This document shows positions 1-64,000 of a stretch of DNA of 64,000 bases, piece after piece. This stretch comes from Candidatus Magasanikiibacteriota bacterium. GTDB lineage: Bacteria; Patescibacteriota; Patescibacteriia; Magasanikbacterales; GWA2-37-8. The notes beneath the pieces are model-generated. The model ran no database searches. It saw only the letters and a program-made list of their open reading frames with translations, and was not told the DNA's origin. Each line of letters begins with the position of its first letter. The first letter of the stretch is position 1. Made by a program: the position numbers and the translations under genes. The DNA lies in the NCBI GenBank assembly GCA_016182085.1, contig JACOYB010000005.1, forward strand, positions 1,013 to 65,012, written 5' to 3'.

Positions 1-855
1 CAACTGTTTTTCAGGATTCGACTCTTTTTCAACATATTCAGAAATATCTGGAGTCACGGCATAGAGCGACTTAAACAACACCTTCTCTTCACCCATCTTT
101 CGTACCAACTTACTATAGTAACCTTTAGATACCGTGCAATCAGCATCAATAAAATCAATGATCGATTTAAGCTCGTCAGGATTAGCATTATTTTTTTGCG
201 CCTTTTTTAGCCTTTCCAAAGCAATATGCCCACCAATATTGCGTGCCTGACCTCCAGGATTATATTTATCATCTACAGCAAACATTTCGCTACTTGCATC
301 TATAGGAAAAATTTTAACACCAGACTCTACACATTCTTTAAAAATAGTTTTTTCATGCTCTGTTAACCCAAGCTGGCTAAGTTTTTCCCGCACACCGATT
401 ATAATTTCATCCAAAGCACCGCCTTCGATAAATTCTCTTTGAGCTATCTGTAATAAACGCAAACAGCGTAGGGTATTTTGATTTTCTTGAAAAGACGGCG
501 TATTACTTTTAGCATCTTCAGTTCGATTATTAATTACATAAAGCGTCTCCGATGAAATCTTAGTGTGAGCGCCTGCTTCATGACTAAGAGATTGTAATAG
601 ACGCCAAAAATTATTATTTTGCAATTCTCTATAAGCAGGGACAACTGTAACCACCTGCAGTTTATTATCTACCTCGGGTAGGTAATCTCCATACTTTGTA
701 ATGATATCATCATGGACGCGTTTAAATTCTCTTTGCCTTCTTTCCAAAAATGGTTTTCTCCAATCATAAAAATCACCTGATGAAATTGGTTCAGGTATTT
801 CTGAATTATGGCTGCCATTACTCATCGCGAAGTTTTGTTCTGGTGATCTGATCAT
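1..855 (-). CDS. Partial GT2-family glycosyltransferase. The N-terminal part is present and the C-terminus lies beyond the left edge.
   Basis: The reverse-strand ORF starts near 855 (ATG) and runs off the window. The translation contains a GT2-like N-terminal motif (LQVVTVVPAYRE) and a DxD-like IDADC. No stop codon occurs before position 1. Confidence 0.35.
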   Translation of the reverse strand, partial: MIRSPEQNFAMSNGSHNSEIPEPISSGDFYDWRKPFLERRQREFKRVHDDIITKYGDYLPEVDNKLQVVTVVPAYRELQNNNFWRLLQSLSHEAGAHTKISSETLYVINNRTEDAKSNTPSFQENQNTLRCLRLLQIAQREFIEGGALDEIIIGVREKLSQLGLTEHEKTIFKECVESGVKIFPIDASSEMFAVDDKYNPGGQARNIGGHIALERLKKAQKNNANPDELKSIIDFIDADCTVSKGYYSKLVRKMGEEKVLFKSLYAVTPDISEYVEKESNPEKQL

Positions 856-919
856 GGAATAGTGTATATCAATTCTGACAATCTCTACTCTATCACATCA
901 TTAAAATCGCTTCAATTAA

Positions 920-1100
920 CAATTTATTTACAGCGGAATACGATAAACTTGATTGGTTAGCCAAAAGGGGCTGGGGAATCCTGTCCGATTTTGGTGGATT
1001 TACGACGGTGCAGCGGGGATACGAAAAGTTACGAGGGGAATTTACGGAATAGGACGGGCGGAAGGAGGGGTTGGGGGAGGAATTCCGCCCGCCCACCGGT
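920..1100 (+). repeat. IR-A, the left inverted repeat of the defense island. It consists of a remnant of the recombinase 3' coding end (about 30 codons) followed by an 88-bp GC-rich core.
   Basis: Positions 1011-1098 are the reverse complement of 9983-10070 with 1 mismatch in 88 nt. Positions 938-1010 translate to FTAEYDKLDWLAKRGWGILSDFGGFTTVQ, which resembles the recombinase C-terminus encoded at 11555-11634. Confidence 0.8.
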
Positions 1101-1137
1101 GTGCTTTTTGACGATTTCAAGTTTTTCTTAACCTTCC

Positions 1138-1686
1138 CTATTTATAAAATAACTCATGATTACGAAGTTCTTTTTTTATATCTAAATAATTTGGAAGTGC
1201 TTCCTCAACTAAAGACCAGAATTTTCTGGAGTGATTAAATTCCTTCAAATGGCACATCTCGTGCACTATAATATAATCCTGGTGTTTTTGCGATAAAAAC
1301 ACTATTTTATAATTCAAATTTAGATTGTGCTTGCATGAACAACTACCCCAGCGAGTCTTTTGATTTTTAATAAAGATTTTATTGAACGAAAAACCATACA
1401 CCTTATTATAAAATGCAACTCGTTCATTCACAAGAGCAAATGCTTTATCTTTATTTTCTAGATAATCCTTGTTCGAAAAAGTGCGTATAGCCCTACTATC
1501 CACGCTCTTAAAAAATTGTATTTTGTCCCACACCCATTGTTTTTTATCGGTAATAAATTTTTCAATTATCGATTGCTGAACCCCAAAAGGACTCGTAATC
1601 ACAACACTTCCGTCACAATAGACCGCGAGACGCATTCGTTTTGCTCGCTTGCTTCTTTTGAGTTTATAGGGGATTTTCTTTTCCAT
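1138..1686 (-). CDS. YgjP-like (DUF45/WLM-type) zinc metallohydrolase. This family is commonly encoded next to hsdR.
   Basis: The HEMCH zinc-binding motif is present. The protein is 182 aa and lies immediately downstream of hsdR on the same strand. Confidence 0.55.
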   Translation of the reverse strand: MEKKIPYKLKRSKRAKRMRLAVYCDGSVVITSPFGVQQSIIEKFITDKKQWVWDKIQFFKSVDSRAIRTFSNKDYLENKDKAFALVNERVAFYNKVYGFSFNKIFIKNQKTRWGSCSCKHNLNLNYKIVFLSQKHQDYIIVHEMCHLKEFNHSRKFWSLVEEALPNYLDIKKELRNHELFYK

Positions 1687-1691
1687 ACGCT

Positions 1692-4607
1692 CTAGAATTT
1701 TTTAGTGATTATATCCACCAACCTATTCAAGAATTTCGGAAAATCTTTTACAACAAACCTGCCTTTATAATCTCGTAATATTATCTCCTGCAGCGTTTGT
1801 TTGATATCCTTTATAAAAACATCCCTCTTTGAGGATTCCTGCCACCCAGCATCAAGATCATCCTCTATACGAATTCGCAACTCCTTCACAAACTTTTTAA
1901 TCTCCTCATCTTTTCCACCTTCAATGAATTCCTGCGAGATTACATAGAGCGCGTACTCTTTTAAATCAAGCCCCAAATCTTTCGCTTCGCCCCCTTTTGT
2001 TCGGATATCTCTCATCAATTCTTCATACCGACGAATTCGTTCAGCAAGATCAATCTGATTCTGTTCAAACTCTTTACGAATAGCGGTAAGTCGCTCGCTG
2101 AACTTCTGGTAGGCTGGATTTTCATCTAGGTTGATTGAAATTTCTTGCTTGAGCATTTTCTCAAGATTCAATGCCTTTTCTTCCTCATCCATCCCTTTTA
2201 ATCGCTCGAGCGTATATAAATCATTCACGCGAAGTTCACGAAAATTCTTAGTGATTCCTTCATAATCAATAATATTACTTTTTTGAATTAATTCTCTAAC
2301 TTTCTCACCGTATTCTTCCAGTAAATATCTGTCGTCTTCACTTCGAAAATGTTTCAAAAATGCTAAATAAAAACTCGTTACCCACTCAAACTGGCGAATA
2401 TACTGCTTCAAGAATGGATCAGGCGATAAAAACTCAAACAAACTCTTGAGCTTCATATATTTCTCAACAAAGTATTTTTGTTTGTCTTGATTATCCATAA
2501 AAATCTTCAAGCATCGGCGAAGGTTATCCATCGACGGATCTTCGATATTCACTCCTGTAAATATCTTCATCATATCATTCAATACGTCCACAAATCTCTC
2601 TTTCACCCGTTCAATATCAATCATCGCTGAATCTATAACATCCTCATCAAAATCAAGCGCATCATACAAATTTCTTGTAATTCCATAATAATCAATAATT
2701 TTTCCCGCTTCTTTGTTTTTATACACACGATTTGTACGCGCAATCGCCTGCAAAAGGTTGTGGTCACGAAGTGGTTTATCGAGATACATCACCTGCTCTA
2801 TAGGCGCATCAAAGCCAGTAAGCAACATGTCGCACACTAAAAGAAATTTCAAAGACGATTTTGGATCTTTGAATCGTTCAATAATTTGTTCGCGTTCACG
2901 CTTGCTAGTGTTATACACTTTCAAATCATCAGCATCGCTATTTGGATCTCCTGGCGAATACACCACGGCTGACCATTCGGTAGGAATAAACTTATCAAGC
3001 AATTTCTTATAAGTCGCCACAGCTTCGCGGTCATACGCTACAATCTGCGCCTTAAAGCCATTTGGCTCAACATAGAGCTTGTAATGTTCAATAATGTCCC
3101 TTGCAACGGCTTCCATGCGTTTTGGCAATTTAACCAAAGCCGCTTTCTTACCATATTTCTTCACCAACTCGGTTTTTTGTTTATCTGGCAAATCTCCGGC
3201 AATTTCTTCAAACTTCTGATCAAGTTTTTCTTCATCAATAGAAAACTTAGAAAGTCGCGCTTCATAAGTCACCGGGATTGTCGCTCCGTCATCAATAGCT
3301 TGCTGAATGGAATAATAATCCAAATACCGTTTTCCCTCACCTTCATAATTTCGGAAAGTGTTTGTATGTGTTTTATCCACCGGAGTACCAGTGAATCCAA
3401 AGAAGAATGCTTTTTTAAACGCATTACGCATATTGATACCCGATACGCCCTCGTCGCCACGGTGTGCTTCGTCAGAAAGAATAATCACATTCTCGTCTAG
3501 ATTTTGTACTTTATCACCAAGTTCGGAAAACTTTTGAATGGTCGTGATGAAAATACCTTTCTCTGGTGATTGAATTTTTAGCTCTAAATCCTTACGAGAA
3601 GTGACACGAACAATATTTTTTCCTCCCGCATTAGTAAATGTTTCAAATATCTGATCGTCCAAATCTACGCGATCAACCAAAATAAACACCTTCGGATTAG
3701 CAAGTTGTTTATTGAAACGCAATTTCCATGCCGTAAAATACATTGTAAGCGTCTTGCCCGATCCTTGCGTATGCCAAATAAGCCCTTGTCGTTTTTCTTT
3801 ATTCACAACACGCTCCACAATTTTATTTGTTGCTCTCATTTGCTGATAGCGAGCCATTTTCTTCACCAATCTTTCTTTTTCTTTTTCAAATAAAATAAAG
3901 TTTTGAACGATATCCAAAAAGTTTGCTTTAGAGAGTAATGAAAAAAGTGTCATCTCCAGTTCTCCGCCTAGTTCTTTTTCGGCATTCTCATCACGCCACT
4001 GAAGAAAATATTGTTTTGGCGTACCGGTTGCACCGTAAACAGTTTTGAGCCCGTCACTGGCGATATTGAAACAGTTTGGAATAAATAATTTACGAGCAAC
4101 TTTTTCATATCGTTTTATTTGGTCAATACCATTCTCAAAACTAACTCCTTCGGAAGCTGTCGGACTTTTGGCTTCAATATCCACGAGCGGAAACCCGTTC
4201 ACAAAAATGATAATATCCGGACGAATATTTTCGGTGTCGCCTTCAAAATAGAACTGATTAGTAACGACAAATTGATTATTTTCCGGATTGTCAAAATCAA
4301 GCAGTTTGTAATCGTGCTTTTTTCCTGTAGATGAATTCTTAAGGTTGATCCCATCTCGTAATACTTTCAAAAAAGCTTCGTTGTTATCAATTTTTCTCAC
4401 CTCGCGAATCACATTCTTGATCTCGCTTTCGTTCGCAGTAGGATTGAGGGCAGAAAGCGCGCGTTCCAAAAGCGGAGTGGTGATGTATTCCGTCTCAAGT
4501 TCGCGATACTTCACAAACTCCTCCGGCTTTATATACTCAAAACCAAGCTTATCTTTAATAAACTTGATGATGTAATTTTCGATTGTAACTTGTTCGTTGA
4601 ATTTCAT
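1692..4607 (-). CDS. hsdR: Type I restriction enzyme R subunit (HsdR)
   Basis: The protein is 971 aa with helicase motifs (GSGKT Walker A, DEAH box in ILSDEAHRG). Its start overlaps the hsdS stop by 4 bp. Confidence 0.9.
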   Translation of the reverse strand: MKFNEQVTIENYIIKFIKDKLGFEYIKPEEFVKYRELETEYITTPLLERALSALNPTANESEIKNVIREVRKIDNNEAFLKVLRDGINLKNSSTGKKHDYKLLDFDNPENNQFVVTNQFYFEGDTENIRPDIIIFVNGFPLVDIEAKSPTASEGVSFENGIDQIKRYEKVARKLFIPNCFNIASDGLKTVYGATGTPKQYFLQWRDENAEKELGGELEMTLFSLLSKANFLDIVQNFILFEKEKERLVKKMARYQQMRATNKIVERVVNKEKRQGLIWHTQGSGKTLTMYFTAWKLRFNKQLANPKVFILVDRVDLDDQIFETFTNAGGKNIVRVTSRKDLELKIQSPEKGIFITTIQKFSELGDKVQNLDENVIILSDEAHRGDEGVSGINMRNAFKKAFFFGFTGTPVDKTHTNTFRNYEGEGKRYLDYYSIQQAIDDGATIPVTYEARLSKFSIDEEKLDQKFEEIAGDLPDKQKTELVKKYGKKAALVKLPKRMEAVARDIIEHYKLYVEPNGFKAQIVAYDREAVATYKKLLDKFIPTEWSAVVYSPGDPNSDADDLKVYNTSKREREQIIERFKDPKSSLKFLLVCDMLLTGFDAPIEQVMYLDKPLRDHNLLQAIARTNRVYKNKEAGKIIDYYGITRNLYDALDFDEDVIDSAMIDIERVKERFVDVLNDMMKIFTGVNIEDPSMDNLRRCLKIFMDNQDKQKYFVEKYMKLKSLFEFLSPDPFLKQYIRQFEWVTSFYLAFLKHFRSEDDRYLLEEYGEKVRELIQKSNIIDYEGITKNFRELRVNDLYTLERLKGMDEEEKALNLEKMLKQEISINLDENPAYQKFSERLTAIRKEFEQNQIDLAERIRRYEELMRDIRTKGGEAKDLGLDLKEYALYVISQEFIEGGKDEEIKKFVKELRIRIEDDLDAGWQESSKRDVFIKDIKQTLQEIILRDYKGRFVVKDFPKFLNRLVDIITKKF

Positions 4608-5746
4608 ATATTTGTTCGTACTACCCCACTCAACAAGTCCTGCATTAGGCCTTTCTTGAGGAGAGTAAGTTTTTCTTTTAATTTTTTATTGACCAAAATC
4701 TTTTTATCAACTGCGGAAAGAATTTCTGCAATCTCTTTTATTTCAGAGGTTTTTTTTGGCTTCGGTATTGGTATCATAAAAAGTCGATCCTTATTTAACT
4801 TCGGTTGAGTCATCCCCGTTAGATACGGCCCCAGATTAAGCATATTCAAATAATCTTGGACATATTGTTGTAAAAATTTATCTTCAAATCTTTGAATATG
4901 TGCATGATTATTCACCCAATACTTACCAGTTGCAGTAAAAGCAATAGGATAATTTCTATCTTTAAGATTCGCGCCATCTTCCGAAATTAGTAATAACGTT
5001 TCTTCAAAAATATAATCACTAACATAATCAACGATGCCTGTTGCGCCGTAGTAGGGATATTGTCCAGTGCTTCTTTTTGATTTAGTTATCGGAATGCGTT
5101 TGTTATCCAAGTTTTTAGAAATATCTTCCAAGCTCAACACATCCCACTCTTCCGGAATCTGTCCGATTTTTGTCTCCTTAAATTTTGTATGCCCAATCCC
5201 GCGAGTAAAAAGCTGTTGCATCAATCCGCGCTTGAGCTTTTCTGTCGCCTCAATCACTTCCTGCGTTTTCGCAATATCCTCATCCACCGCTCCCAAAATT
5301 TCGGCAATTTTTTGTTGTTCAGGGAACGGCGGAACCAACACTTCCAAATTCTGATATTGCGATATGTAGAATCGTTTATGACTTCCAGTAGGAAAATTAA
5401 CAGATTTCATTTTTGCATAAAAAAATCGCAAATCCACATCAGATCTTTTTTCTTTCAAAATTTTAATAGCTGATGACTTTATTTTAAACGGAAAATCAAC
5501 AAACTTACTATCAGTTGTAAAATCATCAAAGATGATTACTGGAAGATTTTTATAAACCCCAAAATCTTCATCCGTATAACCCAATACAAAAGACTTATTT
5601 GCCGTAAGTACGGGGGTCTTTGCTTTGTCGCTATAACTTGTACTTTTAACGATATAATTATCGGGACGCTCATAACCCAAAATATCGCTCAATTTTTTAA
5701 GCGACCACCCTTTTGGAATATTTTGTTGTGTGATGTTAGTTTTCAT
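4604..5746 (-). CDS. hsdS: Type I restriction-modification specificity subunit (HsdS)
   Basis: The protein is 380 aa with two target-recognition-domain halves and conserved central and C-terminal coiled regions (LKRGLMQQL / LKKGLMQDLL repeats). Confidence 0.8.
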   Translation of the reverse strand: MKTNITQQNIPKGWSLKKLSDILGYERPDNYIVKSTSYSDKAKTPVLTANKSFVLGYTDEDFGVYKNLPVIIFDDFTTDSKFVDFPFKIKSSAIKILKEKRSDVDLRFFYAKMKSVNFPTGSHKRFYISQYQNLEVLVPPFPEQQKIAEILGAVDEDIAKTQEVIEATEKLKRGLMQQLFTRGIGHTKFKETKIGQIPEEWDVLSLEDISKNLDNKRIPITKSKRSTGQYPYYGATGIVDYVSDYIFEETLLLISEDGANLKDRNYPIAFTATGKYWVNNHAHIQRFEDKFLQQYVQDYLNMLNLGPYLTGMTQPKLNKDRLFMIPIPKPKKTSEIKEIAEILSAVDKKILVNKKLKEKLTLLKKGLMQDLLSGVVRTNI

Positions 5747-5748
5747 AC

Positions 5749-6648
5749 CTAACTATCAATTCTAATAATCTTAGACGCGTGATTTGGATCTTCGGTTTTC
5801 TCCTGAATTGTAAGTTGTCTATAATACCTACAAGAATATCTTAAATAATCTTCTAACTCATCCAGATCTATATTGCCCTTCTTCAAATCAACGGGGTAGA
5901 TTGAAATAATCAATTTCTCACAGATATTAAGTGTTTTAGAAGTTTCTACATAACTTGCAATGATTTCCTTGATTGATCCTGTGCGAGATAAGTAAGAGTC
6001 CCTTCCATGTTGAGTATTAATCAGTGGAATAGTGACTGCGCTATCCTTAGCAGATTCCAATGCAACGTAAGACCACAGTCCATTCAGGGCTTGAATAAAA
6101 TCATCAATTTCAGATTTCACTCGATTATTACCATTTTTTACAGAATTCACTACGAGATAAAACTTTTTTCCATTTTGCTCAACTTCAATTGTTTTTCCAA
6201 CATCATGGTTAGTCCCAATAGACAACTTAGCGGAAATATCAGTATTTAAGTGTTCGGTTTTTCCATTGTAAAATTTCTGAATTACTTGATTCTGAATACT
6301 ATTTGCCTTTTGAACATTCCCCCCAAGAGACATATCAAATTGATCATTTACAGGGACCACAAGAGCACCTTTATTTTCAAAAGCATCGCCGACTCTGATT
6401 TCCAGAAAATTATCTTTACCGCGCAAGTGATAACCAAAGTGTGATTTCGGTTTATTTTTTACAATAGCAAATAGAAGGATAATAATAAAAACAAAGGCGA
6501 AAACATCAACTTTTTTTAGATAAACATCGGCAGAACCTGCTGTGCTATAACTGGCAATCTCTACAAATAGCCAAAAGATACCTACAAATGACACAAGGTC
6601 CACTAAAATAAATTTCCATTTTTTTATCCACCTCTTTAATAAACTCAT
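5749..6648 (-). CDS. Two-TM N-terminus plus a Macro-like domain protein. It is a candidate type II Thoeris ThsA-like effector.
   Basis: There are two N-terminal hydrophobic helices (residues ~12-32 and 45-63). The soluble domain carries a macro-like motif, GDAFENKGALVVPVNDQFDMSLGGNV. The gene overlaps the upstream TIR-like gene by 4 bp. Confidence 0.45.
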   Translation of the reverse strand: MSLLKRWIKKWKFILVDLVSFVGIFWLFVEIASYSTAGSADVYLKKVDVFAFVFIIILLFAIVKNKPKSHFGYHLRGKDNFLEIRVGDAFENKGALVVPVNDQFDMSLGGNVQKANSIQNQVIQKFYNGKTEHLNTDISAKLSIGTNHDVGKTIEVEQNGKKFYLVVNSVKNGNNRVKSEIDDFIQALNGLWSYVALESAKDSAVTIPLINTQHGRDSYLSRTGSIKEIIASYVETSKTLNICEKLIISIYPVDLKKGNIDLDELEDYLRYSCRYYRQLTIQEKTEDPNHASKIIRIDS

Positions 6649-7148
6649 AGCCCTAGATTTTTATAAGTTTCTTCATTATACCTGTAAGCTCCTGATTTTC
6701 TCTCTCCTCTATATTTTTTATCCAACATCTCCCACTCATCTAACGCTTTTGCAATAATTTTTTGGTTAAAACTAACGTGCACAGCCAACTCATCAACAAG
6801 AGTTGCCGGACAAAGACTTCCATCCTTATACCTTTTTCCATTCAGATTTATAACAATAATTGGCAAACTTCTTTTAACAGCTTGTTCGACCTCCCAGAGT
6901 ACAAACTTACGAAGCAATTTTGTTTTTTCACCGACAAGCAAGACAAAAACTTTCGTATTTTGGAGTCTTTCACGAAGCTTGGCTTTAATTGTTTCCTCGC
7001 TTGCCCATGACATTAAATTATTTAAATCATGAGCATCATAAAAGTTAAATGGTGTATTATCATTTTGCTTCCATGCTTGCATCAGCCGATAATAACGAAT
7101 GTCATTATCGGCATCAAACGCAACATAAGTTTTATTTGTGTAGGCCAT
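6645..7148 (-). CDS. TIR-like (DUF1863 / ThsB-like) protein
   Basis: The protein is 167 aa. Its N-terminal YVAFDADNDIRYYRLMQAW and central KVFVLLVGEKTKLLRKFVLWEVEQA match the TIR-like DUF1863 pattern (FSFHYE..D, VLIGS.T..S.WV..EI). Confidence 0.55.
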   Translation of the reverse strand: MAYTNKTYVAFDADNDIRYYRLMQAWKQNDNTPFNFYDAHDLNNLMSWASEETIKAKLRERLQNTKVFVLLVGEKTKLLRKFVLWEVEQAVKRSLPIIVINLNGKRYKDGSLCPATLVDELAVHVSFNQKIIAKALDEWEMLDKKYRGERKSGAYRYNEETYKNLGL

Positions 7149-7175
7149 ATATTTTTAATATTTTAATTCTAAAAA

Positions 7176-7988
7176 TTATTCCCCACTTTCAATATTCTTT
7201 ACCTTCTTAGACTTCTTTATTCTCGTATGCGCCTTTCCTATCGCGTCCGGCGTTGGCAGATGTTCCGGCATAGTGCCGCCAAGGCTAGCAATGGTGTTGC
7301 GAACTTTTTGACCAACTTCATAATGCGCCAGGCTAGCGTTAGTTTGACCTTGTATATTTTCGCGCTTTATTTTTGCATCAGTTTGAGTGGCGCGAAATAA
7401 GTTGGCTGCTAACTCTTCACTATTCATGTGGTCTAAAATCTTTTGCGACTTCTTCAATCCCTTTTTTTCATGAATATCCTGCATTGTTAGTCCGCCATAC
7501 AAACCTTTATAGCCATAATTCTGGAAAATTGCATAGTTTTCTACCCCTGCTATAGCCGCGGTTTTAGTTAATGCCGTATTGTGTTTTTTCATTTCTTCAC
7601 GCAAATAAACACGACTATGATCTTCAATCAAATTATCAGTTTTTTCTTGGCGTCGGGTCTGAATTGCAAAATAGGTTTGACCTTTAGCAACCACAACCTT
7701 GGTTGGGTCGGAATTTTGCACTATCAAATAACAGGCGTACCGAGATAAATATATGGTATCTATCGGCCTTTCTGCTCCAGAGCCAATCTGGACCATTTCG
7801 TCCATATGGACAAAATGGTTGTGGATAACTTCCCCGCTATTTTCACAAGCAATTTGCGCTTTATCAATAACATTCTGAAATTTACGATAGTCTGGATACT
7901 CTAAAGCCTTGGCCAAATCACGTGAAGACCAATATTCCGCACCATTATTATCTATTCTTTTTATTGATTCAAAGGTATTGTCTGCCAT
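7176..7988 (-). CDS. dinD: DinD-like (DNA-damage-inducible protein D / Bro-N-like) protein
   Basis: The N-terminal FESIKRIDNNGAEYWSSRDLAKALEYPDYRKFQNVIDKAQIAC and the following YLSRYACYLIVQNSDP resemble the DinD family. Confidence 0.5.
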   Translation of the reverse strand: MADNTFESIKRIDNNGAEYWSSRDLAKALEYPDYRKFQNVIDKAQIACENSGEVIHNHFVHMDEMVQIGSGAERPIDTIYLSRYACYLIVQNSDPTKVVVAKGQTYFAIQTRRQEKTDNLIEDHSRVYLREEMKKHNTALTKTAAIAGVENYAIFQNYGYKGLYGGLTMQDIHEKKGLKKSQKILDHMNSEELAANLFRATQTDAKIKRENIQGQTNASLAHYEVGQKVRNTIASLGGTMPEHLPTPDAIGKAHTRIKKSKKVKNIESGE

Positions 7989-7993
7989 ATTAT

Positions 7994-9679
7994 TTAGTAG
8001 TTTAATTCTTTTAAATAGCCTGCAACTTTTTTGTCGGCTGCTTCACGCTCTTTTTCAATCTCCTTCACCTCGCTCCACACTGTTTTCACATCCACCACTT
8101 CCTCATCCTCGCCGTTTTCTACATAGCGTCGCACATTGAGATTAAACTCGTTTTCCTTTAGCTCTTTGATATCCACAACTCGAGCGTATTTTTCAATATC
8201 TCGGTAGCCCTCAAACGCCAACACCATTTTTTCTATATCTTTTTTTCGTAAGCGGTTCTGGTTTTTTCCTTCCTCAAAATCTTGTTCGGCATCAATGATG
8301 AGAATTTTGTTCTTGTGACCCTCTGGTTTATTTTTGTTAAATATCACAATTGCTGCCGGAATACCCGTACCATAAAAAAGTTTTGCAGGAAGAGCAATGA
8401 TGGCTTCGATTAAATCGTTTTTGATAAGATTTTCGCGGATACGACCTTCTGCGCCACCACGGAAAAGCACACCGTGTGGAAGCACGATTCCGGCACGGCC
8501 ATTTTCGTTCATTGATTTCACCATGTGAAGCACGAAAGCATAATCGGCTTTTTTGGCTGGAGGCATTTCGTAGCCGGCAACTCGGCCGTATTTATCATGT
8601 TTAAATATTTCGTATTCCCATTCACTTATAGAATACGGAGGATTAGCAACGCAGATGTCGAACGTCTTCAGCGAACCGTCTGGGTTTAGAAACTTCGGAT
8701 CAGCGAGCGTGTCTCCACGCTGAATGTCGGCACTATCAAGCCCGTGTAGGAACATGTTAATCTTTGCGATTGCATATGTCCCGATATTAATTTCCTGTCC
8801 ATAAAGATAAAGCGAACGGGCTTTTTTGTCTCCCTCTTGGTCTTTTAGATGATGATACGCCTCCAAAAGGAAGCCTCCAGAGCCAACAGCCATGTCATAT
8901 ATATGATCCTTCTCGTGCGGCTTTAAGATGCTAATAATCACACGCTCAACTTCGCGTGGAGTGTAGAATTCTCCACCTTTTTTACCGGCATCCGCCGCAA
9001 ATTGCTCGATTAGATATTCGTACGCATCGCCAAGAAGATCAGAACTGATATAATTGTCTCCAAAATTAAATTGTGAGAAGTGATTTATAAGGCGCTGGAT
9101 TGTTTCATTTGGAAATTTATCTTTATTTGCAAAATCTAGATCATCAAAAATCTTGTCGAGCTTTGGACTATTTGCATTTGTGAGCTTATCAAAAATCCCG
9201 TTTAGTTTATGGCCGATTCCTTCGGCTTGTTTTTGAATTACTTCCCATCGGCAATCTTTTGGAACTTGAAAACGGTGATTGTGGTCTGCGCGCGCAATTT
9301 CTTCATCGTGATATTCTTCTAAAACTTTTTTATACTCTTCATCCCATGAGTCACTAATGCGTTTGTAAAAAAGAAGCCCAAAAATATATTTTTTATAATC
9401 CGAACTATCTATCTTCCCGCGCAAAATATCGGCGCTTCTCCAAAGAAATTGCTTGAGTTGAGTTAGATTCATCTTTCCTTCATCATCTGCGCTAGGAACA
9501 CCGAGCTCTTTTATAATGCTTTTATCGTTTGCGATACGCTCAATATCTTCGGGTTTATATTTTCGATCTTTTCGAGGGCCAACTCGCAAAGGAGTAATGA
9601 GGCCCCTTTTTTCCCAGTTACGAAGAGTGTCTTGATGAATTCCAAATATTTTCGAAACTTCGCTGATTGAGAGTAACAT
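7994..9679 (-). CDS. hsdM: Type I RM DNA methyltransferase (HsdM), with an N-terminal MerR/excisionase-like HTH extension
   Basis: The NPPY catalytic motif (VANPPYSISEW) and the HsdM N-terminal domain (MNLTQLKQFLWRSADILRG) are present. The first ~65 aa (SISEVSKIFGIHQDTLRNWEKRGLI) look like a MerR-type HTH fused in-frame. Confidence 0.85.
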   Translation of the reverse strand: MLLSISEVSKIFGIHQDTLRNWEKRGLITPLRVGPRKDRKYKPEDIERIANDKSIIKELGVPSADDEGKMNLTQLKQFLWRSADILRGKIDSSDYKKYIFGLLFYKRISDSWDEEYKKVLEEYHDEEIARADHNHRFQVPKDCRWEVIQKQAEGIGHKLNGIFDKLTNANSPKLDKIFDDLDFANKDKFPNETIQRLINHFSQFNFGDNYISSDLLGDAYEYLIEQFAADAGKKGGEFYTPREVERVIISILKPHEKDHIYDMAVGSGGFLLEAYHHLKDQEGDKKARSLYLYGQEINIGTYAIAKINMFLHGLDSADIQRGDTLADPKFLNPDGSLKTFDICVANPPYSISEWEYEIFKHDKYGRVAGYEMPPAKKADYAFVLHMVKSMNENGRAGIVLPHGVLFRGGAEGRIRENLIKNDLIEAIIALPAKLFYGTGIPAAIVIFNKNKPEGHKNKILIIDAEQDFEEGKNQNRLRKKDIEKMVLAFEGYRDIEKYARVVDIKELKENEFNLNVRRYVENGEDEEVVDVKTVWSEVKEIEKEREAADKKVAGYLKELNY

Positions 9680-9711
9680 ATTAATTTTTGACTATTTTTT
9701 TAATTTTTCTT

Positions 9712-9741
9712 ATGATATCATAGGTCTGTATGAATTGTCAA
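9712..9741 (-). promoter_or_regulatory. Candidate sigma70-like promoter for the hsdM operon
   Basis: On the minus strand, TTGACA is followed by an 18-nt spacer and TATCAT, about 35 nt upstream of the hsdM ATG. Confidence 0.35.
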
Positions 9742-9859
9742 GGAATAATCAAAAATTCATATATTTTCATAGGTTTGATAGGGAGTTCCTACCTCCTCCG
9801 AGCGCGCACGGGTGGGCGGGGCAAGCGCGGAGAAAAGAAAAGTTTGCTTTTGGCCACCG

Positions 9860-9940
9860 TAAAGTTCGAGCCTATAATCGAAATGAGTGAGTGAAATATT
9901 TTGCTTGCAAAATTGTTTCCGAGCGAATGAGTTTATATCT
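9860..9940 (+). repeat. Dispersed intergenic repeat family, copy a
   Basis: CGAAATGAGTGAG, a hairpin, then CGAGCGAATGAGTTTATAT. Confidence 0.6.
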
Positions 9941-9982
9941 TAATATTTTTTTACAGGTTGTTTGGCAGTTTTTAAAAAGCGC

Positions 9983-10145
9983 ACTCGCCTAGGCGAGGCG
10001 GGCGGAATTCCTCCCCCAACCCCTCCTTCCGCCCGTCCTATTCCGTAAATTCCCCTCGTAATTTTTCGTATCCCCGCTGCGAAAACCGAAATGGGGTTAA
10101 AATTGGTAAAATCCCCCAACCTTTTTTGGCTAACCAATCAAATTT
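9983..10145 (-). repeat. IR-B, the right inverted repeat of the defense island (inverted copy of IR-A)
   Basis: The 88-bp core matches IR-A with 1 mismatch. The outer part begins GATTGGTTAGCCAAAA, as IR-A does, and then diverges (~70% identity). Small palindromes sit at the inner ends (CACCGGTG in A, CTCGCCTAGGCGAG in B). Confidence 0.8.
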
Positions 10146-10206
10146 TTTGCCTTTGTCCGCTCGGCGGACGCCAAAAGCAAACTTTTCTAATATAATGTAA
10201 TTTTAT

Positions 10207-11694
10207 ATGGCCAAATACTTTTTGTACGCTCGCAAGTCTAGCGAATCGGAAGAGCGTCAGGTTATGTCGATTGACGCTCAAATCGACGAGTTAAAAGAAT
10301 TTGCCGTCAAAGAAAAACTTGAAATCGTCGCCTCGCTTTGCGAGGCAAAAACTGCCAAACAACCTGGCCGAACTTTGTTCGGCGAAATGTTATCGCGAAT
10401 TGATGCCGGCGAGGCCGACGGCATTTTGGCTTGGCACCCCGACCGCCTAGCCCGCAACAGCGTGGATGGCGGTCGGATAATATATATGTTGGACACTGGT
10501 AAAATAAATTCCCTCAAATTTCCAACGTTTTGGTTTGACAACACACCGCAAGGAAAGTTTATGCTTAATATTTCTTTCGGCCAAAGCAAATATTATGTAG
10601 ATAATCTAAGTGAAAATGTGAAACGTGGAATAAGGCAAAAACTCCGCAAAGGAATTTGGCCGGGGAAAGCTCCGTTTGGATATAATAATGACCTGCGCCA
10701 TCACACCATACTCCCCGACCCCGAAAAGCATAAACTTGTAAAAAGGATTTTTGAATTATATGCGACCGGCGAATATACTTTTGAACAACTAATACAAAAA
10801 TTTGATATTCGTACTAAGACGAACAAAATAATGATGCCGGGCGACATGCAACATATTCTCAAAAATCCTTTTTACAGCGGCGTGTTTCGTTTCAACAACG
10901 AACTCCACCAGGGTACGCATAAACCGATAATAACAAAGAAACTTTTTGACGATGCCCAAGCGGTAATGGCAGCCAGAGGAAAACGCCGCAAGAAAAGCAG
11001 TCATGGATATATTTTTACCGACCTAATGAGTTGCGGGAATTGTGGCCGAGCCATTACCGCCGAAAAGCAAAAAGGTCATGTTTATTATCGCTGTACAAAG
11101 AAACGAACTAACTGCGATGAAAAATATATCCGCGAGGAAGAACTGCTAAGCCAGTTTAGAGACACATTACAAAAAGTTTCTTTGTCAGACGACTGGACCA
11201 AAAATTTGCTTGCTAAACTGGACGAGGAGCAAGCATCCGCAATCCAGTCGTCTAGCGTCCTTGTTCAGGCCGTAGAAGGACAAATAATGCCCATTAAGAC
11301 TAAGATGGACAAACTCCTTGATTCCCATTTAGACGGCATTATTGATAAACAAGATTACGTAAACAAAAAAGAAAAACTCCTAAATGAAAAACTTGATCTG
11401 GAAGCCAAAATTAAAGAAGTGAGGAACAAGGGCAACGATTGGCTCGAACCGATGAGGGAATTTATTTTAGACAGTTGCCAAGCCAAAAAAATCGCCGCGA
11501 ACGGCGATTCTCTTCAAATTCGAACATTTCTTAAAAAAATAGGCTCGAACTTTACGGTGAAAGGCAAAAAATTTGATTGGTTAGCGAAAAGGGGCTGGAA
11601 AATTATGCCCGATTTTGGCCGGTTTCCGACTGTGCAGGCCCGCTCGGATTCGAACCGAGAACCTCGGTTTTGGAGACCGATGTTTTACCATTGA
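10207..11694 (+). CDS. Large serine recombinase (resolvase catalytic domain, recombinase domain and zinc ribbon)
   Basis: The N-terminal YARKSS..SIDAQ contains the catalytic Ser region. Cys-rich CGNCG...YYRC and coiled-coil segments are present. The protein is 495 aa. The 3' end overlaps tRNA-Trp on the opposite strand, so the true stop may lie earlier. Confidence 0.85.
   Translation: MAKYFLYARKSSESEERQVMSIDAQIDELKEFAVKEKLEIVASLCEAKTAKQPGRTLFGEMLSRIDAGEADGILAWHPDRLARNSVDGGRIIYMLDTGKINSLKFPTFWFDNTPQGKFMLNISFGQSKYYVDNLSENVKRGIRQKLRKGIWPGKAPFGYNNDLRHHTILPDPEKHKLVKRIFELYATGEYTFEQLIQKFDIRTKTNKIMMPGDMQHILKNPFYSGVFRFNNELHQGTHKPIITKKLFDDAQAVMAARGKRRKKSSHGYIFTDLMSCGNCGRAITAEKQKGHVYYRCTKKRTNCDEKYIREEELLSQFRDTLQKVSLSDDWTKNLLAKLDEEQASAIQSSSVLVQAVEGQIMPIKTKMDKLLDSHLDGIIDKQDYVNKKEKLLNEKLDLEAKIKEVRNKGNDWLEPMREFILDSCQAKKIAANGDSLQIRTFLKKIGSNFTVKGKKFDWLAKRGWKIMPDFGRFPTVQARSDSNREPRFWRPMFYH
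11573..11634 (+). repeat. Copy C of the island repeat. It is the intact recombinase 3' end, abutting the tRNA-Trp 3' terminus.
   Basis: The 62 nt are ~80% identical to 950-1011 (direct orientation). Similarity stops exactly at the tRNA-Trp discriminator base. Confidence 0.7.
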
Positions 11695-11706
11695 AACTAC
11701 AGGCCT
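11635..11706 (-). tRNA. tRNA-Trp (anticodon CCA)
   Basis: The sequence folds as a cloverleaf: acceptor AGGCCTG/CGGGCCT, anticodon loop CTCCAAA, T-loop TTCGAAT. It closely resembles E. coli tRNA-Trp. Confidence 0.85.
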
Positions 11707-11716
11707 AAGGAACAAA

Positions 11717-11755
11717 CCCCGCCCGAAAATTATCAGAGCGGGGTTTATTTTTTTA
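11717..11755. terminator. Hairpin terminator (CCCCGC..GCGGGG followed by a T-run) between tRNA-Trp/recombinase and rpmG
   Basis: A 6-bp GC stem is followed by TTTATTTTTTT on the plus strand. A weaker T-run follows on the minus strand. Confidence 0.5.
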
Positions 11756-11908
11756 CTTGGTCTCTTTATGAGTGGTGTGCTTCTTGCAAAACTTGCAGAA
11801 CTTTTCCAACTCCAAACGATTCTTCAAAACTTTTTTATTTTTGTTTGGAAAATAGTTCATACGTTTGCATTCCGTACACTCCATTTTCACCCTATTATCT
11901 TGGGACAT
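11753..11908 (-). CDS. rpmG: Ribosomal protein L33 (absent from the ORF track because it is shorter than 60 aa)
   Basis: Translation gives [51 protein letters not shown]. This is the classic L33 signature (ECTECK...LEL.K.C..C.KHT.HKETK). Confidence 0.85.
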
Positions 11909-11947
11909 ATTTTTAAATAAATTATTAATTTTTTAAAACTCGACTCG

Positions 11948-12020
11948 AGCCGTTGTCGGGAATTGAACCCGAGACCTTTTCCTTACCATGGAAATGCTCT
12001 ACCATCTGAGCTACAACGGC
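11948..12020 (-). tRNA. tRNA-Thr (anticodon GGT)
   Basis: Cloverleaf: acceptor GCCGTTG/CAACGGC, anticodon stem TTTCC/GGAAA, loop ATGGTAA. Confidence 0.8.
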
Positions 12021-12091
12021 ATTGATAGTTATAAAGTTAAAAGTTATAAAGTCCAACCAAACTTTCAACTTACGCCGCTCGCGCGGCGTTG

Positions 12092-12173
12092 TGGGTGGAG
12101 TAGGATTCGAACCTACGAAGGCGGAGCCAACAGATTTACAGTCTGCTCCCTTTGACCGCTCGGGAATCCACCC
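12092..12173 (-). tRNA. tRNA-Tyr (anticodon GTA, long variable arm)
   Basis: GGGTGGATTCCCGAGCGGTCAAAGGGAGCAGACTGTAAATCTG...GGTTCGAATCC closely resembles E. coli tRNA-Tyr. Confidence 0.85.
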
Positions 12174-12194
12174 ATTTGACTTTAATTTAAAGTC

Positions 12195-12270
12195 TGGAGC
12201 CGTCTCGGGGGCTCGAACCCCGGACCCACAGTTTACAAAACTGTTGCTCTACCAGCTGAGCTAAGACGGC
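12195..12270 (-). tRNA. tRNA-Thr (anticodon TGT), with CCA encoded
   Basis: GCCGTCTTAGCTCAGCTGGTAGAGCAACAGTTTTGTAAACTGTGGGTCCGGGGTTCGAGCCCCCGAGACGGCTCCA. Confidence 0.85.
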
Positions 12271-12287
12271 GATTTACTAGATTATTA

Positions 12288-12420
12288 TACTACCACAGTT
12301 TATGCCGCCTCGAGGCGGCACCCCGCTGTGACGGTGGCAAAACTGTTGCTCCCCGCCCGCAACGCCTGAGCAAGCTCAAGCTTGTGATGGCGGGCAGGTA
12401 CCAGCTGAGCTAAGACGGCA
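12288..12420 (-). pseudogene. Disrupted 5' copy of tRNA-Thr(TGT), interrupted by two hairpin-containing insertions. It lacks the T-arm and acceptor 3' half.
   Basis: Three segments are identical to the adjacent tRNA-Thr: its first 21 nt, GAGCAACAGTTTTG, and TAAACTGTGG. They are separated by a 48-nt and a 35-nt insert. The second insert contains the perfect palindrome GCCGCCTCGAGGCGGC. Confidence 0.6.
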
Positions 12421-12446
12421 CTTCACTGGCCTCGTCATGCCAGTCT

Positions 12447-13355
12447 TTATATTTTATAAATTCTATCTTTAAGGTTATGTAATTTCTGATTTTCGGGATT
12501 GACTAACCGCAAATCGCCATACGCCTTAATAGCCAATGGCTTATCGCCGCATATTATAGCAATTTCAATCAGGAAGTCAAGGTACTTTGGATTTTGAGGT
12601 TCTAGCTCTACAGCCTGCAATATGGACTCTTTAGCCACCTGGGGCTGGCCTACCTTTAACAGCAGTTCGGAAAGGTGGTAAAATCGAGGTGAAAACGAAT
12701 CATTGACCAAAACCGCCCGTTGGTAATACTCTATCGCCTCTTCCAAATCACCCTGACTTTCGGCAATTTCTGCTAGTTTTACGAGGACATTGTCATCATC
12801 CGGTTCCATTTTGATAAGGAACTGATACGTTTGCCTGGCTTCTTCTACGGAATTTTTAGCTAGATATGTATCGCCTAATCCTCTATACGCGCTCGTGGAT
12901 TTAGGGTCATTTTTTATGGCTGTAATAAATCGTTCCTCGGCTTGATCGTAATTTCCCTCATTTAAATGCTGTTCGCCCTCAATTATTAATTGTGATAATT
13001 TTTCTTCTTGGTTTTCCACCGGCAGAGCTTCATTCTTTAATTTTGTTTTTAATGCCTGCTCGTGATGCAGCATGCGTTCAATTTTACCGACATAAATTCT
13101 AAATTGCAGCTGCAGTTTGCCCCACAACGCTTTGCGCAGCGGCCCAAAGATTTTCATGATCTTTTTTTTGAGCAAACTTGTATTTTCTTCAATGCGTTTG
13201 TTTATAATCTCTTTTTTCTTGCGATATATTTTTTCTTCCTGCAAATTTTTAATATCTAAATTGGCGAGCTGCGGAAATTTATGAATAACAACAAACACGA
13301 CTACTCCCAAGGCAATGGCACCGATTATTAAAAATATCGCGGACAACATATACAT
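12447..13355 (-). CDS. Membrane-anchored TPR-repeat protein
   Basis: An N-terminal TM helix is followed by several TPR-like repeats (AYRGLGDTYLAKNSVEEA, AIEYYQRAVLVN). Confidence 0.6.
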   Translation of the reverse strand: MYMLSAIFLIIGAIALGVVVFVVIHKFPQLANLDIKNLQEEKIYRKKKEIINKRIEENTSLLKKKIMKIFGPLRKALWGKLQLQFRIYVGKIERMLHHEQALKTKLKNEALPVENQEEKLSQLIIEGEQHLNEGNYDQAEERFITAIKNDPKSTSAYRGLGDTYLAKNSVEEARQTYQFLIKMEPDDDNVLVKLAEIAESQGDLEEAIEYYQRAVLVNDSFSPRFYHLSELLLKVGQPQVAKESILQAVELEPQNPKYLDFLIEIAIICGDKPLAIKAYGDLRLVNPENQKLHNLKDRIYKI

Positions 13356-14102
13356 TTATCTAAAAGAATCTACAATCGCTTCCCAGCTTTCAATGTTTGC
13401 CGAGGCTGCGCCGACAAGCACGCCGCTAATATTTGGATTATTTAAATACTGTTGCACGTTTTCCGGACGCACGCTGCCGCCATAGAGAATCACAGGCGTA
13501 ACACCGGTTAAGGCTATGACTTGTTTTTTGATCAGTTCATGCATGCGTTCGGCTTCTACCGGATCACAGGCCTGGCCAGTGCCGATTGCCCAAACAGGTT
13601 CGTAAGCCACAATAAGTTCCTTGTTTTCCGGCCAGGCAATATTATGGAATGCGGATCTGATTTGAGTTTCAATTGTCTCTTCAGTTTTATTACTCTGTCT
13701 TTCATGTTCTGTCTCACCCACACAAATTACGGGCACAAGACTCGCGGCCAGCGCAGCTTCCACTTTTTGTCTGACCTCGTGATTGGTCTCATTAAATATA
13801 TGACGCCGTTCAGAATGACCCACCAGCGCGTAGGTACAACCCGCGGCTTTATACATATGGGCTGAAATTTCGCCGGTATAACCGCCTTTATCTATCCAAT
13901 AAATATTTTGCGCGCCGGTACTAATTGGCGTATCTTTTAAAGTTTTAGATACATCGGACAGCGCCAGAGCGCTTGGAAAAACCGCCATAACAATATGTTC
14001 CGGCAGCGTTAACTTTTTCGCGAGCGCCAAAGCCAAGGCCTCACTTTCACTGTGATCCAAGTACATTTTCCAATTGGCGAATAAATATTTTTTGTCGCTC
14101 AT
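13356..14102 (-). CDS. tpiA: Triosephosphate isomerase
   Basis: FANWKMY, GHSERR and AYEPVWAIGTG motifs are present. Confidence 0.9.
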   Translation of the reverse strand: MSDKKYLFANWKMYLDHSESEALALALAKKLTLPEHIVMAVFPSALALSDVSKTLKDTPISTGAQNIYWIDKGGYTGEISAHMYKAAGCTYALVGHSERRHIFNETNHEVRQKVEAALAASLVPVICVGETEHERQSNKTEETIETQIRSAFHNIAWPENKELIVAYEPVWAIGTGQACDPVEAERMHELIKKQVIALTGVTPVILYGGSVRPENVQQYLNNPNISGVLVGAASANIESWEAIVDSFR

Positions 14103-14160
14103 ATATTTTGACAGAGATCCTTCGGTTTTAACCTCAGGATGACAGTTATTAAAACAACTG

Positions 14161-15444
14161 TCACTTTAATAAACTAAGAACTTTGGCTTTGTTCATTGGA
14201 CTGATAACGGCAAAACGAGCTTGGCTCATATTAAATATTTTATTAGCCATTCGTTTTACATCCGCGGCTGTAACCTTATTTATTTTTTTCACCACTTGTT
14301 CGTATGTTTGAATTGAATCGGCAAACCAAAACTGCTTGGAAAACCATTGGGCCTGGGCGCTGGAATTTTCCATTGATAATTCCATGCGTCCGGCAATATT
14401 GCTTTTCGCATCCGCCAGTTCTTTAGCCGAAACTGTTTCTTTTTGAATTTTTTCTAACTCGGTTTTTATCACTTTCACGGCATCCCCCAGTCTGGATGGA
14501 TCAAGACCGGCTTGAATACTGGCAATACCGACATCTTTAAAAGATCCGGAATCAGTACGAACCACATACGCTAAACCTCGCTTTTCGCGCACTTCCACAA
14601 ACAGCCGCGAACTCATGCCGCCGCCTAAAATATTTAAGAGCACCGAAAGCGCGTATCTGTCTTTATCATTATAATGAAGACCGGGAAAACCCATAATCAT
14701 CTGCGCTTGATCCAATTTTCTTTCGGAAATCATGACTCTGTCAGCCAAAGGCAGCGCTTTATTGCTCCAGACAAATTTTTTAAATTTATTTTTTAATTCT
14801 TTTTCCCCGGCGCCGGCAGGAGCATTAAAATAGTTGAGCGCTTTTTTTAATTTTGAATTATTTATGTTACCGGCTACCACAAGCACCATATTGCCCGGGA
14901 AATAATAATTCTTATAGTATTTCCATAACTGCTCACGACTTACACCGCGTACGGTATCGGGCGTACCGCCGATATCCCATCCGAGCGGATGATCATCGCC
15001 AAACATTACGCGTTCGGACAAATTCTCCACGGCCATTACGGGATTATCTTCATACATACGAACCTCCTCCACGATCACGCCTTTTTCCTTTTCTACTTCT
15101 TGCGTGTCAAATTTAGAATTAAAAATTATATCTGCCAGCCAATCAAAGGCTTTTTCCATATTTACTTCACCGGTTTTTACGTAATAACCGGTGTAATCTT
15201 TGGAAGTAAACGCGTTATACTCCGCTCCAAACGCGTCCAATTCACGGGTAATTTCCAAATGAGTCGGGCGTTTTTTCGTGCCTTTAAACATCATGTGTTC
15301 CACGAAATGGGACGAGCCTGACATTTGCTTTTGTTCATAACGCGAACCAACCGGAAACATAGCCATGATAGTGAGGGCTTTGGTGCCACTAACGGGAACC
15401 TTGATAAGTGTAATGCCGTTTTTTAATTTGGAAATTTTGTACAT
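14161..15444 (-). CDS. M16-family zinc peptidase (insulinase-like)
   Basis: The HxxEH inverted zinc motif (HFVEHMMFKGT) is present. The protein is 427 aa. Confidence 0.8.
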   Translation of the reverse strand: MYKISKLKNGITLIKVPVSGTKALTIMAMFPVGSRYEQKQMSGSSHFVEHMMFKGTKKRPTHLEITRELDAFGAEYNAFTSKDYTGYYVKTGEVNMEKAFDWLADIIFNSKFDTQEVEKEKGVIVEEVRMYEDNPVMAVENLSERVMFGDDHPLGWDIGGTPDTVRGVSREQLWKYYKNYYFPGNMVLVVAGNINNSKLKKALNYFNAPAGAGEKELKNKFKKFVWSNKALPLADRVMISERKLDQAQMIMGFPGLHYNDKDRYALSVLLNILGGGMSSRLFVEVREKRGLAYVVRTDSGSFKDVGIASIQAGLDPSRLGDAVKVIKTELEKIQKETVSAKELADAKSNIAGRMELSMENSSAQAQWFSKQFWFADSIQTYEQVVKKINKVTAADVKRMANKIFNMSQARFAVISPMNKAKVLSLLK

Positions 15445-15533
15445 ATTCTTTATTATTTGTCATTCCGACCAGGGTGGAGGAATCCCTTATACCCGACGAG
15501 AGGGATCCTTCGGCAAGCTCAGGATGACGGTGA

Positions 15534-16913
15534 TTAGGCAAATTTTTCCTTTAAATAATCCCGCAACTCATTCATAGGCACTCTATCTTGTTGCATGCTA
15601 TCTCTATCCCTCACCGTCACTTTTTTGTCTTCCAGTGAATCAAAATCCAAAGTCACGCAATATGGCGTGCCGATTTCATCCTGGCGGCGATAGCGTTTGC
15701 CGATACTTTGGGTTTCATCATATTCCACGGAAAAATCTTTGCGCAAATTTGCCGCCAACTCTTTGGCTACGCTAGATAATTCTTCTTTTTTGGAAAGCGG
15801 TAAAACTGCAACTTGCACCGGCGCCAAATGTTTGGGGAATTTCATAACTACTCGCGTTTCAGTCTCTCCGGCTTCGGATGTTGGCGCCGCTTCTTCGTGA
15901 TACGCTTCAAGCAAACACACCAGCAACATACGGTCTATACCGAATGTCGGCTCAATCACATGCGGAACAAACTTTTCATTTGTTTCCGGATCAGTATAGT
16001 GCAAATCTTGTCCGCTTACAGTTTCATGTCTGCTCAAATCAAAATCCGTGCGGTAAGCAATTCCGTGGAGTTCTTTGACGCCAAACGGATATTTATATTC
16101 AATATCTACCGTGCGTTTACTGTAAAAAGCTCTGTCTTTGTCAGGAATTTCATGCCAGACCAAATTATCCATATTTATTTGCATAATATCCTTCCACCAG
16201 CGCTTTATTTCTCCCAACCACATTTCAAAAACTGTTTCCCAATCTTTTGGGCTGATAAAATACTCAAATTCACCGATCTCAAATTCACGAGTGCGGAAAA
16301 TAAAATTGCCCGGCGTGATTTCGTTGCGGAAATTTTTGCCAATTTGAGCAATACCAAACGGCAATCGGCGGCGAGTTACATTTAAAATATTTTTGAAATT
16401 TACAAACATACCGGCAGCGCACTCACCACGTAAATAAGCTACAGCAGCACTATCTTCAGTAGGACCCAAATATGTTTTCATGAGTAAATTAAAATTCTTT
16501 GCAGGTGTTAATTTTCCACCGCAATTAGGACATGGGATTTCTGTAACGCTTATTGGCAGCTCTTTATCATAACCCGGCTCAGCACCGCGCGCTTCCAGCA
16601 AATGATCCTCACGAAAACGATGATGACAACTTTTACATTCTACCAGTGGATCGGTAAAATTTTTCAAATGCCCCGAAGCTTCCCAAACCTTGGGGTTCAT
16701 AATAATTGCCGTATCAAGCGGTACCATATCGCCTCTTTCCTGCACAAAGAATTTCCACCAAGCCTTTTTGATGTTTTGTTTTAGTAAATGACCTAATGGG
16801 CCATAGTCCCAGCTATTGGCCAAACCGCCATAAATCTCGCTGCCAGGGAACACAAAACCGCGCCGTTTGGCCAGAGACACTATTTTATCCATTAAATCGT
16901 TTTGTTCTGACAT
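15534..16913 (-). CDS. glyQS: Glycine--tRNA ligase (class II, alpha2 type)
   Basis: FVFPGSEIYGGLANSWDYGPLG and class II aaRS motifs are present. The likely start is MSEQNDLM (internal Met). The ORF track extends the start to 17024. Confidence 0.85.
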   Translation of the reverse strand: MSEQNDLMDKIVSLAKRRGFVFPGSEIYGGLANSWDYGPLGHLLKQNIKKAWWKFFVQERGDMVPLDTAIIMNPKVWEASGHLKNFTDPLVECKSCHHRFREDHLLEARGAEPGYDKELPISVTEIPCPNCGGKLTPAKNFNLLMKTYLGPTEDSAAVAYLRGECAAGMFVNFKNILNVTRRRLPFGIAQIGKNFRNEITPGNFIFRTREFEIGEFEYFISPKDWETVFEMWLGEIKRWWKDIMQINMDNLVWHEIPDKDRAFYSKRTVDIEYKYPFGVKELHGIAYRTDFDLSRHETVSGQDLHYTDPETNEKFVPHVIEPTFGIDRMLLVCLLEAYHEEAAPTSEAGETETRVVMKFPKHLAPVQVAVLPLSKKEELSSVAKELAANLRKDFSVEYDETQSIGKRYRRQDEIGTPYCVTLDFDSLEDKKVTVRDRDSMQQDRVPMNELRDYLKEKFA

Positions 16914-17097
16914 ATACCTATTGACAGTTGTTAAAATTATGTTTATACTATTGGCTCCGGCATTGTAGTAAGTCAACGGGCGTTTACCTAGCGGCCACGG
17001 GAATTTCCCCCCTTCCCAAGGCAAGCTTGCCCTGACGACACTCTACTTTGCCGGACTTTTTTTTAAATTATTATACCAAAGTTTTACTAAACAAAAA

Positions 17098-17122
17098 AGG
17101 CCTCTGTAGGCCTTGGGGTCCC
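17098..17122 (-). terminator. Hairpin terminator downstream of the 17269..17889 gene
   Basis: The stem AGGCCTCTGTAGGCCT is followed by a T-run on the minus strand. Confidence 0.45.
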
Positions 17123-17268
17123 GATTTTATCGGGATGGTTCCACCCAAGTTTTTTTCGCTATTCTCAGCGAAAAACACTCTTTTGAATTACGGCTTACTC
17201 CAAAGGCGCCAACCTTCTTCATCGCTTGCCGAACTCTGTATAAACTATACCTAAATTGTGCAGAATAG

Positions 17269-17889
17269 TCAATTTATATATTTAGTGGATTCAGCAGCCA
17301 CATCAATTAGATCGGCAAATTCTTTTACCGACAATCCAAGCTCTTCGGCCGTAAACTTGAAATCTCTTTGCATATCAAGAAATTTATTATAAAAAGCCTT
17401 TCTCATCCCAGCCTCTTCCCAAGGAACTTCTCTTAAGGCTAACTTCAAAAAACCGCAGGTCACTTTACGGTTAAGGCTATCCAATTCGTTTGAGGAAAGT
17501 CCTAAATCTCTCAGCTCAATACCCTGTTCTCTGAGTACACCGATAGATGTTTTGACAAAAGTTGTTAGATTATCTCCGGCTACATACCCCGGAGCGATGA
17601 TTTCCCTAAACCGCGCGGCGTAATATGCTTTAAGCAATTCTTTTGCCTTATACTCTAAGTTTTCCAACATATCCGCATACATACCTGCTGCCGGATCTTT
17701 TTTCTGGGTTTTGCAGAACTCAAAGGACTTTACCGCTAAAGTTATCACCTCCTTAAAACCATCTAAAACACTGACTTTTTCTAAGTAACCGGGAAGTTTA
17801 CCAAGAATGTCTTCTACCTCTTTGATCCTGTTTTGAATGTCTTGCTCCCGCTCCGCATCTTGTTTCAAAAAGTCGCTTTTTTCTGACAT
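17269..17889 (-). CDS. Hypothetical protein (206 aa). No family was recognised.
   Basis: The ORF is clean and tightly packed between frr and glyQS. Confidence 0.4.
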   Translation of the reverse strand: MSEKSDFLKQDAEREQDIQNRIKEVEDILGKLPGYLEKVSVLDGFKEVITLAVKSFEFCKTQKKDPAAGMYADMLENLEYKAKELLKAYYAARFREIIAPGYVAGDNLTTFVKTSIGVLREQGIELRDLGLSSNELDSLNRKVTCGFLKLALREVPWEEAGMRKAFYNKFLDMQRDFKFTAEELGLSVKEFADLIDVAAESTKYIN

Positions 17890-17892
17890 ATA

Positions 17893-18441
17893 TTAAATTG
17901 TATTTATCTCCGCTTCTTTCTTTTCGGTAATTTCTTTTACTTTGTCATTGTATTCTTTAACTGTTTTATCTAGTTCTTCTTCCAAGCGATACTTTTCATC
18001 TTCGGTAATTTCATCTCCATCTTCGGCGGCTTTTACCATTTCTTTTATTTCTTCACGCACTTTACGAACAGCAATTCTGGCGCCTTCTTCTTTTTGGTGC
18101 AAAACTTTTATTAGCTCGCCTCTGCGCTCGCTGGTAAGTTCAGGTAAAAAAATGCGAATCTGGCTGCCGGTATTTACCGGGCTGATACCTAAACCGGAAT
18201 CCCGAACGGCTTTTTCTATAGCAGATAAAATACTTTTGTCCCAGGGATCAATATTTACGGTTTTTGGATCTGGAATAGAAATAGAGGCCAGAGATTTGAG
18301 GGATTGATAAGTACCGTAAGCTTCTACGGAAATATCTTCAACAATCGCCGAGTTGGCGCGGCCCGTGCGAAGACCGGAAATATCTTCCTTAAAAAATTCA
18401 ACGGCCTTATCAAAATCACCCTTAAAATCTGAGATTTGCAT
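17893..18441 (-). CDS. frr: Ribosome recycling factor
   Basis: The protein is 182 aa. The RRF signature LRTGRANSAIVEDISVEAYG..IPDPKTVNIDPWDKS is present. Confidence 0.9.
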   Translation of the reverse strand: MQISDFKGDFDKAVEFFKEDISGLRTGRANSAIVEDISVEAYGTYQSLKSLASISIPDPKTVNIDPWDKSILSAIEKAVRDSGLGISPVNTGSQIRIFLPELTSERRGELIKVLHQKEEGARIAVRKVREEIKEMVKAAEDGDEITEDEKYRLEEELDKTVKEYNDKVKEITEKKEAEINTI

Positions 18442-18452
18442 ACGACTAAGTA

Positions 18453-19532
18453 TTATAATGTTGTAAATCCTAAAAATATCGTTTTACCATTTTCTTTATT
18501 TATGAGCAGTTCTACCGGAATGGAATTAGTTGGTAGTTTTTTGGTTACCCAGTTTGCGCCGCCATCGCTCGTTTTATATAATGTAGACCGAACATTTTGA
18601 TTGTTGTCTCCCAAAATCGTACCCGTATAATACATTTCCGAAAGATTTTTTGGATTCTGGGCAAAACCGTAAATGTTTACGCTGCCCGGAGGCGTAAGCA
18701 GTTTAATGTCGCTCCAACTGGCGCCGGCATCTGCCGAGCGCAAGATACCATACTTGGAAATCCAAAACAAGTTATCTTTTTGGGTCGGACTAAAGACAAA
18801 CCTATAAAAACTCATACTGCCGTTAAAATTTTCAAAACCGTTGCTGGCGCTTGTCCAAGTTACGGCTTCGTCTTCGGAACGATACAATCCGGTTTCATAG
18901 GCTGCGACATACAATCGTCCGGGATTAAACGGGTCAACTGCCAAATGCCGCAATTGAAAATTAAAACTATGTACCAAACGCCAACTGGCTCCGCCGTCTT
19001 TACTCCTAAAAATATCACCGCCCGACTGAGCCGCATAAATTATTCTTGGATCGGTATAATCAACCGCAATCGCGGCCATGCGCTGTGTGGGCCGCTCTTC
19101 AGAAAAAACGAGTTTCCAACTTCTCTGGCAATCGGTAGTTTTATAAATATGAGTGCCATCACTTGCGTAAATTGTACATTTATCGGCTGGGTCAACCGCT
19201 AAGGCATAAATATATTTACCCGTCATAAAAGGACTTGCTTCCCAAGTATCGCCATTGTCATAGCTATAATACAAACCCTGTCCTCGCGTACCCATATACA
19301 ATGCTTTTGGATCGCTTGGGTCGGTAAACATTTTATATACCTTGGCACCCGACAAATTCTTTATGCCTTGGGCGGTAACCAAAGTATTTTTTTGCTGCCA
19401 GGTTTCACCGCCATCATTTGATGTAAACGCTCCCATCGGCCCTTGCGCGCTACCGGTAAATTGGATACAACCGGCACCGGTAAGCACTACGGCCATAACG
19501 AGCGCCGATAAGACGTATATTTTTTTAGACAT
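18453..19532 (-). CDS. BNR/Asp-box repeat lipoprotein (Ycf48-like beta-propeller)
   Basis: A lipoprotein signal (LTGAGC) is followed by at least 6 Asp-box motifs (GGETW, DNGDTW, DGGASW, DAGASW, DGGANW). Confidence 0.65.
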   Translation of the reverse strand: MSKKIYVLSALVMAVVLTGAGCIQFTGSAQGPMGAFTSNDGGETWQQKNTLVTAQGIKNLSGAKVYKMFTDPSDPKALYMGTRGQGLYYSYDNGDTWEASPFMTGKYIYALAVDPADKCTIYASDGTHIYKTTDCQRSWKLVFSEERPTQRMAAIAVDYTDPRIIYAAQSGGDIFRSKDGGASWRLVHSFNFQLRHLAVDPFNPGRLYVAAYETGLYRSEDEAVTWTSASNGFENFNGSMSFYRFVFSPTQKDNLFWISKYGILRSADAGASWSDIKLLTPPGSVNIYGFAQNPKNLSEMYYTGTILGDNNQNVRSTLYKTSDGGANWVTKKLPTNSIPVELLINKENGKTIFLGFTTL

Positions 19533-19538
19533 AACCCA

Positions 19539-20477
19539 TCAACTTAATGATAATAATATTTGTTCTATAACTAATTTTGGATTTATATTTTGCGCGAGCA
19601 GCGCTTGTGATTTTTTAAAATTATCTATAAGCCCCACCATTTGCGATAAAGACAATTTGCTTTTAGAAATGATTTTATTATCCCTGTTTGCCAGTTTGTC
19701 TAACATAACATCGCGCCATAGTACTGTCCAGGTTTCCAGTACACCCTGTAATTTCTCACCGGTGCGCGTACTTTCGTCTTTATCATTAAATAAATTATCC
19801 ACGCCTTTAATTTTTTTAAAAAACGGCTGATCAACTATTTGTTCCCACCGCTCTACTTCACCCTTAAACTGCCCGTGCAACGCCGGATCAGCGCATAAAT
19901 CAATAGCTCGCCCCGGTCTGCCCCATGATAATTTGGCGGCTTCGCTCGCGATCTTTTTATCATTTCCCAATTTTATTAAATCCTGCTCAATCTCGGATTC
20001 GCTTACCAGTGGAAAATATATTATCTGACAGCGCGAGCGAATTGTAGAGAGCAGCTTGCTATCATCGGCCACAAGTAAAAAAAACACTCTATCGTTTCCC
20101 GCTTCTTCCAAAATTTTTAAAAGCGCGTTTCCGGATTCTTCGTTGAGCAGTTCGGCTTCATCTATGATTACCGATTGATGGCCGCCAAACCAAGACTTGC
20201 GTCCCAGACGCTCTTTAATGCTGCGCGCCTGGGCAATAGAAATTTCTTTTTTTAATTTTCCCGTTTTCTCATCAGCTTGACGGGATAAATAATAAAAATC
20301 AGGATGGGTGTCTAATTTGGCTTCGTCTACTTTTAACAATTTAGCTGAAAAATATCTAGCCACGGTTTTTTTTCCAACTTGTTCCTTGCCCACGAAACAA
20401 TATGCCTGCGACAAAGAATTTTTGGCAATAAGGTTTTCAAAAAAAGAAGTGATTCTGTCGTGACCGATAATAGACAT
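19539..20477 (-). CDS. holB: DNA polymerase III delta-prime subunit
   Basis: A Walker-A-like GKEQVGKKT is present and the AAA+ clamp-loader layout is recognisable. The protein is 312 aa. Confidence 0.7.
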   Translation of the reverse strand: MSIIGHDRITSFFENLIAKNSLSQAYCFVGKEQVGKKTVARYFSAKLLKVDEAKLDTHPDFYYLSRQADEKTGKLKKEISIAQARSIKERLGRKSWFGGHQSVIIDEAELLNEESGNALLKILEEAGNDRVFFLLVADDSKLLSTIRSRCQIIYFPLVSESEIEQDLIKLGNDKKIASEAAKLSWGRPGRAIDLCADPALHGQFKGEVERWEQIVDQPFFKKIKGVDNLFNDKDESTRTGEKLQGVLETWTVLWRDVMLDKLANRDNKIISKSKLSLSQMVGLIDNFKKSQALLAQNINPKLVIEQILLSLS

Positions 20478-20574
20478 AACCTAAAATTGCCGGGAATTTA
20501 ATAACTTTAGTATATCAAAAATTTTGTAAAACAAAAAGACCCTGCTCGGACTTTAGCCAATAACGGACATGGGA

Positions 20575-20955
20575 CTACTGCTTAAGCTTGGATTTAACTT
20601 TTTTTACGAGATCGTCTATATTCCAATCGGATTTTATAAAATAGTCATAACACCCTTCCTTGGCTGCCTCTGCTTCTTTTTTTTCATCGCTTAAGTTGGT
20701 AAGCATAATTATTGGCACGGATTTTCCCCAAGGATCTTGGCGCAATTTATTTAGCATAGTCATACCGTCCATAATAGGCATCAATATATCCAATAAAATA
20801 ATATCCGGGTGATGCTGAAAGGCCTGTTCCAAACCAATCTGACCATTAGGGGCTTCAAATACCTTAAACTTTTCTATAGTAAATTTTTTAGCTAACACAG
20901 CCAAAAGGGCTTGTTCGTCTTCCACGATAAGAACTTTGTCTAATACTTTTGGCAT
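20575..20955 (-). CDS. Stand-alone response-regulator receiver (CheY-like, no output domain)
   Basis: The protein is 126 aa. The motif DIILLDILMPIMDG contains the phospho-Asp. Confidence 0.8.
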   Translation of the reverse strand: MPKVLDKVLIVEDEQALLAVLAKKFTIEKFKVFEAPNGQIGLEQAFQHHPDIILLDILMPIMDGMTMLNKLRQDPWGKSVPIIMLTNLSDEKKEAEAAKEGCYDYFIKSDWNIDDLVKKVKSKLKQ

Positions 20956-20970
20956 AAAAATTAGATTATA

Positions 20971-23900
20971 TTATATGGATAATTCTTTGTCGCCAACTAC
21001 TCTTTTCATTCCGCTTGTAGGTATGGCTACATGAAACACGCTTCCCTTTCCTTCAGTTGATTCAAACCATACTTTTCCACCGCCTGTTTCTATAATCAAC
21101 TTTACAATATACAGACCCAAACCGATTCCTTCGGTACTAACCTTAACCGCATTATCGGCGCGAAAGAACTTGCTAAAAACCTTATCTTGATCTTTAGAAG
21201 GAATACCTATGCCTTCGTCCTTAACGTCAATCTGACAGTGCCCTTCAACTTCTTTAAAACCAATTTCTATCTTGCATTTTCTTGATTTAGAATAATGTAT
21301 GGCATTGTTTAATAAATTTAAAATAACTTGTTTGAGCAACACAGGATCCGCATCAATAAGAGACGCCGGCTGATCCGATTCATTGAATATAATAGCACAG
21401 TTTCTAGCATTTGCAACGGAATTAACTTCGGAAATAACACTGGAAATAAGAGAGGCTATATCCGTTGGCTTTGGCTCAATCTTGATTTTTTGGGCTTCCA
21501 AACGAGAAATGTTAAGCAGAGATTTAATTAAATCGGCCATGCGTTTTTCTCCATTCTCTATTTCATTAAGATACCTTTTTTGTTCAACGGTTAATTCTCC
21601 CGATTTCACATCCCTTAGCATTTCCGTATTCCATTTTATCGCCGTAAGAGGGGTGCGCAACTGATGGGAGGCAAAAGAAATAAAATCCGTTTTCATTTGT
21701 TCCGCTTCTTTTAATTTGGTAATATCTCTCTCTACACCGACAAAAAACTGCACCTGATTATTCTTGTCTAAAACCGGAGCAATTCTAACTTCAGCAGTAT
21801 AGGGCTGGCCGTTTTTTCTATGATTTATTATTTCACCGACAAAAGGCTGTTTTTGGATATCATCAATGACAGTCCACAATTTCTCATAATATTCTTTTGA
21901 CATGTTTCCACCCCAAAGATCCCCGGCATTTTTTCCAATAACTTCTGCCGACATGTAGCCGGTAATTTCTTCTCCGGCTTTATTAACATACAAAATAGCG
22001 CCGTCTTTATCGGTAATCATTACATGATCGGACTCGTTATCTACGGCTAATTTAAATTTCTCCAAATCTTTGGCCAGCAGATCGACTTTTTCTTTTTCTT
22101 TTTTTATATCTTCTTCCGCTTTTTTGATTTTGGAAATATCCATGCCCCAAACAACTATATACAGCTCTTTATTTAATTCAATGCGCGCGGCATTAAAAAA
22201 ATAAATAGCGTGGCTGCGGCCTCTATTAAGCAAATGCTCTACTTCAAGCTGAGCCGAACCTTCACGAAAAGTTTTCTCCATTGCCTCTATGATTTTAACC
22301 CTGTTTTCCTTTGTATAAAACCACTCCAACGCCTGTTCATTTGACATTGTAGAAATCTCTTCACTGGTACGACCGGTAACGATTTCTAAGTTTTTATTCC
22401 AACGCGGAGTACCACCTCTTTGACTTATCATCGCAAATGTACCGGGAAAAGTTTCCATTATAGCATCGGAAATAACTCGCTCGTTTTTAAGCTCCAAAAC
22501 TAGCTGCTTTTGCTTGGTTATATCGCGCGCGGTGGCATAAGTAATTCCTTTGTCTTTATCGTAAGTGGCAATCCATGAAAGCCATAACACCCTGCCGTCT
22601 TTACATATAAAACGATTCTCAAAATTTAGCGAGGAACCTACTTTAATTTGCCGCGCCATTTCATCTAGCGTGGCCTGCTTGTCTTCGGGATAGACAAAAT
22701 CAATAAATGGTTTCGTCAAAAGATCCGCTTCGGAATATCCTAGAATTTTCAAACAAGCCAGGTTCACCTTCTTAAAGGCGCCGTTTGGATCCGCAATAAC
22801 CATGATGTCGGAAGATAAATTAAAAAAATTAAAAAATTGCTCGCGCTCAAACTCGGCTTTTTTACGCTCGGTAATATCTGTAAAGACGGCCATGCTCCCG
22901 GCAAAATCTCCTTTTTCATCAAAAAGCGGAGTGGGCGAAACTATCGCATTTATTTTTAACCCGTCCTTACGCAACCCCACAATTTCATAGCTCGCGCGCT
23001 CCCCTTTGCGTCTTTTTACCATCTGCTCTCTATAAATTTTTTGATTTTCTTCATCAAATAAAATAGTGGCTGATTTACCTATTAACTCTTCCGGTTTATA
23101 ACCAAGAACTGCACTGCCTCGATTATTAATAAAACTAATAATCCCCTTTTCATCCTGAACCGCTATCCCTTCGTCCATTATATCAACCAAGTTATGAAAC
23201 CGCCCTTCTTTTCTTAGTAAGTCTACATCTACTTTCGTTTTATACTCTTCCTGTTTCTTCAATAAACCAATGCCGGCTGTGACTACCGCGGACAAAGTAA
23301 AAATATTTAAAATGGTTTCCAAACCCACATTAAAACCAAGCGTGTACAACCCGATATATTTACCATATTCCACCAACCAACCGATGATTGGAGGGATAAT
23401 AAACATTGTAGGAAGAAAAATACGTGACATTTTCCCGGCAAAACTACGCATAACTAACACTCTGGTAAAACCGCGATCCGGATGCGCAAATAAAATACCA
23501 AGATGAAATATAAAAAAAACTATTACCGTATATAATGGCACGGCGGGAGAAACTGCGACACCCTGAACAAAAGATGGTACATTGTGAATATAGCCCACAA
23601 GCGCAACCAAAGAAATAAACCCGCCCATAATAGCCATGACTTGCGCCGGACGCACACCGCGCTTGGTCTCAAAATCTAAAAACAAAAGAGCTAACCCAAA
23701 AAAAATAAAAACAATAGCGCCGCCTAAGGACATTTTTCCTAGATTTACGACCCAATTAGATGTAGCTACCAATCGAAAAAATAATTCACCCGCAAAAAAA
23801 TTGTTACCAAGCACATACCCTGCAAAAGATATGATACCCAAAATAAATACAAATAACGCGCAGCCCCTGCCTAAATTTCTCACCCACCTTTTTGATCTTT

Positions 23901-24156
23901 TTTCCTGCTGCAGCCATAAAGCTAACCCGAGAAACATGGCGCCTAGCGCAGAGTGAGGCGCCATGAGCGAAAAATTATGAAAGATGCTTGTTAAAATAGC
24001 TATTTTTAAATTCCAACTAACTAAAACCAAAGCCCCAACAACAAAAATCAAAATGCTCGAGGCCTCTGAAAAAACCTTCATACTTGAAACGATCCGAGAG
24101 TCAATGGGCATGTACGGTGAATATTTTGTCCCCTCCATAAATTGTTTAGTTAGCAA
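20971..24156 (-). CDS. Multi-TM, multi-PAS sensor histidine kinase
   Basis: The protein is 1061 aa. An N-terminal polytopic membrane region is followed by repeated PAS/PAC segments, an H-box (HQLRTPLTAIKW) and a HATPase_c domain. Confidence 0.85.
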   Translation of the reverse strand: MLTKQFMEGTKYSPYMPIDSRIVSSMKVFSEASSILIFVVGALVLVSWNLKIAILTSIFHNFSLMAPHSALGAMFLGLALWLQQEKRSKRWVRNLGRGCALFVFILGIISFAGYVLGNNFFAGELFFRLVATSNWVVNLGKMSLGGAIVFIFFGLALLFLDFETKRGVRPAQVMAIMGGFISLVALVGYIHNVPSFVQGVAVSPAVPLYTVIVFFIFHLGILFAHPDRGFTRVLVMRSFAGKMSRIFLPTMFIIPPIIGWLVEYGKYIGLYTLGFNVGLETILNIFTLSAVVTAGIGLLKKQEEYKTKVDVDLLRKEGRFHNLVDIMDEGIAVQDEKGIISFINNRGSAVLGYKPEELIGKSATILFDEENQKIYREQMVKRRKGERASYEIVGLRKDGLKINAIVSPTPLFDEKGDFAGSMAVFTDITERKKAEFEREQFFNFFNLSSDIMVIADPNGAFKKVNLACLKILGYSEADLLTKPFIDFVYPEDKQATLDEMARQIKVGSSLNFENRFICKDGRVLWLSWIATYDKDKGITYATARDITKQKQLVLELKNERVISDAIMETFPGTFAMISQRGGTPRWNKNLEIVTGRTSEEISTMSNEQALEWFYTKENRVKIIEAMEKTFREGSAQLEVEHLLNRGRSHAIYFFNAARIELNKELYIVVWGMDISKIKKAEEDIKKEKEKVDLLAKDLEKFKLAVDNESDHVMITDKDGAILYVNKAGEEITGYMSAEVIGKNAGDLWGGNMSKEYYEKLWTVIDDIQKQPFVGEIINHRKNGQPYTAEVRIAPVLDKNNQVQFFVGVERDITKLKEAEQMKTDFISFASHQLRTPLTAIKWNTEMLRDVKSGELTVEQKRYLNEIENGEKRMADLIKSLLNISRLEAQKIKIEPKPTDIASLISSVISEVNSVANARNCAIIFNESDQPASLIDADPVLLKQVILNLLNNAIHYSKSRKCKIEIGFKEVEGHCQIDVKDEGIGIPSKDQDKVFSKFFRADNAVKVSTEGIGLGLYIVKLIIETGGGKVWFESTEGKGSVFHVAIPTSGMKRVVGDKELSI

Positions 24157-24196
24157 CTAATATTACCTTGATACAAATTTAAAAAAACACCCGCAC

Positions 24197-25933
24197 CTAC
24201 TTTAAACGTCTTACTTCCTGGCCGATATATTTTTTTATTTTAGCAACCGTATCTTTCATTTTATTTATGAGCGCGGCCGCTTTGGTGGAACGAAAGGAGT
24301 TATGTTGTTCTTGCACCCCTTCAAGCTCCTTCAAACAACCGGATAAAATATCAGATAGCTTATCAATGTCACGACCGACAATAACTCTATACACCTCTCG
24401 CGTCTTTTTTGTAGAAATGTAGTACCAGCCGCCAATGCCCGTTACCGACATTCCCACGAGTATAACGATGATGAGTATCTCTAGCCACCCCAAATCAATG
24501 ACGCCAAAGGAAATTATAACTTTTGGTTTTACTTGGAATACGGGCGAATCAACCGGAAAACTCACGGCTCCGCGCTCATCCCGTGCGGTAATGATAAAAG
24601 TGTATTTCCCGACTGGCAAAGTTACACCAATGGATGTTTCCCAGCCTCCAACACCATCACTCGCTATCTTACCGGTTAATTTCTCCTGATTCTTGCTGTC
24701 AACTATGCGGAAATCAACAAATGCGTTGGGTATGGTTTTACCGGAGACAAACAGGGGTTCGCCTTGCGAAACGGTTTTGGTAATAAAATCAACGGTTGGA
24801 GCGGGTAGCGGCAATACTTCAAACGCAAGATCATCTTCAGCGCTGTTACCGGCTTTATCAAGGACGCGGACTAACACAGTGTGCTTGCCCGGAGATTGCG
24901 GAGGCGGAGTAAATTCCATACCAGATACTTCAACAAGGTTTTGATCGTCAATAAATATAACGGCATGCGATATGCCCGATAGACTATCTTGTGTTTCAAA
25001 GCGTAATTGGGGTGAAGGGTTGTCGCTTGCTACCGTATCCATTCCTATTTCAAAAGGAAGCGGCGCGGTGGTGTCAATCAAAATTTTATAATGTGTTACC
25101 GATCCCCAACCAATATTATTCTTAAACCGCACATGAATATACCACACCCCCTCTTCCAGAGTTCCGAATTTCTTGCCGGTGAACAGTTCTTTTTCTATAT
25201 TTTTAGGATCAGTGTTAGGGCTATGATCAAGAACAGTTGCTACTTGGGTAATGTCGGCAGGAACTTCCCAGAGGGCGACTATTTCGCCCAAATGGTTGTA
25301 CCAATGCGTTTCATCCGGATATAAGGGAACTTGAACAACGGGCTTCTGCGGAAGTTTCGTGGAAACAATCGGCTTTCTTTCTACTCGCACCGGCTGCGGC
25401 ACCGGTTTGGCGGATTCTATGGTAGCCGGTTTGGGAACTGCAGGCTGAGCCGTCGTCGCGCCAATCGTATAGCTTGCCTCTTTTATTTTAGAAAGTATAT
25501 TGGTTCCCTTGCCATCACTTGCGGTAACCGCCGCATCGGTTATGAAAATACTAGCCGCACCCGCGCCAAGCGCTTTAAACTTCACTTTCAAAATCTGAAG
25601 CGCGCCACCGGAAATCCCCTTGGCTGTCCCGCCAATAAAACTGAGAGAGTTTTTGGTGTCTGATAAAACAGGGTCTGTTACCCAAAAATTGAAAGCCGAT
25701 CCGGCTTTGCTAACTTCAACAAATTCTAAAATATCAACCGGCCAATTTATTGTTGCTTGGGAGGCGTTGATGCTTTCCGCTTCTGAGTCAATTTTAATAT
25801 CAACAGAGAACTCTGCGCCGATATTAAAGCCGCCGGTTTCGGGAACCGTATAAATAACCGCTGCGTTAACCGACTGCGCAAAGACAAAAAAGAATAGAGA
25901 TGCGACAATTGCTTTAAATACTTTTTTAAACAT
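24197..25933 (-). CDS. Cohesin-domain surface protein with a C-terminal TM anchor (scaffoldin-like)
   Basis: A signal peptide is followed by a ~140-aa cohesin-like beta-sandwich (VIYTVPETGGFNIGAEFSVDIKID...ILEFVEVSKAGSAF) and a Pro-rich linker. A C-terminal TM helix and a cytoplasmic tail end the protein. Confidence 0.5.
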   Translation of the reverse strand: MFKKVFKAIVASLFFFVFAQSVNAAVIYTVPETGGFNIGAEFSVDIKIDSEAESINASQATINWPVDILEFVEVSKAGSAFNFWVTDPVLSDTKNSLSFIGGTAKGISGGALQILKVKFKALGAGAASIFITDAAVTASDGKGTNILSKIKEASYTIGATTAQPAVPKPATIESAKPVPQPVRVERKPIVSTKLPQKPVVQVPLYPDETHWYNHLGEIVALWEVPADITQVATVLDHSPNTDPKNIEKELFTGKKFGTLEEGVWYIHVRFKNNIGWGSVTHYKILIDTTAPLPFEIGMDTVASDNPSPQLRFETQDSLSGISHAVIFIDDQNLVEVSGMEFTPPPQSPGKHTVLVRVLDKAGNSAEDDLAFEVLPLPAPTVDFITKTVSQGEPLFVSGKTIPNAFVDFRIVDSKNQEKLTGKIASDGVGGWETSIGVTLPVGKYTFIITARDERGAVSFPVDSPVFQVKPKVIISFGVIDLGWLEILIIVILVGMSVTGIGGWYYISTKKTREVYRVIVGRDIDKLSDILSGCLKELEGVQEQHNSFRSTKAAALINKMKDTVAKIKKYIGQEVRRLK

Positions 25934-25944
25934 ACGGGTTTTGT

Positions 25945-28296
25945 CTAAATATTCATCGCTCTTAAAAATATGCTAAAATCAAAAATGTTCACTTTGCCAT
26001 CTCCGCTTAAATCGTTTTTCAGCCTAGATTCATCGTTGTCGCTCCCCCACTGAAAAAGAAAAATACTCCAGTCGTTAATATTCACTTTGCCGTCGTTATT
26101 AAAGTCGGTCTTTAGAGTGGGTTGTTTTGACAATTTAAAAACACGCGATGTAGAGAACCCGCTTTTTTTACCATCTAATGTAGTTTGCCGTACTTGCGCC
26201 CGGTGTTCACCGTAAGCAAGAACAGTCGCATCCACATTAAAATTGTAAAATCCGGATTGAGTTGCTTTGGTATCCTGAAACTTTTCTCCATCTACCTCTA
26301 ATTCTACCACATTATCCGGTAAAGCGTAACCATCAATTTTCAAAACATCATTTTTTGTAATTAACGCTTTTTCAAAAACCATTGTCGGAGGAATCAAAAT
26401 GTCTTTAACTTCAAACAGATCGCCCGGCAGATTTACGTAAAAAGGAACGCTAAATGCCAATGCCCCCGAGTTTATCCCGTTTTTATCGTACGCTCGCAAA
26501 GCAAATAAATAATCCGCGCGGATTAGCCCGGTAACAATAATAACAAAAGAACCGTCTTCATTTATCACCGAACTTTCCGAAGGGGCGACGATATATGTTT
26601 CGTCTTCAACAAGTTTTCTTAGCACCTCAATTTTACTTTGCGGATATGCTTGTCCGGAAAAAATAACTCGCCGCGGCTGCGCGCTACCGCCGCTGGCAGA
26701 CGGGCTTGACGCCGCGCTAGGCGAAGGACCGCCATTAGCCAATGTCGTCTTGCTCGGCACATTGGAAATACCGGAAGTATTGGGCACTTCATCGGAAGTT
26801 TTGATTGCAAAATAATAAACCGTGCTGGTGGATAAACCGGTAACCATCATTGAATTACTGGAACCAGCCGCGGATGGAGTTGGTTCACCGGCTACTTGAG
26901 TTGCTGAAGCAAAATTACCTTCTGTAATAGCAGAGGTGGAATAACGTAAATCATATGAGGTGGCAGTACCGGTAGTTCCGTCATCACCGGGCGCTGTCCA
27001 AGAAAGATCCATAGACGAGCCGGTCGGGTTTGATGCGGCCAAATCGGAAACTACCCCCGGAGCGGTGGTGTCGGAAGATATAATATCTACGATTGTGTCC
27101 CCCATCAGATCATCAGTTGAAGCCAAATCCCAAGTCACATATATGCGCTCATTGGACATGGCATTAACTCGCGCCCCATAAAGATCGCCGGCAGTAACAT
27201 TTACCGGGCCCTGCTCGGCCCCCCATGTAGCCATACCATCGGTAGATTTTTTCCAATATACATTTCCGCTAGCGGCCGTACCGGGCGTAGAGCGCGCGGT
27301 ATAAACCGCGTAAATCTCACCCGCGCTTTCATCAAAACTAATTTTTACACCGGTAATGCCTTTTGAATCATTGGTTAGGACATCTGTTTTTGCAGTCCAT
27401 GCGCCGCCGGAATATACCGCTGTCCGTATATCATCATCGGTGCCAAAGGTGGCAACATCAGTAGCATACGCCAAATAAATATCGCCGGTTGATTTTTTAA
27501 GTGTGGCGCCAAAATGAGCATCGTAAGTACCGTCCTCTATGGCGTTGGCATCAATAGTGGCCCAAGAAGAATCCCAAGAATTTGCCGAGTCATTATAGAC
27601 TTTTGACAGAACATCATCAGCCGACATATCCCAACTAATTGCCAAAATATTTCCACTTGAAAGCGGCATCAAAATTAACCAGTCCGTTGCCAAGTCAAAA
27701 GGAATGGCACCGGCTTCTGTCCAGTTGGCAGCAGATGCGCAGTTAGCTCCGGAAACGCATTTGATAACAAAAGAATCTCCGGCATCTTGCACACCCATAT
27801 AAACATCGCCGTCTGTTCCTTTGGTAATAGAAGGAATATTTGACCCCACCGCAAATCCGCCGCCTTGATTGGCGCCACTGGCATTTACAACGGTGGTTAA
27901 CGTATCGTCAGAAGTATTCAGTCTCGCATACCAAATATCGGCAGCGTCCATGGTCGTAATATGTATATATGTGCCAGACGTGTCGCCGGGGGTCCAACGG
28001 TCATACCAAACAGCAATTTTAAAACAGTCGGTCTGAGAATCAACCGTCACGGACGCACCCCAAGAAGTACCGCCATCGGTGGTTTTGCTATAAGCGCAGG
28101 TACCGGCAGAATCACGAAAGAAAGCGTAACCAACTTGATCTGAAATAAATACCACGGTTGGCGAACTGCCATTGTGGGAAGTAAGGGTAGTATGAATAGA
28201 ACTATCAATGGCTACGTCTGCCGCAAAAATAATCACGGGTACGGCAACCAAAATCAGCAGTAAAATTAACAATAAAAATGTTTGTTTCATTTTCAT
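25945..28296 (-). CDS. Secreted BNR/sialidase-like beta-propeller, FN3 and C-terminal type-I dockerin protein
   Basis: A signal peptide is followed by Asp-boxes (TDGGTSWGA, STDGMATWGA) and an FN3-like segment. The C-terminus carries duplicated dockerin Ca-binding segments, DFNNDGKVNINDWSIFL and DLSGDGKVNIFDFSIFL. Confidence 0.65.
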   Translation of the reverse strand: MKMKQTFLLLILLLILVAVPVIIFAADVAIDSSIHTTLTSHNGSSPTVVFISDQVGYAFFRDSAGTCAYSKTTDGGTSWGASVTVDSQTDCFKIAVWYDRWTPGDTSGTYIHITTMDAADIWYARLNTSDDTLTTVVNASGANQGGGFAVGSNIPSITKGTDGDVYMGVQDAGDSFVIKCVSGANCASAANWTEAGAIPFDLATDWLILMPLSSGNILAISWDMSADDVLSKVYNDSANSWDSSWATIDANAIEDGTYDAHFGATLKKSTGDIYLAYATDVATFGTDDDIRTAVYSGGAWTAKTDVLTNDSKGITGVKISFDESAGEIYAVYTARSTPGTAASGNVYWKKSTDGMATWGAEQGPVNVTAGDLYGARVNAMSNERIYVTWDLASTDDLMGDTIVDIISSDTTAPGVVSDLAASNPTGSSMDLSWTAPGDDGTTGTATSYDLRYSTSAITEGNFASATQVAGEPTPSAAGSSNSMMVTGLSTSTVYYFAIKTSDEVPNTSGISNVPSKTTLANGGPSPSAASSPSASGGSAQPRRVIFSGQAYPQSKIEVLRKLVEDETYIVAPSESSVINEDGSFVIIVTGLIRADYLFALRAYDKNGINSGALAFSVPFYVNLPGDLFEVKDILIPPTMVFEKALITKNDVLKIDGYALPDNVVELEVDGEKFQDTKATQSGFYNFNVDATVLAYGEHRAQVRQTTLDGKKSGFSTSRVFKLSKQPTLKTDFNNDGKVNINDWSIFLFQWGSDNDESRLKNDLSGDGKVNIFDFSIFLRAMNI

Positions 28297-28692
28297 TTAT
28301 TTTGCCTGCGGATGAGATTCTTTTGCAAAAAAGTGCTGCACTTTTTCTATAATCTCACCTACGGGATGATCTGATTTTACGATATAATCATCTGCTCCGA
28401 GCCTGAGACCTTTTTTAATGTCATCATCTTCGCCAAGCATAGTAAGAACTATCACGGGGATGGCTTTGGTACCCGGGAATTTTTTAAGTTCTTCTAAAAC
28501 CTCGAAGCCGTGCTTTTTAGGCAACACTAAATCCAGCAGCACCAGGTCTGGGTGTTTGGATTTCACCATTTCCAAACCCGATTCGCCGTCAAATGCCTGC
28601 AAAGCATCAAACCCGGCATCAAAAAGTTCGGTATAGAGCACTTTGGCAAGCACTTCGTCGTCTTCTACTATTACAATTTTAATTTTCTCCAT
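28297..28692 (-). CDS. Stand-alone response-regulator receiver
   Basis: The protein is 131 aa. The motif DLVLLDLVLPKKHG is present. Its stop abuts the dockerin gene start. Confidence 0.8.
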   Translation of the reverse strand: MEKIKIVIVEDDEVLAKVLYTELFDAGFDALQAFDGESGLEMVKSKHPDLVLLDLVLPKKHGFEVLEELKKFPGTKAIPVIVLTMLGEDDDIKKGLRLGADDYIVKSDHPVGEIIEKVQHFFAKESHPQAK

Positions 28693-28826
28693 ATGCGAAA
28701 TGAGTGAGGGAAATAATCAAATGTTTTTGATTATTTCTGAACGAATGAGTATATACCTTAGTATATGCGAAATGAGTGAATATAAAATTAAATGTATTTA
28801 ACTTTATACGAGCGAGTGAATGTATA
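28691..28826 (+). repeat. Dispersed repeat family, copy b (two tandem ~66-nt units)
   Basis: The unit GCGAAATGAGTGAG, hairpin, GAACGAATGAGTATATA occurs twice. The first unit abuts the response-regulator start codon. Confidence 0.7.
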
Positions 28827-28867
28827 ATTACTTATGCGCTATCTATTAATTCATTATACACCGCTCA

Positions 28868-29998
28868 TTATTTATCCTGCAAGTACACGGGAACAAATCC
28901 TTTTTCTCCTTTTTGCGCTTTTGCCACCAAGGGAATTTCTATATAAAAAGTAGAACCGCTTTCTGCATCTCCGCCCGCCGTAGTTTTTTTAACTAAATTA
29001 GGAGATTTAAACCAAATTTTGCCGCCAATGAGCCCGGCCGCTTGGGAAGCAATATATAGCCCCAGACCGCTGCCATCAGTCTTAACGGCAGCCGCATTTG
29101 ACGCGCGAAAAAATTTCTCAAAAATATGAACCTGCTCCTGTTTTGGTATTCCTATACCCGTGTCCCGAATCATAAAAAACGCGGCGTTGTTTTTCTTTTC
29201 TATGCCCACCTCTACCTTTCCTCCTTGAGGAGTATATTCAATGGCGTTTCTAATAATATCTTGCAAAATATAATCCAACGCGTTTCTGTCGGTAGTGGCG
29301 GCAAGTTTTTTGAGGTGGTTAGTAAATATAAGTTTTAAATCTTTTTTTTCAGAGAGTGTCTGAAGCCTGCTTATAAGTTCTTTTGTAAACTTTACCAGGT
29401 CTAAATCTTCCGGCGCTACCATTATGCGCCCCGACTCAATCCGCGATATATTCAACATGAGTTTTATCAGCGTATTAAGACGCGAAGCTGAGTAAATAAT
29501 ATCGCGAAGATATTTCTTTCCACTCTCCGTTAATTTTTCTTTTTCTAAAAAAAGTTCGGCTGTCCACCTAATCCCGGTCAAAGGGGTACGAAGCTGATGC
29601 GAGGCAAGAGAAACAAACTCGGTTTTTGAACGATCAAGCTCTTTTAAACGAGTAACGTCGTGGAGAATTATGATTCCCCCGATAGATCCTCTTTGCTCGT
29701 GCAGGGCGGGCGTAATGGATATCTCAAAAAAAAAGTTTGCCAAAGAAATTTCTTCTGTGCGGATGACCTTATCTTTTTTTATCGCCTCGCCAACTTTATT
29801 TTCCAAGTCCAGAGCGGGAAATAATTTGTAAAATTTTGAAAGGCCATACCCTTCCCGAGGCAGTCCGGTAAAACTCATGGCCGCCGGGTTTGCCAGAATA
29901 ACTTTTTTCTTTGCGTCAAATATAATTACCCCGTCTGTAAGGCTTGAAAGAATAGTGGTAATAACATCTTGCGGCAAGATCTTGGTCGTTTCCGCCAT
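28868..29998 (-). CDS. PAS sensor histidine kinase (cytoplasmic)
   Basis: A PAS domain, an H-box (HQLRTPLTGIRW) and a HATPase_c domain are present. The protein is 376 aa. Confidence 0.85.
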   Translation of the reverse strand: MAETTKILPQDVITTILSSLTDGVIIFDAKKKVILANPAAMSFTGLPREGYGLSKFYKLFPALDLENKVGEAIKKDKVIRTEEISLANFFFEISITPALHEQRGSIGGIIILHDVTRLKELDRSKTEFVSLASHQLRTPLTGIRWTAELFLEKEKLTESGKKYLRDIIYSASRLNTLIKLMLNISRIESGRIMVAPEDLDLVKFTKELISRLQTLSEKKDLKLIFTNHLKKLAATTDRNALDYILQDIIRNAIEYTPQGGKVEVGIEKKNNAAFFMIRDTGIGIPKQEQVHIFEKFFRASNAAAVKTDGSGLGLYIASQAAGLIGGKIWFKSPNLVKKTTAGGDAESGSTFYIEIPLVAKAQKGEKGFVPVYLQDK

Positions 29999-30039
29999 AC
30001 AGGACTATTTTAATTATCCGCTAACAAAGTTTCTTATTC

Positions 30040-30165
30040 ACTCATCTCTAGTAATTATAAGCGGAGCTTGAAATTACGTCGAGCTTCGGAATAAGAAAAT
30101 ACTAAGGTATTTTCTTATTCACTCATCTCTAGTAATTATAACAAACTTTTTTTAAAACAAAAATA
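30040..30165 (-). repeat. Dispersed repeat family, copy c (inverted orientation). It has two 30-nt direct repeats and a 14-bp perfect-stem hairpin.
   Basis: TTCTTATTCACTCATCTCTAGTAATTATAA occurs twice. It is the reverse complement of the GAGATGAGTGAATAA core. Between the copies lies GAATAAGAAAATAC-TAAG-GTATTTTCTTATTC. Confidence 0.6.
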
Positions 30166-30191
30166 CCCTACTATGAACTATATAATAAATT

Positions 30192-31199
30192 TTATTTTGT
30201 CGCTAGTATGCTGCGTTTATAGTTTTCTAAATTGTCTAGAGCAATACCGGTGCCTTTGGCCACACAAAGCAATGGCTCTTCGGCCACATAGGTAGCCACG
30301 CCCGTTGCTTGAGCGATAAGTTCGTTTAAATTTCGCAGCATGGCCGAACCGCCGGATAAAATTATGCCTTTGTCTATTACATCTGCCGAAAGTTCAGGCG
30401 GGGTTTTGTACAAAACTGCTTTTACCGCCTCAGTTAAATTACCCAACTCATGCTGCAAGGCTTCGGTCGTATCATCGGAACTTACCATAATAGTTTTTGG
30501 CAAACCGGTAATCATATCGCGGCCTTTTACTTCCATAGTCAGAGGTTTTTCCATATACATGGCCGAACCAACTTTAATTTTTATATCTTCGGCTGACCGC
30601 TCGCCGATCGCCAAATTATATTTATGGCGAACATATTCCATGATAGCTTGGTCAAATTTATTGCCGCCCACGCGAGCCGAACCCCAAGAAACTATTCCGC
30701 CCAGAGAAATCACGGCAATTTCGGCTGTGCCGCCGCCAATATCTATAATCATATGTCCCGAAGCCGCGCCAATCGGAATATCAGCGCCAATTGCGGCCAC
30801 CACCGGTTCTTTAATGATATATGCCGCGCGCGCGCCGGCAGCGATGGTGGCGTCAATTACAGCTCGGCGTTCGGTGGAAGTAATGCCAGCCGGCACGGCC
30901 ACCATAACTTCCGGACGAAACAAACGCACACCGCCTAAAGCTTTATTTATAAAATACCTAAGCATGGCTTCGGTGGTATGGTAGTTGGCAATCACGCCAT
31001 CTTTAAGCGGGCGTTCGGCCAAGATCGCGTCCGGAGCGCGCCCAATCATATCTTTAGCCTCAACTCCTACGGCGAGCACTTTGCCATCGGCTTTAGATAC
31101 GGCCACAACACTGGGTTCATTAATAACAATTCCTTTTTTTGGAACATATACAAGCACGTTAGTCGTACCCAGATCAATGCCGATTTTTTTGATAAACAT
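30192..31199 (-). CDS. mreB: Rod-shape determining actin homolog MreB
   Basis: The N-terminal GIDLGTTNVLVY and the actin fold match MreB. The protein is 335 aa. Confidence 0.9.
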   Translation of the reverse strand: MFIKKIGIDLGTTNVLVYVPKKGIVINEPSVVAVSKADGKVLAVGVEAKDMIGRAPDAILAERPLKDGVIANYHTTEAMLRYFINKALGGVRLFRPEVMVAVPAGITSTERRAVIDATIAAGARAAYIIKEPVVAAIGADIPIGAASGHMIIDIGGGTAEIAVISLGGIVSWGSARVGGNKFDQAIMEYVRHKYNLAIGERSAEDIKIKVGSAMYMEKPLTMEVKGRDMITGLPKTIMVSSDDTTEALQHELGNLTEAVKAVLYKTPPELSADVIDKGIILSGGSAMLRNLNELIAQATGVATYVAEEPLLCVAKGTGIALDNLENYKRSILATK

Positions 31200-31288
31200 A
31201 GTGAATGAGAGAAATAGACGAGCTTGCTCGGATATTTCCGAGTGAGCTGTGTTTATATGTGGCTTTAGCCCATATAAACATAATTGTA
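31200..31288 (+). repeat. Dispersed repeat family, copy d (abuts the mreB start)
   Basis: CATAGTGAATGAGAG, a hairpin, then CGAGTGAGCTGTGTTTATATGTGGCTTTAGCCCATATAA. Confidence 0.65.
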
Positions 31289-32722
31289 TTAATTAGCCAA
31301 GCCTACTTCTATACTACGATCAACTGTCAAATCCGTTTTATAATTATATTTTTGATCGCCGATATTTTCTTGAGCTTCACTTGGGCTTGCTGATACGATA
31401 TTTTTACCAAAATTAAGGTTGAGCGTCAATTTATCCGCGATTGTTCCTAATTGTTTTTGCACAAGCAGATTATACGAATTATTTTTTATTTGCCCAGCTA
31501 CTTGCGGCGCCACATAAAACTGCCAGGCGAGCTCACCGGTTTTGCCCGGTTCAATGGAAATAAATGCGCCAAACCACTGTCGGCCGTTTTCCATTCCTTG
31601 ATCTACAGCTCCGGGTTCGATTGATCTGTCTGTTTTCATACTGCCGGAAACCGAAATAAATTTACTGCCTTCAGGCAAGAAAACCCTGGCATACGTTCTG
31701 TATCTCGTTGTAAATTTCGTAAAGCTGCCATTGTTTTTATATTTCATTTTTACCGTGCCAACATATTTATCCGTGCCGCTTGGCGCAACCGAATACGACA
31801 ATTCTTTATCCATGACCTTATCGGTTTTAAGCGCGGCCATATTGGCATCCGCCCATAATATATAATCTTTTTTATCCTGTTTCATTTCTCCGCTCCAACC
31901 TCGGGCTACCAAAATTTTTTGTATTTCCGAATCCGTGGAATACGCCAAAATATGTTTCTCCAGCAACATGCGCTGGCTTAAAGCAAAATAACTGGACCAG
32001 TGTTTAAATAAATCGCCGCGGATGCGAGCTAAAAGCGCATGGCTTAAATCGGCTAAAATTTTCTTGCGCTCGTCAAAATGCAAACCATCTTCGGCAAAAC
32101 CAAACTCCACTTCATATTCCAATTTTTCCGTAAAGTTGTCCGCGTTAAATTCTTCGCCATTTACGGTAATCGACCCGCTGATGCGCAAAATTTCTTCAAG
32201 CAGAGTGGGTGTAATTCCAATCACGCCCGTAATTTCATCCGCCGAAACGCCGCGTTCTTTTTTAAACAAGTCCAGTGATTTCATGGAAGAGGCTGCAAAA
32301 TCCGGCGACCAGTTGCTGTCCCTAAAACCCCATCTTTTGACGAGCACATATTTTTGCAGCGGTTCGGGCGGCACAGACTCAAAATCTTGCGGCGCCTGGT
32401 TATCTAAAATTTCAGTTCCTTCCACTTTTAAAATATGGGGTATGCCTTTATCAACTCGCACCACGCTATAGGCGCCGATAAATCCCCCGCCCGGACGAAT
32501 TTCAGTATTGTTTAAAAACAACACCAAATAGGTCTGTGGTTTTTCAAAACCCAATACTTTCGGAACCAGGATATTTTCCGCCGGATCAGAAACAACCGTT
32601 TCGGCAACTTTTTTTATTACAGCCGATTGCAATCCGCCTTGGGAACGAGACCAGCGCCACAGCCCCAAAGCGCCGATAACAACTAGCGCAAAAAGTAAAA
32701 TAAAAATTATTTTTTTTATCAT
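31289..32722 (-). CDS. Membrane-anchored hypothetical protein (N-terminal TM, large extracytoplasmic domain)
   Basis: The protein is 477 aa with a single N-terminal TM. It lies next to the processive GT2 synthase. Confidence 0.4.
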   Translation of the reverse strand: MIKKIIFILLFALVVIGALGLWRWSRSQGGLQSAVIKKVAETVVSDPAENILVPKVLGFEKPQTYLVLFLNNTEIRPGGGFIGAYSVVRVDKGIPHILKVEGTEILDNQAPQDFESVPPEPLQKYVLVKRWGFRDSNWSPDFAASSMKSLDLFKKERGVSADEITGVIGITPTLLEEILRISGSITVNGEEFNADNFTEKLEYEVEFGFAEDGLHFDERKKILADLSHALLARIRGDLFKHWSSYFALSQRMLLEKHILAYSTDSEIQKILVARGWSGEMKQDKKDYILWADANMAALKTDKVMDKELSYSVAPSGTDKYVGTVKMKYKNNGSFTKFTTRYRTYARVFLPEGSKFISVSGSMKTDRSIEPGAVDQGMENGRQWFGAFISIEPGKTGELAWQFYVAPQVAGQIKNNSYNLLVQKQLGTIADKLTLNLNFGKNIVSASPSEAQENIGDQKYNYKTDLTVDRSIEVGLAN

Positions 32723-32745
32723 ATGTTTAGTCCATATAAACGAAA

Positions 32746-34230
32746 CTAACTTCTCTTTTTTACGGAAACGTTAAAACCAAGGTATTTGCCAAACATGAGA
32801 TGAGAAACCGCGTCCAGACAAGGCAGCGACGAAAAGAAAATAAGCGATATCGGCAAAAGAAACCATTGCAGAATCATAAATAAATATCCATGACGCGGGT
32901 GATTTTCCGGACGTGCCGGTAAAATCAACATGCTCATTACGGCTGAAACGAGCAGCCCGAGCATAGCCAGGGTCATCAGAATTTCTAAAATATTGGGGGC
33001 ATTAAAAAATAACGCGCTCTGCCGAACTTCGTTTCCCGCCACCCACAGAGGCAATCGGCCAATGAGGGTGATAAGAATTGCCACCACCGCCCAACTCCAC
33101 TTGCCTTCCCATTCATGAAACAGCACTGATATTTTTTTAAACCAGGGAATTTTTTTATTCTGGCGGAACTGCCATAATAAATACGGAATATGTTCCGTGC
33201 CCCAGGCCCAACGGCGCTGCTGCAAATATAAATTTTTCAAACTGCGCCACCACGAGTCGTCGCGCACCGTATCCATGGATACGGGGATATACATTGGCGT
33301 GACTTCATAATCTCCATTATACCGCAACCAGCATTGATAAAAAATACGCGAATCTTCGCTGACAATGTCCTTGCTATGCCCCCCGCAATCCATAATCGCT
33401 TTAAAACTCATGCTGTGCGAAGAAAATGTAACCAGGCTGTCTAACCTGGCCAAGCTAAACAACATCCAAAAACTGGTACCGAAGGCCATGATACGGATAA
33501 TGGCCGGCGACTCCCACAAATTATTATTATACAAGGTGAGCGGCTGGAACGAACTGTGATCTGGCCGCGGATGATTATTATACAAATACGCCAGATGCGC
33601 AAAGTATTCGCTATGCACAATCGTGTCAATATCAAAAACCGAAGTAATAATATCTATGTACTCCCAGCCGCGCTGGTCGGCATATTTCTTAAATTCCCAT
33701 TCGGCATAGTGAATATTGGAACCTTTCCCCGGAATTTCATCGGGCAAATTTTCCGGATGCGTATAAAAAATTATATCCGCGAATTTTCCCGAATAATTCT
33801 CAACAACTAATTTTTGTATGCCTTGCAAGTGTTCCGGTTTTCTAGCTTCGCCGGAAATTACCAGATAGGTTTTGCCGGCTGGAAAGCTGGATTTTAAAAA
33901 ACTATCCAATGTCGGCGCCACCACATCCCAACTTTCATTATATAGAGGCAGAAAAACGACATTCTTTCTTTTTTCCCAATCTGGAAATTCGGCTTTAAGT
34001 TTTTCAAACCAATTTATTTTTACGGCCTTGCGGAAACGCCTCCAAGACAAAAACAAATAAAAAGAAAAATATGATACGCGGATAACCCAATACACATCAA
34101 AGACCAAGATAAAATAAATCATCCATAACGGCTTGGCAAAGGATAAGATAATGGTCAAAAAAATCGTAAGCCAAATACTTAAGCCCGGTAACATTTCGTA
34201 CAGACGATACCTGTGATAATTCGAGATCAT
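32746..34230 (-). CDS. Processive GT2 glycosyltransferase (cellulose/chitin/hyaluronan-synthase-like) with flanking TM helices
   Basis: N- and C-terminal TM helices flank a GT2 core. The QxxRW motif (QQRRWAWG) and D,D,D-type motifs are present. Confidence 0.65.
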   Translation of the reverse strand: MISNYHRYRLYEMLPGLSIWLTIFLTIILSFAKPLWMIYFILVFDVYWVIRVSYFSFYLFLSWRRFRKAVKINWFEKLKAEFPDWEKRKNVVFLPLYNESWDVVAPTLDSFLKSSFPAGKTYLVISGEARKPEHLQGIQKLVVENYSGKFADIIFYTHPENLPDEIPGKGSNIHYAEWEFKKYADQRGWEYIDIITSVFDIDTIVHSEYFAHLAYLYNNHPRPDHSSFQPLTLYNNNLWESPAIIRIMAFGTSFWMLFSLARLDSLVTFSSHSMSFKAIMDCGGHSKDIVSEDSRIFYQCWLRYNGDYEVTPMYIPVSMDTVRDDSWWRSLKNLYLQQRRWAWGTEHIPYLLWQFRQNKKIPWFKKISVLFHEWEGKWSWAVVAILITLIGRLPLWVAGNEVRQSALFFNAPNILEILMTLAMLGLLVSAVMSMLILPARPENHPRHGYLFMILQWFLLPISLIFFSSLPCLDAVSHLMFGKYLGFNVSVKKRS

Positions 34231-34679
34231 ACCTGGTTATTTTTTCCTTGTATATGAGCCTCCGCGCTATATTCGGGCATCACATACTGTCCGGCCTTAG
34301 CCTCTTTGGCCTTAGCTGAAGCCGCCCGCCGGTCAAAATTCTTTTCTAATTTTATAACCGGAATACGCAAGCCATAAGCTAAGGTGTTAGCCAGAGTTAC
34401 GGCCAGCCTAGTACCCGTAAACCTTCCCACACCCATCACCACGCCCACGCATGTAATATCTTTTACAGATAGGTTAAGTTCGGATAAAAACTTGTCCAAA
34501 CAAACTAGCAAATCATCACTCTGTTTCGTTTTAAAAGCCTTTGATCTAATATTGTGTCCGGAAGTTTTTTGTTTTGACGAAGCCGCGGTTCTTTTCAAAA
34601 CACCTTGAACAAATTTATTATCCATTTCAGCGTAGAACACACCCCTATCGTCTTCGGTATTGTCAATAACAAGCAGCAT
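34227..34679 (-). CDS. tsaB: TsaB (YeaZ)-like N-terminal domain protein (t6A biosynthesis partner), short form
   Basis: ITCVGVVMGVGRFTGTRLAVTLANTLAYGLRIPV matches the TsaB GPGSFTGLRIG signature. The protein is only 150 aa. Confidence 0.5.
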   Translation of the reverse strand: MLLVIDNTEDDRGVFYAEMDNKFVQGVLKRTAASSKQKTSGHNIRSKAFKTKQSDDLLVCLDKFLSELNLSVKDITCVGVVMGVGRFTGTRLAVTLANTLAYGLRIPVIKLEKNFDRRAASAKAKEAKAGQYVMPEYSAEAHIQGKNNQV

Positions 34680-34685
34680 AACCGA

Positions 34686-35285
34686 TTACATTTTATTTAT
34701 TTCGTCAACCACCTTTACATACTTGCCTTCAAAGATGCTATATAAGAATTTATCGCCAATTTCACGACGATCATTTAATTCTTTTTCACTCATGATTGTA
34801 TAGCGGAGCGACTTGCCCAGCTTTTTCTCAAAATCAGCCACCAGCTTTGAAACCAAAACCGGTTTTATTTCTCCCACGAGTAAAATATCGGTTTCCGCGT
34901 TTTTAGCATCCGTAAAGCAACCGGTAAACAACAGTAATTTCAGCTTGCCGGCTTTGTTCTTTAAGAGTTCAATCAGCTCACGCTCGTACAGTATTTGCGC
35001 CTTAAACAGCAGGGCTTTAAGTTCCGCATACAGCAAACAAGCGGTGTCTAATTTATAATATTTTGAACGGCCGGTACCGGATTGTTCGGCAGAGTCGGTA
35101 ATTTCGGCAACCGTAGGCATAATAATACCTACTTTTTCCAAATTACTGAGTTCGCGCCTGACCGCGTTAAGCTGGGATTCAGTCAGTCTTGCCAGTTCGC
35201 GCACATAAAATGGCCGATCCGGAGAGTGGAAAAAAATATGCAAAAGTTTTATCCTAGTCTTTGAACCAAAAAGTTGTTCAAGCAT
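34686..35285 (-). CDS. Putative winged-helix transcriptional regulator
   Basis: The N-terminal FYVRELARLTESQLNAVRRELSNLEKVGII is wHTH-like. Confidence 0.35.
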   Translation of the reverse strand: MLEQLFGSKTRIKLLHIFFHSPDRPFYVRELARLTESQLNAVRRELSNLEKVGIIMPTVAEITDSAEQSGTGRSKYYKLDTACLLYAELKALLFKAQILYERELIELLKNKAGKLKLLLFTGCFTDAKNAETDILLVGEIKPVLVSKLVADFEKKLGKSLRYTIMSEKELNDRREIGDKFLYSIFEGKYVKVVDEINKM

Positions 35286-35384
35286 ATCGCTAAGGTTGCA
35301 CTAAATAAGAAAATCGTAATAAATAGCTTTACTATTTTACGCCGTTTATAGTATAATTATTAAAGAAGAAAAAGTCAAAATACC

Positions 35385-37673
35385 ATGGATAAAACACTAC
35401 ACCTGCATGAATTTTTCGTGGAAGGAAACAATCCCGAAGAATCCCATGTCTTATTAAATATCACTGAACCCTCTACTTCAGCCGAAAGAAGCAAGGGCTA
35501 TTTTTTCGTAATCTGCGAAATAAACAACGGCGATACCAAATATATCGCCAAGATGCAAAATATCATAGATGAGATAGAAAATAGTTACTACGAAATTCCA
35601 GATCAAGAATACCAAACTGCCTTAGAAATTGTCTTAAACAAGATCAATCAAGAAAACATGTCCATGATCCAGCCAGAGATTGGCTTGCATTGCATTGTGG
35701 GCGCGATTCGCGAAAATGATATTATCTTTAGCTTTTACGGGCATCCGCAAATGGTGCTTTTCTATAAAATCAAGGATGGTCTATTATATAAAAAAATGGA
35801 TTTGGTAGAAGAAAATAAATCTACCGAAAACTCGGAAAACAACCAGCTGTTTTCTCAAATTGTTCAGGGAAAAATCGGCCCCAACGATTTTTTCTTTGCC
35901 GGTACGCCAAATATTATAAACTACTTCAATCATGACCGCCTGCAAAAAATTATTACTACCCGCCCTCCGCGCCAAAGTTCCGAACACTTGCAGCGAGTAT
36001 TGTCCGAACTTCAAAACAATATTTCATTTGGCGGCATCATAATTAACCTGCAAAAAAGTACGGAGCCTATTCCAACTCCAAGAATCTCTCCTGTTAAAAA
36101 AGGAGAATCCGCCCGCTCATTAAAGAGCTTGTTTAGCACTGAACAAAATACAGCGAGCATTCTCTCTCCGTCTTTACTGCCAAAATTTCAAGACAAAGTA
36201 AATAATGCCTTTACCGATCAAGAAGAGCCGGAAATGATGCAGCCAAATCCAACCGGCTTGCGCGCCAATACCGAAATTACTTCTTCACACTTACGCGCCA
36301 GACAAGACCGGATACGACCAGCGGCGAGACCTAACACCCAGGAAATAATTAAAAAAATAATATTTATTATCTGGCAAATCCTAAAATACACGGGCCGAGC
36401 AATCATGATTCTCTTGCTTTTTATTGGCGCTGTGTTTTCCACGCTTGGCAGAAACGCGATGTTATTATTTTTCGTGGCTACCAATTACCAAAACAGACGC
36501 CGCAATATTTTGACTCAGTGGGGCAACTGGTGGCGCAATCTAAAGAATAACCTTAAGCAACTGCCGCTCATTACCAAAGCTTTGCTTATTGTCTCCATAA
36601 TTTTAGTGCTCGTATTTACCGTTGGAATCGTGTATGTAAAAAATAAACAGAAAAAAGAAGTTCGTGTAAAACAATCCATGCAAATCGCTCAGATGATACA
36701 AAATAAACAAGATGAAGCCGAGAGCTCTTTGGTATACGGCGATACGGATACGGCTATAACCAAACTACAAGAGGCCGAAGAAATTCTCACCACTCTCCCT
36801 TGCGAAACAAACGCTGAAAAAGCAACGTGCCAAAACCTGCAGATCCAACTAGCTGCCTTACAATTAAGGGCTCGCCATATTACTCTGGTCACCCCGCAGC
36901 TTCTGGCGGATTGGAATACGCTCGCTCCCAACAACCAAATGGAAAATATCTTCTTGCTTAACAATAAAATTTACGGATTTGGCAAAACCAACTCCGATAT
37001 CTTGGCCTATGACATGCTGACCAAAGAGTCACAGCTCACGAGTCCAAACTTATCTGTAAACAACTTTATTACAGTTTCCGTACCAAAAGAAAATGATTAC
37101 GCGGTACTGCTTTATGACAACCAACACGTGGCACAGTTCCAACCAACGGACAATTCCTGGAAAAAGGTAGATATCTCCTACCCTGCTCAAAATGCTAGCA
37201 TTTCTAGTTTGGCCGTATATAATCGCAGACTCTACACCCTGGACGCTCAAAATAATAAAATCTATCGCCATGATTCAATTAAAACCGGCTTCTCCACAGG
37301 CAAAGAATGGACCCAAAATAACACGACCGATATTAAATCCGGCATTGATATGTCTATAGACGGCGATGTCTTTATCTTAGGCAAGAACGGCAGCATTTAT
37401 AAATTTACCAAAGGCCAGACACAAAACTTTAATCTTTCCAAAATTGACCCACCGCTCACTTCGGCTGATAAAATTTGGACATATAATGATCTTAACTATC
37501 TTTATATTTTAGACAGTGCTGGCAAAAGAATTATCATTGCGGATAAAACCGGTGAATTCAAATCTCAGATTACAGCCAGTGAATTTGTCCATCCTACGGG
37601 CATGATCGTAGATGAACAAAAGAAAGCCGCCTTTATCTTGGATAATAACAAGTTGTACCAGATTGAGCTGTAA
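35385..37673 (+). CDS. Large multi-domain membrane protein (N-terminal soluble domain, central TM helices, C-terminal beta-propeller-like repeats)
   Basis: The protein is 762 aa with central hydrophobic helices. The C-terminus has NHL/propeller-like repeats (NKIYRHD, KRIIIADKTGEF). It is the only long plus-strand gene in the window. Confidence 0.4.
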   Translation: MDKTLHLHEFFVEGNNPEESHVLLNITEPSTSAERSKGYFFVICEINNGDTKYIAKMQNIIDEIENSYYEIPDQEYQTALEIVLNKINQENMSMIQPEIGLHCIVGAIRENDIIFSFYGHPQMVLFYKIKDGLLYKKMDLVEENKSTENSENNQLFSQIVQGKIGPNDFFFAGTPNIINYFNHDRLQKIITTRPPRQSSEHLQRVLSELQNNISFGGIIINLQKSTEPIPTPRISPVKKGESARSLKSLFSTEQNTASILSPSLLPKFQDKVNNAFTDQEEPEMMQPNPTGLRANTEITSSHLRARQDRIRPAARPNTQEIIKKIIFIIWQILKYTGRAIMILLLFIGAVFSTLGRNAMLLFFVATNYQNRRRNILTQWGNWWRNLKNNLKQLPLITKALLIVSIILVLVFTVGIVYVKNKQKKEVRVKQSMQIAQMIQNKQDEAESSLVYGDTDTAITKLQEAEEILTTLPCETNAEKATCQNLQIQLAALQLRARHITLVTPQLLADWNTLAPNNQMENIFLLNNKIYGFGKTNSDILAYDMLTKESQLTSPNLSVNNFITVSVPKENDYAVLLYDNQHVAQFQPTDNSWKKVDISYPAQNASISSLAVYNRRLYTLDAQNNKIYRHDSIKTGFSTGKEWTQNNTTDIKSGIDMSIDGDVFILGKNGSIYKFTKGQTQNFNLSKIDPPLTSADKIWTYNDLNYLYILDSAGKRIIIADKTGEFKSQITASEFVHPTGMIVDEQKKAAFILDNNKLYQIEL

Positions 37674-37683
37674 CACCTAAAAC

Positions 37684-37712
37684 AAAAAGACTCCGATTAT
37701 GGAGCCTTTTTG
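37684..37712. terminator. Bidirectional hairpin terminator between the 35385..37673 gene and rplL
   Basis: AAAAAGACTCCGATTATGGAGCCTTTTTG. Confidence 0.5.
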
Positions 37713-37729
37713 TTTATATCAAGCTCTGC

Positions 37730-38137
37730 TTATTTTAATGTGACCTTACCGCCAGCTTCTTCAATTTTCTTCTTCATAGCTTCGGCTTCCTCTTTCTTTA
37801 CCGCTTCCTTAATTACCTTAGGAGCGCCATCAACCATAGCTTTGGCATCAGCCAGTCCAAGACCGGTAATTTCCTTAACTGCCTTGATAACATTGATTTT
37901 GCTAGCACCAGCGTCTGTGAGTTCAACATTGAACTCAGTCTTTTCTTCAGCGGCAGCAGCGCCTCCGGCAGCTGGAGTGGCAGCCATCATCATGGCTGGA
38001 GCAGCAGCGGATACGCCGAATTTCTCTTCCAAAACTTTTACAAGTTCGGAAAGATCGAGCACTGACATTTTTTCAATTTCAGCCACCAAATCCTTGAATT
38101 TGGCAGGCACTTCTACAACTTTATTTTCTTCTGACAT
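37730..38137 (-). CDS. rplL: Ribosomal protein L7/L12
   Basis: A C-terminal domain [36 protein letters not shown] and an Ala-rich hinge are present. Confidence 0.9.
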
Positions 38138-38158
38138 AGGATTAATTAAATATGTAAA

Positions 38159-38683
38159 TTATGATTTTGCTTTGGCGATATTATTAAGTACTCCGACAAG
38201 CCCGCGTAAATTTCCAGCCATGACGTTTACAAATCCGGAAACCGGAGCGTTGAGAGAACCAACCAATTTTGCCAAGAGTTCCTGCTTGCTTGGCAAGCTG
38301 GCCAAACTCTTTACCATGGAAACATCTATAAATTTGCCTTCCAGCACACCACCAAATAGTTTAACTATTTCGTGATCTTTGGAGAACGTATGCACTATTT
38401 TTGCGGCGGAAACCTCGTCTCCCAAAGCCATAAAAGTAGCCACACCGCCGGAGAAAACCTTAGGATCAATATCTTTGAGTCCCAATTCTTCACACGCGCG
38501 CTTTACCAAGGTTTTCTTGGCAGCCACAACTTTGACGTTGTTTTTTCGGCACTCTCGGCGCAATTCTTCTGCTTCCGAAACCTTCAATCCTTGAAAATTG
38601 GCAAAAACCACGGCCTTAGCCGCTTTAAGGCCATCTTCCAAAGATTTAACGGTATCTTGTTTTTGTAGTTTTGTTTTTGGCAT
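38159..38683 (-). CDS. rplJ: Ribosomal protein L10
   Basis: The MPKTKLQKQDTVKSLEDGLKAAKAVVFANFQGLKV start was chosen. The ORF track extends 12 codons further upstream. Confidence 0.85.
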   Translation of the reverse strand: MPKTKLQKQDTVKSLEDGLKAAKAVVFANFQGLKVSEAEELRRECRKNNVKVVAAKKTLVKRACEELGLKDIDPKVFSGGVATFMALGDEVSAAKIVHTFSKDHEIVKLFGGVLEGKFIDVSMVKSLASLPSKQELLAKLVGSLNAPVSGFVNVMAGNLRGLVGVLNNIAKAKS

Positions 38684-38699
38684 AATTATTGCTTTTAAC

Positions 38700-38900
38700 A
38701 AAAAATCTGTGTTCTCCACAGACCTCTAGCACAAATCGACCGAATCTAGCCTTACTCAGCACGAGGCTGATCCGCCTTGGGCGGAAGCTATTATTTGTAC
38801 CTCGGCAGGCCTACCCGCAAAACGGGCAAATTAGATCCTTTCGGACACCTACTGTCTATGGTTAGACCAAGTATATATATACTGATAAAAAAAGTCAAGG
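38700..38900 (-). promoter_or_regulatory. Possible L10 (rplJ) leader / autoregulatory 5'UTR
   Basis: A long structured, GC-richer untranslated region lies between the upstream gene and rplJ. It is assigned by position only. Confidence 0.25.
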
Positions 38901-38903
38901 GCT

Positions 38904-39308
38904 CTATTTCTTATGTCTCCCGATACCGGGGTTGGTATCCTCAAGTCCCACTTCCCAAGTTTTAGGTACGCCAACACTAGCAAAATCTTTGATCTTTCGC
39001 ATGTCGTTAATCCCCAATTTTGCGAGCTCCTGTATGAGCGCGGCTTTGTTAACTTTTTCATCACCTGAAACAACCTTAATACATATCTCTCTTATTCTTA
39101 ACCTTTCATAGCCCGGATCTTGTTTGGCGAGAGCCAGCATTTCCGCATCCTTAACCACATCAAAGCTATGCTTTAGACTGCTTCTGGCCGCAGCCCGATC
39201 TTCTTCACTTTTACCAAAAACAGCTGTAATAGCTAATTCAATTTTCACCCTTTGTCTTCCAATTTCTCTTGATCCTACTCCCATTCCTCCTTCAGATGAT
39301 TTTGCCAT
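38904..39308 (-). CDS. Hypothetical protein (134 aa) occupying the position where rplK-rplA is normally found
   Basis: It does not resemble L11 or L1. Its start codon abuts a copy of the dispersed repeat. Confidence 0.35.
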   Translation of the reverse strand: MAKSSEGGMGVGSREIGRQRVKIELAITAVFGKSEEDRAAARSSLKHSFDVVKDAEMLALAKQDPGYERLRIREICIKVVSGDEKVNKAALIQELAKLGINDMRKIKDFASVGVPKTWEVGLEDTNPGIGRHKK

Positions 39309-39400
39309 ATACGAAATGAGTGAGGTAAAAGTTAAATGTGTTTAACTTTTACCGAACGAATGAGTATATATGCGGCTTTAGCCCCTATACATTAAAATTC
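39301..39400 (+). repeat. Dispersed repeat family, copy e (abuts the start of the 38904..39308 gene)
   Basis: ATACGAAATGAGTGAG, a perfect hairpin GTAAAAGTTAAA/TTTAACTTTTAC, then CGAACGAATGAGTATATATGCGGCTTTAGCCCCTATAC. Confidence 0.7.
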
Positions 39401-39492
39401 TAGTTATTTTTTATATTTCCTAGTGAGGTCATGCGAAAATTTATTTTCGTGATGGCCGAGCGACGGAAATTCAAGAAATGCCATAGCATTTC

Positions 39493-40176
39493 TTATTTTA
39501 TAATCGTACCATTAAACGGCTCACCGCTCAAGGCTTGGTTTAATAAATTTAAATTTGTGCCTTTTACAAACTTTACTGTTAACCCCAGTTTCTGCGCGGT
39601 TTTGGCTGCCACCGGATCAAACGGAAAATTTGCCCCCGGGCTCCATTTGTCGCCTATAATACCTCTCATTTCCTTCCAACTTAACTCTGACAGTGCCTTG
39701 GCGCCTGGATATTTTTTTGGATCAGCCGTATAGACATAATCAATATTAGACGCGTTAATCACTTCTTTAGCTCCATATGTTTTTGCCAGAAGCACAGCGT
39801 CGTGGTCGGTAGAACAGCCTGGCTTCCAACCCGCGGCCATAAGTATTGGCTTGGTGCTTTTAATTTTTTTTGTTGGGTTGGTAATGATTTCACTATGCGC
39901 GTAATCTTTAAATAAAAATCTTACAAATTCCGCGTTAAATATAGTGGATTTTATCCCCAACCAATCCAAATCCGCACTTGTCATAGACACAACTTGTCCG
40001 ACCGCATTTTGATAATTACGGCATGTCGCTCCCCCGCCGATTACCAGAATAAACTTCTCACCTTTTTTAACTCGTTCCACAATTAAATCACGCAGTTTTT
40101 TAAGAAATTCAATATCAAAACCGGTGGGAGGAATAATGATAGAACCGCCAATGGAAATAACTCTAAATTTGTTCAT
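39493..40176 (-). CDS. pyrH: Amino-acid-kinase family protein, UMP kinase-like (archaeal-type PyrH)
   Basis: The protein is 227 aa. ILVIGGGATCRNY and the carbamate/UMP kinase fold pattern are present. Confidence 0.5.
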   Translation of the reverse strand: MNKFRVISIGGSIIIPPTGFDIEFLKKLRDLIVERVKKGEKFILVIGGGATCRNYQNAVGQVVSMTSADLDWLGIKSTIFNAEFVRFLFKDYAHSEIITNPTKKIKSTKPILMAAGWKPGCSTDHDAVLLAKTYGAKEVINASNIDYVYTADPKKYPGAKALSELSWKEMRGIIGDKWSPGANFPFDPVAAKTAQKLGLTVKFVKGTNLNLLNQALSGEPFNGTIIK

Positions 40177-40330
40177 AAAAATTTTTCTTAATCTTGGGGT
40201 TATCTATCCTCGCTTTTTTATTAGCTACAAAAATCGCTTTATTTGCCTTAAACAAACTCGGCGTGCGATACGCGATTTTGCCTTTTTGCGCTCGATTGGA
40301 AGAATAATTTTTCATGCAGAGCTTTACTAC

Positions 40331-40684
40331 TTAACTATTGGTACTATTACTACTCTTAATTAACGAACTTACAGCCCAGCCCACCAACCACATAATTATT
40401 GCTCCCCAGAGCGCGGCCCAGAAACCTGACACATAAAAACCCTTAACAATAGTTGAGGCAAGTAAAAACATGGCTGCATTTATTACAAACGTAAAAAGCC
40501 CCAGGGTTAGAATATTTATTGGCAGTGTTAAGACAATAAGAAGCGGACGAATGAGGGCGTTAATAAGCCCCAAAATTAATGCTGCCACCAGCGCCGCGTA
40601 TACGCTCTCTACCACAATACCCGGCACCAGATAGGCCACGAACATTAGGGTTGCTGCACTCACCAACCATCTAAGAACTAACAT
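40331..40684 (-). CDS. DUF360/holin-4-like small polytopic membrane protein
   Basis: The protein is 117 aa with four predicted TM helices. Confidence 0.35.
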   Translation of the reverse strand: MLVLRWLVSAATLMFVAYLVPGIVVESVYAALVAALILGLINALIRPLLIVLTLPINILTLGLFTFVINAAMFLLASTIVKGFYVSGFWAALWGAIIMWLVGWAVSSLIKSSNSTNS

Positions 40685-40709
40685 ACAATTGCGATATTAA
40701 AAATTAAAT

Positions 40710-41324
40710 TTAACCTACTAATAATCTAAATAAGCCATTTATCAGCGGTGCAATAAGCTCAAACAAAAAGAAAACAAAAAATAATAAAATAATAAACCCA
40801 TATCGGTCTAGAAAATTCTTAATTTCATTCGCCGAGTTTGGCAATACGGCATACAAAACTTTTGATCCATCCAGCGGCGGGATCGGCACTAAATTAAATA
40901 TCATTAACATAATATTGGCATACACAATAATTGCTAAAATCTCAGCCAGACCCAGCGGCAGAGGCAAAAAGCGTATAAGCAAGGCAAATGCTACAGCCAA
41001 AAGAAGGTTGGCGGCTGGTCCGGCCAGCGCCACCATAACCGGCCCCCATTTCTGATTTTTTAAATTATACGGGTTATACGGCACGGGTTTGGCATACGCA
41101 AATAAAAATCTACCGCCCGTGAGAATTGAAAGCATTATTGGCATTAAAATCGTACCCCAGGGGTCTATGTGGGCCATGGGGTTTACAGTCAGTCTTCCGG
41201 CATGACGGGCGGTAGGGTCGCCAAGCATATCTGCCACCCAGCCATGAGCATATTCATGGATAATCGCCGAAGGCACAATGACCAAAAAATAAAAGATAAA
41301 GTCCATACGTAACAGAGTTGACAA
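40710..41324 (-). CDS. Site-2 protease family (M50) zinc metalloprotease
   Basis: HEYAHGWVA (HExxH) lies within a TM segment. The protein is polytopic and 204 aa. Confidence 0.7.
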   Translation of the reverse strand: MSTLLRMDFIFYFLVIVPSAIIHEYAHGWVADMLGDPTARHAGRLTVNPMAHIDPWGTILMPIMLSILTGGRFLFAYAKPVPYNPYNLKNQKWGPVMVALAGPAANLLLAVAFALLIRFLPLPLGLAEILAIIVYANIMLMIFNLVPIPPLDGSKVLYAVLPNSANEIKNFLDRYGFIILLFFVFFLFELIAPLINGLFRLLVG

Positions 41325-41394
41325 AACTTAAGTAGTAGCGTATACTGTAACCATTGTATTTAAGTATACTTAAAAAATCTTAAAGTTTCAACAT

Positions 41395-41571
41395 ATGTCC
41401 CGAGCTTGCTCTATTTGTGAAAAATCGGCTGTTCGCGCCAACCACGTGAGCCATTCCAATCGCAAAGTACCGCGCAGACAAAATCCAAACTTACAGTTGG
41501 TTAGAGTAGACGGCAAAAGTATCAAAGCCTGCTCCACCTGCCGCCGTACGATGGTAAAAAAGTTGGCCTAA
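41395..41571 (+). CDS. rpmB: Ribosomal protein L28 (shorter than 60 aa, absent from the ORF track)
   Basis: Translation gives MSRACSICEKSAVRANHVSHSNRKVPRRQNPNLQLVRVDGKSIKACSTCRRTMVKKLA. A hairpin terminator follows at 41588-41620. Confidence 0.85.
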   Translation: MSRACSICEKSAVRANHVSHSNRKVPRRQNPNLQLVRVDGKSIKACSTCRRTMVKKLA

Positions 41572-41740
41572 AATCTTCATAAAAATAAAAACCGCTTGAA
41601 TTATCAGGCGGTTTTTATTTTCTATCAAAAAACTAATTGACAGTATTTAAAAAATACTATTACATACATAATATCTTTCGGTTGAACTAGTCCGCACCAA
41701 CAACGCGGGTTGGTTTCAACCCGAGAAACGGAGACAGGTT

Positions 41741-41926
41741 ATGGACAAGAAAAAGACTTCTCACCAAGTGACTTTACTCTTCTGCCTTACCTACGCGACC
41801 GCAACTGTTGCTATGCTGGTAAAAAAACAGTTCGTCTGGTCTGCCGTATTCGCTTCAGTAGGCGTTCTTCATTTTCTAGCCGCTATTACAGTGATCGCTC
41901 TTACTTCTAAAAAGAAAGGGCGGTAG
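41741..41926 (+). CDS. Small hydrophobic protein (61 aa, 2 TM), putative
   Basis: A GGAG sequence sits 8 nt upstream and a hairpin (CGGGTTG..CAACCCG) lies just 5' of it. Confidence 0.25.
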   Translation: MDKKKTSHQVTLLFCLTYATATVAMLVKKQFVWSAVFASVGVLHFLAAITVIALTSKKKGR

Positions 41927-42009
41927 AATTCCTGTTTCCGCAACCCGCCGGCACCTATAAATGCCGGCGTTGATTTTTTACCAAACACAAGATATAATGC
42001 CCAATAATT

Positions 42010-42084
<75 letters not shown>

Positions 42085-42086
42085 AA

Positions 42087-42674
42087 TTATCTAAAACTTA
42101 TTTCTACCTCTCTATTTCCCGCGATAAGTTTTACCAATCTCTCAATTTCTTTTTTGGTATTTTCTTTGGCTTCATTTTGAACCACATCGCTTTTGGCCGC
42201 AGCCAGGGCCGCCTCTTTTAATTTAGCATAAGCGGCATTATAGCCATCATCGTTATTAAAAATCTTTTTGAAGATCCCTTGTTTGTTTTGGAGGGTGATA
42301 TCGCCGATTAGCTCTACTCCGTGATCCTCAAGGGATGGCAAGCTAGCCGTAACGGTGCGAGCATCAACCGTAATATCTTCAGGTGAAATTTTGTTTAGAT
42401 CTACCCCCAAACTCGCTTTCATCGTACCCATAGCCACGATATCTTGACCCCAAAAAAAGTCTTTAAACGCGCTGCCCGTGGAGCGGTCTATGGTAATCTG
42501 CTGGGTAATAATATATGTTTCGGTAACCAAAAATCCTTCATGCTTTAACGCTTGCACGATAGATTGTGAACTTACCTGCTCACCCGGTTGATTTGGTTTG
42601 CCAAGACGGTAGCCGACAAAAAGACTTGCAGCTACGATTACTAAGACACCGATAGTTATTAATTTGTTTTTCAT
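42087..42674 (-). CDS. Membrane-anchored hypothetical protein (N-terminal TM)
   Basis: The protein is 195 aa with a single N-terminal helix. Confidence 0.4.
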   Translation of the reverse strand: MKNKLITIGVLVIVAASLFVGYRLGKPNQPGEQVSSQSIVQALKHEGFLVTETYIITQQITIDRSTGSAFKDFFWGQDIVAMGTMKASLGVDLNKISPEDITVDARTVTASLPSLEDHGVELIGDITLQNKQGIFKKIFNNDDGYNAAYAKLKEAALAAAKSDVVQNEAKENTKKEIERLVKLIAGNREVEISFR

Positions 42675-42938
42675 ACAACTTAGTTTAGTTCATCCGGATG
42701 AACCATCTTGCTTCGCATAAATAAAGAAACCGTAATCATTATTAATATTATCTAAAATTGATATTTAATGTAACACAGACCATTATCTTTGCCAAGTTAT
42801 TTTATAAAAACAAAAAACCGCCTGCTCACTAGTTTCCACATCGGTGAAAAATAATGAGCATAGCGGCGGTCTTGTGTTGACCTCCGCCATGCTTACTCCC
42901 AAAGAGTCAAGCGAAGCGAAGGTCTGATTGCGACCGGT

Positions 42939-43383
42939 TCAGTTTGCGGTAGCCTGCTGGTACCGGACCGCAGACGGACGACGACGGCCTGAAGAAAACA
43001 GCATCGTCTTCACCACAGGTGGAGTCGGAGGCTGAGCCACCAGCTCGGGCATCGTGAACGAGCAACGCATCAGAATGACCCAGACCGGATCAGGCTTCAC
43101 CCCTCCCTGCAACTTCAGGGCCGCGGCGGTAGCATGACGATCTGTCACCACCTCGCCTGTCGTGGCAGTGACGAGCTGCACGTCGCGCATCACCCTCATC
43201 AAGAGGTAAGCGTGACGCTGCTGCTGAGCGCGAGAGTCAGCGCGATGATTGGGAATATCGCCGTAGCGCACCTTCCCAACATGGAACTGACGGGCGCCTT
43301 TCCCACCCTCTGAGTCACGTGACATCACGACGCAGACCACTTCTACGTCGTCCTGCGAACGCTTGGTTGACCGTTTCTTCATG
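42939..43383 (-). CDS. Hypothetical protein (148 aa) encoded in a high-GC foreign-looking island
   Basis: The ATG is preceded by a strong Shine-Dalgarno sequence (AAGGGGGGAA). GC3 is very high, unlike host genes. The ORF track gives a 214-aa extension that is probably read-through. Confidence 0.4.
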
Positions 43384-43407
43384 GTTCCCCCCTTGTGAAG
43401 ATTGGGC

Positions 43408-43596
43408 CTACCGACGACCCGAGCGGGAACCGCCCGGCATGGTTCCCCGACGACCATAGTCGCCCGGGGGACGGTTGTGGAAGGCATCCTTCTGACGCCG
43501 GATTCCAGCCTCGGTGTCATCGCCGGACGGATCATCCGTCTCGTTGCGCGCTTCCTCGATCGAGATGTTGGAAGAGTGACCATTCCATCGATTCAT
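43408..43596 (-). CDS. Small hypothetical protein (62 aa) in the high-GC island, upstream of the 148-aa gene
   Basis: A Shine-Dalgarno sequence (GAGGGG) sits 8 nt upstream. Its stop lies 24 nt before the next start. Confidence 0.3.
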   Translation of the reverse strand: MNRWNGHSSNISIEEARNETDDPSGDDTEAGIRRQKDAFHNRPPGDYGRRGTMPGGSRSGRR

Positions 43597-43880
43597 GTGG
43601 AGTTTCCCCTCAGCCTTAACCGGTGAAAATCAAGCAAAGAAATTCCAAATGGAATGCCTTAAGCGGCCTGCAAAACCGCACTCGCGACTCTGCACTTCCA
43701 TACTTGCACCGATCTGCGTACTGCATACCTGGATTTCAGATATAAAATACGCAGACCGGTAAAAAATTTAAAAATATTTTATCTGTAAAAGAGCTTGCAA
43801 CAGTATACGTTAAAAAACAAATTTTGTCAATAAAAATAAGAATCGCTCCTTCTACGGCCGAGCGACCCTCCTCACGAGCT

Positions 43881-44963
43881 CTAAAGTTCCACTAGTGTAT
43901 TTTCTCCCAAAATCATTTTTTGATGCCCCGATTCATTTTTTGTCACCAGTACATCCGAACCAATAATACTTTCTCTAAGTTTAATATCACAATCAATGGT
44001 GCATTTATTTAAGATGATTGAATCTTTAATTTCTGCTTTGCGAATCTTAGTGCCCGCGCCAAGTGTAGTATTGGGACTAATTATACAATCTTCCAGGGTG
44101 CAGTTTTCACCAATAAGCACCGGGCCGGTAATTGTAACGTTTTTATTTACGGTCGTACCTACGCCAATTCTCACGTTACCGCTTATGCGCGCTCCAGATT
44201 CAACAGTCCCTTCAATTTTAAAATTTTCGGCTGGGATTTCTTTAAGCAACAATTCGCTGGCCAGAATTAGATCTTCCGGTTTACCGGTATCCTTCCACCA
44301 GCCGGTAATTTCTTTATATCCGACTTTAAAATTATTTTTTAATAAATCCGAGTGAATGCTGGAAATTTCATATTCTCCCCTCTCGCTTTTCTCAATATTA
44401 TTGAAAGCTTTAAAAAATACGCCCGGACCATATAAATAAATACCGGTAACCGCAAAATTATTAGGAGGAGTTGCGGGTTTTTCTAAAACATCCGTTAACT
44501 TGCCGCTGGCATCTAACACCGGCACGCCAAATCGTTCCGGATCCGGCACTTGCGACAGAGCCAGCATGCAATCGTAGTTGCCTTCTATAAATTCATCTAC
44601 AAAATCTTTGAGACTGCCTAAAATAACATTATCCGATAGATAAAATAAAAACGGATCATTGCCGATAAACTTTTCGGCCTGTTTTACTACATGGGCAACC
44701 CCTTGCGGCCCACCCTCCTGCTCAAAGAATATAATCTTTATCCCCCAATGACCGCCATCACCGATATATTTTTGCAATTCCGTTTCCCCAGGATTGGTAT
44801 TGATAAAGATCTCTTCCACACCGGCATTTACCGCCTTTTCAATCGCATGAAAAATCATCGGCTTGTTGGCCAGCGGAATTAAATGTTTGTTCATGGTGGA
44901 GGTTACGGGCCTCAGTCGTGTCGCCCTACCGCCTCCGGTTAATATCGCTTTTTTAATTTTCAT
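43881..44963 (-). CDS. Sugar-1-phosphate nucleotidyltransferase (RmlA/GlmU-like N-terminus with a C-terminal left-handed beta-helix)
   Basis: ILTGGGRATRLRPVT is the NTP-transferase G-loop. The C-terminus has hexapeptide repeats. The protein is 360 aa. Confidence 0.7.
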   Translation of the reverse strand: MKIKKAILTGGGRATRLRPVTSTMNKHLIPLANKPMIFHAIEKAVNAGVEEIFINTNPGETELQKYIGDGGHWGIKIIFFEQEGGPQGVAHVVKQAEKFIGNDPFLFYLSDNVILGSLKDFVDEFIEGNYDCMLALSQVPDPERFGVPVLDASGKLTDVLEKPATPPNNFAVTGIYLYGPGVFFKAFNNIEKSERGEYEISSIHSDLLKNNFKVGYKEITGWWKDTGKPEDLILASELLLKEIPAENFKIEGTVESGARISGNVRIGVGTTVNKNVTITGPVLIGENCTLEDCIISPNTTLGAGTKIRKAEIKDSIILNKCTIDCDIKLRESIIGSDVLVTKNESGHQKMILGENTLVEL

Positions 44964-44975
44964 ATGATTGAAACC

Positions 44976-46067
44976 CTACCAAAAAATTATCCGTTTGGCA
45001 ATAAACCAATAGGCCGTCATAAGCGGATTGGCAATATACTTAAGCAAAGGATTGTTAATATCTTTTTCCTCAAAAATTACTTTGCTCGCGGCCATTTTCA
45101 AAATTTCCTTGTCTGTGACTTTACGAATAGATTGGATATGTTTACGCTTTTCCAGCCATAAATCCCAATGTTTCGGATCAAGCCAGTAAGCATAAATACT
45201 CATCCGCACTTTAAACCAACCGGTCATGATGGAAAAAAGAATCAATCCAAATTCCATAATTATGGCCATGGGCAAAAGCAGAATTAAAGTCGTCCATTTA
45301 AAATACATAAGCATTACGCCGTAACGGTTTCTTTCCATATAATAAAACTTGTCCTGGTTGCGGCTAAATTGATATTTATGATAAAAAATCGCGTCCCGGA
45401 CGATACAGACTTTATAACCCACCGCTCTCATACGCAATGAATATTCCAAATCTTCATGATACAAAAAAAAGTCTTTATCCCAGACGCCATACTCTTTAAG
45501 TAATTTAGCACGCATTAAAATTGATGCGCCGCTGGCATAGCCTACTTCTTCTATTTCCCTTAATTTTAAATCGCTTTTTTTGCGCCTGAAGCTGCCGCAA
45601 TAACCAAAGCCTAGGTAATGAAACGAATTGCCGGCGGTATTTACCAATTCTGTTTCCGGGTATAGCAGAAGCAAAGACTGGGCGGCACCAATTTTCTGAT
45701 CGTTTTCCAAAGCCGCCACCAATTTTTCTATACAATTGGCGGCCATAAAGCCATCATTATTATGGAAATAAATATATTCAAAACCGTGTTCCAAAGCCCA
45801 GGCAATGCCTACATTATTACCACCGGCGAATCCGAGATTTTCTTTTTGCGGCAGAAGCGTAACATGCGGGATACTTTGTCCGGAAATAGGCAGTAGTTTT
45901 TCTTCTAAGTTTCTCATTGAACTTCCGAACTTCGGATGCGGGTTATCTACAACCACAAACTCTACCATATCTTTGGGATAGGTAATTTTTTCTAAAGACG
46001 AAACCACATCGTCCAAATAGATGTCCGAGTTAAACGAAAGGTAAATAATTGCCACTTTTGGACTCAT
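44976..46067 (-). CDS. GT2 glycosyltransferase with C-terminal TM helices
   Basis: VAIIYLSFNS...VVVDN and LGFAGGNN motifs are present. Confidence 0.7.
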   Translation of the reverse strand: MSPKVAIIYLSFNSDIYLDDVVSSLEKITYPKDMVEFVVVDNPHPKFGSSMRNLEEKLLPISGQSIPHVTLLPQKENLGFAGGNNVGIAWALEHGFEYIYFHNNDGFMAANCIEKLVAALENDQKIGAAQSLLLLYPETELVNTAGNSFHYLGFGYCGSFRRKKSDLKLREIEEVGYASGASILMRAKLLKEYGVWDKDFFLYHEDLEYSLRMRAVGYKVCIVRDAIFYHKYQFSRNQDKFYYMERNRYGVMLMYFKWTTLILLLPMAIIMEFGLILFSIMTGWFKVRMSIYAYWLDPKHWDLWLEKRKHIQSIRKVTDKEILKMAASKVIFEEKDINNPLLKYIANPLMTAYWFIAKRIIFW

Positions 46068-46069
46068 AT

Positions 46070-46918
46070 TTAGTGAGGAAAATGTTTAAAATTATGACGC
46101 CATTTCCACATATATTGCAGCCAGCTCTGCAAATGAATGCGGGCCAGCTTGTTTTTTATAAGCGCCTTAAAAATACCGGGTACCTTAGCTGAATCACGAT
46201 TATATTTATGCGTAATTATAATATCATGCACGTAATATATTGGCCAACCATTATTCCACATCGTGCGGCACCAGTCGCTGTCTTCCAGGTACATAAAATA
46301 CTGCTCATCAAACCAGCCAACTTGATCTATGGCTTCCTTGCGCACGACCATGGCCGCCCCAAGCACCCAATCTACCGGTCGAGTGGAATTATGATCAAAA
46401 TCTTTCATGAGCAGCCAGTCGGAAAACTTTCTTACCCAGCTGTATTTTTTATCAAAATTTATTTGTTTAAGCGGCTTGATAAGCATTGACTGCAAATCAA
46501 ATCTATAACAAGAATACTGCAGCGTACCGTCAATATTTAACAGCTTGGTGCCAATACAGCCAATCTTTGGGTGCTCGTCCATGAATTTTATTACTCGCTC
46601 TATAACATGAGAATTTTCGGGAATAACCGTATCCGGATTTAAGGCAAAGTAATATCGAGCCGGGATGGATTTAAAACCCATCGTGTTGCCTTTGCCAAAA
46701 CCTACATTACCGCCACAGTCCACATAGTTTACCAAAGGAAATTGCCCGTCCAAGGCTTCTTTTATGCCATCCTGATTTTGTGAGTTGTCAGCTACGGTAA
46801 CTTGAACGGCATACGGACAATTAGATATATCATTAAAAACTGAAGCCACGGCATGCAAAATGTCGTCTTTCATCAAATAGTTTACAAAAACTATATTTAT
46901 GTCCTTTAATTCCACCAT
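46070..46918 (-). CDS. GT2 glycosyltransferase
   Basis: GT2 fold motifs (VTVADNSQ, GGNVGFGKGNT) are present. Confidence 0.65.
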   Translation of the reverse strand: MVELKDINIVFVNYLMKDDILHAVASVFNDISNCPYAVQVTVADNSQNQDGIKEALDGQFPLVNYVDCGGNVGFGKGNTMGFKSIPARYYFALNPDTVIPENSHVIERVIKFMDEHPKIGCIGTKLLNIDGTLQYSCYRFDLQSMLIKPLKQINFDKKYSWVRKFSDWLLMKDFDHNSTRPVDWVLGAAMVVRKEAIDQVGWFDEQYFMYLEDSDWCRTMWNNGWPIYYVHDIIITHKYNRDSAKVPGIFKALIKNKLARIHLQSWLQYMWKWRHNFKHFPH

Positions 46919-47943
46919 ACACGCACTTGTTTCCAGTCTACTTTTCTTAACTGTTTAATATATTTCCTTTTTCCAACTAAATTATAGGCAAAAACTTCCT
47001 TTAAACCGGCCAAAACCTGCCTATCAAATAACAAAAAATATACGAACTTCTTTAGTTCATACCATAAAATCCACGGAAGATCAAGAATAAAGTTCTGCCA
47101 GTATTCATTTTTATAGAGGGACGCTATATGGTTTTTATAGCTATGATACTTGACGAGTTCTGATTGAGACTGTTTATTTATAAGTGCCGCAACATCGCCA
47201 GCTTGTTTAGAACCAGCTGCGGAACGATCGTGAAATGCCAGGGCATCAAGCAGCACACAGGCCATATTACCCGAAGCGATTAACCGGTACGCCAAATCCA
47301 CATCTTCTTTATACGAATGGTAACTTTCATCAAAAATAGTTCCATCTTCATACAAAATACCTTTAATTATAGACCTCCTAAACACGGGCAACGCCCCAGA
47401 AATACCAAATACCTGAAATACGTTCCCTTGCCCCAAGAGTTCATCCGAAATTTCCAGCCAGTCCGCTTGAGCATACTGCTCAACCACGCGACGATTCCGA
47501 TATACTTTGAGCCCTAAACTATCTACTTGATCGGTAAAACTGTTTTGCAAACCATGTTGAATATTGTTGAAATTCCATTTCATCAGACGCGGCGAAACTG
47601 CGGCAACATCGGCATGAGAATCTAAAAATTTTATAATCCGCTCTAAACAATCCGGCATCAAATACATATCCTGATTTAACATCAAAAAATATTCTGTATC
47701 TGTTTTTTTAAAGGCCAGATTTTGTCCGCCGGCAAATCCCAAATTTTCTTTATTCTCAATAATTTGATATGTAACTGGAAAGTTTTCGAGCTCTTTTTTT
47801 ATTAATTCTAGGGTATTATCTGTGGAATTATTATCAATTACCAAAAGCTGCCAATCCAAAAAGGTTTGCTTTCGCAACGAATCAAACAAATGCGGCACAT
47901 ACTTGGCGCCATTCCAAACAACTAGGTGTATTGATAAACGCAT
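46906..47943 (-). CDS. GT2 glycosyltransferase
   Basis: LLVIDNNSTDNT and NLGFAGGQN are present. The stop overlaps the upstream gene start. Confidence 0.7.
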   Translation of the reverse strand: MRLSIHLVVWNGAKYVPHLFDSLRKQTFLDWQLLVIDNNSTDNTLELIKKELENFPVTYQIIENKENLGFAGGQNLAFKKTDTEYFLMLNQDMYLMPDCLERIIKFLDSHADVAAVSPRLMKWNFNNIQHGLQNSFTDQVDSLGLKVYRNRRVVEQYAQADWLEISDELLGQGNVFQVFGISGALPVFRRSIIKGILYEDGTIFDESYHSYKEDVDLAYRLIASGNMACVLLDALAFHDRSAAGSKQAGDVAALINKQSQSELVKYHSYKNHIASLYKNEYWQNFILDLPWILWYELKKFVYFLLFDRQVLAGLKEVFAYNLVGKRKYIKQLRKVDWKQVRVWWN

Positions 47944-47949
47944 AATAGA

Positions 47950-48723
47950 TCAAAAACCCCACTTCTTAAAATACCGATACATGCTTTTTATAAATTGCTT
48001 CTGCTTCCAGAAAGTGCTTCTTTCTTTAAAACTCTGCCCAACGTAATCTACGCAGGAAATAATCGGGGTATGCATTACCTTAAACCCTAATCTTTTTACT
48101 TCTTTGCAAAGATCCACATCTTCAAACCAAATATAATACCTGGGGTCAAACGCCCAGCCTAATCTTTCGTAAATTTCTCGGCGCATCATCATAAATGATC
48201 CGCGAACCGAATCTACTTCCTGTTCTACATCCGGATTAAAATCCTTAAACAAATACCTGTCATTTATATGAGGAAAAATATGAGGTAATTTTAAAACAAC
48301 TGCCAGCTGATCCCACAGCCCCGGGAAACGCCTCGGTTGGGCATCTTGGTTTATATAACCATGTTCGTCTACCAATTTACAACTGGCCAAGCCAACATCT
48401 GGATGATTTTTCATCCAGTCTAGCATGATATTCAAAGACCCTTCCGCCGCACGCATATCTGGATTCAAAAAAAGCAAAAATTCGCCCCGCGCGAGTTTGG
48501 CAGCCATATTATTTGCCGCGGCAAAACCGACATTTTTAAAATTTTTTAACAATTTAATTTCGGGAAAATTTTTTGATACAACTTCCGTCGTGTTATCCGT
48601 GGAAGCATTGTCTACAATAAACTGTTCAAAACTAATATTCTTGCAGCTGGCTTTAACGGATTTTATCTGATCCGCAATTAAATTCGCGCTATTCCAAGTT
48701 ACGGTGATCACGCTTAGCTGCAT
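47950..48723 (-). CDS. GT2 glycosyltransferase
   Basis: SVITVTWNS, IVDNASTDNT and NVGFAAANN are present. Confidence 0.7.
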   Translation of the reverse strand: MQLSVITVTWNSANLIADQIKSVKASCKNISFEQFIVDNASTDNTTEVVSKNFPEIKLLKNFKNVGFAAANNMAAKLARGEFLLFLNPDMRAAEGSLNIMLDWMKNHPDVGLASCKLVDEHGYINQDAQPRRFPGLWDQLAVVLKLPHIFPHINDRYLFKDFNPDVEQEVDSVRGSFMMMRREIYERLGWAFDPRYYIWFEDVDLCKEVKRLGFKVMHTPIISCVDYVGQSFKERSTFWKQKQFIKSMYRYFKKWGF

Positions 48724-48741
48724 ACGCTATTTTATAAAAAA

Positions 48742-49797
48742 TTATCTTTTGAGTTCGGCTTTAAAAAAATCCACAAATGGGATGGCGGTTGGGTCTATGC
48801 CTTGCAGCATAGCGGAATAAAAACTGATATAGCTGCCAAGCATCAATACTTCGCAGACCTGTAATGATTTTGTTTTTTCTTGGCACTTGTACGAAACATA
48901 TTCTATACCGTTTTTATCCAAAATAGTTTTAGTAATTTCATATCTTTTTTGTACTCGGCTATCATACAAACCTGACTCTAATAAAACAAATTTAATGTTA
49001 TTTTTATTAGTCTCCGGAAATAACATCCCTTCCATTAAATGATGGTTGAGTTCTGGTATTAAAAAATATCCGCCGAAACGTTTGGCATTTTCATTCATCT
49101 GGTTTGCCGCGATATGCGCATTACCGGATAAATGTTCGGAAGCCGCATACCAGACGCTTTTGCCAAATAATGCGCCCGCCATTTGCTTGGCTGTATTTTT
49201 TTCTTCTGCATTATTAACTCCAAACAAAGAATTATACTTGGCAATATTTTGTAAAACGCTTTTTACTTCGGCCGGTGAAAATTTTAATATGCCCGCGTTA
49301 GCCAGCATAGCCGCCTGCCCAAAAATAGAATAACCCAGCCCCATGCGCGGCGAACCGCACGGGTTATTATTAACGGTAAAAACTAAGACAGGAATTTTAT
49401 TTTTTCTGGCCCACTGGGCCAATTGCCCCCCGGAACAAATAACCATTACTTTTGCCTGTTTCTTTTTTGCCTCTTTTACGGCCTGCAATACTTCTTCGGT
49501 CGAACCGGAATAACTGGAAGCGATAACAAGTGATTTCGATGATACAAAAGCGGGCGCTTGGTAGCCATTTATTATTTCTAGGGGAATCTTTAAGGAAACG
49601 GATTTTAATACATGCGCGCCTAGCGCCGAACCGCCCATGCCTAGTACCACTATATTATTTACTTTTTTATAACTTGCCGGAATTTTTACCTGTTTAGCCT
49701 GAGCCAAAACTTCTTCTACCTGGCTGCCCAAAAGCTCTATGCTCCCAAGCATGTTTTTTGAATCTAACTGAGAAATTTTTGCTTTGTCGTCTAGCAT
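48742..49797 (-). CDS. SIS-domain bifunctional phosphoglucose/phosphomannose isomerase-like protein
   Basis: VVLGMGGSALGAHV and a second SIS-like segment are present. The protein is 351 aa. Confidence 0.55.
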   Translation of the reverse strand: MLDDKAKISQLDSKNMLGSIELLGSQVEEVLAQAKQVKIPASYKKVNNIVVLGMGGSALGAHVLKSVSLKIPLEIINGYQAPAFVSSKSLVIASSYSGSTEEVLQAVKEAKKKQAKVMVICSGGQLAQWARKNKIPVLVFTVNNNPCGSPRMGLGYSIFGQAAMLANAGILKFSPAEVKSVLQNIAKYNSLFGVNNAEEKNTAKQMAGALFGKSVWYAASEHLSGNAHIAANQMNENAKRFGGYFLIPELNHHLMEGMLFPETNKNNIKFVLLESGLYDSRVQKRYEITKTILDKNGIEYVSYKCQEKTKSLQVCEVLMLGSYISFYSAMLQGIDPTAIPFVDFFKAELKR

Positions 49798-50001
49798 ACC
49801 TTTATTTTAAAATTTGAAAAGTTAAGTTATTTTAGCAATTTTATACGTCCTTGTAAAGCAATAATTTAAAACAAAAACAGCCTTCGTTTGAAGACTGTTT
49901 TTGTGCTTGGCCCGAGAATTTCTTCTCAAGGCCAGTCTCTTGTTGGCGGCCTTTACGAGCCGCCGTCCGCCTTGTGGGCAGACTACCCCAGTCGGGGGCG
50001 G

Positions 50002-50463
50002 CTATTGAAACAGGTTCAGGTCACCGAGCTCCAGAACCCGGACCTGCGCGGGCTGCTGGCGGACGAGGTACGCGTCGTAGTTCACGACACGATTCTTATC
50101 CTTGGAGAAGAGGGTGACCAGATGCCACACCTCATTGCCGATCTGGATCGAGCCGTCATCGCTCACCACCACCGTAATACCCTTGTTCTTGGCGTTGGTG
50201 AGCGAGAAGCGGGGTCCATCCTGGCAGATGATGCCGGCGATCTTCTCGCTGGGCGTCACCGTCTCGCCCTTGGCGTTGACGTAGGTGAGGTTGGAGGGCG
50301 CGTCGAACGCGAGATCGGGTTCCGCCGTGATGATGGGCTGGCCGTACTGGCCCGGGCTCACCATGTAGAACTGGCGTTCGCCGTTCGGACCAAGGTTGGT
50401 GACGTTGTAGTCGCCCGTCGTTTCATCCACCTTGATAGTCCACTGCTTATTCATGACCTGCAT
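50002..50463 (-). CDS. Hypothetical beta-rich protein (153 aa) in a second high-GC island
   Basis: A Shine-Dalgarno sequence (GGAGCGGAG) precedes ATGCAGGTCATG. GC3 is very high. The antisense 202-aa ORF (49888..50496) is an Arg/Gly/Leu-rich GC artefact. Confidence 0.4.
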   Translation of the reverse strand: MQVMNKQWTIKVDETTGDYNVTNLGPNGERQFYMVSPGQYGQPIITAEPDLAFDAPSNLTYVNAKGETVTPSEKIAGIICQDGPRFSLTNAKNKGITVVVSDDGSIQIGNEVWHLVTLFSKDKNRVVNYDAYLVRQQPAQVRVLELGDLNLFQ

Positions 50464-50606
50464 TTTCTATCTCCGCTCCCAGGGCCTATTGCCTGAGATT
50501 GAAGTTGGGTGCTGGCAGTAAGTGCAGCACTCATACACCCGCCTGTGCAATTTACACACGCGCGATTAAGCTTTCTCAATCGCCCGAGTACAAAATACTT
50601 CAACTA

Positions 50607-50634
50607 TAAAACCCGTTACTAGAACGGGTTATAA
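50607..50634 (-). terminator. Hairpin terminator after the 50670..51566 gene
   Basis: AACCCGTTCTAGTAACGGGTTTT on the minus strand. Confidence 0.5.
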
Positions 50635-50669
50635 TAGCACAAAAATGACTTCCTGTCAATACCCCAAGA

Positions 50670-51566
50670 TTAACCTTTTTGTCTTAATTCACGTAAAAAT
50701 TCTTCTGCTTGCGCAGCTCCGCTCCAGTACCCTATACCATCCATAGCATTTCTTGCATCTTCAGCATAACGCTTGGCCATTTTTTTCTTTTTAAGGGCTA
50801 GGAAAGCTTTGGCAACATCTAAGTTAACCCTGCCTATGTTAAACGTATCTCCCAGCTCCTGGCGCTGACGTTGCAAGGCAAATAATTGTTGAATACCAGA
50901 TTCAATCTTATCCGGCTCAGCCTGAAGGGTCATTTTAGAAATTTGAGCTCCATATCTTAATTTACTGACCTGCCACCGCACATTTAAATCGCTGGCCTGC
51001 TCTTTTTTAAGTAAAAGGTCTAACCCTGCCTTATGCATGTCTTTAGACAGTTCAACCTCTCCTTGGCGCAAATAGATACATCCGAGCGTATTATACGCAT
51101 TAGCTTGGGAGACCGCATCAACCACGAAACTTTCAACTCTAGTTAGTAATTTTGCCAGCCGCTCAGACGCGCCATCTCTCTTTTCATGATATAGCGCGCC
51201 AGCTAGCTCTGCGGCTGCAAACGCAGATAATTTGGCAGACTGAAGCACACGTTCCAACTCCGCGACATCTGAAATATCGGTTATACTTTTACCGATTGAT
51301 TCTTGGACTATAGAATTTATTGACCGTTCAAGAAGGCCTAACCATTCTGTATCTTTGTCGCCCTTTCTAACAACAACGTTCTCAACAAATTTATTTCTAT
51401 CTAGCAATTCTCTTACAACATCTAGTTCATTTGCATTACAAGCCTCTTCTAAACTTCCTATACGCTCATTAAAACCTTTATCAAGGCCAAAAATTATATC
51501 GGGTGAATTTTTATCAACTTCTTTCTTTTCTATTTTTTCTTTCCAGCCGCTCTCCGACTCGGTCAT
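50670..51566 (-). CDS. Hypothetical helical (TPR-like) protein
   Basis: The protein is 298 aa and helical-repeat rich. Confidence 0.35.
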   Translation of the reverse strand: MTESESGWKEKIEKKEVDKNSPDIIFGLDKGFNERIGSLEEACNANELDVVRELLDRNKFVENVVVRKGDKDTEWLGLLERSINSIVQESIGKSITDISDVAELERVLQSAKLSAFAAAELAGALYHEKRDGASERLAKLLTRVESFVVDAVSQANAYNTLGCIYLRQGEVELSKDMHKAGLDLLLKKEQASDLNVRWQVSKLRYGAQISKMTLQAEPDKIESGIQQLFALQRQRQELGDTFNIGRVNLDVAKAFLALKKKKMAKRYAEDARNAMDGIGYWSGAAQAEEFLRELRQKG

Positions 51567-51589
51567 ACTGATGGATAATTTTATTTTAA

Positions 51590-52207
51590 CTATAATGCCA
51601 CCGGCTCAATTTTTTCCTTTAACCATTTCTTAAAATATTTTTCTACTGGTTCAAGCATGTTTTTTTCTTGCACGATCTTTTTAGCCTGGCGACTGCGTAA
51701 ATTATACAGAGTGTGATACCGCAAGCGAAGATCCACTTCTATTTTTCCCTCATCGCCTTCAAAAAAATCCAAGCTTCTTTTTAAACCCAGCTTGCCAAAA
51801 CCGTCCAGTTTATCGGCATCACGCAAAATCCAAGCTACAGCGTAATCATTTGCCATATCATTCCAGTGGTAGCGAAGCGCGTATAAAATTTGCAGTTTTT
51901 CTTCCTTTGACAGCGCATCAAATCTCTTGTCCTCCCTAAACCACTCCCGGCACATTTCATACGAAAGCTCGTGATGTCTTTTTTTATGACCAAAAAATTC
52001 TTCCCTGACTCTGCCAATATCATGAAGCCAGGCGGAAATTTCCGATAAAAATATATTGGCATGTTCGGCTGTAGCGATTAGCACCGCCCACTTGGCTACC
52101 CGCTTAGCATGATCAAAACCATGCGCTTTGGCCGGATACTGGTTCATCAATTCTTTTACTCTCACTCGAACATAGCTAACTAACTTTTTTTGTTCCTTGG
52201 TGTACAT
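51590..52207 (-). CDS. HD-domain phosphohydrolase
   Basis: HGFDHAKRV...WLHDIGR gives the H..HD..D pattern. Confidence 0.65.
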   Translation of the reverse strand: MYTKEQKKLVSYVRVRVKELMNQYPAKAHGFDHAKRVAKWAVLIATAEHANIFLSEISAWLHDIGRVREEFFGHKKRHHELSYEMCREWFREDKRFDALSKEEKLQILYALRYHWNDMANDYAVAWILRDADKLDGFGKLGLKRSLDFFEGDEGKIEVDLRLRYHTLYNLRSRQAKKIVQEKNMLEPVEKYFKKWLKEKIEPVAL

Positions 52208-52213
52208 AAACCA

Positions 52214-53062
52214 CTAAACCTTCCTTAGCTCCGCGTATTTTTTAAGTGTTTCTCGCACCGCTTCATGCACAGGTCGCATTTGTATACCTAGTTTTTCTAA
52301 GTTACCGGATTGCAAAATAGTATTTGATCTGGTTTTTTTGGCCAGGCCGCTAGCCACCAATTCTTGGGCAGATATCCATTCTTCTACTTTGTGATTTGGA
52401 TCTACAATTTCCTCGTACATTGCCACAATTTCTTTATGTTTGATCGCGCCCGGATTGGTAACGTGAAAAATTCCGGCAGCTTGTTTTTCTAAAAGCTGTT
52501 TAAAAACATTTATCATATCCTCTACCACCGTGATGCTGTTTATCACATCAATTACGCGTGGAAATGACATGAGCTTGTCTATTAAATTTGCCGGTGACGG
52601 CTCATAATCAACCGGCATTCTGATTCTGGCAATCCCGATGTTTGGCATTGTTGATAATACCAAGTCTGCAGCGTATTTACTGCGCGTATAAACAGCCAAG
52701 GGGTTAGGATGATCATCTTCTTTCCAACCCTTCGGGTCTGCGGAATAGCCATAAAAAATACAGCCTGTGCCCATATGCAATAAATATACGCCTTTTTTCT
52801 GACACGCCTCGGCAATCATGATCGGCAAGGTCGTGTTACCCGCAATTGTTTCAAGCTGATGAGTTTCGCACCAATCTACGTTTGGCTTACCCACAATACC
52901 CGCGGCATTTAATACCGAATCCGGTTTGTGTTCATCTATGAGTTCTTCAACATCTTGCGCGGAATGAATTATTTTATCCGATAAAACTGCCTCGGGCCAA
53001 GCTGCTGCGCACCGCTTACCCAAAAAGCCATTGCCAATGATTAAAATTTTTTTTGCTTGCAT
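52214..53062 (-). CDS. rmlD: dTDP-4-dehydrorhamnose reductase-like (RmlD family) NAD(P)-dependent reductase
   Basis: The N-terminal ILIIGNGFLGKR is a Rossmann motif. The protein is 282 aa and lies adjacent to rmlB. Confidence 0.55.
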   Translation of the reverse strand: MQAKKILIIGNGFLGKRCAAAWPEAVLSDKIIHSAQDVEELIDEHKPDSVLNAAGIVGKPNVDWCETHQLETIAGNTTLPIMIAEACQKKGVYLLHMGTGCIFYGYSADPKGWKEDDHPNPLAVYTRSKYAADLVLSTMPNIGIARIRMPVDYEPSPANLIDKLMSFPRVIDVINSITVVEDMINVFKQLLEKQAAGIFHVTNPGAIKHKEIVAMYEEIVDPNHKVEEWISAQELVASGLAKKTRSNTILQSGNLEKLGIQMRPVHEAVRETLKKYAELRKV

Positions 53063-53066
53063 ATAA

Positions 53067-54077
53067 TTAAGCTTTTTCCGTATATTGTTTTTTAAAATAC
53101 TCTCTATGCTCTCCGCTCTTAAGCGGCTGCCACCAATTTGGATTATTTTTATACCATTTGATGGTTTCTCTTAAACCCGCCTTAAAGTCTTTTTCCGGAT
53201 GCCAGCCAAAATCTTTTTTTAATTTGCTCCAATCTATGGAATACCGCCTATCATGTCCCGGTCTATCACGCACCGGCTCAATCATATCCCCGCCAAACCC
53301 CATTTCGGATAGTATCATGTTGGTTAACTCTATATTTTCTAACTCCTGACCAGAACCAATATTATATACCTCTCCCGGCGCAGCCTTATGCAATAGCACA
53401 TCAACAGCTTTGCAATGGTCGCTGGTATGAATCCACTCTCTCACATTTTTTCCATCACCATACAAGGGCACTTTTTTACCTTCAATTAGATTCGTGATGA
53501 AAAATGGTATTAATTTTTCCGGATACTGATTGGTACCATAAAAATTACAGCTGTGGGTGACTACCACCGGCGTTTTATAGGTAACAAAATAAGCCCGGCA
53601 TAAATGATCGCCGCCGGCTTTGGCTGCCGAATAGGGGCTATTGGGAGAAAACGGCGACTCTTCCGTAAAACTGCCGGCTTCAATACTGCCGTATACTTCA
53701 TCCGTAGAAATCTGCACCATTTTAGTTAAATTGAAATTTTTGGTCGCTTCCAGCAAATTAAAGGTGCCCAAAATATCGGTTCGCAAAAACGCGTCCGGGT
53801 CCATAATAGATCTGTCTACATGGGTTTCGGCTGCGTAGTTAACTATTGCCTCAATATTATTTTCCCTAATCACATCCTCAACCGCAGCCTTATCACAGAT
53901 ATCTCCGCGAACAAATGTATACCGAGGATTATTTTCAACTTCGCGTAAATTTTCCAAATTACCGGCATAGGTCAGCTTATCAAAATTTACCACCTCGTAA
54001 TCCGGGTATGTTGCTAAAATATATTTTATGAAATGGGAGCCCATAAACCCGGCCCCGCCGCAAACAAGTAACTTCAT
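53067..54077 (-). CDS. rmlB: dTDP-glucose 4,6-dehydratase
   Basis: LLVCGGAGFMGSH, YxxxK and the TDEVYG pattern are present. The protein is 336 aa. Confidence 0.8.
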   Translation of the reverse strand: MKLLVCGGAGFMGSHFIKYILATYPDYEVVNFDKLTYAGNLENLREVENNPRYTFVRGDICDKAAVEDVIRENNIEAIVNYAAETHVDRSIMDPDAFLRTDILGTFNLLEATKNFNLTKMVQISTDEVYGSIEAGSFTEESPFSPNSPYSAAKAGGDHLCRAYFVTYKTPVVVTHSCNFYGTNQYPEKLIPFFITNLIEGKKVPLYGDGKNVREWIHTSDHCKAVDVLLHKAAPGEVYNIGSGQELENIELTNMILSEMGFGGDMIEPVRDRPGHDRRYSIDWSKLKKDFGWHPEKDFKAGLRETIKWYKNNPNWWQPLKSGEHREYFKKQYTEKA

Positions 54078-54088
54078 AAGCGTATCAT

Positions 54089-55204
54089 TTAAATTTTACC
54101 GTACTTACTTATATTGGCAACAATGCCCATGCTGGCAAGCCCGATGAGCAGAGCTGATCCGCCATGGCTAATAAACGGCAGGGGTACGCCCGTAAGGGGC
54201 AATAACCCGATAATTGTGCCAATATTTAAGAAAGATTGCCAGATAAACCATATCATAATCCCCGCGGCAAGTAAACGGCCAAAGGGGTCTGGGGCGCCTT
54301 TGGCAATCTTGAAGCCTCGGAGCGCCAAAAAACTGATTAAAAAAACCAAAATTGAGGTAACTAAAAAACCCATCTCTTCGGCAATAATGGCAAATATTGA
54401 ATCGGCTTGCGCTTCGGGCAAATATTGAAATTTTTGTCTGGAGTGTCCAAGTCCCAACCCCCATACCCCGCCAGAGCCAACCGCGAGATATGCCTGATTT
54501 ATTTGATAACCAATACCTTGCGGATCAAGTTCGGGATGCAAAAAGGTCGTAAGCCGCTGCACGCGGTATGGCGCTACCAAGAGCAATATGGCAAATGATA
54601 CCGCTGTCAGCAAGCCAAGAATCACCAAATACACCCGAGGAATACCCGCCAAATACAGCATGGCAAAAATTATAACTACCAAAATTGACAGAGTTCCCAC
54701 ATCGGGCTGGGCGGCGACAAGCAAAACTACCGGCAATAGCATGGCAAAAATTGGCATCAAGCCATTTTTCCAATCACGCAAATCCCTGCCTTCAGACAAA
54801 AGTTTAGCAAGTATTATTATCGTGGTGAGCTTTACAAATTCTGAAGGCTGAAAACTGAGCCCAAACAACTGTACCCAGCTTCGCGAACCATTGATGGTGA
54901 GTCCGATGCCCGGTATAAAAACCAAACAGAGAATTACAAGCGATAATAGATATATAATACCGCCAAATTTTTGCAGCAGCTCATATTTGGTATTGCCAAA
55001 AACTAAAAATAAAAAGAGTCCGGGGAGCAAGCCAAACAATAATTGTTTTTTAATAAAAAAATACGTATCGCCGAATTTGGCATAGCCTATAGGGGCGCTC
55101 GCCGAAGCAAGCATTACCAGCCCAAAAACTACCAGGATAGCAAAAAATAATAAAAACAATCTATCAGCCGATTTTTTTGATCTTTCCATAAACTTATTTT
55201 TCAA
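54089..55204 (-). CDS. SEDS-family peptidoglycan polymerase (RodA/FtsW)
   Basis: The protein has 10 TM helices and is 371 aa. SEDS motifs (GSxxWI...QPSEFxK) are present. Confidence 0.8.
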   Translation of the reverse strand: MKNKFMERSKKSADRLFLLFFAILVVFGLVMLASASAPIGYAKFGDTYFFIKKQLLFGLLPGLFLFLVFGNTKYELLQKFGGIIYLLSLVILCLVFIPGIGLTINGSRSWVQLFGLSFQPSEFVKLTTIIILAKLLSEGRDLRDWKNGLMPIFAMLLPVVLLVAAQPDVGTLSILVVIIFAMLYLAGIPRVYLVILGLLTAVSFAILLLVAPYRVQRLTTFLHPELDPQGIGYQINQAYLAVGSGGVWGLGLGHSRQKFQYLPEAQADSIFAIIAEEMGFLVTSILVFLISFLALRGFKIAKGAPDPFGRLLAAGIMIWFIWQSFLNIGTIIGLLPLTGVPLPFISHGGSALLIGLASMGIVANISKYGKI

Positions 55205-55207
55205 AGA

Positions 55208-55564
55208 CTAGGAATTCAATCTCACAAGCAATGCGATGCCAATGGCTAAAAACAAGTGAAAGAATAAAATCCAAGCATTCAATAGTCTTGCCAAAAACTT
55301 ATCGTAAAAGTAAACTGCGAGCGAACACAGACAATTAAATAAAATAACCAGCACGCCAATAAGGGGCGGGAAATAAATCTGCCACCACTCTCCGACTGAA
55401 TCAACTCCAAAAATAATATTATAATGTAAAAAAATAACAGGCGTATCCGGACTAACATTCATAACTAAAATTACCCACAAAAAAATTTGTATTAAAATTG
55501 ACCCTGCCAAGGGTATGGAAATCCACGGATCACGAAGGTAGAGTTTGGGCGAATAAAAAAGCAT
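55208..55564 (-). CDS. Small polytopic membrane protein, hypothetical
   Basis: The protein is 118 aa with four TM helices. Confidence 0.35.
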   Translation of the reverse strand: MLFYSPKLYLRDPWISIPLAGSILIQIFLWVILVMNVSPDTPVIFLHYNIIFGVDSVGEWWQIYFPPLIGVLVILFNCLCSLAVYFYDKFLARLLNAWILFFHLFLAIGIALLVRLNS

Positions 55565-55652
55565 GCTGTATTTAGGCTAAATTGAAGAAAAAACCCTGAA
55601 CTTATCTATATTTAGAGCAAATCCACTGGTATAATAACAAATTTTAACCCCC

Positions 55653-55688
55653 TTGACAATAATGGGATTTTGTATTATATTTATCAGG
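55653..55688 (+). promoter_or_regulatory. Candidate sigma70 promoter for rpmA
   Basis: TTGACA is followed by a 17-nt spacer and TATATT, about 40 nt upstream of the rpmA ATG. Confidence 0.4.
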
Positions 55689-55720
55689 TAAAACTTCATT
55701 TCTCTAACTTATAAACCCGT

Positions 55721-55996
55721 ATGTCTCATAAAAAAGCAGGTGGTTCTACCCGGCTCGGACGTGATTCTACCTCTCAACGGCTTGGCGTTAAATTGCATGA
55801 TGGACAGGCTGTGCAAAAAGGCATGATAATCATACGTCAACGCGGTACTAAATTTCACCCAGGAAAAAACGTAAAACGAGCTGGCGATGACACAATTTTT
55901 GCCATGGCTGACGGCAAAGTTAAATTTTCCCAGCATAAACGACGCCGCTTTGATGGCAGTATGAAAATGGCAAAATTCGTAAACGTGGTAGCCTAA
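55721..55996 (+). CDS. rpmA: Ribosomal protein L27
   Basis: [24 protein letters not shown] is the L27 N-terminus. There is no rplU upstream. Confidence 0.9.
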
Positions 55997-56004
55997 TATT
56001 ATAA

Positions 56005-56045
56005 CCTATAAAACAAAAACCCTCCTAAGTTAGGAGGGTTTTTGT
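56005..56045. terminator. Bidirectional hairpin terminator between rpmA (+) and the epimerase gene (-)
   Basis: AAACCCTCCTAAGTTAGGAGGGTTT is flanked by T-runs on both strands. Confidence 0.65.
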
Positions 56046-56046
56046 T

Positions 56047-56961
56047 TTATAGGCCCCACTGTTTTTTTAGTTCAGCAACACCATCTTTTAACTGTATGGT
56101 CGGCTCCCAACCAAGAAGTTTTTTTGCTTTGGAATAATCGGCTTCGGTTTTTTGCATCTCTCCCGGCAGAGCTGGAACATATTCCACCGGACCGCCTATC
56201 AATTCTGCGAGCTCATTTACTGATACGGAATGGCCATTGCCAACATTTAACACTTCGCCGTGGCCTACCGTATCTTTAGTCATAGCCAACATATTGGCAT
56301 GCACCACATCATCCACGTGAGTATAGTCCCTTCTCATTTCCCCATCGCCTCTAATTGTCAGCGGTTTTCCTTCTTTTCGCAATTTTAGAAACCTGCCGAT
56401 AACAAGCGCGTAGGCTCCTTCCGGATCCAAATACGGACCGTAGACATTATAATAACACAAACTAACCGTCTCTACGCCATAGAGTTCCCAAAATAAACGG
56501 CAATACTCTTCGCCAATAAACTTATGCAACGCATATGGACTGAGCGGCTTCTTTACCACGCCATCTTCTACAAAAGGAATGGTGGGTTGATTACCATAGG
56601 CTGAAGACGAAGTTGCAAACACTACTCTTTTTATTTTATGGTTTCGAGCAGCCAGAAGCACATTTAACGTACCGTTGACGTTTGTGTCATGAGTTTCCAG
56701 CGGATTTTCTACGGAAAATAAAACCCTGGGCAGGGCTGCTAAATGAAATATGCCATCAAAACCCTGGGCGCAGACTTTGTCCAGATCTTCCATCTTTCGT
56801 ATATCTCCTTCAAAATATGTTGCGCCTTCCTGCATGCGATCTTCTTTTTTCCCCGCCGCATAATTATCTACAACAGTTACGATATGGCCTAGAGCCAAAA
56901 GTTTTTTTACGATATTTGTGCCAATAAAACCAGCTCCGCCGGTAACAAGATATTTTGACAT
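56047..56961 (-). CDS. NAD-dependent sugar epimerase/dehydratase (GalE-like)
   Basis: [12 protein letters not shown] and YxxxK are present. The MSKYLVTGG start was chosen. Confidence 0.7.
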   Translation of the reverse strand: MSKYLVTGGAGFIGTNIVKKLLALGHIVTVVDNYAAGKKEDRMQEGATYFEGDIRKMEDLDKVCAQGFDGIFHLAALPRVLFSVENPLETHDTNVNGTLNVLLAARNHKIKRVVFATSSSAYGNQPTIPFVEDGVVKKPLSPYALHKFIGEEYCRLFWELYGVETVSLCYYNVYGPYLDPEGAYALVIGRFLKLRKEGKPLTIRGDGEMRRDYTHVDDVVHANMLAMTKDTVGHGEVLNVGNGHSVSVNELAELIGGPVEYVPALPGEMQKTEADYSKAKKLLGWEPTIQLKDGVAELKKQWGL

Positions 56962-56965
56962 ATAT

Positions 56966-58369
56966 TTAAATACTTCCTTTAAAAAATGGGGAACCAACCG
57001 CGATTATACTATAGCCCTTTTTTGCCAGGTCCACAAACTGATCCTGAACCATGCGGCGACCATCCATGATTAAATACGGTGCCGGACAAATCTTCGCTAC
57101 TTTTTCCCCGACCAACCGGAATTGAGGCCAGTCTGTTAAAATTAAACATGCTTGACTCGACTCGAGCGCGTCTTCTTCGCTTTCGTGATAACTTATTCTT
57201 TCATACCTGGAATCGGCTGGCGGCAAAAATGCTTTAAACATGGGCGCAGCTACCGGATCATAAATTTTAATCTGAGCCACCCCGTCATCAATAAGATGGT
57301 TAACAATATCAAAGGCCGGAGAATTTCTCACATCGTTAGTGTTTTGTTTAAAAGCCACACCGAGCACGGCCACGGTTTTTCCTGCCCAAGAAAACCCGGC
57401 TTCTTTTTGCGCGCGGCTATAGAAATGATCGCGCTGAAACCTGTTTTCTTCTAGTGTTAAACGAACTTGATGAGCTGTGCCTCCAACTTCTTCTATCTGG
57501 TGAGCTAGTGAAGCCGCGTCTTTAATAAAACAACTGCCGCCCGCGTACACGCTGTCATAAAATCCCCAGCCGCCTATCCTCTCATCGCTCATCAGTATTT
57601 TACGAACATTTTCAAATTTAATATTATCAAATATTTCACAGACCCTGCCCACCACGCTAAACGTGTTAGCCAGCCTGGAAAACAGTAAGTAGTTTGCCAA
57701 AAGTTTGCTAGCTGCGGCCTCGTATGGATTGACTTCAATATATTTGACGCCCGTAGAATTATAAAAACGAGCGTATACCATGCGCATGACTTTAAAGTCA
57801 TCCTCTTTTTCCGCTCCGATAACAACTCTATCCGGACGAGCCGATCCTTCTACCGCCTTACCTTCTACCAAAAATTCCGGATTAGAAACCACGCCGAAAT
57901 TTATGACTCCATGTGATTTCATAATTGTTTCAGTTTCATTCATCATACGTATTGGCACGGTACTCTTATTTACAATGACTACGTATTTCGTTTGCCCACC
58001 ACCATTTCTCTTTGCCAAATTTTCGGCCAGAGTTTGCGCGGCCTGATAATAATAAGAGAGATCAGAACTTCCTTCGGCACCCATCTTTTCCGGAGTCGGC
58101 AAACACATAAAAATCGCGTCTGCTTCGTCAAGCGCGCCAATAACCTTGGCGTAATCATGAGTAAATTCAATTCTATTTTTATTTTTTACCAAAAGATCCC
58201 CTAGGCTGGGTTCAAACAAACAGGATTCAACTGTCTGCGCATTTGCCGAACCAAGCATCTCAATTTTTTTCTGATCAACATCGTATAATAAAACATCATG
58301 GCCGGCTTCCGCCATCACTCCTCCCGAACAAGCACCCACAAAACCAGCGCCAATATATATTAATTTCAT
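56966..58369 (-). CDS. ugd: UDP-glucose 6-dehydrogenase
   Basis: The N-terminal IGAGFVGACSG, the catalytic Cys region (GGSCFIKD) and the three-domain UDPGDH layout are present. Confidence 0.8.
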   Translation of the reverse strand: MKLIYIGAGFVGACSGGVMAEAGHDVLLYDVDQKKIEMLGSANAQTVESCLFEPSLGDLLVKNKNRIEFTHDYAKVIGALDEADAIFMCLPTPEKMGAEGSSDLSYYYQAAQTLAENLAKRNGGGQTKYVVIVNKSTVPIRMMNETETIMKSHGVINFGVVSNPEFLVEGKAVEGSARPDRVVIGAEKEDDFKVMRMVYARFYNSTGVKYIEVNPYEAAASKLLANYLLFSRLANTFSVVGRVCEIFDNIKFENVRKILMSDERIGGWGFYDSVYAGGSCFIKDAASLAHQIEEVGGTAHQVRLTLEENRFQRDHFYSRAQKEAGFSWAGKTVAVLGVAFKQNTNDVRNSPAFDIVNHLIDDGVAQIKIYDPVAAPMFKAFLPPADSRYERISYHESEEDALESSQACLILTDWPQFRLVGEKVAKICPAPYLIMDGRRMVQDQFVDLAKKGYSIIAVGSPFFKGSI

Positions 58370-58382
58370 AATTCATCAATAA

Positions 58383-59321
58383 CTAAATTTTTGATTTAAA
58401 ATACTCTATGGTTTTTAACAATCCCGTTTCCAAATTTATTTTCGGCTCCCAACCGAGCGCTTGTTTTGCCATACGTATATCCGGACAGCGTCGAGTTGGA
58501 TCATCAGTTGGCAGTTCTTTATATACCACTCTGCTGCTTGAGCCGGTTAACTTTAAAATTAACTCCGCAATTTCTTTAATAGAAACCTCATTTGGATTTC
58601 CTAAATTTACGGGGCCGGTAAAATCGTTCGACGTTGCCATAGTTTGCATCATACCGTCAACCAGATCATCTACATAACAAAAACTTCTGGTCTGGCTGCC
58701 ATCCCCCTGGATGGTAATATCCTGGTTAGTTAAAGCTTGGACAATAAAATTTGATATTACCCGACCGTCGTCTTTAGACATGTGCGTGCCATATGTATTA
58801 AAAATTCTGACTACTTTTATATTTAATCCATGCGAACGGCGGTATTCAAAAAATAACGCTTCCGCGCAACGCTTCCCTTCATCGTAACAAGCTCTGGGCC
58901 CAATACTGCTTACATTGCCGCGATACTGTTCCGTTTGCGGATGTTCCAGCGGTTCACCGTAAATTTCAGAAGTAGAGGCTTGCAATACTTTTGCTTTAAT
59001 GGCCTTGGCAAAACCGAGCGTGTTAATTACACCCAGCGTATTAACTTTAATTGTTCTAATGGCATTTTTTTGATAATGAATGGGCGATGCCGGACAGGCA
59101 AGATTATATATCTCATCAACCGGTTCGTTAATAGTAATTGGATCAATAATATCGTGTTCAACAAAAATAAAAAGTGGATTGTCAAACAAACGCTCAATAT
59201 TATCCTTAGAACCCGTCAAAAAATTATCCAGACAAATTACTTTATTTCCCTCATTCAAAAGACGCTGGCATAAATGCGAGCCGATAAACCCTGCCCCGCC
59301 GGTAACTAAGATTCTTTTCAT
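58383..59321 (-). CDS. uxs: UDP-glucuronate decarboxylase (UDP-xylose synthase)
   Basis: [34 protein letters not shown] matches the UXS N-terminal signature. The protein is 312 aa and lies immediately downstream of ugd. Confidence 0.7.
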
Positions 59322-59326
59322 ACCGG

Positions 59327-60184
59327 TTATTTTAGATAGTTGATTAGTAGCGCAATCGCCATTCTCACTTTTATTCCCATCCAGATTATTAGATTTAAAA
59401 TAATATTGTGTTGGTTATAAAAATGTTTTCTATAATACAGCCACATGGCTTCATAAAAATTGATAAGGGATTTTACCCAGCGTTTCCCGCTACTTTGGCC
59501 GCCAAAATGAATTATTTTTGCTTCACTAACATACACTGTTTTCCACCCTTTATCAAGTACCCGTTTGCAAAAATCGAGATCTTCCCCGTACATAAAGAAT
59601 GTCTCATCAAACCCGCCTATTTGCTCATACACAGCCTTGCGAAACATCATCGCCGCTCCTGATAGGGCCTGTGCCGGACCGGTAACTTCCGGATCAGCTA
59701 AATACTGTTTATAGTCGGTTACAAATTTACTATTTTTAAAAATTTTAGTCAGCCCAAATAAGTGAAAAAATGAGTTTGTCGGGTTGGGCAGCATGCGGCG
59801 GCAGACGTGTTGAAAAGTTAAATCCCTATTTAACAGCCTTGGGCCAACCATCATCACGTCCGCATGGGTATCTAAGTAATTCACTAATTTTTCTATGGCA
59901 TGATCCAGCACAACTACATCCGTATTTAAAAACATCAAATAATCGCCTTTGGCGATTTTCAACCCCTGATTATTGGCTTTGCCAAAACCGCGATTATCCG
60001 AATTTTCAATCAAAATAACTTGCGGAAATTCTTTTTTAATCATTTCCACGCTGCCATCTTGAGAGTTATTATCTACCACGATCACTTCAAATTCTATATT
60101 CCTAGTTTCTTTATAAATAGAAACAAGCGCATCCCTGGTTATATCCCGTGTTTTCCAATTCACCAAAATAACGGAGAGTTTCAT
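59327..60184 (-). CDS. GT2 glycosyltransferase
   Basis: [21 protein letters not shown] and GFGKANNQG are present. The start codon is directly preceded by a dispersed-repeat copy. Confidence 0.7.
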
Positions 60185-60310
60185 ATACGAAATGAGTGAG
60201 AGAAATAGCCGGTGAGATATTTATAACTCGCAAGCGGTTATAAATATTGAACCCGGATATTTCCGAGTGAATGAGTATATATGGGCTTTAGCCCATATAA
60301 TCGAAATGAA
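60181..60310 (+). repeat. Dispersed repeat family, copy f (abuts the GT2 start)
   Basis: CATATACGAAATGAGTGAG, a hairpin (ATATTTATAAC..GTTATAAATAT), then CGAGTGAATGAGTATATATGGGCTTTAGCCCATATAATCG. Confidence 0.7.
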
Positions 60311-60319
60311 TAAATAAAA

Positions 60320-61288
60320 CTAGCATGGTTTAAATGTGATTTTGCCTGTTTTCCGCTCATAAACACCGACCGGCCAGCCAGACATTTTAGCAATATCACC
60401 AAAGGCCACAATGAAAGGCAATAAAATAAATCCAATAATTTTACCGGGCAAAGAAAATTTTTCGGAAAACACCAGCCATCTTTTGCCAAACTTTCTCATA
60501 TAATCAACTTGGCCAAGCAAAATTATTACCGCAAACCACCAGCTTACCGTGAGTGTTAAATACAAAAAAATCAAATTCAGGGAATAAAAAATATATCTGA
60601 CCATCTGACGATAAAACCACAGCTTGCCATGGCCATCGCTTCGGGTATAGCCAAACAACTGTTTAAAATACGCTTTTAAATTTGTGCGCGGACGCCAGAA
60701 AACCAAGGCTTCGCGCACATATTCGGGCTTTATTCCGGATTTAAAAATCTTAAGATCAAAAACCACGTCTTCGCAGAGCGGAATCCACTGCGGATAGCCG
60801 CCGACTTTCTGCCACACATCTTTTTTAAAAGCTACAGATCGGCTAGAAGGCAGCCAATCACGCTTAAACTCAATGGGGGCTGGAATTGTGGCCGCCGCTA
60901 TTAGTCGTGTTAATAAATTGTCGTGTTCTTTAAACCACGGGCCAAAGCCGGTTGCCGCAAACATACTCCGACCTGACAGGAGCGGTTCGGTAATTTTTTT
61001 AAACCAGTCTTTATCGTAATTGCACCCGGCATCAGTCACTACAATTATATCACCCGCTGCCTTGGAGATCGCAAAGTTTCTTCCCATTGATATATTACCG
61101 GGGTGTTGCCATACGTTAATTATGGCATGTTCTTTGCTTTTTTTCTGAAGCATTTCCCACGTACCATCGGTGGAACCGCCATCAACAATAATTACCTCGT
61201 CCGGCAAAACATTTTGAGATAAAATACCATCCAGCCAATCCGGCAAATTGTGCTGTTCGTTCAAAACAGTGGCTACTAATGAAACCAT
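60320..61288 (-). CDS. GT2 glycosyltransferase with C-terminal TM helices
   Basis: VIIVDGGSTDGT and DAGC are present, with C-terminal hydrophobic helices. Confidence 0.65.
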   Translation of the reverse strand: MVSLVATVLNEQHNLPDWLDGILSQNVLPDEVIIVDGGSTDGTWEMLQKKSKEHAIINVWQHPGNISMGRNFAISKAAGDIIVVTDAGCNYDKDWFKKITEPLLSGRSMFAATGFGPWFKEHDNLLTRLIAAATIPAPIEFKRDWLPSSRSVAFKKDVWQKVGGYPQWIPLCEDVVFDLKIFKSGIKPEYVREALVFWRPRTNLKAYFKQLFGYTRSDGHGKLWFYRQMVRYIFYSLNLIFLYLTLTVSWWFAVIILLGQVDYMRKFGKRWLVFSEKFSLPGKIIGFILLPFIVAFGDIAKMSGWPVGVYERKTGKITFKPC

Positions 61289-61292
61289 ACAA

Positions 61293-62168
61293 TTATAATT
61301 TTTCTTTAAATTTTTTTACAAAGATGCTGATACTCCCGAATAAAAACACTTCCGCCATAATCGCAAAACGTCGCCAGCCAGTATAATTTTTTTTCACAAA
61401 TTTAATCAGGCTTTCTTGAAATAATTGCAATCTTCTAGGATCGTATTTTGTCTTGAAACTGCCGCCATACACATGCATTACCGGTTCGCAATTAATCGCC
61501 TGTATTTTCCAACCGGCCTTTTTCATGCGATAGCACATGTCCGTCTCCTCAAAATACATAAAGTAATCCTCCGGCATAAGACCCACTTCATCCAGCGCTT
61601 TTCTGCGAAGCAAAGACGCGGCCCCAGTGACATAATCCAAATCAAGAGCTTTGTCAGGTAGAGGCCGCGGAAAAACAGCTATGGATTTTAATTGGCGGCG
61701 CCATGATTTGGGAATAAAAAATACAAATGGCAATAAGTAATAAAACACATTCGCAATCGATGGAAAATAACCGCCTACGGACTGAAATTCTCTCGTAGGA
61801 TAGACCATCTGCGGGCCGAGCGCGCCTACTTCCGGGTGTTGTTCCATATATTCTAACAACTGTTGCAGGCTGTGTTTGCCGGTTTCCGTATCGCTATTTA
61901 ACAGCCAAACATATGGCTGATTGACATACGTTTTAATACCCAAATTATTGCCTTTGGCAAAACCCAAGTTTTCTTTACTTTCAATAAGCAGAACGTGCGG
62001 AAATTCTTCCTTTATCATTTGGGCGCTGCCGTCTTGGGAATTATTATCTACCACAATAACTTGTTCCGGCAGTCTACTCGAATTATACAAGGCCTGAAGC
62101 GCCTTGCGAGTAAGATCTTTTGTGTTAAAGCTCACGATAATTACTGAAACGGGGAGTTTATTTTCCAT
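61293..62168 (-). CDS. GT2 glycosyltransferase
   Basis: [22 protein letters not shown] and NLGFAKGNN are present. Confidence 0.7.
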   Translation of the reverse strand: MENKLPVSVIIVSFNTKDLTRKALQALYNSSRLPEQVIVVDNNSQDGSAQMIKEEFPHVLLIESKENLGFAKGNNLGIKTYVNQPYVWLLNSDTETGKHSLQQLLEYMEQHPEVGALGPQMVYPTREFQSVGGYFPSIANVFYYLLPFVFFIPKSWRRQLKSIAVFPRPLPDKALDLDYVTGAASLLRRKALDEVGLMPEDYFMYFEETDMCYRMKKAGWKIQAINCEPVMHVYGGSFKTKYDPRRLQLFQESLIKFVKKNYTGWRRFAIMAEVFLFGSISIFVKKFKEKL

Positions 62169-62214
62169 AACTTCTAAAACTTAGAAGATTTAGTGTTTTA
62201 AGTTTGGCATCTTT

Positions 62215-64000
62215 TTACTCCTTAGTCAACAAATAAACCTCATATTTATACTCATAGCTTTGTCTACCGGTAATCCTTTGCTTTAATTGTAGCAGGGTTT
62301 TATCTATAGGTACGGACTTAAACTGGCTGCTCATAACAAACCCTTCGGGAATTTTATCTTCGGCAGTTGCAGATGGATAGGCGCTATCGCCATCAGACCC
62401 GGTCGCAAAAAACCAAAATCGTTCGCCTGTATCAAATTTTACGGGTGGCAAATTATATATGAAAACTGGTTTTAAATTTTTAAAATAACTATTTTTATAA
62501 AAATTATATACGCCAATATTTGCATCGCCATTAATAATCAAATAATCGCCCGCTCTGGAATTGCTTTCCACGAACTCAAAAGATTTAAAACTATTAAAGT
62601 AGCTGCCATTTAGATAATTTGTTGATCCGTAGAAATTTTGCAGTCCGTACATTGATATTCCGGTTATAGCCGCTACTACCAGCCATTTGATTTTAAAATT
62701 TTCTATTTGCCAAATAAGGGCGCTTATTAAAATAATAAACAACGGAAAAGCCGCGAAAGCGTATTTTGGGAAAACTATAAAATTATATCTTGGATCAGCG
62801 TAATTGAGGAAGGTGGTATTTAAAATAACTAACGAAAAAAATAAATATAATAACAGGTTGAAGTTGGGCGATAATTTTTTCTTATAAACGCCTCTGATCA
62901 AAACAAACAAAAGCCCCCCAGCCGCTAAAACGCCGGCTGCAAAAGGCGCCACATTCCACGGAAAAATATTTTCACCGAAAAAATAGGCATAAAAATGCAT
63001 GGAAAAATCGGCCAGCCTGTCCGTAAGCGATCCGCCAAGCAGCCCTTCTTTTTCAAACCCCTTATCATTTTGATGAAAAACTCGCAGATAAAATAAATAA
63101 ACTATCGGCAAAAATAGAGCCGCGACCGCCAGCTGGCCGCTCACCCATTTTTTAATCCCAAAAACATCAAACTTTTTTATTAATTTTTTATAAAAATAAA
63201 ATAAGTTAGTAATGACTGTCAAATAAATAAAGTGCGGTAAATCCGTATACGCCACCAGCAGCGCCAAGACTAAAAATTTTATAAAATATTTTTTATTATA
63301 GCCTTCTATAAAAATTTTAGAGAAATAATATAAACTTGCCAAAGTCAAAAACGCGGCTAAACTATGATACCTGGCCATCTGTGAAATCAAAATAAAGTAA
63401 GAAGAAATTATTGTTAAAAACATGGCTAATCGGGCCACAGACTTATTTTTAAACAATAAAATTGAAAAGCTATAAACCAGAGCTGTTATCCCCAAACCTG
63501 ATAATACCGAAACCAGCCGAATTCCAAATTCGCCCCATGGCGCTATTTTATATAAAGCAATCACTAAAAAATAATATAAAGGAGGGTGGTTGTCCGGAGT
63601 GCGAAAATACTGAACTATAAAATCAAACGGATTTGGAGTTAGATACATATACTCTAAGACCGCCGTTTCATCCATCCAGAACGTTCTCGCCCCTACTCTA
63701 TACAAAAGTAAACCCGCGGCAAAAATAAACAGCAATAGAAAATAAAGCCTATCTTTAGAAGTTGTAAAATATTGATATAGCCTATAGCAAGCGTATTTAA
63801 CTAATTGCCCAAAAAATAACAGGTACTCTGCATAATTTAACTTGGAAGCGCTGAATTTACGCATTCTAAAGACAAATGGAACTTCTTTTACCTTAGAAAA
63901 TTTACCTTTGACCAATATTTCCAATAAAATTTTATAGCCTTTGGTCTTTAAATCAACACCTTCAATCACTTTTTTATTAAGGAAAAAGTATCCGCTGAGC
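62215..64000 (-). CDS. GT2 (DPM-synthase-like) C-terminus fused to a GT39/GT83 (PMT/ArnT-like) polytopic glycosyltransferase. The 5' end lies beyond the window.
   Basis: No in-frame stop occurs up to 64000. The translated 5' part (...GYKILLEIL..KVKEVPFVFRMRKFSASKL) is the typical C-terminus of polyprenol-phosphate glycosyltransferases. It is followed by ~12 TM helices carrying a DE-type motif (WMDETAV). Confidence 0.55.
   Translation of the reverse strand, partial: LSGYFFLNKKVIEGVDLKTKGYKILLEILVKGKFSKVKEVPFVFRMRKFSASKLNYAEYLLFFGQLVKYACYRLYQYFTTSKDRLYFLLLFIFAAGLLLYRVGARTFWMDETAVLEYMYLTPNPFDFIVQYFRTPDNHPPLYYFLVIALYKIAPWGEFGIRLVSVLSGLGITALVYSFSILLFKNKSVARLAMFLTIISSYFILISQMARYHSLAAFLTLASLYYFSKIFIEGYNKKYFIKFLVLALLVAYTDLPHFIYLTVITNLFYFYKKLIKKFDVFGIKKWVSGQLAVAALFLPIVYLFYLRVFHQNDKGFEKEGLLGGSLTDRLADFSMHFYAYFFGENIFPWNVAPFAAGVLAAGGLLFVLIRGVYKKKLSPNFNLLLYLFFSLVILNTTFLNYADPRYNFIVFPKYAFAAFPLFIILISALIWQIENFKIKWLVVAAITGISMYGLQNFYGSTNYLNGSYFNSFKSFEFVESNSRAGDYLIINGDANIGVYNFYKNSYFKNLKPVFIYNLPPVKFDTGERFWFFATGSDGDSAYPSATAEDKIPEGFVMSSQFKSVPIDKTLLQLKQRITGRQSYEYKYEVYLLTKE

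Follow-up and report, generated by a model that had tools for sequence, protein, structure and literature searches.

The GC-rich island described here lies in a 64-kb window (the whole stretch of DNA analysed, 64,000 nucleotides) and is probably, at roughly 0.7 by our estimate, a native, self-contained unit of a small cassette family in a subclade of Candidatus Magasanikbacteria. The family is previously undescribed, and literature searches returned no description of the cassette element. About 11 copies or partial copies were collected from ~8 contigs, several of them close pairs. All complete copies carry a promoter, a leader of ~205 nt with a 25-bp hairpin, an ORF led by a Shine-Dalgarno (SD) sequence at a fixed distance and a 24-bp terminator hairpin. 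The GC-rich cores are mostly unalignable between copies, and the similarity among units is a mosaic limited to their ends. The features of the unit in the window are listed in Table 1.

Table 1. Features of the island unit, in order of predicted transcription
Feature	Position	Strand	Basis
Sigma-70-type promoter, TTGACA-17 nt-TATACT	43802-43830	-	11/12 consensus positions match
Conserved initial transcribed sequence GCAAGCTCTTT	43788-43798	-	seen after the -10 box in most units
P1, long hairpin of ~25 bp in the 5' leader	43708-43760	-	inverted repeat I1, predicted fold and covariation
P2 domain: closing helix around P2a (GCAGAGUCGC/GCGGUUUUGC), short GGCC-type P2b, UUCCA/UGGAA hairpin	43631-43707	-	fold
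SD sequence GAGGGG of orf62	43606-43611	-	predicted duplex dG -7.7 kcal/mol with putative anti-SD
orf62, 62 aa, hydrophilic, probably disordered	43408-43596	-	first ORF past the leader
SD sequence AAGGGGGGAA of orf148	43385-43394	-	predicted duplex dG -10.8 kcal/mol with putative anti-SD
orf148, 147 aa + stop, orphan, basic (pI 10.5), soluble	42939-43382	-	selection and frame-specific homology
3' UTR with predicted upstream hairpin CCUUCGC...GCGGAGG	42875-42938	-	whole-transcript fold
24-bp hairpin (GACCGCC...AUGCUCAUUAUUUUUCAC / GUGGAAACUAGUGAGCAG...GGCGGUU) with U-run	42803-42872	-	covariation; intrinsic terminator

Composition and genomic setting of the island

The best-scoring GC segment of the 64-kb window was found at 42863-43558 (696 nt, 61.2% GC). 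Examined by 200-nt windows, the GC fraction was 0.51-0.625 from ~42800 to 43700 and 0.32-0.45 in the flanks on each side, and with a mean of 0.41 and sd of 0.05 for the window (300-nt windows) the island stood ~4 sd out. An earlier note on this DNA had described a high-GC island at ~60% against a ~38% background, with an abrupt switch on both sides; the sliding-window calculation gave 61% against a window mean of 41%, and both the contrast and the sharp edges held. One single comparable GC region was present elsewhere in the 64 kb, at 49888-50500, and a third GC bump at 30600-31050 proved to be merely mreB. The GC1/2/3 values of orf148 were 0.655/0.473/0.669 versus ~0.48/0.35/0.39 in host genes, a shift at all three codon positions. 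With GC3 at 0.67 in the island and 0.40 in host genes, composition and codon usage were unlike those of the host, as is expected of a horizontally acquired island.

The same island with its flanks was found in an independent metagenome-assembled genome from another study (L001), where 991 nt aligned without indels at 94.7% identity, and diverged versions with the same flanking genes were found in L007, L008, L081 and L136. The abrupt composition switch at both edges would also be produced by an assembly chimera of high-GC and low-GC DNA, which had been raised in the earlier note, but recurrence of the same junctions in L001 and of related units beside the same genes in the four diverged relatives makes that explanation extremely improbable. 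The slot between the NTP-transferase and DUF4230 genes was occupied by a unit in every relative having the DUF4230 adjacency (L001, L007, L008, L081 and L136). Units also occurred at other genomic loci, sometimes in tandem.

Origin of the high GC content

Recent horizontal gain of a two-gene module from a high-GC donor, suggested earlier to be an actinobacterial host or its phage, would suit several of these results: the GC shift at all three codon positions, the codon and SD usage unlike that of host genes, the orphan status of the island proteins, and a break in identity adjoining the unit in the closest relative (at the unit's 3' edge, window versus L001). However, searches of protein and DNA collections yielded no donor homolog. 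Among 1.84 billion representative proteins (exhaustive HMMER) and 5.8 billion clusters (word-indexed search), orf148 retrieved itself and one true homolog, P0002, located on a syntenic contig; P0003 and P0004, marginal matches to long repetitive proteins, were set aside. No match to the unit was returned by blastn against phages and plasmids or from viral contigs. Two viral-contig scans gave no true match to the cassette, and a metagenome pattern scan returned 46 loci, of which the real ones were L094 and L099 only.

The setting of the unit also argues against recent gain. The same slot is filled in all relatives with that synteny, so that its distribution among them is not patchy, and the AT-rich promoter, leader and terminator are specific to the lineage and common to copies at other loci. 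At the borders there was no integrase ORF, no flanking direct repeat of at least 12 nt and no adjoining tRNA, tRNA-Pro being kept apart from the island by the DUF4230 gene. Unit ORFs had GC3 of 0.54-0.83 versus 0.31-0.40 in their hosts, and this was so near saturation of divergence, the homologs of the window and L081 being just 44% identical at third positions. Furthermore, a vertically inherited neighbouring gene family, whose GC-rich member here lies 6 kb away, holds GC3 of 0.72-0.88 in low-GC hosts, so that composition is not diagnostic of recent transfer here. These results suggested that a donor or phage origin is improbable, and that the high GC is most likely an old trait of the coding cores in this family and no mark of recent transfer. 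High expression as a cause of high GC3 was rejected within the window, where GC3 was 0.36 for L27 and 0.45 for MreB.

Promoter and Shine-Dalgarno sequences

The promoter-like region pointed out in the earlier note is a near-consensus sigma-70 promoter, and together with the SD-led ORFs and the terminator it makes up a stand-alone minus-strand transcription unit, as had been proposed. TTGACA and TATAMT with a 17-nt spacer were found at the equivalent position in units of L001, L007 (two units), L008, L094B and L099. After the -10 box, most units carried GCA(A)G(G)TTCTTT, in the form GTAGTTCTTT in the second unit of L007 (L007u2). No consistent pairing partner for this conserved initial sequence was found in the SD region and the fixed downstream sites examined.

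The contrast between the strong SD sequences of the island and the SD-poor host genes was real: the SD core was present in just 5 of 46 host genes and dG was -6 or lower in 13% of them, with the first start in the longest ORF used as start codon. An anti-SD motif was detected in only 48% of Parcubacteria 16S rRNAs (PMC9297842).

Conserved RNA structure at both ends

For P1, an alignment of six units (A5) showed 94% of cells paired, with both sides changed in 14 of 25 pairs, counts that rest on few independent lineages since there are several close pairs among the ~11 copies. In 500 shuffles these values were never reached, and pairing in slid controls was 33-46%. Such compensatory changes indicate a conserved structure, as in cis-acting 5' leaders. 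The layout of P2 was alike in every unit when each was folded separately, with partial covariation backing, weaker than that of P1. A covariance model of P1 and P2 scored 138 bits here and 101-110 bits in the other training units, values that are circular as the model was trained on them, and it found the untrained unit L007u2 at 31 bits. For the whole leader, fold z was -7.5 in sense and -2.9 in antisense orientation. Between the -10 box and the ATG of the first ORF the distance was 205, 205, 201, 208, 206 and 181 nt in six units, so that the leader, with SD and ATG right behind it, is of nearly fixed length. Predicted leader folds were inconsistent in whether they occlude the SD, and the same held for pairing of the 5' end with the SD region. 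In Rfam 15, nothing in the island reached a gathering score, and at E <= 10 the matches were of the chance hairpin type only.

At the other end, the region 42938-42810 folded with z = -6.4, and the 3' UTR was partly conserved in L001, L007 and L081. The terminator hairpin (42870-42817) is followed by TTTTTTGTTTTT, giving the stable GC-clamped stem and U-run of an intrinsic terminator. It occurs as a single copy in the 64-kb window, and one such hairpin closes each unit. In an alignment of 10 unit ends (A9), drawn from the same few lineages, 96% of cells were paired and both sides had changed in 11 of 24 pairs; 0 of 500 shuffles reached these values, and slid controls were 39-60% paired. The stem-loop with T-run that the earlier note had seen was thus present, and the covariation across 10 copies backs the hairpin. 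It escaped a simple terminator scanner owing to the length of the stem and an internal loop in it. The 24-bp hairpin is the signature of the family.

Structure of this kind at both ends raises the question of whether the transcript acts mainly as a large structured or dual-function RNA, similar to RNAIII, with ORFs that are incidental or secondary. GC-rich islands in AT-rich genomes often signal structured RNAs, both the leader and the 3' end have strong, covarying structure and are far better kept than the cores, folding of the minus strand is favoured over that of the plus strand by 65 kcal/mol, and some unit ORFs seem disordered, with the ORF of L094B showing no codon-position GC signal. 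However, the ORF bodies folded no better than shuffles (z = -0.65, and -0.99 for orf148), which is ordinary for coding sequence and like the control genes, and the entire core as structured RNA was rejected on these values. The lack of an Rfam match, the SD and ATG at a fixed promoter distance in every unit, and the purifying selection and frame-specific homology of orf148 also speak against it, as do the indels of 3, 3 and 9 nt, all multiples of three, that separate the ORF of L008 from its sister in L136. We therefore consider a chiefly RNA function quite unlikely; the ends may have a regulatory RNA role alongside coding.

Coding capacity of the core

Both minus-strand ORFs described in the earlier note were present, with a spacing of 25 nt rather than the 24 nt given there. 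The annotated protein HYT15_02505 is identical to orf148. Compared with L001, orf148 was intact with dN/dS of 0.27 and dS of 0.16, close to the neighbouring NTP-transferase gene at 0.18, and 57% of neutral simulations brought in a stop. Its homolog P0002 showed 36% identity with E = 5.5e-7 against the whole library, and the similarity was confined to the orf148 frame, with nucleotide identity of 0.53/0.59/0.44 by codon position. Judged from these sequence comparisons, orf148 is a real protein-coding gene.

The status of orf62 is uncertain. It was intact in L001, its one source of comparative support, and the 6 changes there, 3 synonymous and 3 nonsynonymous, are the whole basis of its omega of 0.32. 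Its ATG lies 205 nt past the -10 box, and the lowest-GC codon position of its frame is GC2. No homolog of orf62 was found, and the N-terminal motif of the other units' ORFs is absent from it.

For the island proteins, Pfam, PADLOC, PHROGs and a PDB sequence search gave no significant match, in agreement with the earlier view that neither resembles a recognisable family. AF2 modelling of orf148 with a 2-sequence alignment gave a pLDDT of 37, too low for a usable model. The ORF of L008 had its near-identical sister as its sole match in the protein search, and tblastn of the L007 and L008 ORFs against orf148 gave similarity that was not significant, with unreliable MAFFT alignments. An [A/V]-Asn-stop C-terminus was seen among unit ORFs, with variation among GCA, GCT and GCG codons that speaks for coding. 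A candidate likeness was also noted among the units' ORFs, namely an N-terminal hydrophobic strand and turn together with the C-terminal A/V-N. Nucleic-acid binding is the most plausible guess for orf148, because its composition is basic and Arg-rich.

Two small adjacent genes that evolve rapidly and are orphans could also form a toxin-antitoxin, addiction or anti-defence module, as had been suggested for orf62 and orf148. Such a pair is not kept in the family, since the units of L008, L007u1, L007u2, L094B and L099 have a single ORF each and orf62 has no counterpart; the searches above matched no toxin, antitoxin or defence family, and no defence genes are adjacent. The module is consequently very doubtful, and an anti-defence or similar role may apply to orf148 as an orphan by itself.

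Relation between ends and cores

In L094A and L099 a 112-nt stretch of 3' UTR is 89% identical, but their ORFs are unalignable. The sisters L008 and L136 are ~95% identical otherwise, yet paired changes are locally concentrated in their 3' hairpin, which was apparently replaced between them. Added to the unrelated cores between conserved ends, the identity break at the unit's edge and the copies at various loci, some in tandem, these results are consistent with an exchangeable-cassette system in which the hairpin-bearing ends would serve as sites of recombination or mobility (integron- or IS200/IS605-like), with the GC-rich cores as exchanged cargo. However, none of the copies examined has an integrase or transposase next to it, each unit has its own promoter, and the U-run behind the 3' hairpin is that of an ordinary terminator. 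P1 is unlike the 3' hairpin, there is no integrase among the neighbouring ORFs, and the R''/R' GTTRRRY core site of integron attC is absent from the hairpin base. Homologous recombination between paralogous ends would explain the same data without a dedicated mechanism, and dedicated exchange is in our view unlikely.

Proposed working of the unit and its significance

If the native unit works as its features suggest, the promoter would give a minus-strand transcript of ~990 nt, of which the first ~205 nt would fold into the conserved leader, the 25-bp P1 being followed by the multi-hairpin P2. Translation would then start from strong SDs in a mostly SD-less genome, on the short and doubtful orf62 and next on the fast-evolving orf148, and the transcript would end in two hairpins, the last being the conserved 24-bp stem with its U-run as intrinsic terminator. 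The two long end hairpins may stabilise the mRNA, or be processing or protein-binding sites that control translation, or both, and the strong SD may offset the GC-rich, structured context. Recombination or gene conversion apparently keeps the conserved ends similar from copy to copy, while the cores diverge or get replaced.

Tentatively, and well short of an even chance, the units may be portable expression cassettes, with RNA-structured ends kept uniform by gene conversion and GC-rich, SD-dependent cores exchanged or quickly turned over, high GC and strong SD together forming a distinct expression regime in an AT-rich, SD-poor CPR genome. Were this so, the mRNAs would be very stable and translated only when an anti-SD is available, and the regime would be common to other stand-alone GC-rich genes, such as the orf153 family.

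CPR/Patescibacteria genomes hold many orphan genes, and their RNA-level regulation is almost wholly uncharted. The unit adds two new RNA elements that covariation supports and Rfam lacks, the 5' leader and the conserved terminator hairpin. It is also a plain example of a sharp GC island that gives no evidence of horizontal transfer, with high GC3 long stable in a low-GC genome. A few strongly SD-led genes in a mostly SD-less lineage make the start-site choice of the CPR ribosome directly testable, and if the cores are truly exchanged between conserved ends, they would represent a new kind of modular gene family.

Comparison with known systems

With horizontally gained islands the unit shares its sharp GC contrast, its orphan genes and its unusual use of codons and SDs. 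Unlike those, it keeps its position in relatives, its regulatory ends are native, mobility genes and donors are absent, and its composition is stable through deep divergence. Like integron gene cassettes, the family has variable ORFs each closed by a conserved imperfect inverted repeat, and tandem copies; unlike attC-bearing cassettes, each unit brings its own promoter and leader and has a U-run behind the hairpin. RNAIII of Staphylococcus is a dual-function RNA, and the unit resembles it in having a transcript of ~0.5-1 kb whose structured 5' and 3' ends are conserved, whose centre varies and which contains a small ORF, but here the ORF fills most of the transcript and is under purifying selection.

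The cspA-family cold-shock mRNAs come from paralogous small-protein genes that share a long conserved structured 5' UTR. The cassette family likewise has small proteins behind a long, conserved, structured 5' UTR common to the copies, although it has no cold-shock domain (no Pfam match) and its cores are GC-rich and unrelated between copies. Protective or regulatory mRNA ends are known from the 5' stabiliser stem-loops of the ompA, ermC and aprE leaders, from RNase III-processed T7 and lambda mRNAs and from intrinsic terminators. Like these mRNAs, the unit has a small gene set between a strong promoter, a 5' UTR with a long hairpin and a strong ribosome-binding site on one side and a stable 3' hairpin with U-run on the other. 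It differs from them in that P1 begins ~40 nt inside the predicted 5' end instead of right at it, and in that both hairpins are sequence-conserved across copies with unrelated coding cores.

A GC-rich transcription unit in an SD-poor genome

The source of the window is a Candidatus Magasanikbacteria (CPR) MAG, and the mean GC of the window was 41% (sd 5%, 300-nt windows). In 200-nt windows, GC rose to 0.51-0.625 at about 42800-43700, compared with 0.33-0.39 before and 0.37-0.42 after this island, and the top-scoring segment reached 61.2%, which bore out the contrast claimed in an earlier note on this DNA. Elsewhere in the 64 kb, a single region was comparably GC-rich. The operon anatomy proposed there, a promoter, two ORFs led by strong Shine-Dalgarno (SD) sequences and a terminator, was confirmed, with a corrected ORF spacing of 25 nt in place of 24 nt. 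Its alternative of an assembly chimera was excluded by independent assemblies.

The host genes were SD-poor, as had also been claimed: an SD core within -20 to -4 of the start was found in only 5 of 46 across the window, and the strongly SD-led genes were the few GC-rich stand-alone ones. Such scarcity fits reports of many Parcubacteria without an anti-SD motif; just 48% of Parcubacteria 16S rRNAs were found to carry it (PMC9297842). The 16S gene of the MAG lies outside the window, and the SD role of the unit motifs is putative.

Features of the GC-rich unit and of related regions (window positions unless a contig is named)
Feature	Position	Strand	Remarks
orf62	43408-43596	minus	SD GAGGGG; predicted anti-SD duplex -7.7 kcal/mol
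orf148	42939-43382	minus	identical to HYT15_02505; SD AAGGGGGGAA; predicted anti-SD duplex -10.8 kcal/mol
Promoter TTGACA-17-TATACT	43830-43802
Long hairpin and T-run	42870-42803
Top-scoring GC segment	42863-43558
tRNA-Pro(GGG), lone	42010-42084		adjoins DUF4230 gene, away from island border
tRNA cluster Trp, Thr, Tyr, Thr	11634-12270	minus
mreB gene	30192-31199		mild GC bump (0.55), unrelated to the islands
Second GC-rich region	49888-50500
orf153	50002-50463	minus	stand-alone gene within 49888-50660; GC3 0.85
RGGGGATAAGT	L094 ~330-345 and ~975-990; L099 ~4610-4625	reverse

The unit recurs in relatives with conserved ends

Eighty syntenic loci from Magasanikbacteria genomes were fetched via the flanking NTP-transferase gene. 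One locus, L001, carried the same island as the window, and two others, L007 and L008, carried GC islands in the same gap between the NTP-transferase and DUF4230 genes; their cores were not alignable with the window core, but the promoter region and 3' hairpin were conserved. The window had a single occurrence of the 3' hairpin pattern, and each unit of these three loci likewise had one. A metagenome scan with this pattern gave two further true instances amid many chance matches, L094 with two units in tandem (A and B) and L099 with a unit among unrelated genes. The leader covariance model recovered a second tandem unit in L007 and nothing further in the window or the other 76 loci. With L136, a close sister of L008, the copies, full and partial together, numbered about 11 (window, L001, L081, L007u1, L007u2, L008, L136, L094A, L094B and L099), and full units measured 542-991 nt.

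Every complete unit had the promoter TTGACA-17-TATA(C/A)T, GCA(A)GTTCTTT as its initial transcribed sequence (slightly varied in L008 and L007u2), a long hairpin P1 followed by a multi-hairpin domain P2, and a 3' UTR ending in a 24-bp hairpin and U-run. The distance from the -10 box to the SD-led ATG was nearly constant (205, 205, 201, 208, 206 and 181 nt). In the alignment of P1 (A5, 6 units), 94% of cells were paired and 14 of 25 pairs had changed on both sides, with slid controls at 33-46%, and in that of the 3' hairpin (A9, 10 copies) 96% of cells were paired and 11 of 24 pairs had changed on both sides, with slid controls at 39-60%; 0 of 500 shuffles reached the observed value in either case, and these statistics rest on few independent lineages. 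Compensatory changes in P1 were visible by eye (CCGGTCTGCGTA/TACGCAGATCGG in the window versus TAATTTGCATA/TATGCAAATTA in L007).

In L094 and L099, three promoters, one of them serving an ordinary downstream gene, had the motif RGGGGATAAGT immediately 5' of the -35 box; it is possibly an UP-like element or a site bound by a factor.

Structured ends enclose a coding core

Both the RNA and the coding readings were tested, because a large structured RNA is one possible explanation of a GC-rich island that carries its own promoter and terminator within an AT-rich genome. Rfam gave no match in the island. Fold z-scores, computed against dinucleotide shuffles, were extreme at the unit ends (leader, 43795-43597, -7.5; 3' end, 42938-42810, -6.4) and ordinary in the ORF bodies (orf62 -0.65, orf148 -0.99; host control genes -1.3 and -1.8). 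A structured RNA spanning the whole core was rejected, since the ORF bodies fold ordinarily.

Judged from its sequence, orf148 is protein-coding in behaviour. Its GC1/2/3 was 0.655/0.473/0.669, and it shared 94.7% identity with the L001 copy with zero indels; that ORF was open, while 57% of neutral simulations introduced a stop codon. The dN/dS was 0.27 (dS 0.16), and the NTP-transferase gene beside the island had an omega of 0.10 (dS 0.18). Exhaustive HMMER against 1.84 billion representatives returned a single true homolog, P0002 (E = 5.5e-7, 36% identity), which is encoded on L081, a short contig, with the same DUF4230 gene downstream of it. The similarity was confined to the orf148 frame, with nucleotide identities by codon position of 0.53/0.59/0.44. 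AF2 yielded no usable model of orf148, and nucleic acid binding by the protein is a guess from its composition alone.

The coding status of orf62 is less certain. It starts where the first ORF of a unit canonically lies and is undisrupted in L001, but only 6 substitutions separate the two copies (3 synonymous, 3 nonsynonymous), and no homologs of it were found. The suggestion that the two ORFs form a toxin-antitoxin pair was unsupported, because the pair is not conserved among units and there were no family matches.

Variable cores and probable recombination at unit ends

Between non-sister units, blastn aligned only three kinds of segment plus a short coding stretch of the window and L081. 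The 3' hairpin aligned at 74-89% identity over a stretch of about 65 nt, the P1 elements of L094B and L099 matched at 96% over 47 nt, and the last 112 nt of L094A and of L099 matched at 89%. The canonical-position ORFs all encoded soluble proteins rich in Arg and with a basic pI (8.1-10.9), and these appeared to begin alike, with a hydrophobic strand at the N-terminus and then a Gly/Asp turn. An apparent resemblance at the C-terminus, [A/V]-Asn-stop, linked the window, L001, L081, L008 and L007u2, with the Ala codon varying synonymously.

The L008 and L136 ORFs differed by indels of 3, 3 and 9 nt, so coding is supported there too. In these otherwise ~95% identical units, the 3' hairpin differed in its apical half at about 10 positions in a paired manner, and the L136 hairpin resembled the family consensus. 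Directly 3' of the unit (42564-42763), window/L001 identity fell from ~95% to 57%, and the DUF4230 gene (42087-42674) had a dS of 0.67 where orf148 and the NTP-transferase gene had 0.16-0.18, which suggests a recombination breakpoint at the unit edge. Together, the L008/L136 hairpin and the window/L001 break point to unit ends being subject to recombination or gene conversion.

High GC as a property of particular genes

GC3 was 0.54-0.83 in the unit ORFs versus 0.31-0.40 in long genes of their hosts, and the window and L081 homologs were both still GC-rich with third positions near saturation (44% identity). The second GC-rich gene, orf153, came with a promoter, a strong SD and a terminator of its own. 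Its 66 homologs came from metagenomic contigs and MAGs labelled Magasanikbacteria or Peregrinibacteria, all were annotated hypothetical, and none had Pfam domains; those in the syntenic loci had GC3 of 0.73-0.88 versus host GC3 of 0.26-0.36. AF2 modelled orf153 with very high confidence as an all-beta protein (pLDDT 95.7, pTM 0.88), for which Foldseek returned nothing matching from PDB or BFVD (best TM ~0.2), and orf153 may be an orphan fold. The closest relative, L001, was without a 2.4-kb segment (window ~49800-52210; L001 860-876) holding orf153 and genes of 298 aa and 205 aa, and its 281-aa NAD-epimerase-like gene directly abutted the PGI-like gene.

As the unit ORFs and orf153 homologs hold their GC3, high GC in this lineage can be an old, stable trait of particular genes. 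Within the window, GC3 showed no tie to expression level (L27 0.36, MreB 0.45). Recent transfer from a high-GC donor, which the earlier note favoured, found no support: no donor was identified, relatives have a unit in the same slot, the regulatory ends are native to the lineage, and the base composition has held steady.

Proposed working and comparison with known systems

In the unit, a promoter is followed by a leader hairpin that covaries, by SD-led ORFs whose distance is fixed, and by a terminator hairpin that also covaries; orf148 is under purifying selection. Its two long hairpins might stabilise the mRNA, or serve as RNase III-type or protein-binding sites. A strong SD would be needed because the GC-rich structured context would preclude the unstructured-leader initiation presumed for host genes, and recombination among copies would homogenise the unit ends.

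Taken singly, structured leaders, intrinsic terminators and orphan small proteins are familiar kinds of part. Rfam and literature searches did not find their combination described. In that combination, sequence-conserved RNA ends surround non-homologous, GC-rich, SD-dependent cores in multiple, sometimes tandem copies within a CPR lineage, possibly as exchangeable cores under a distinct expression regime.
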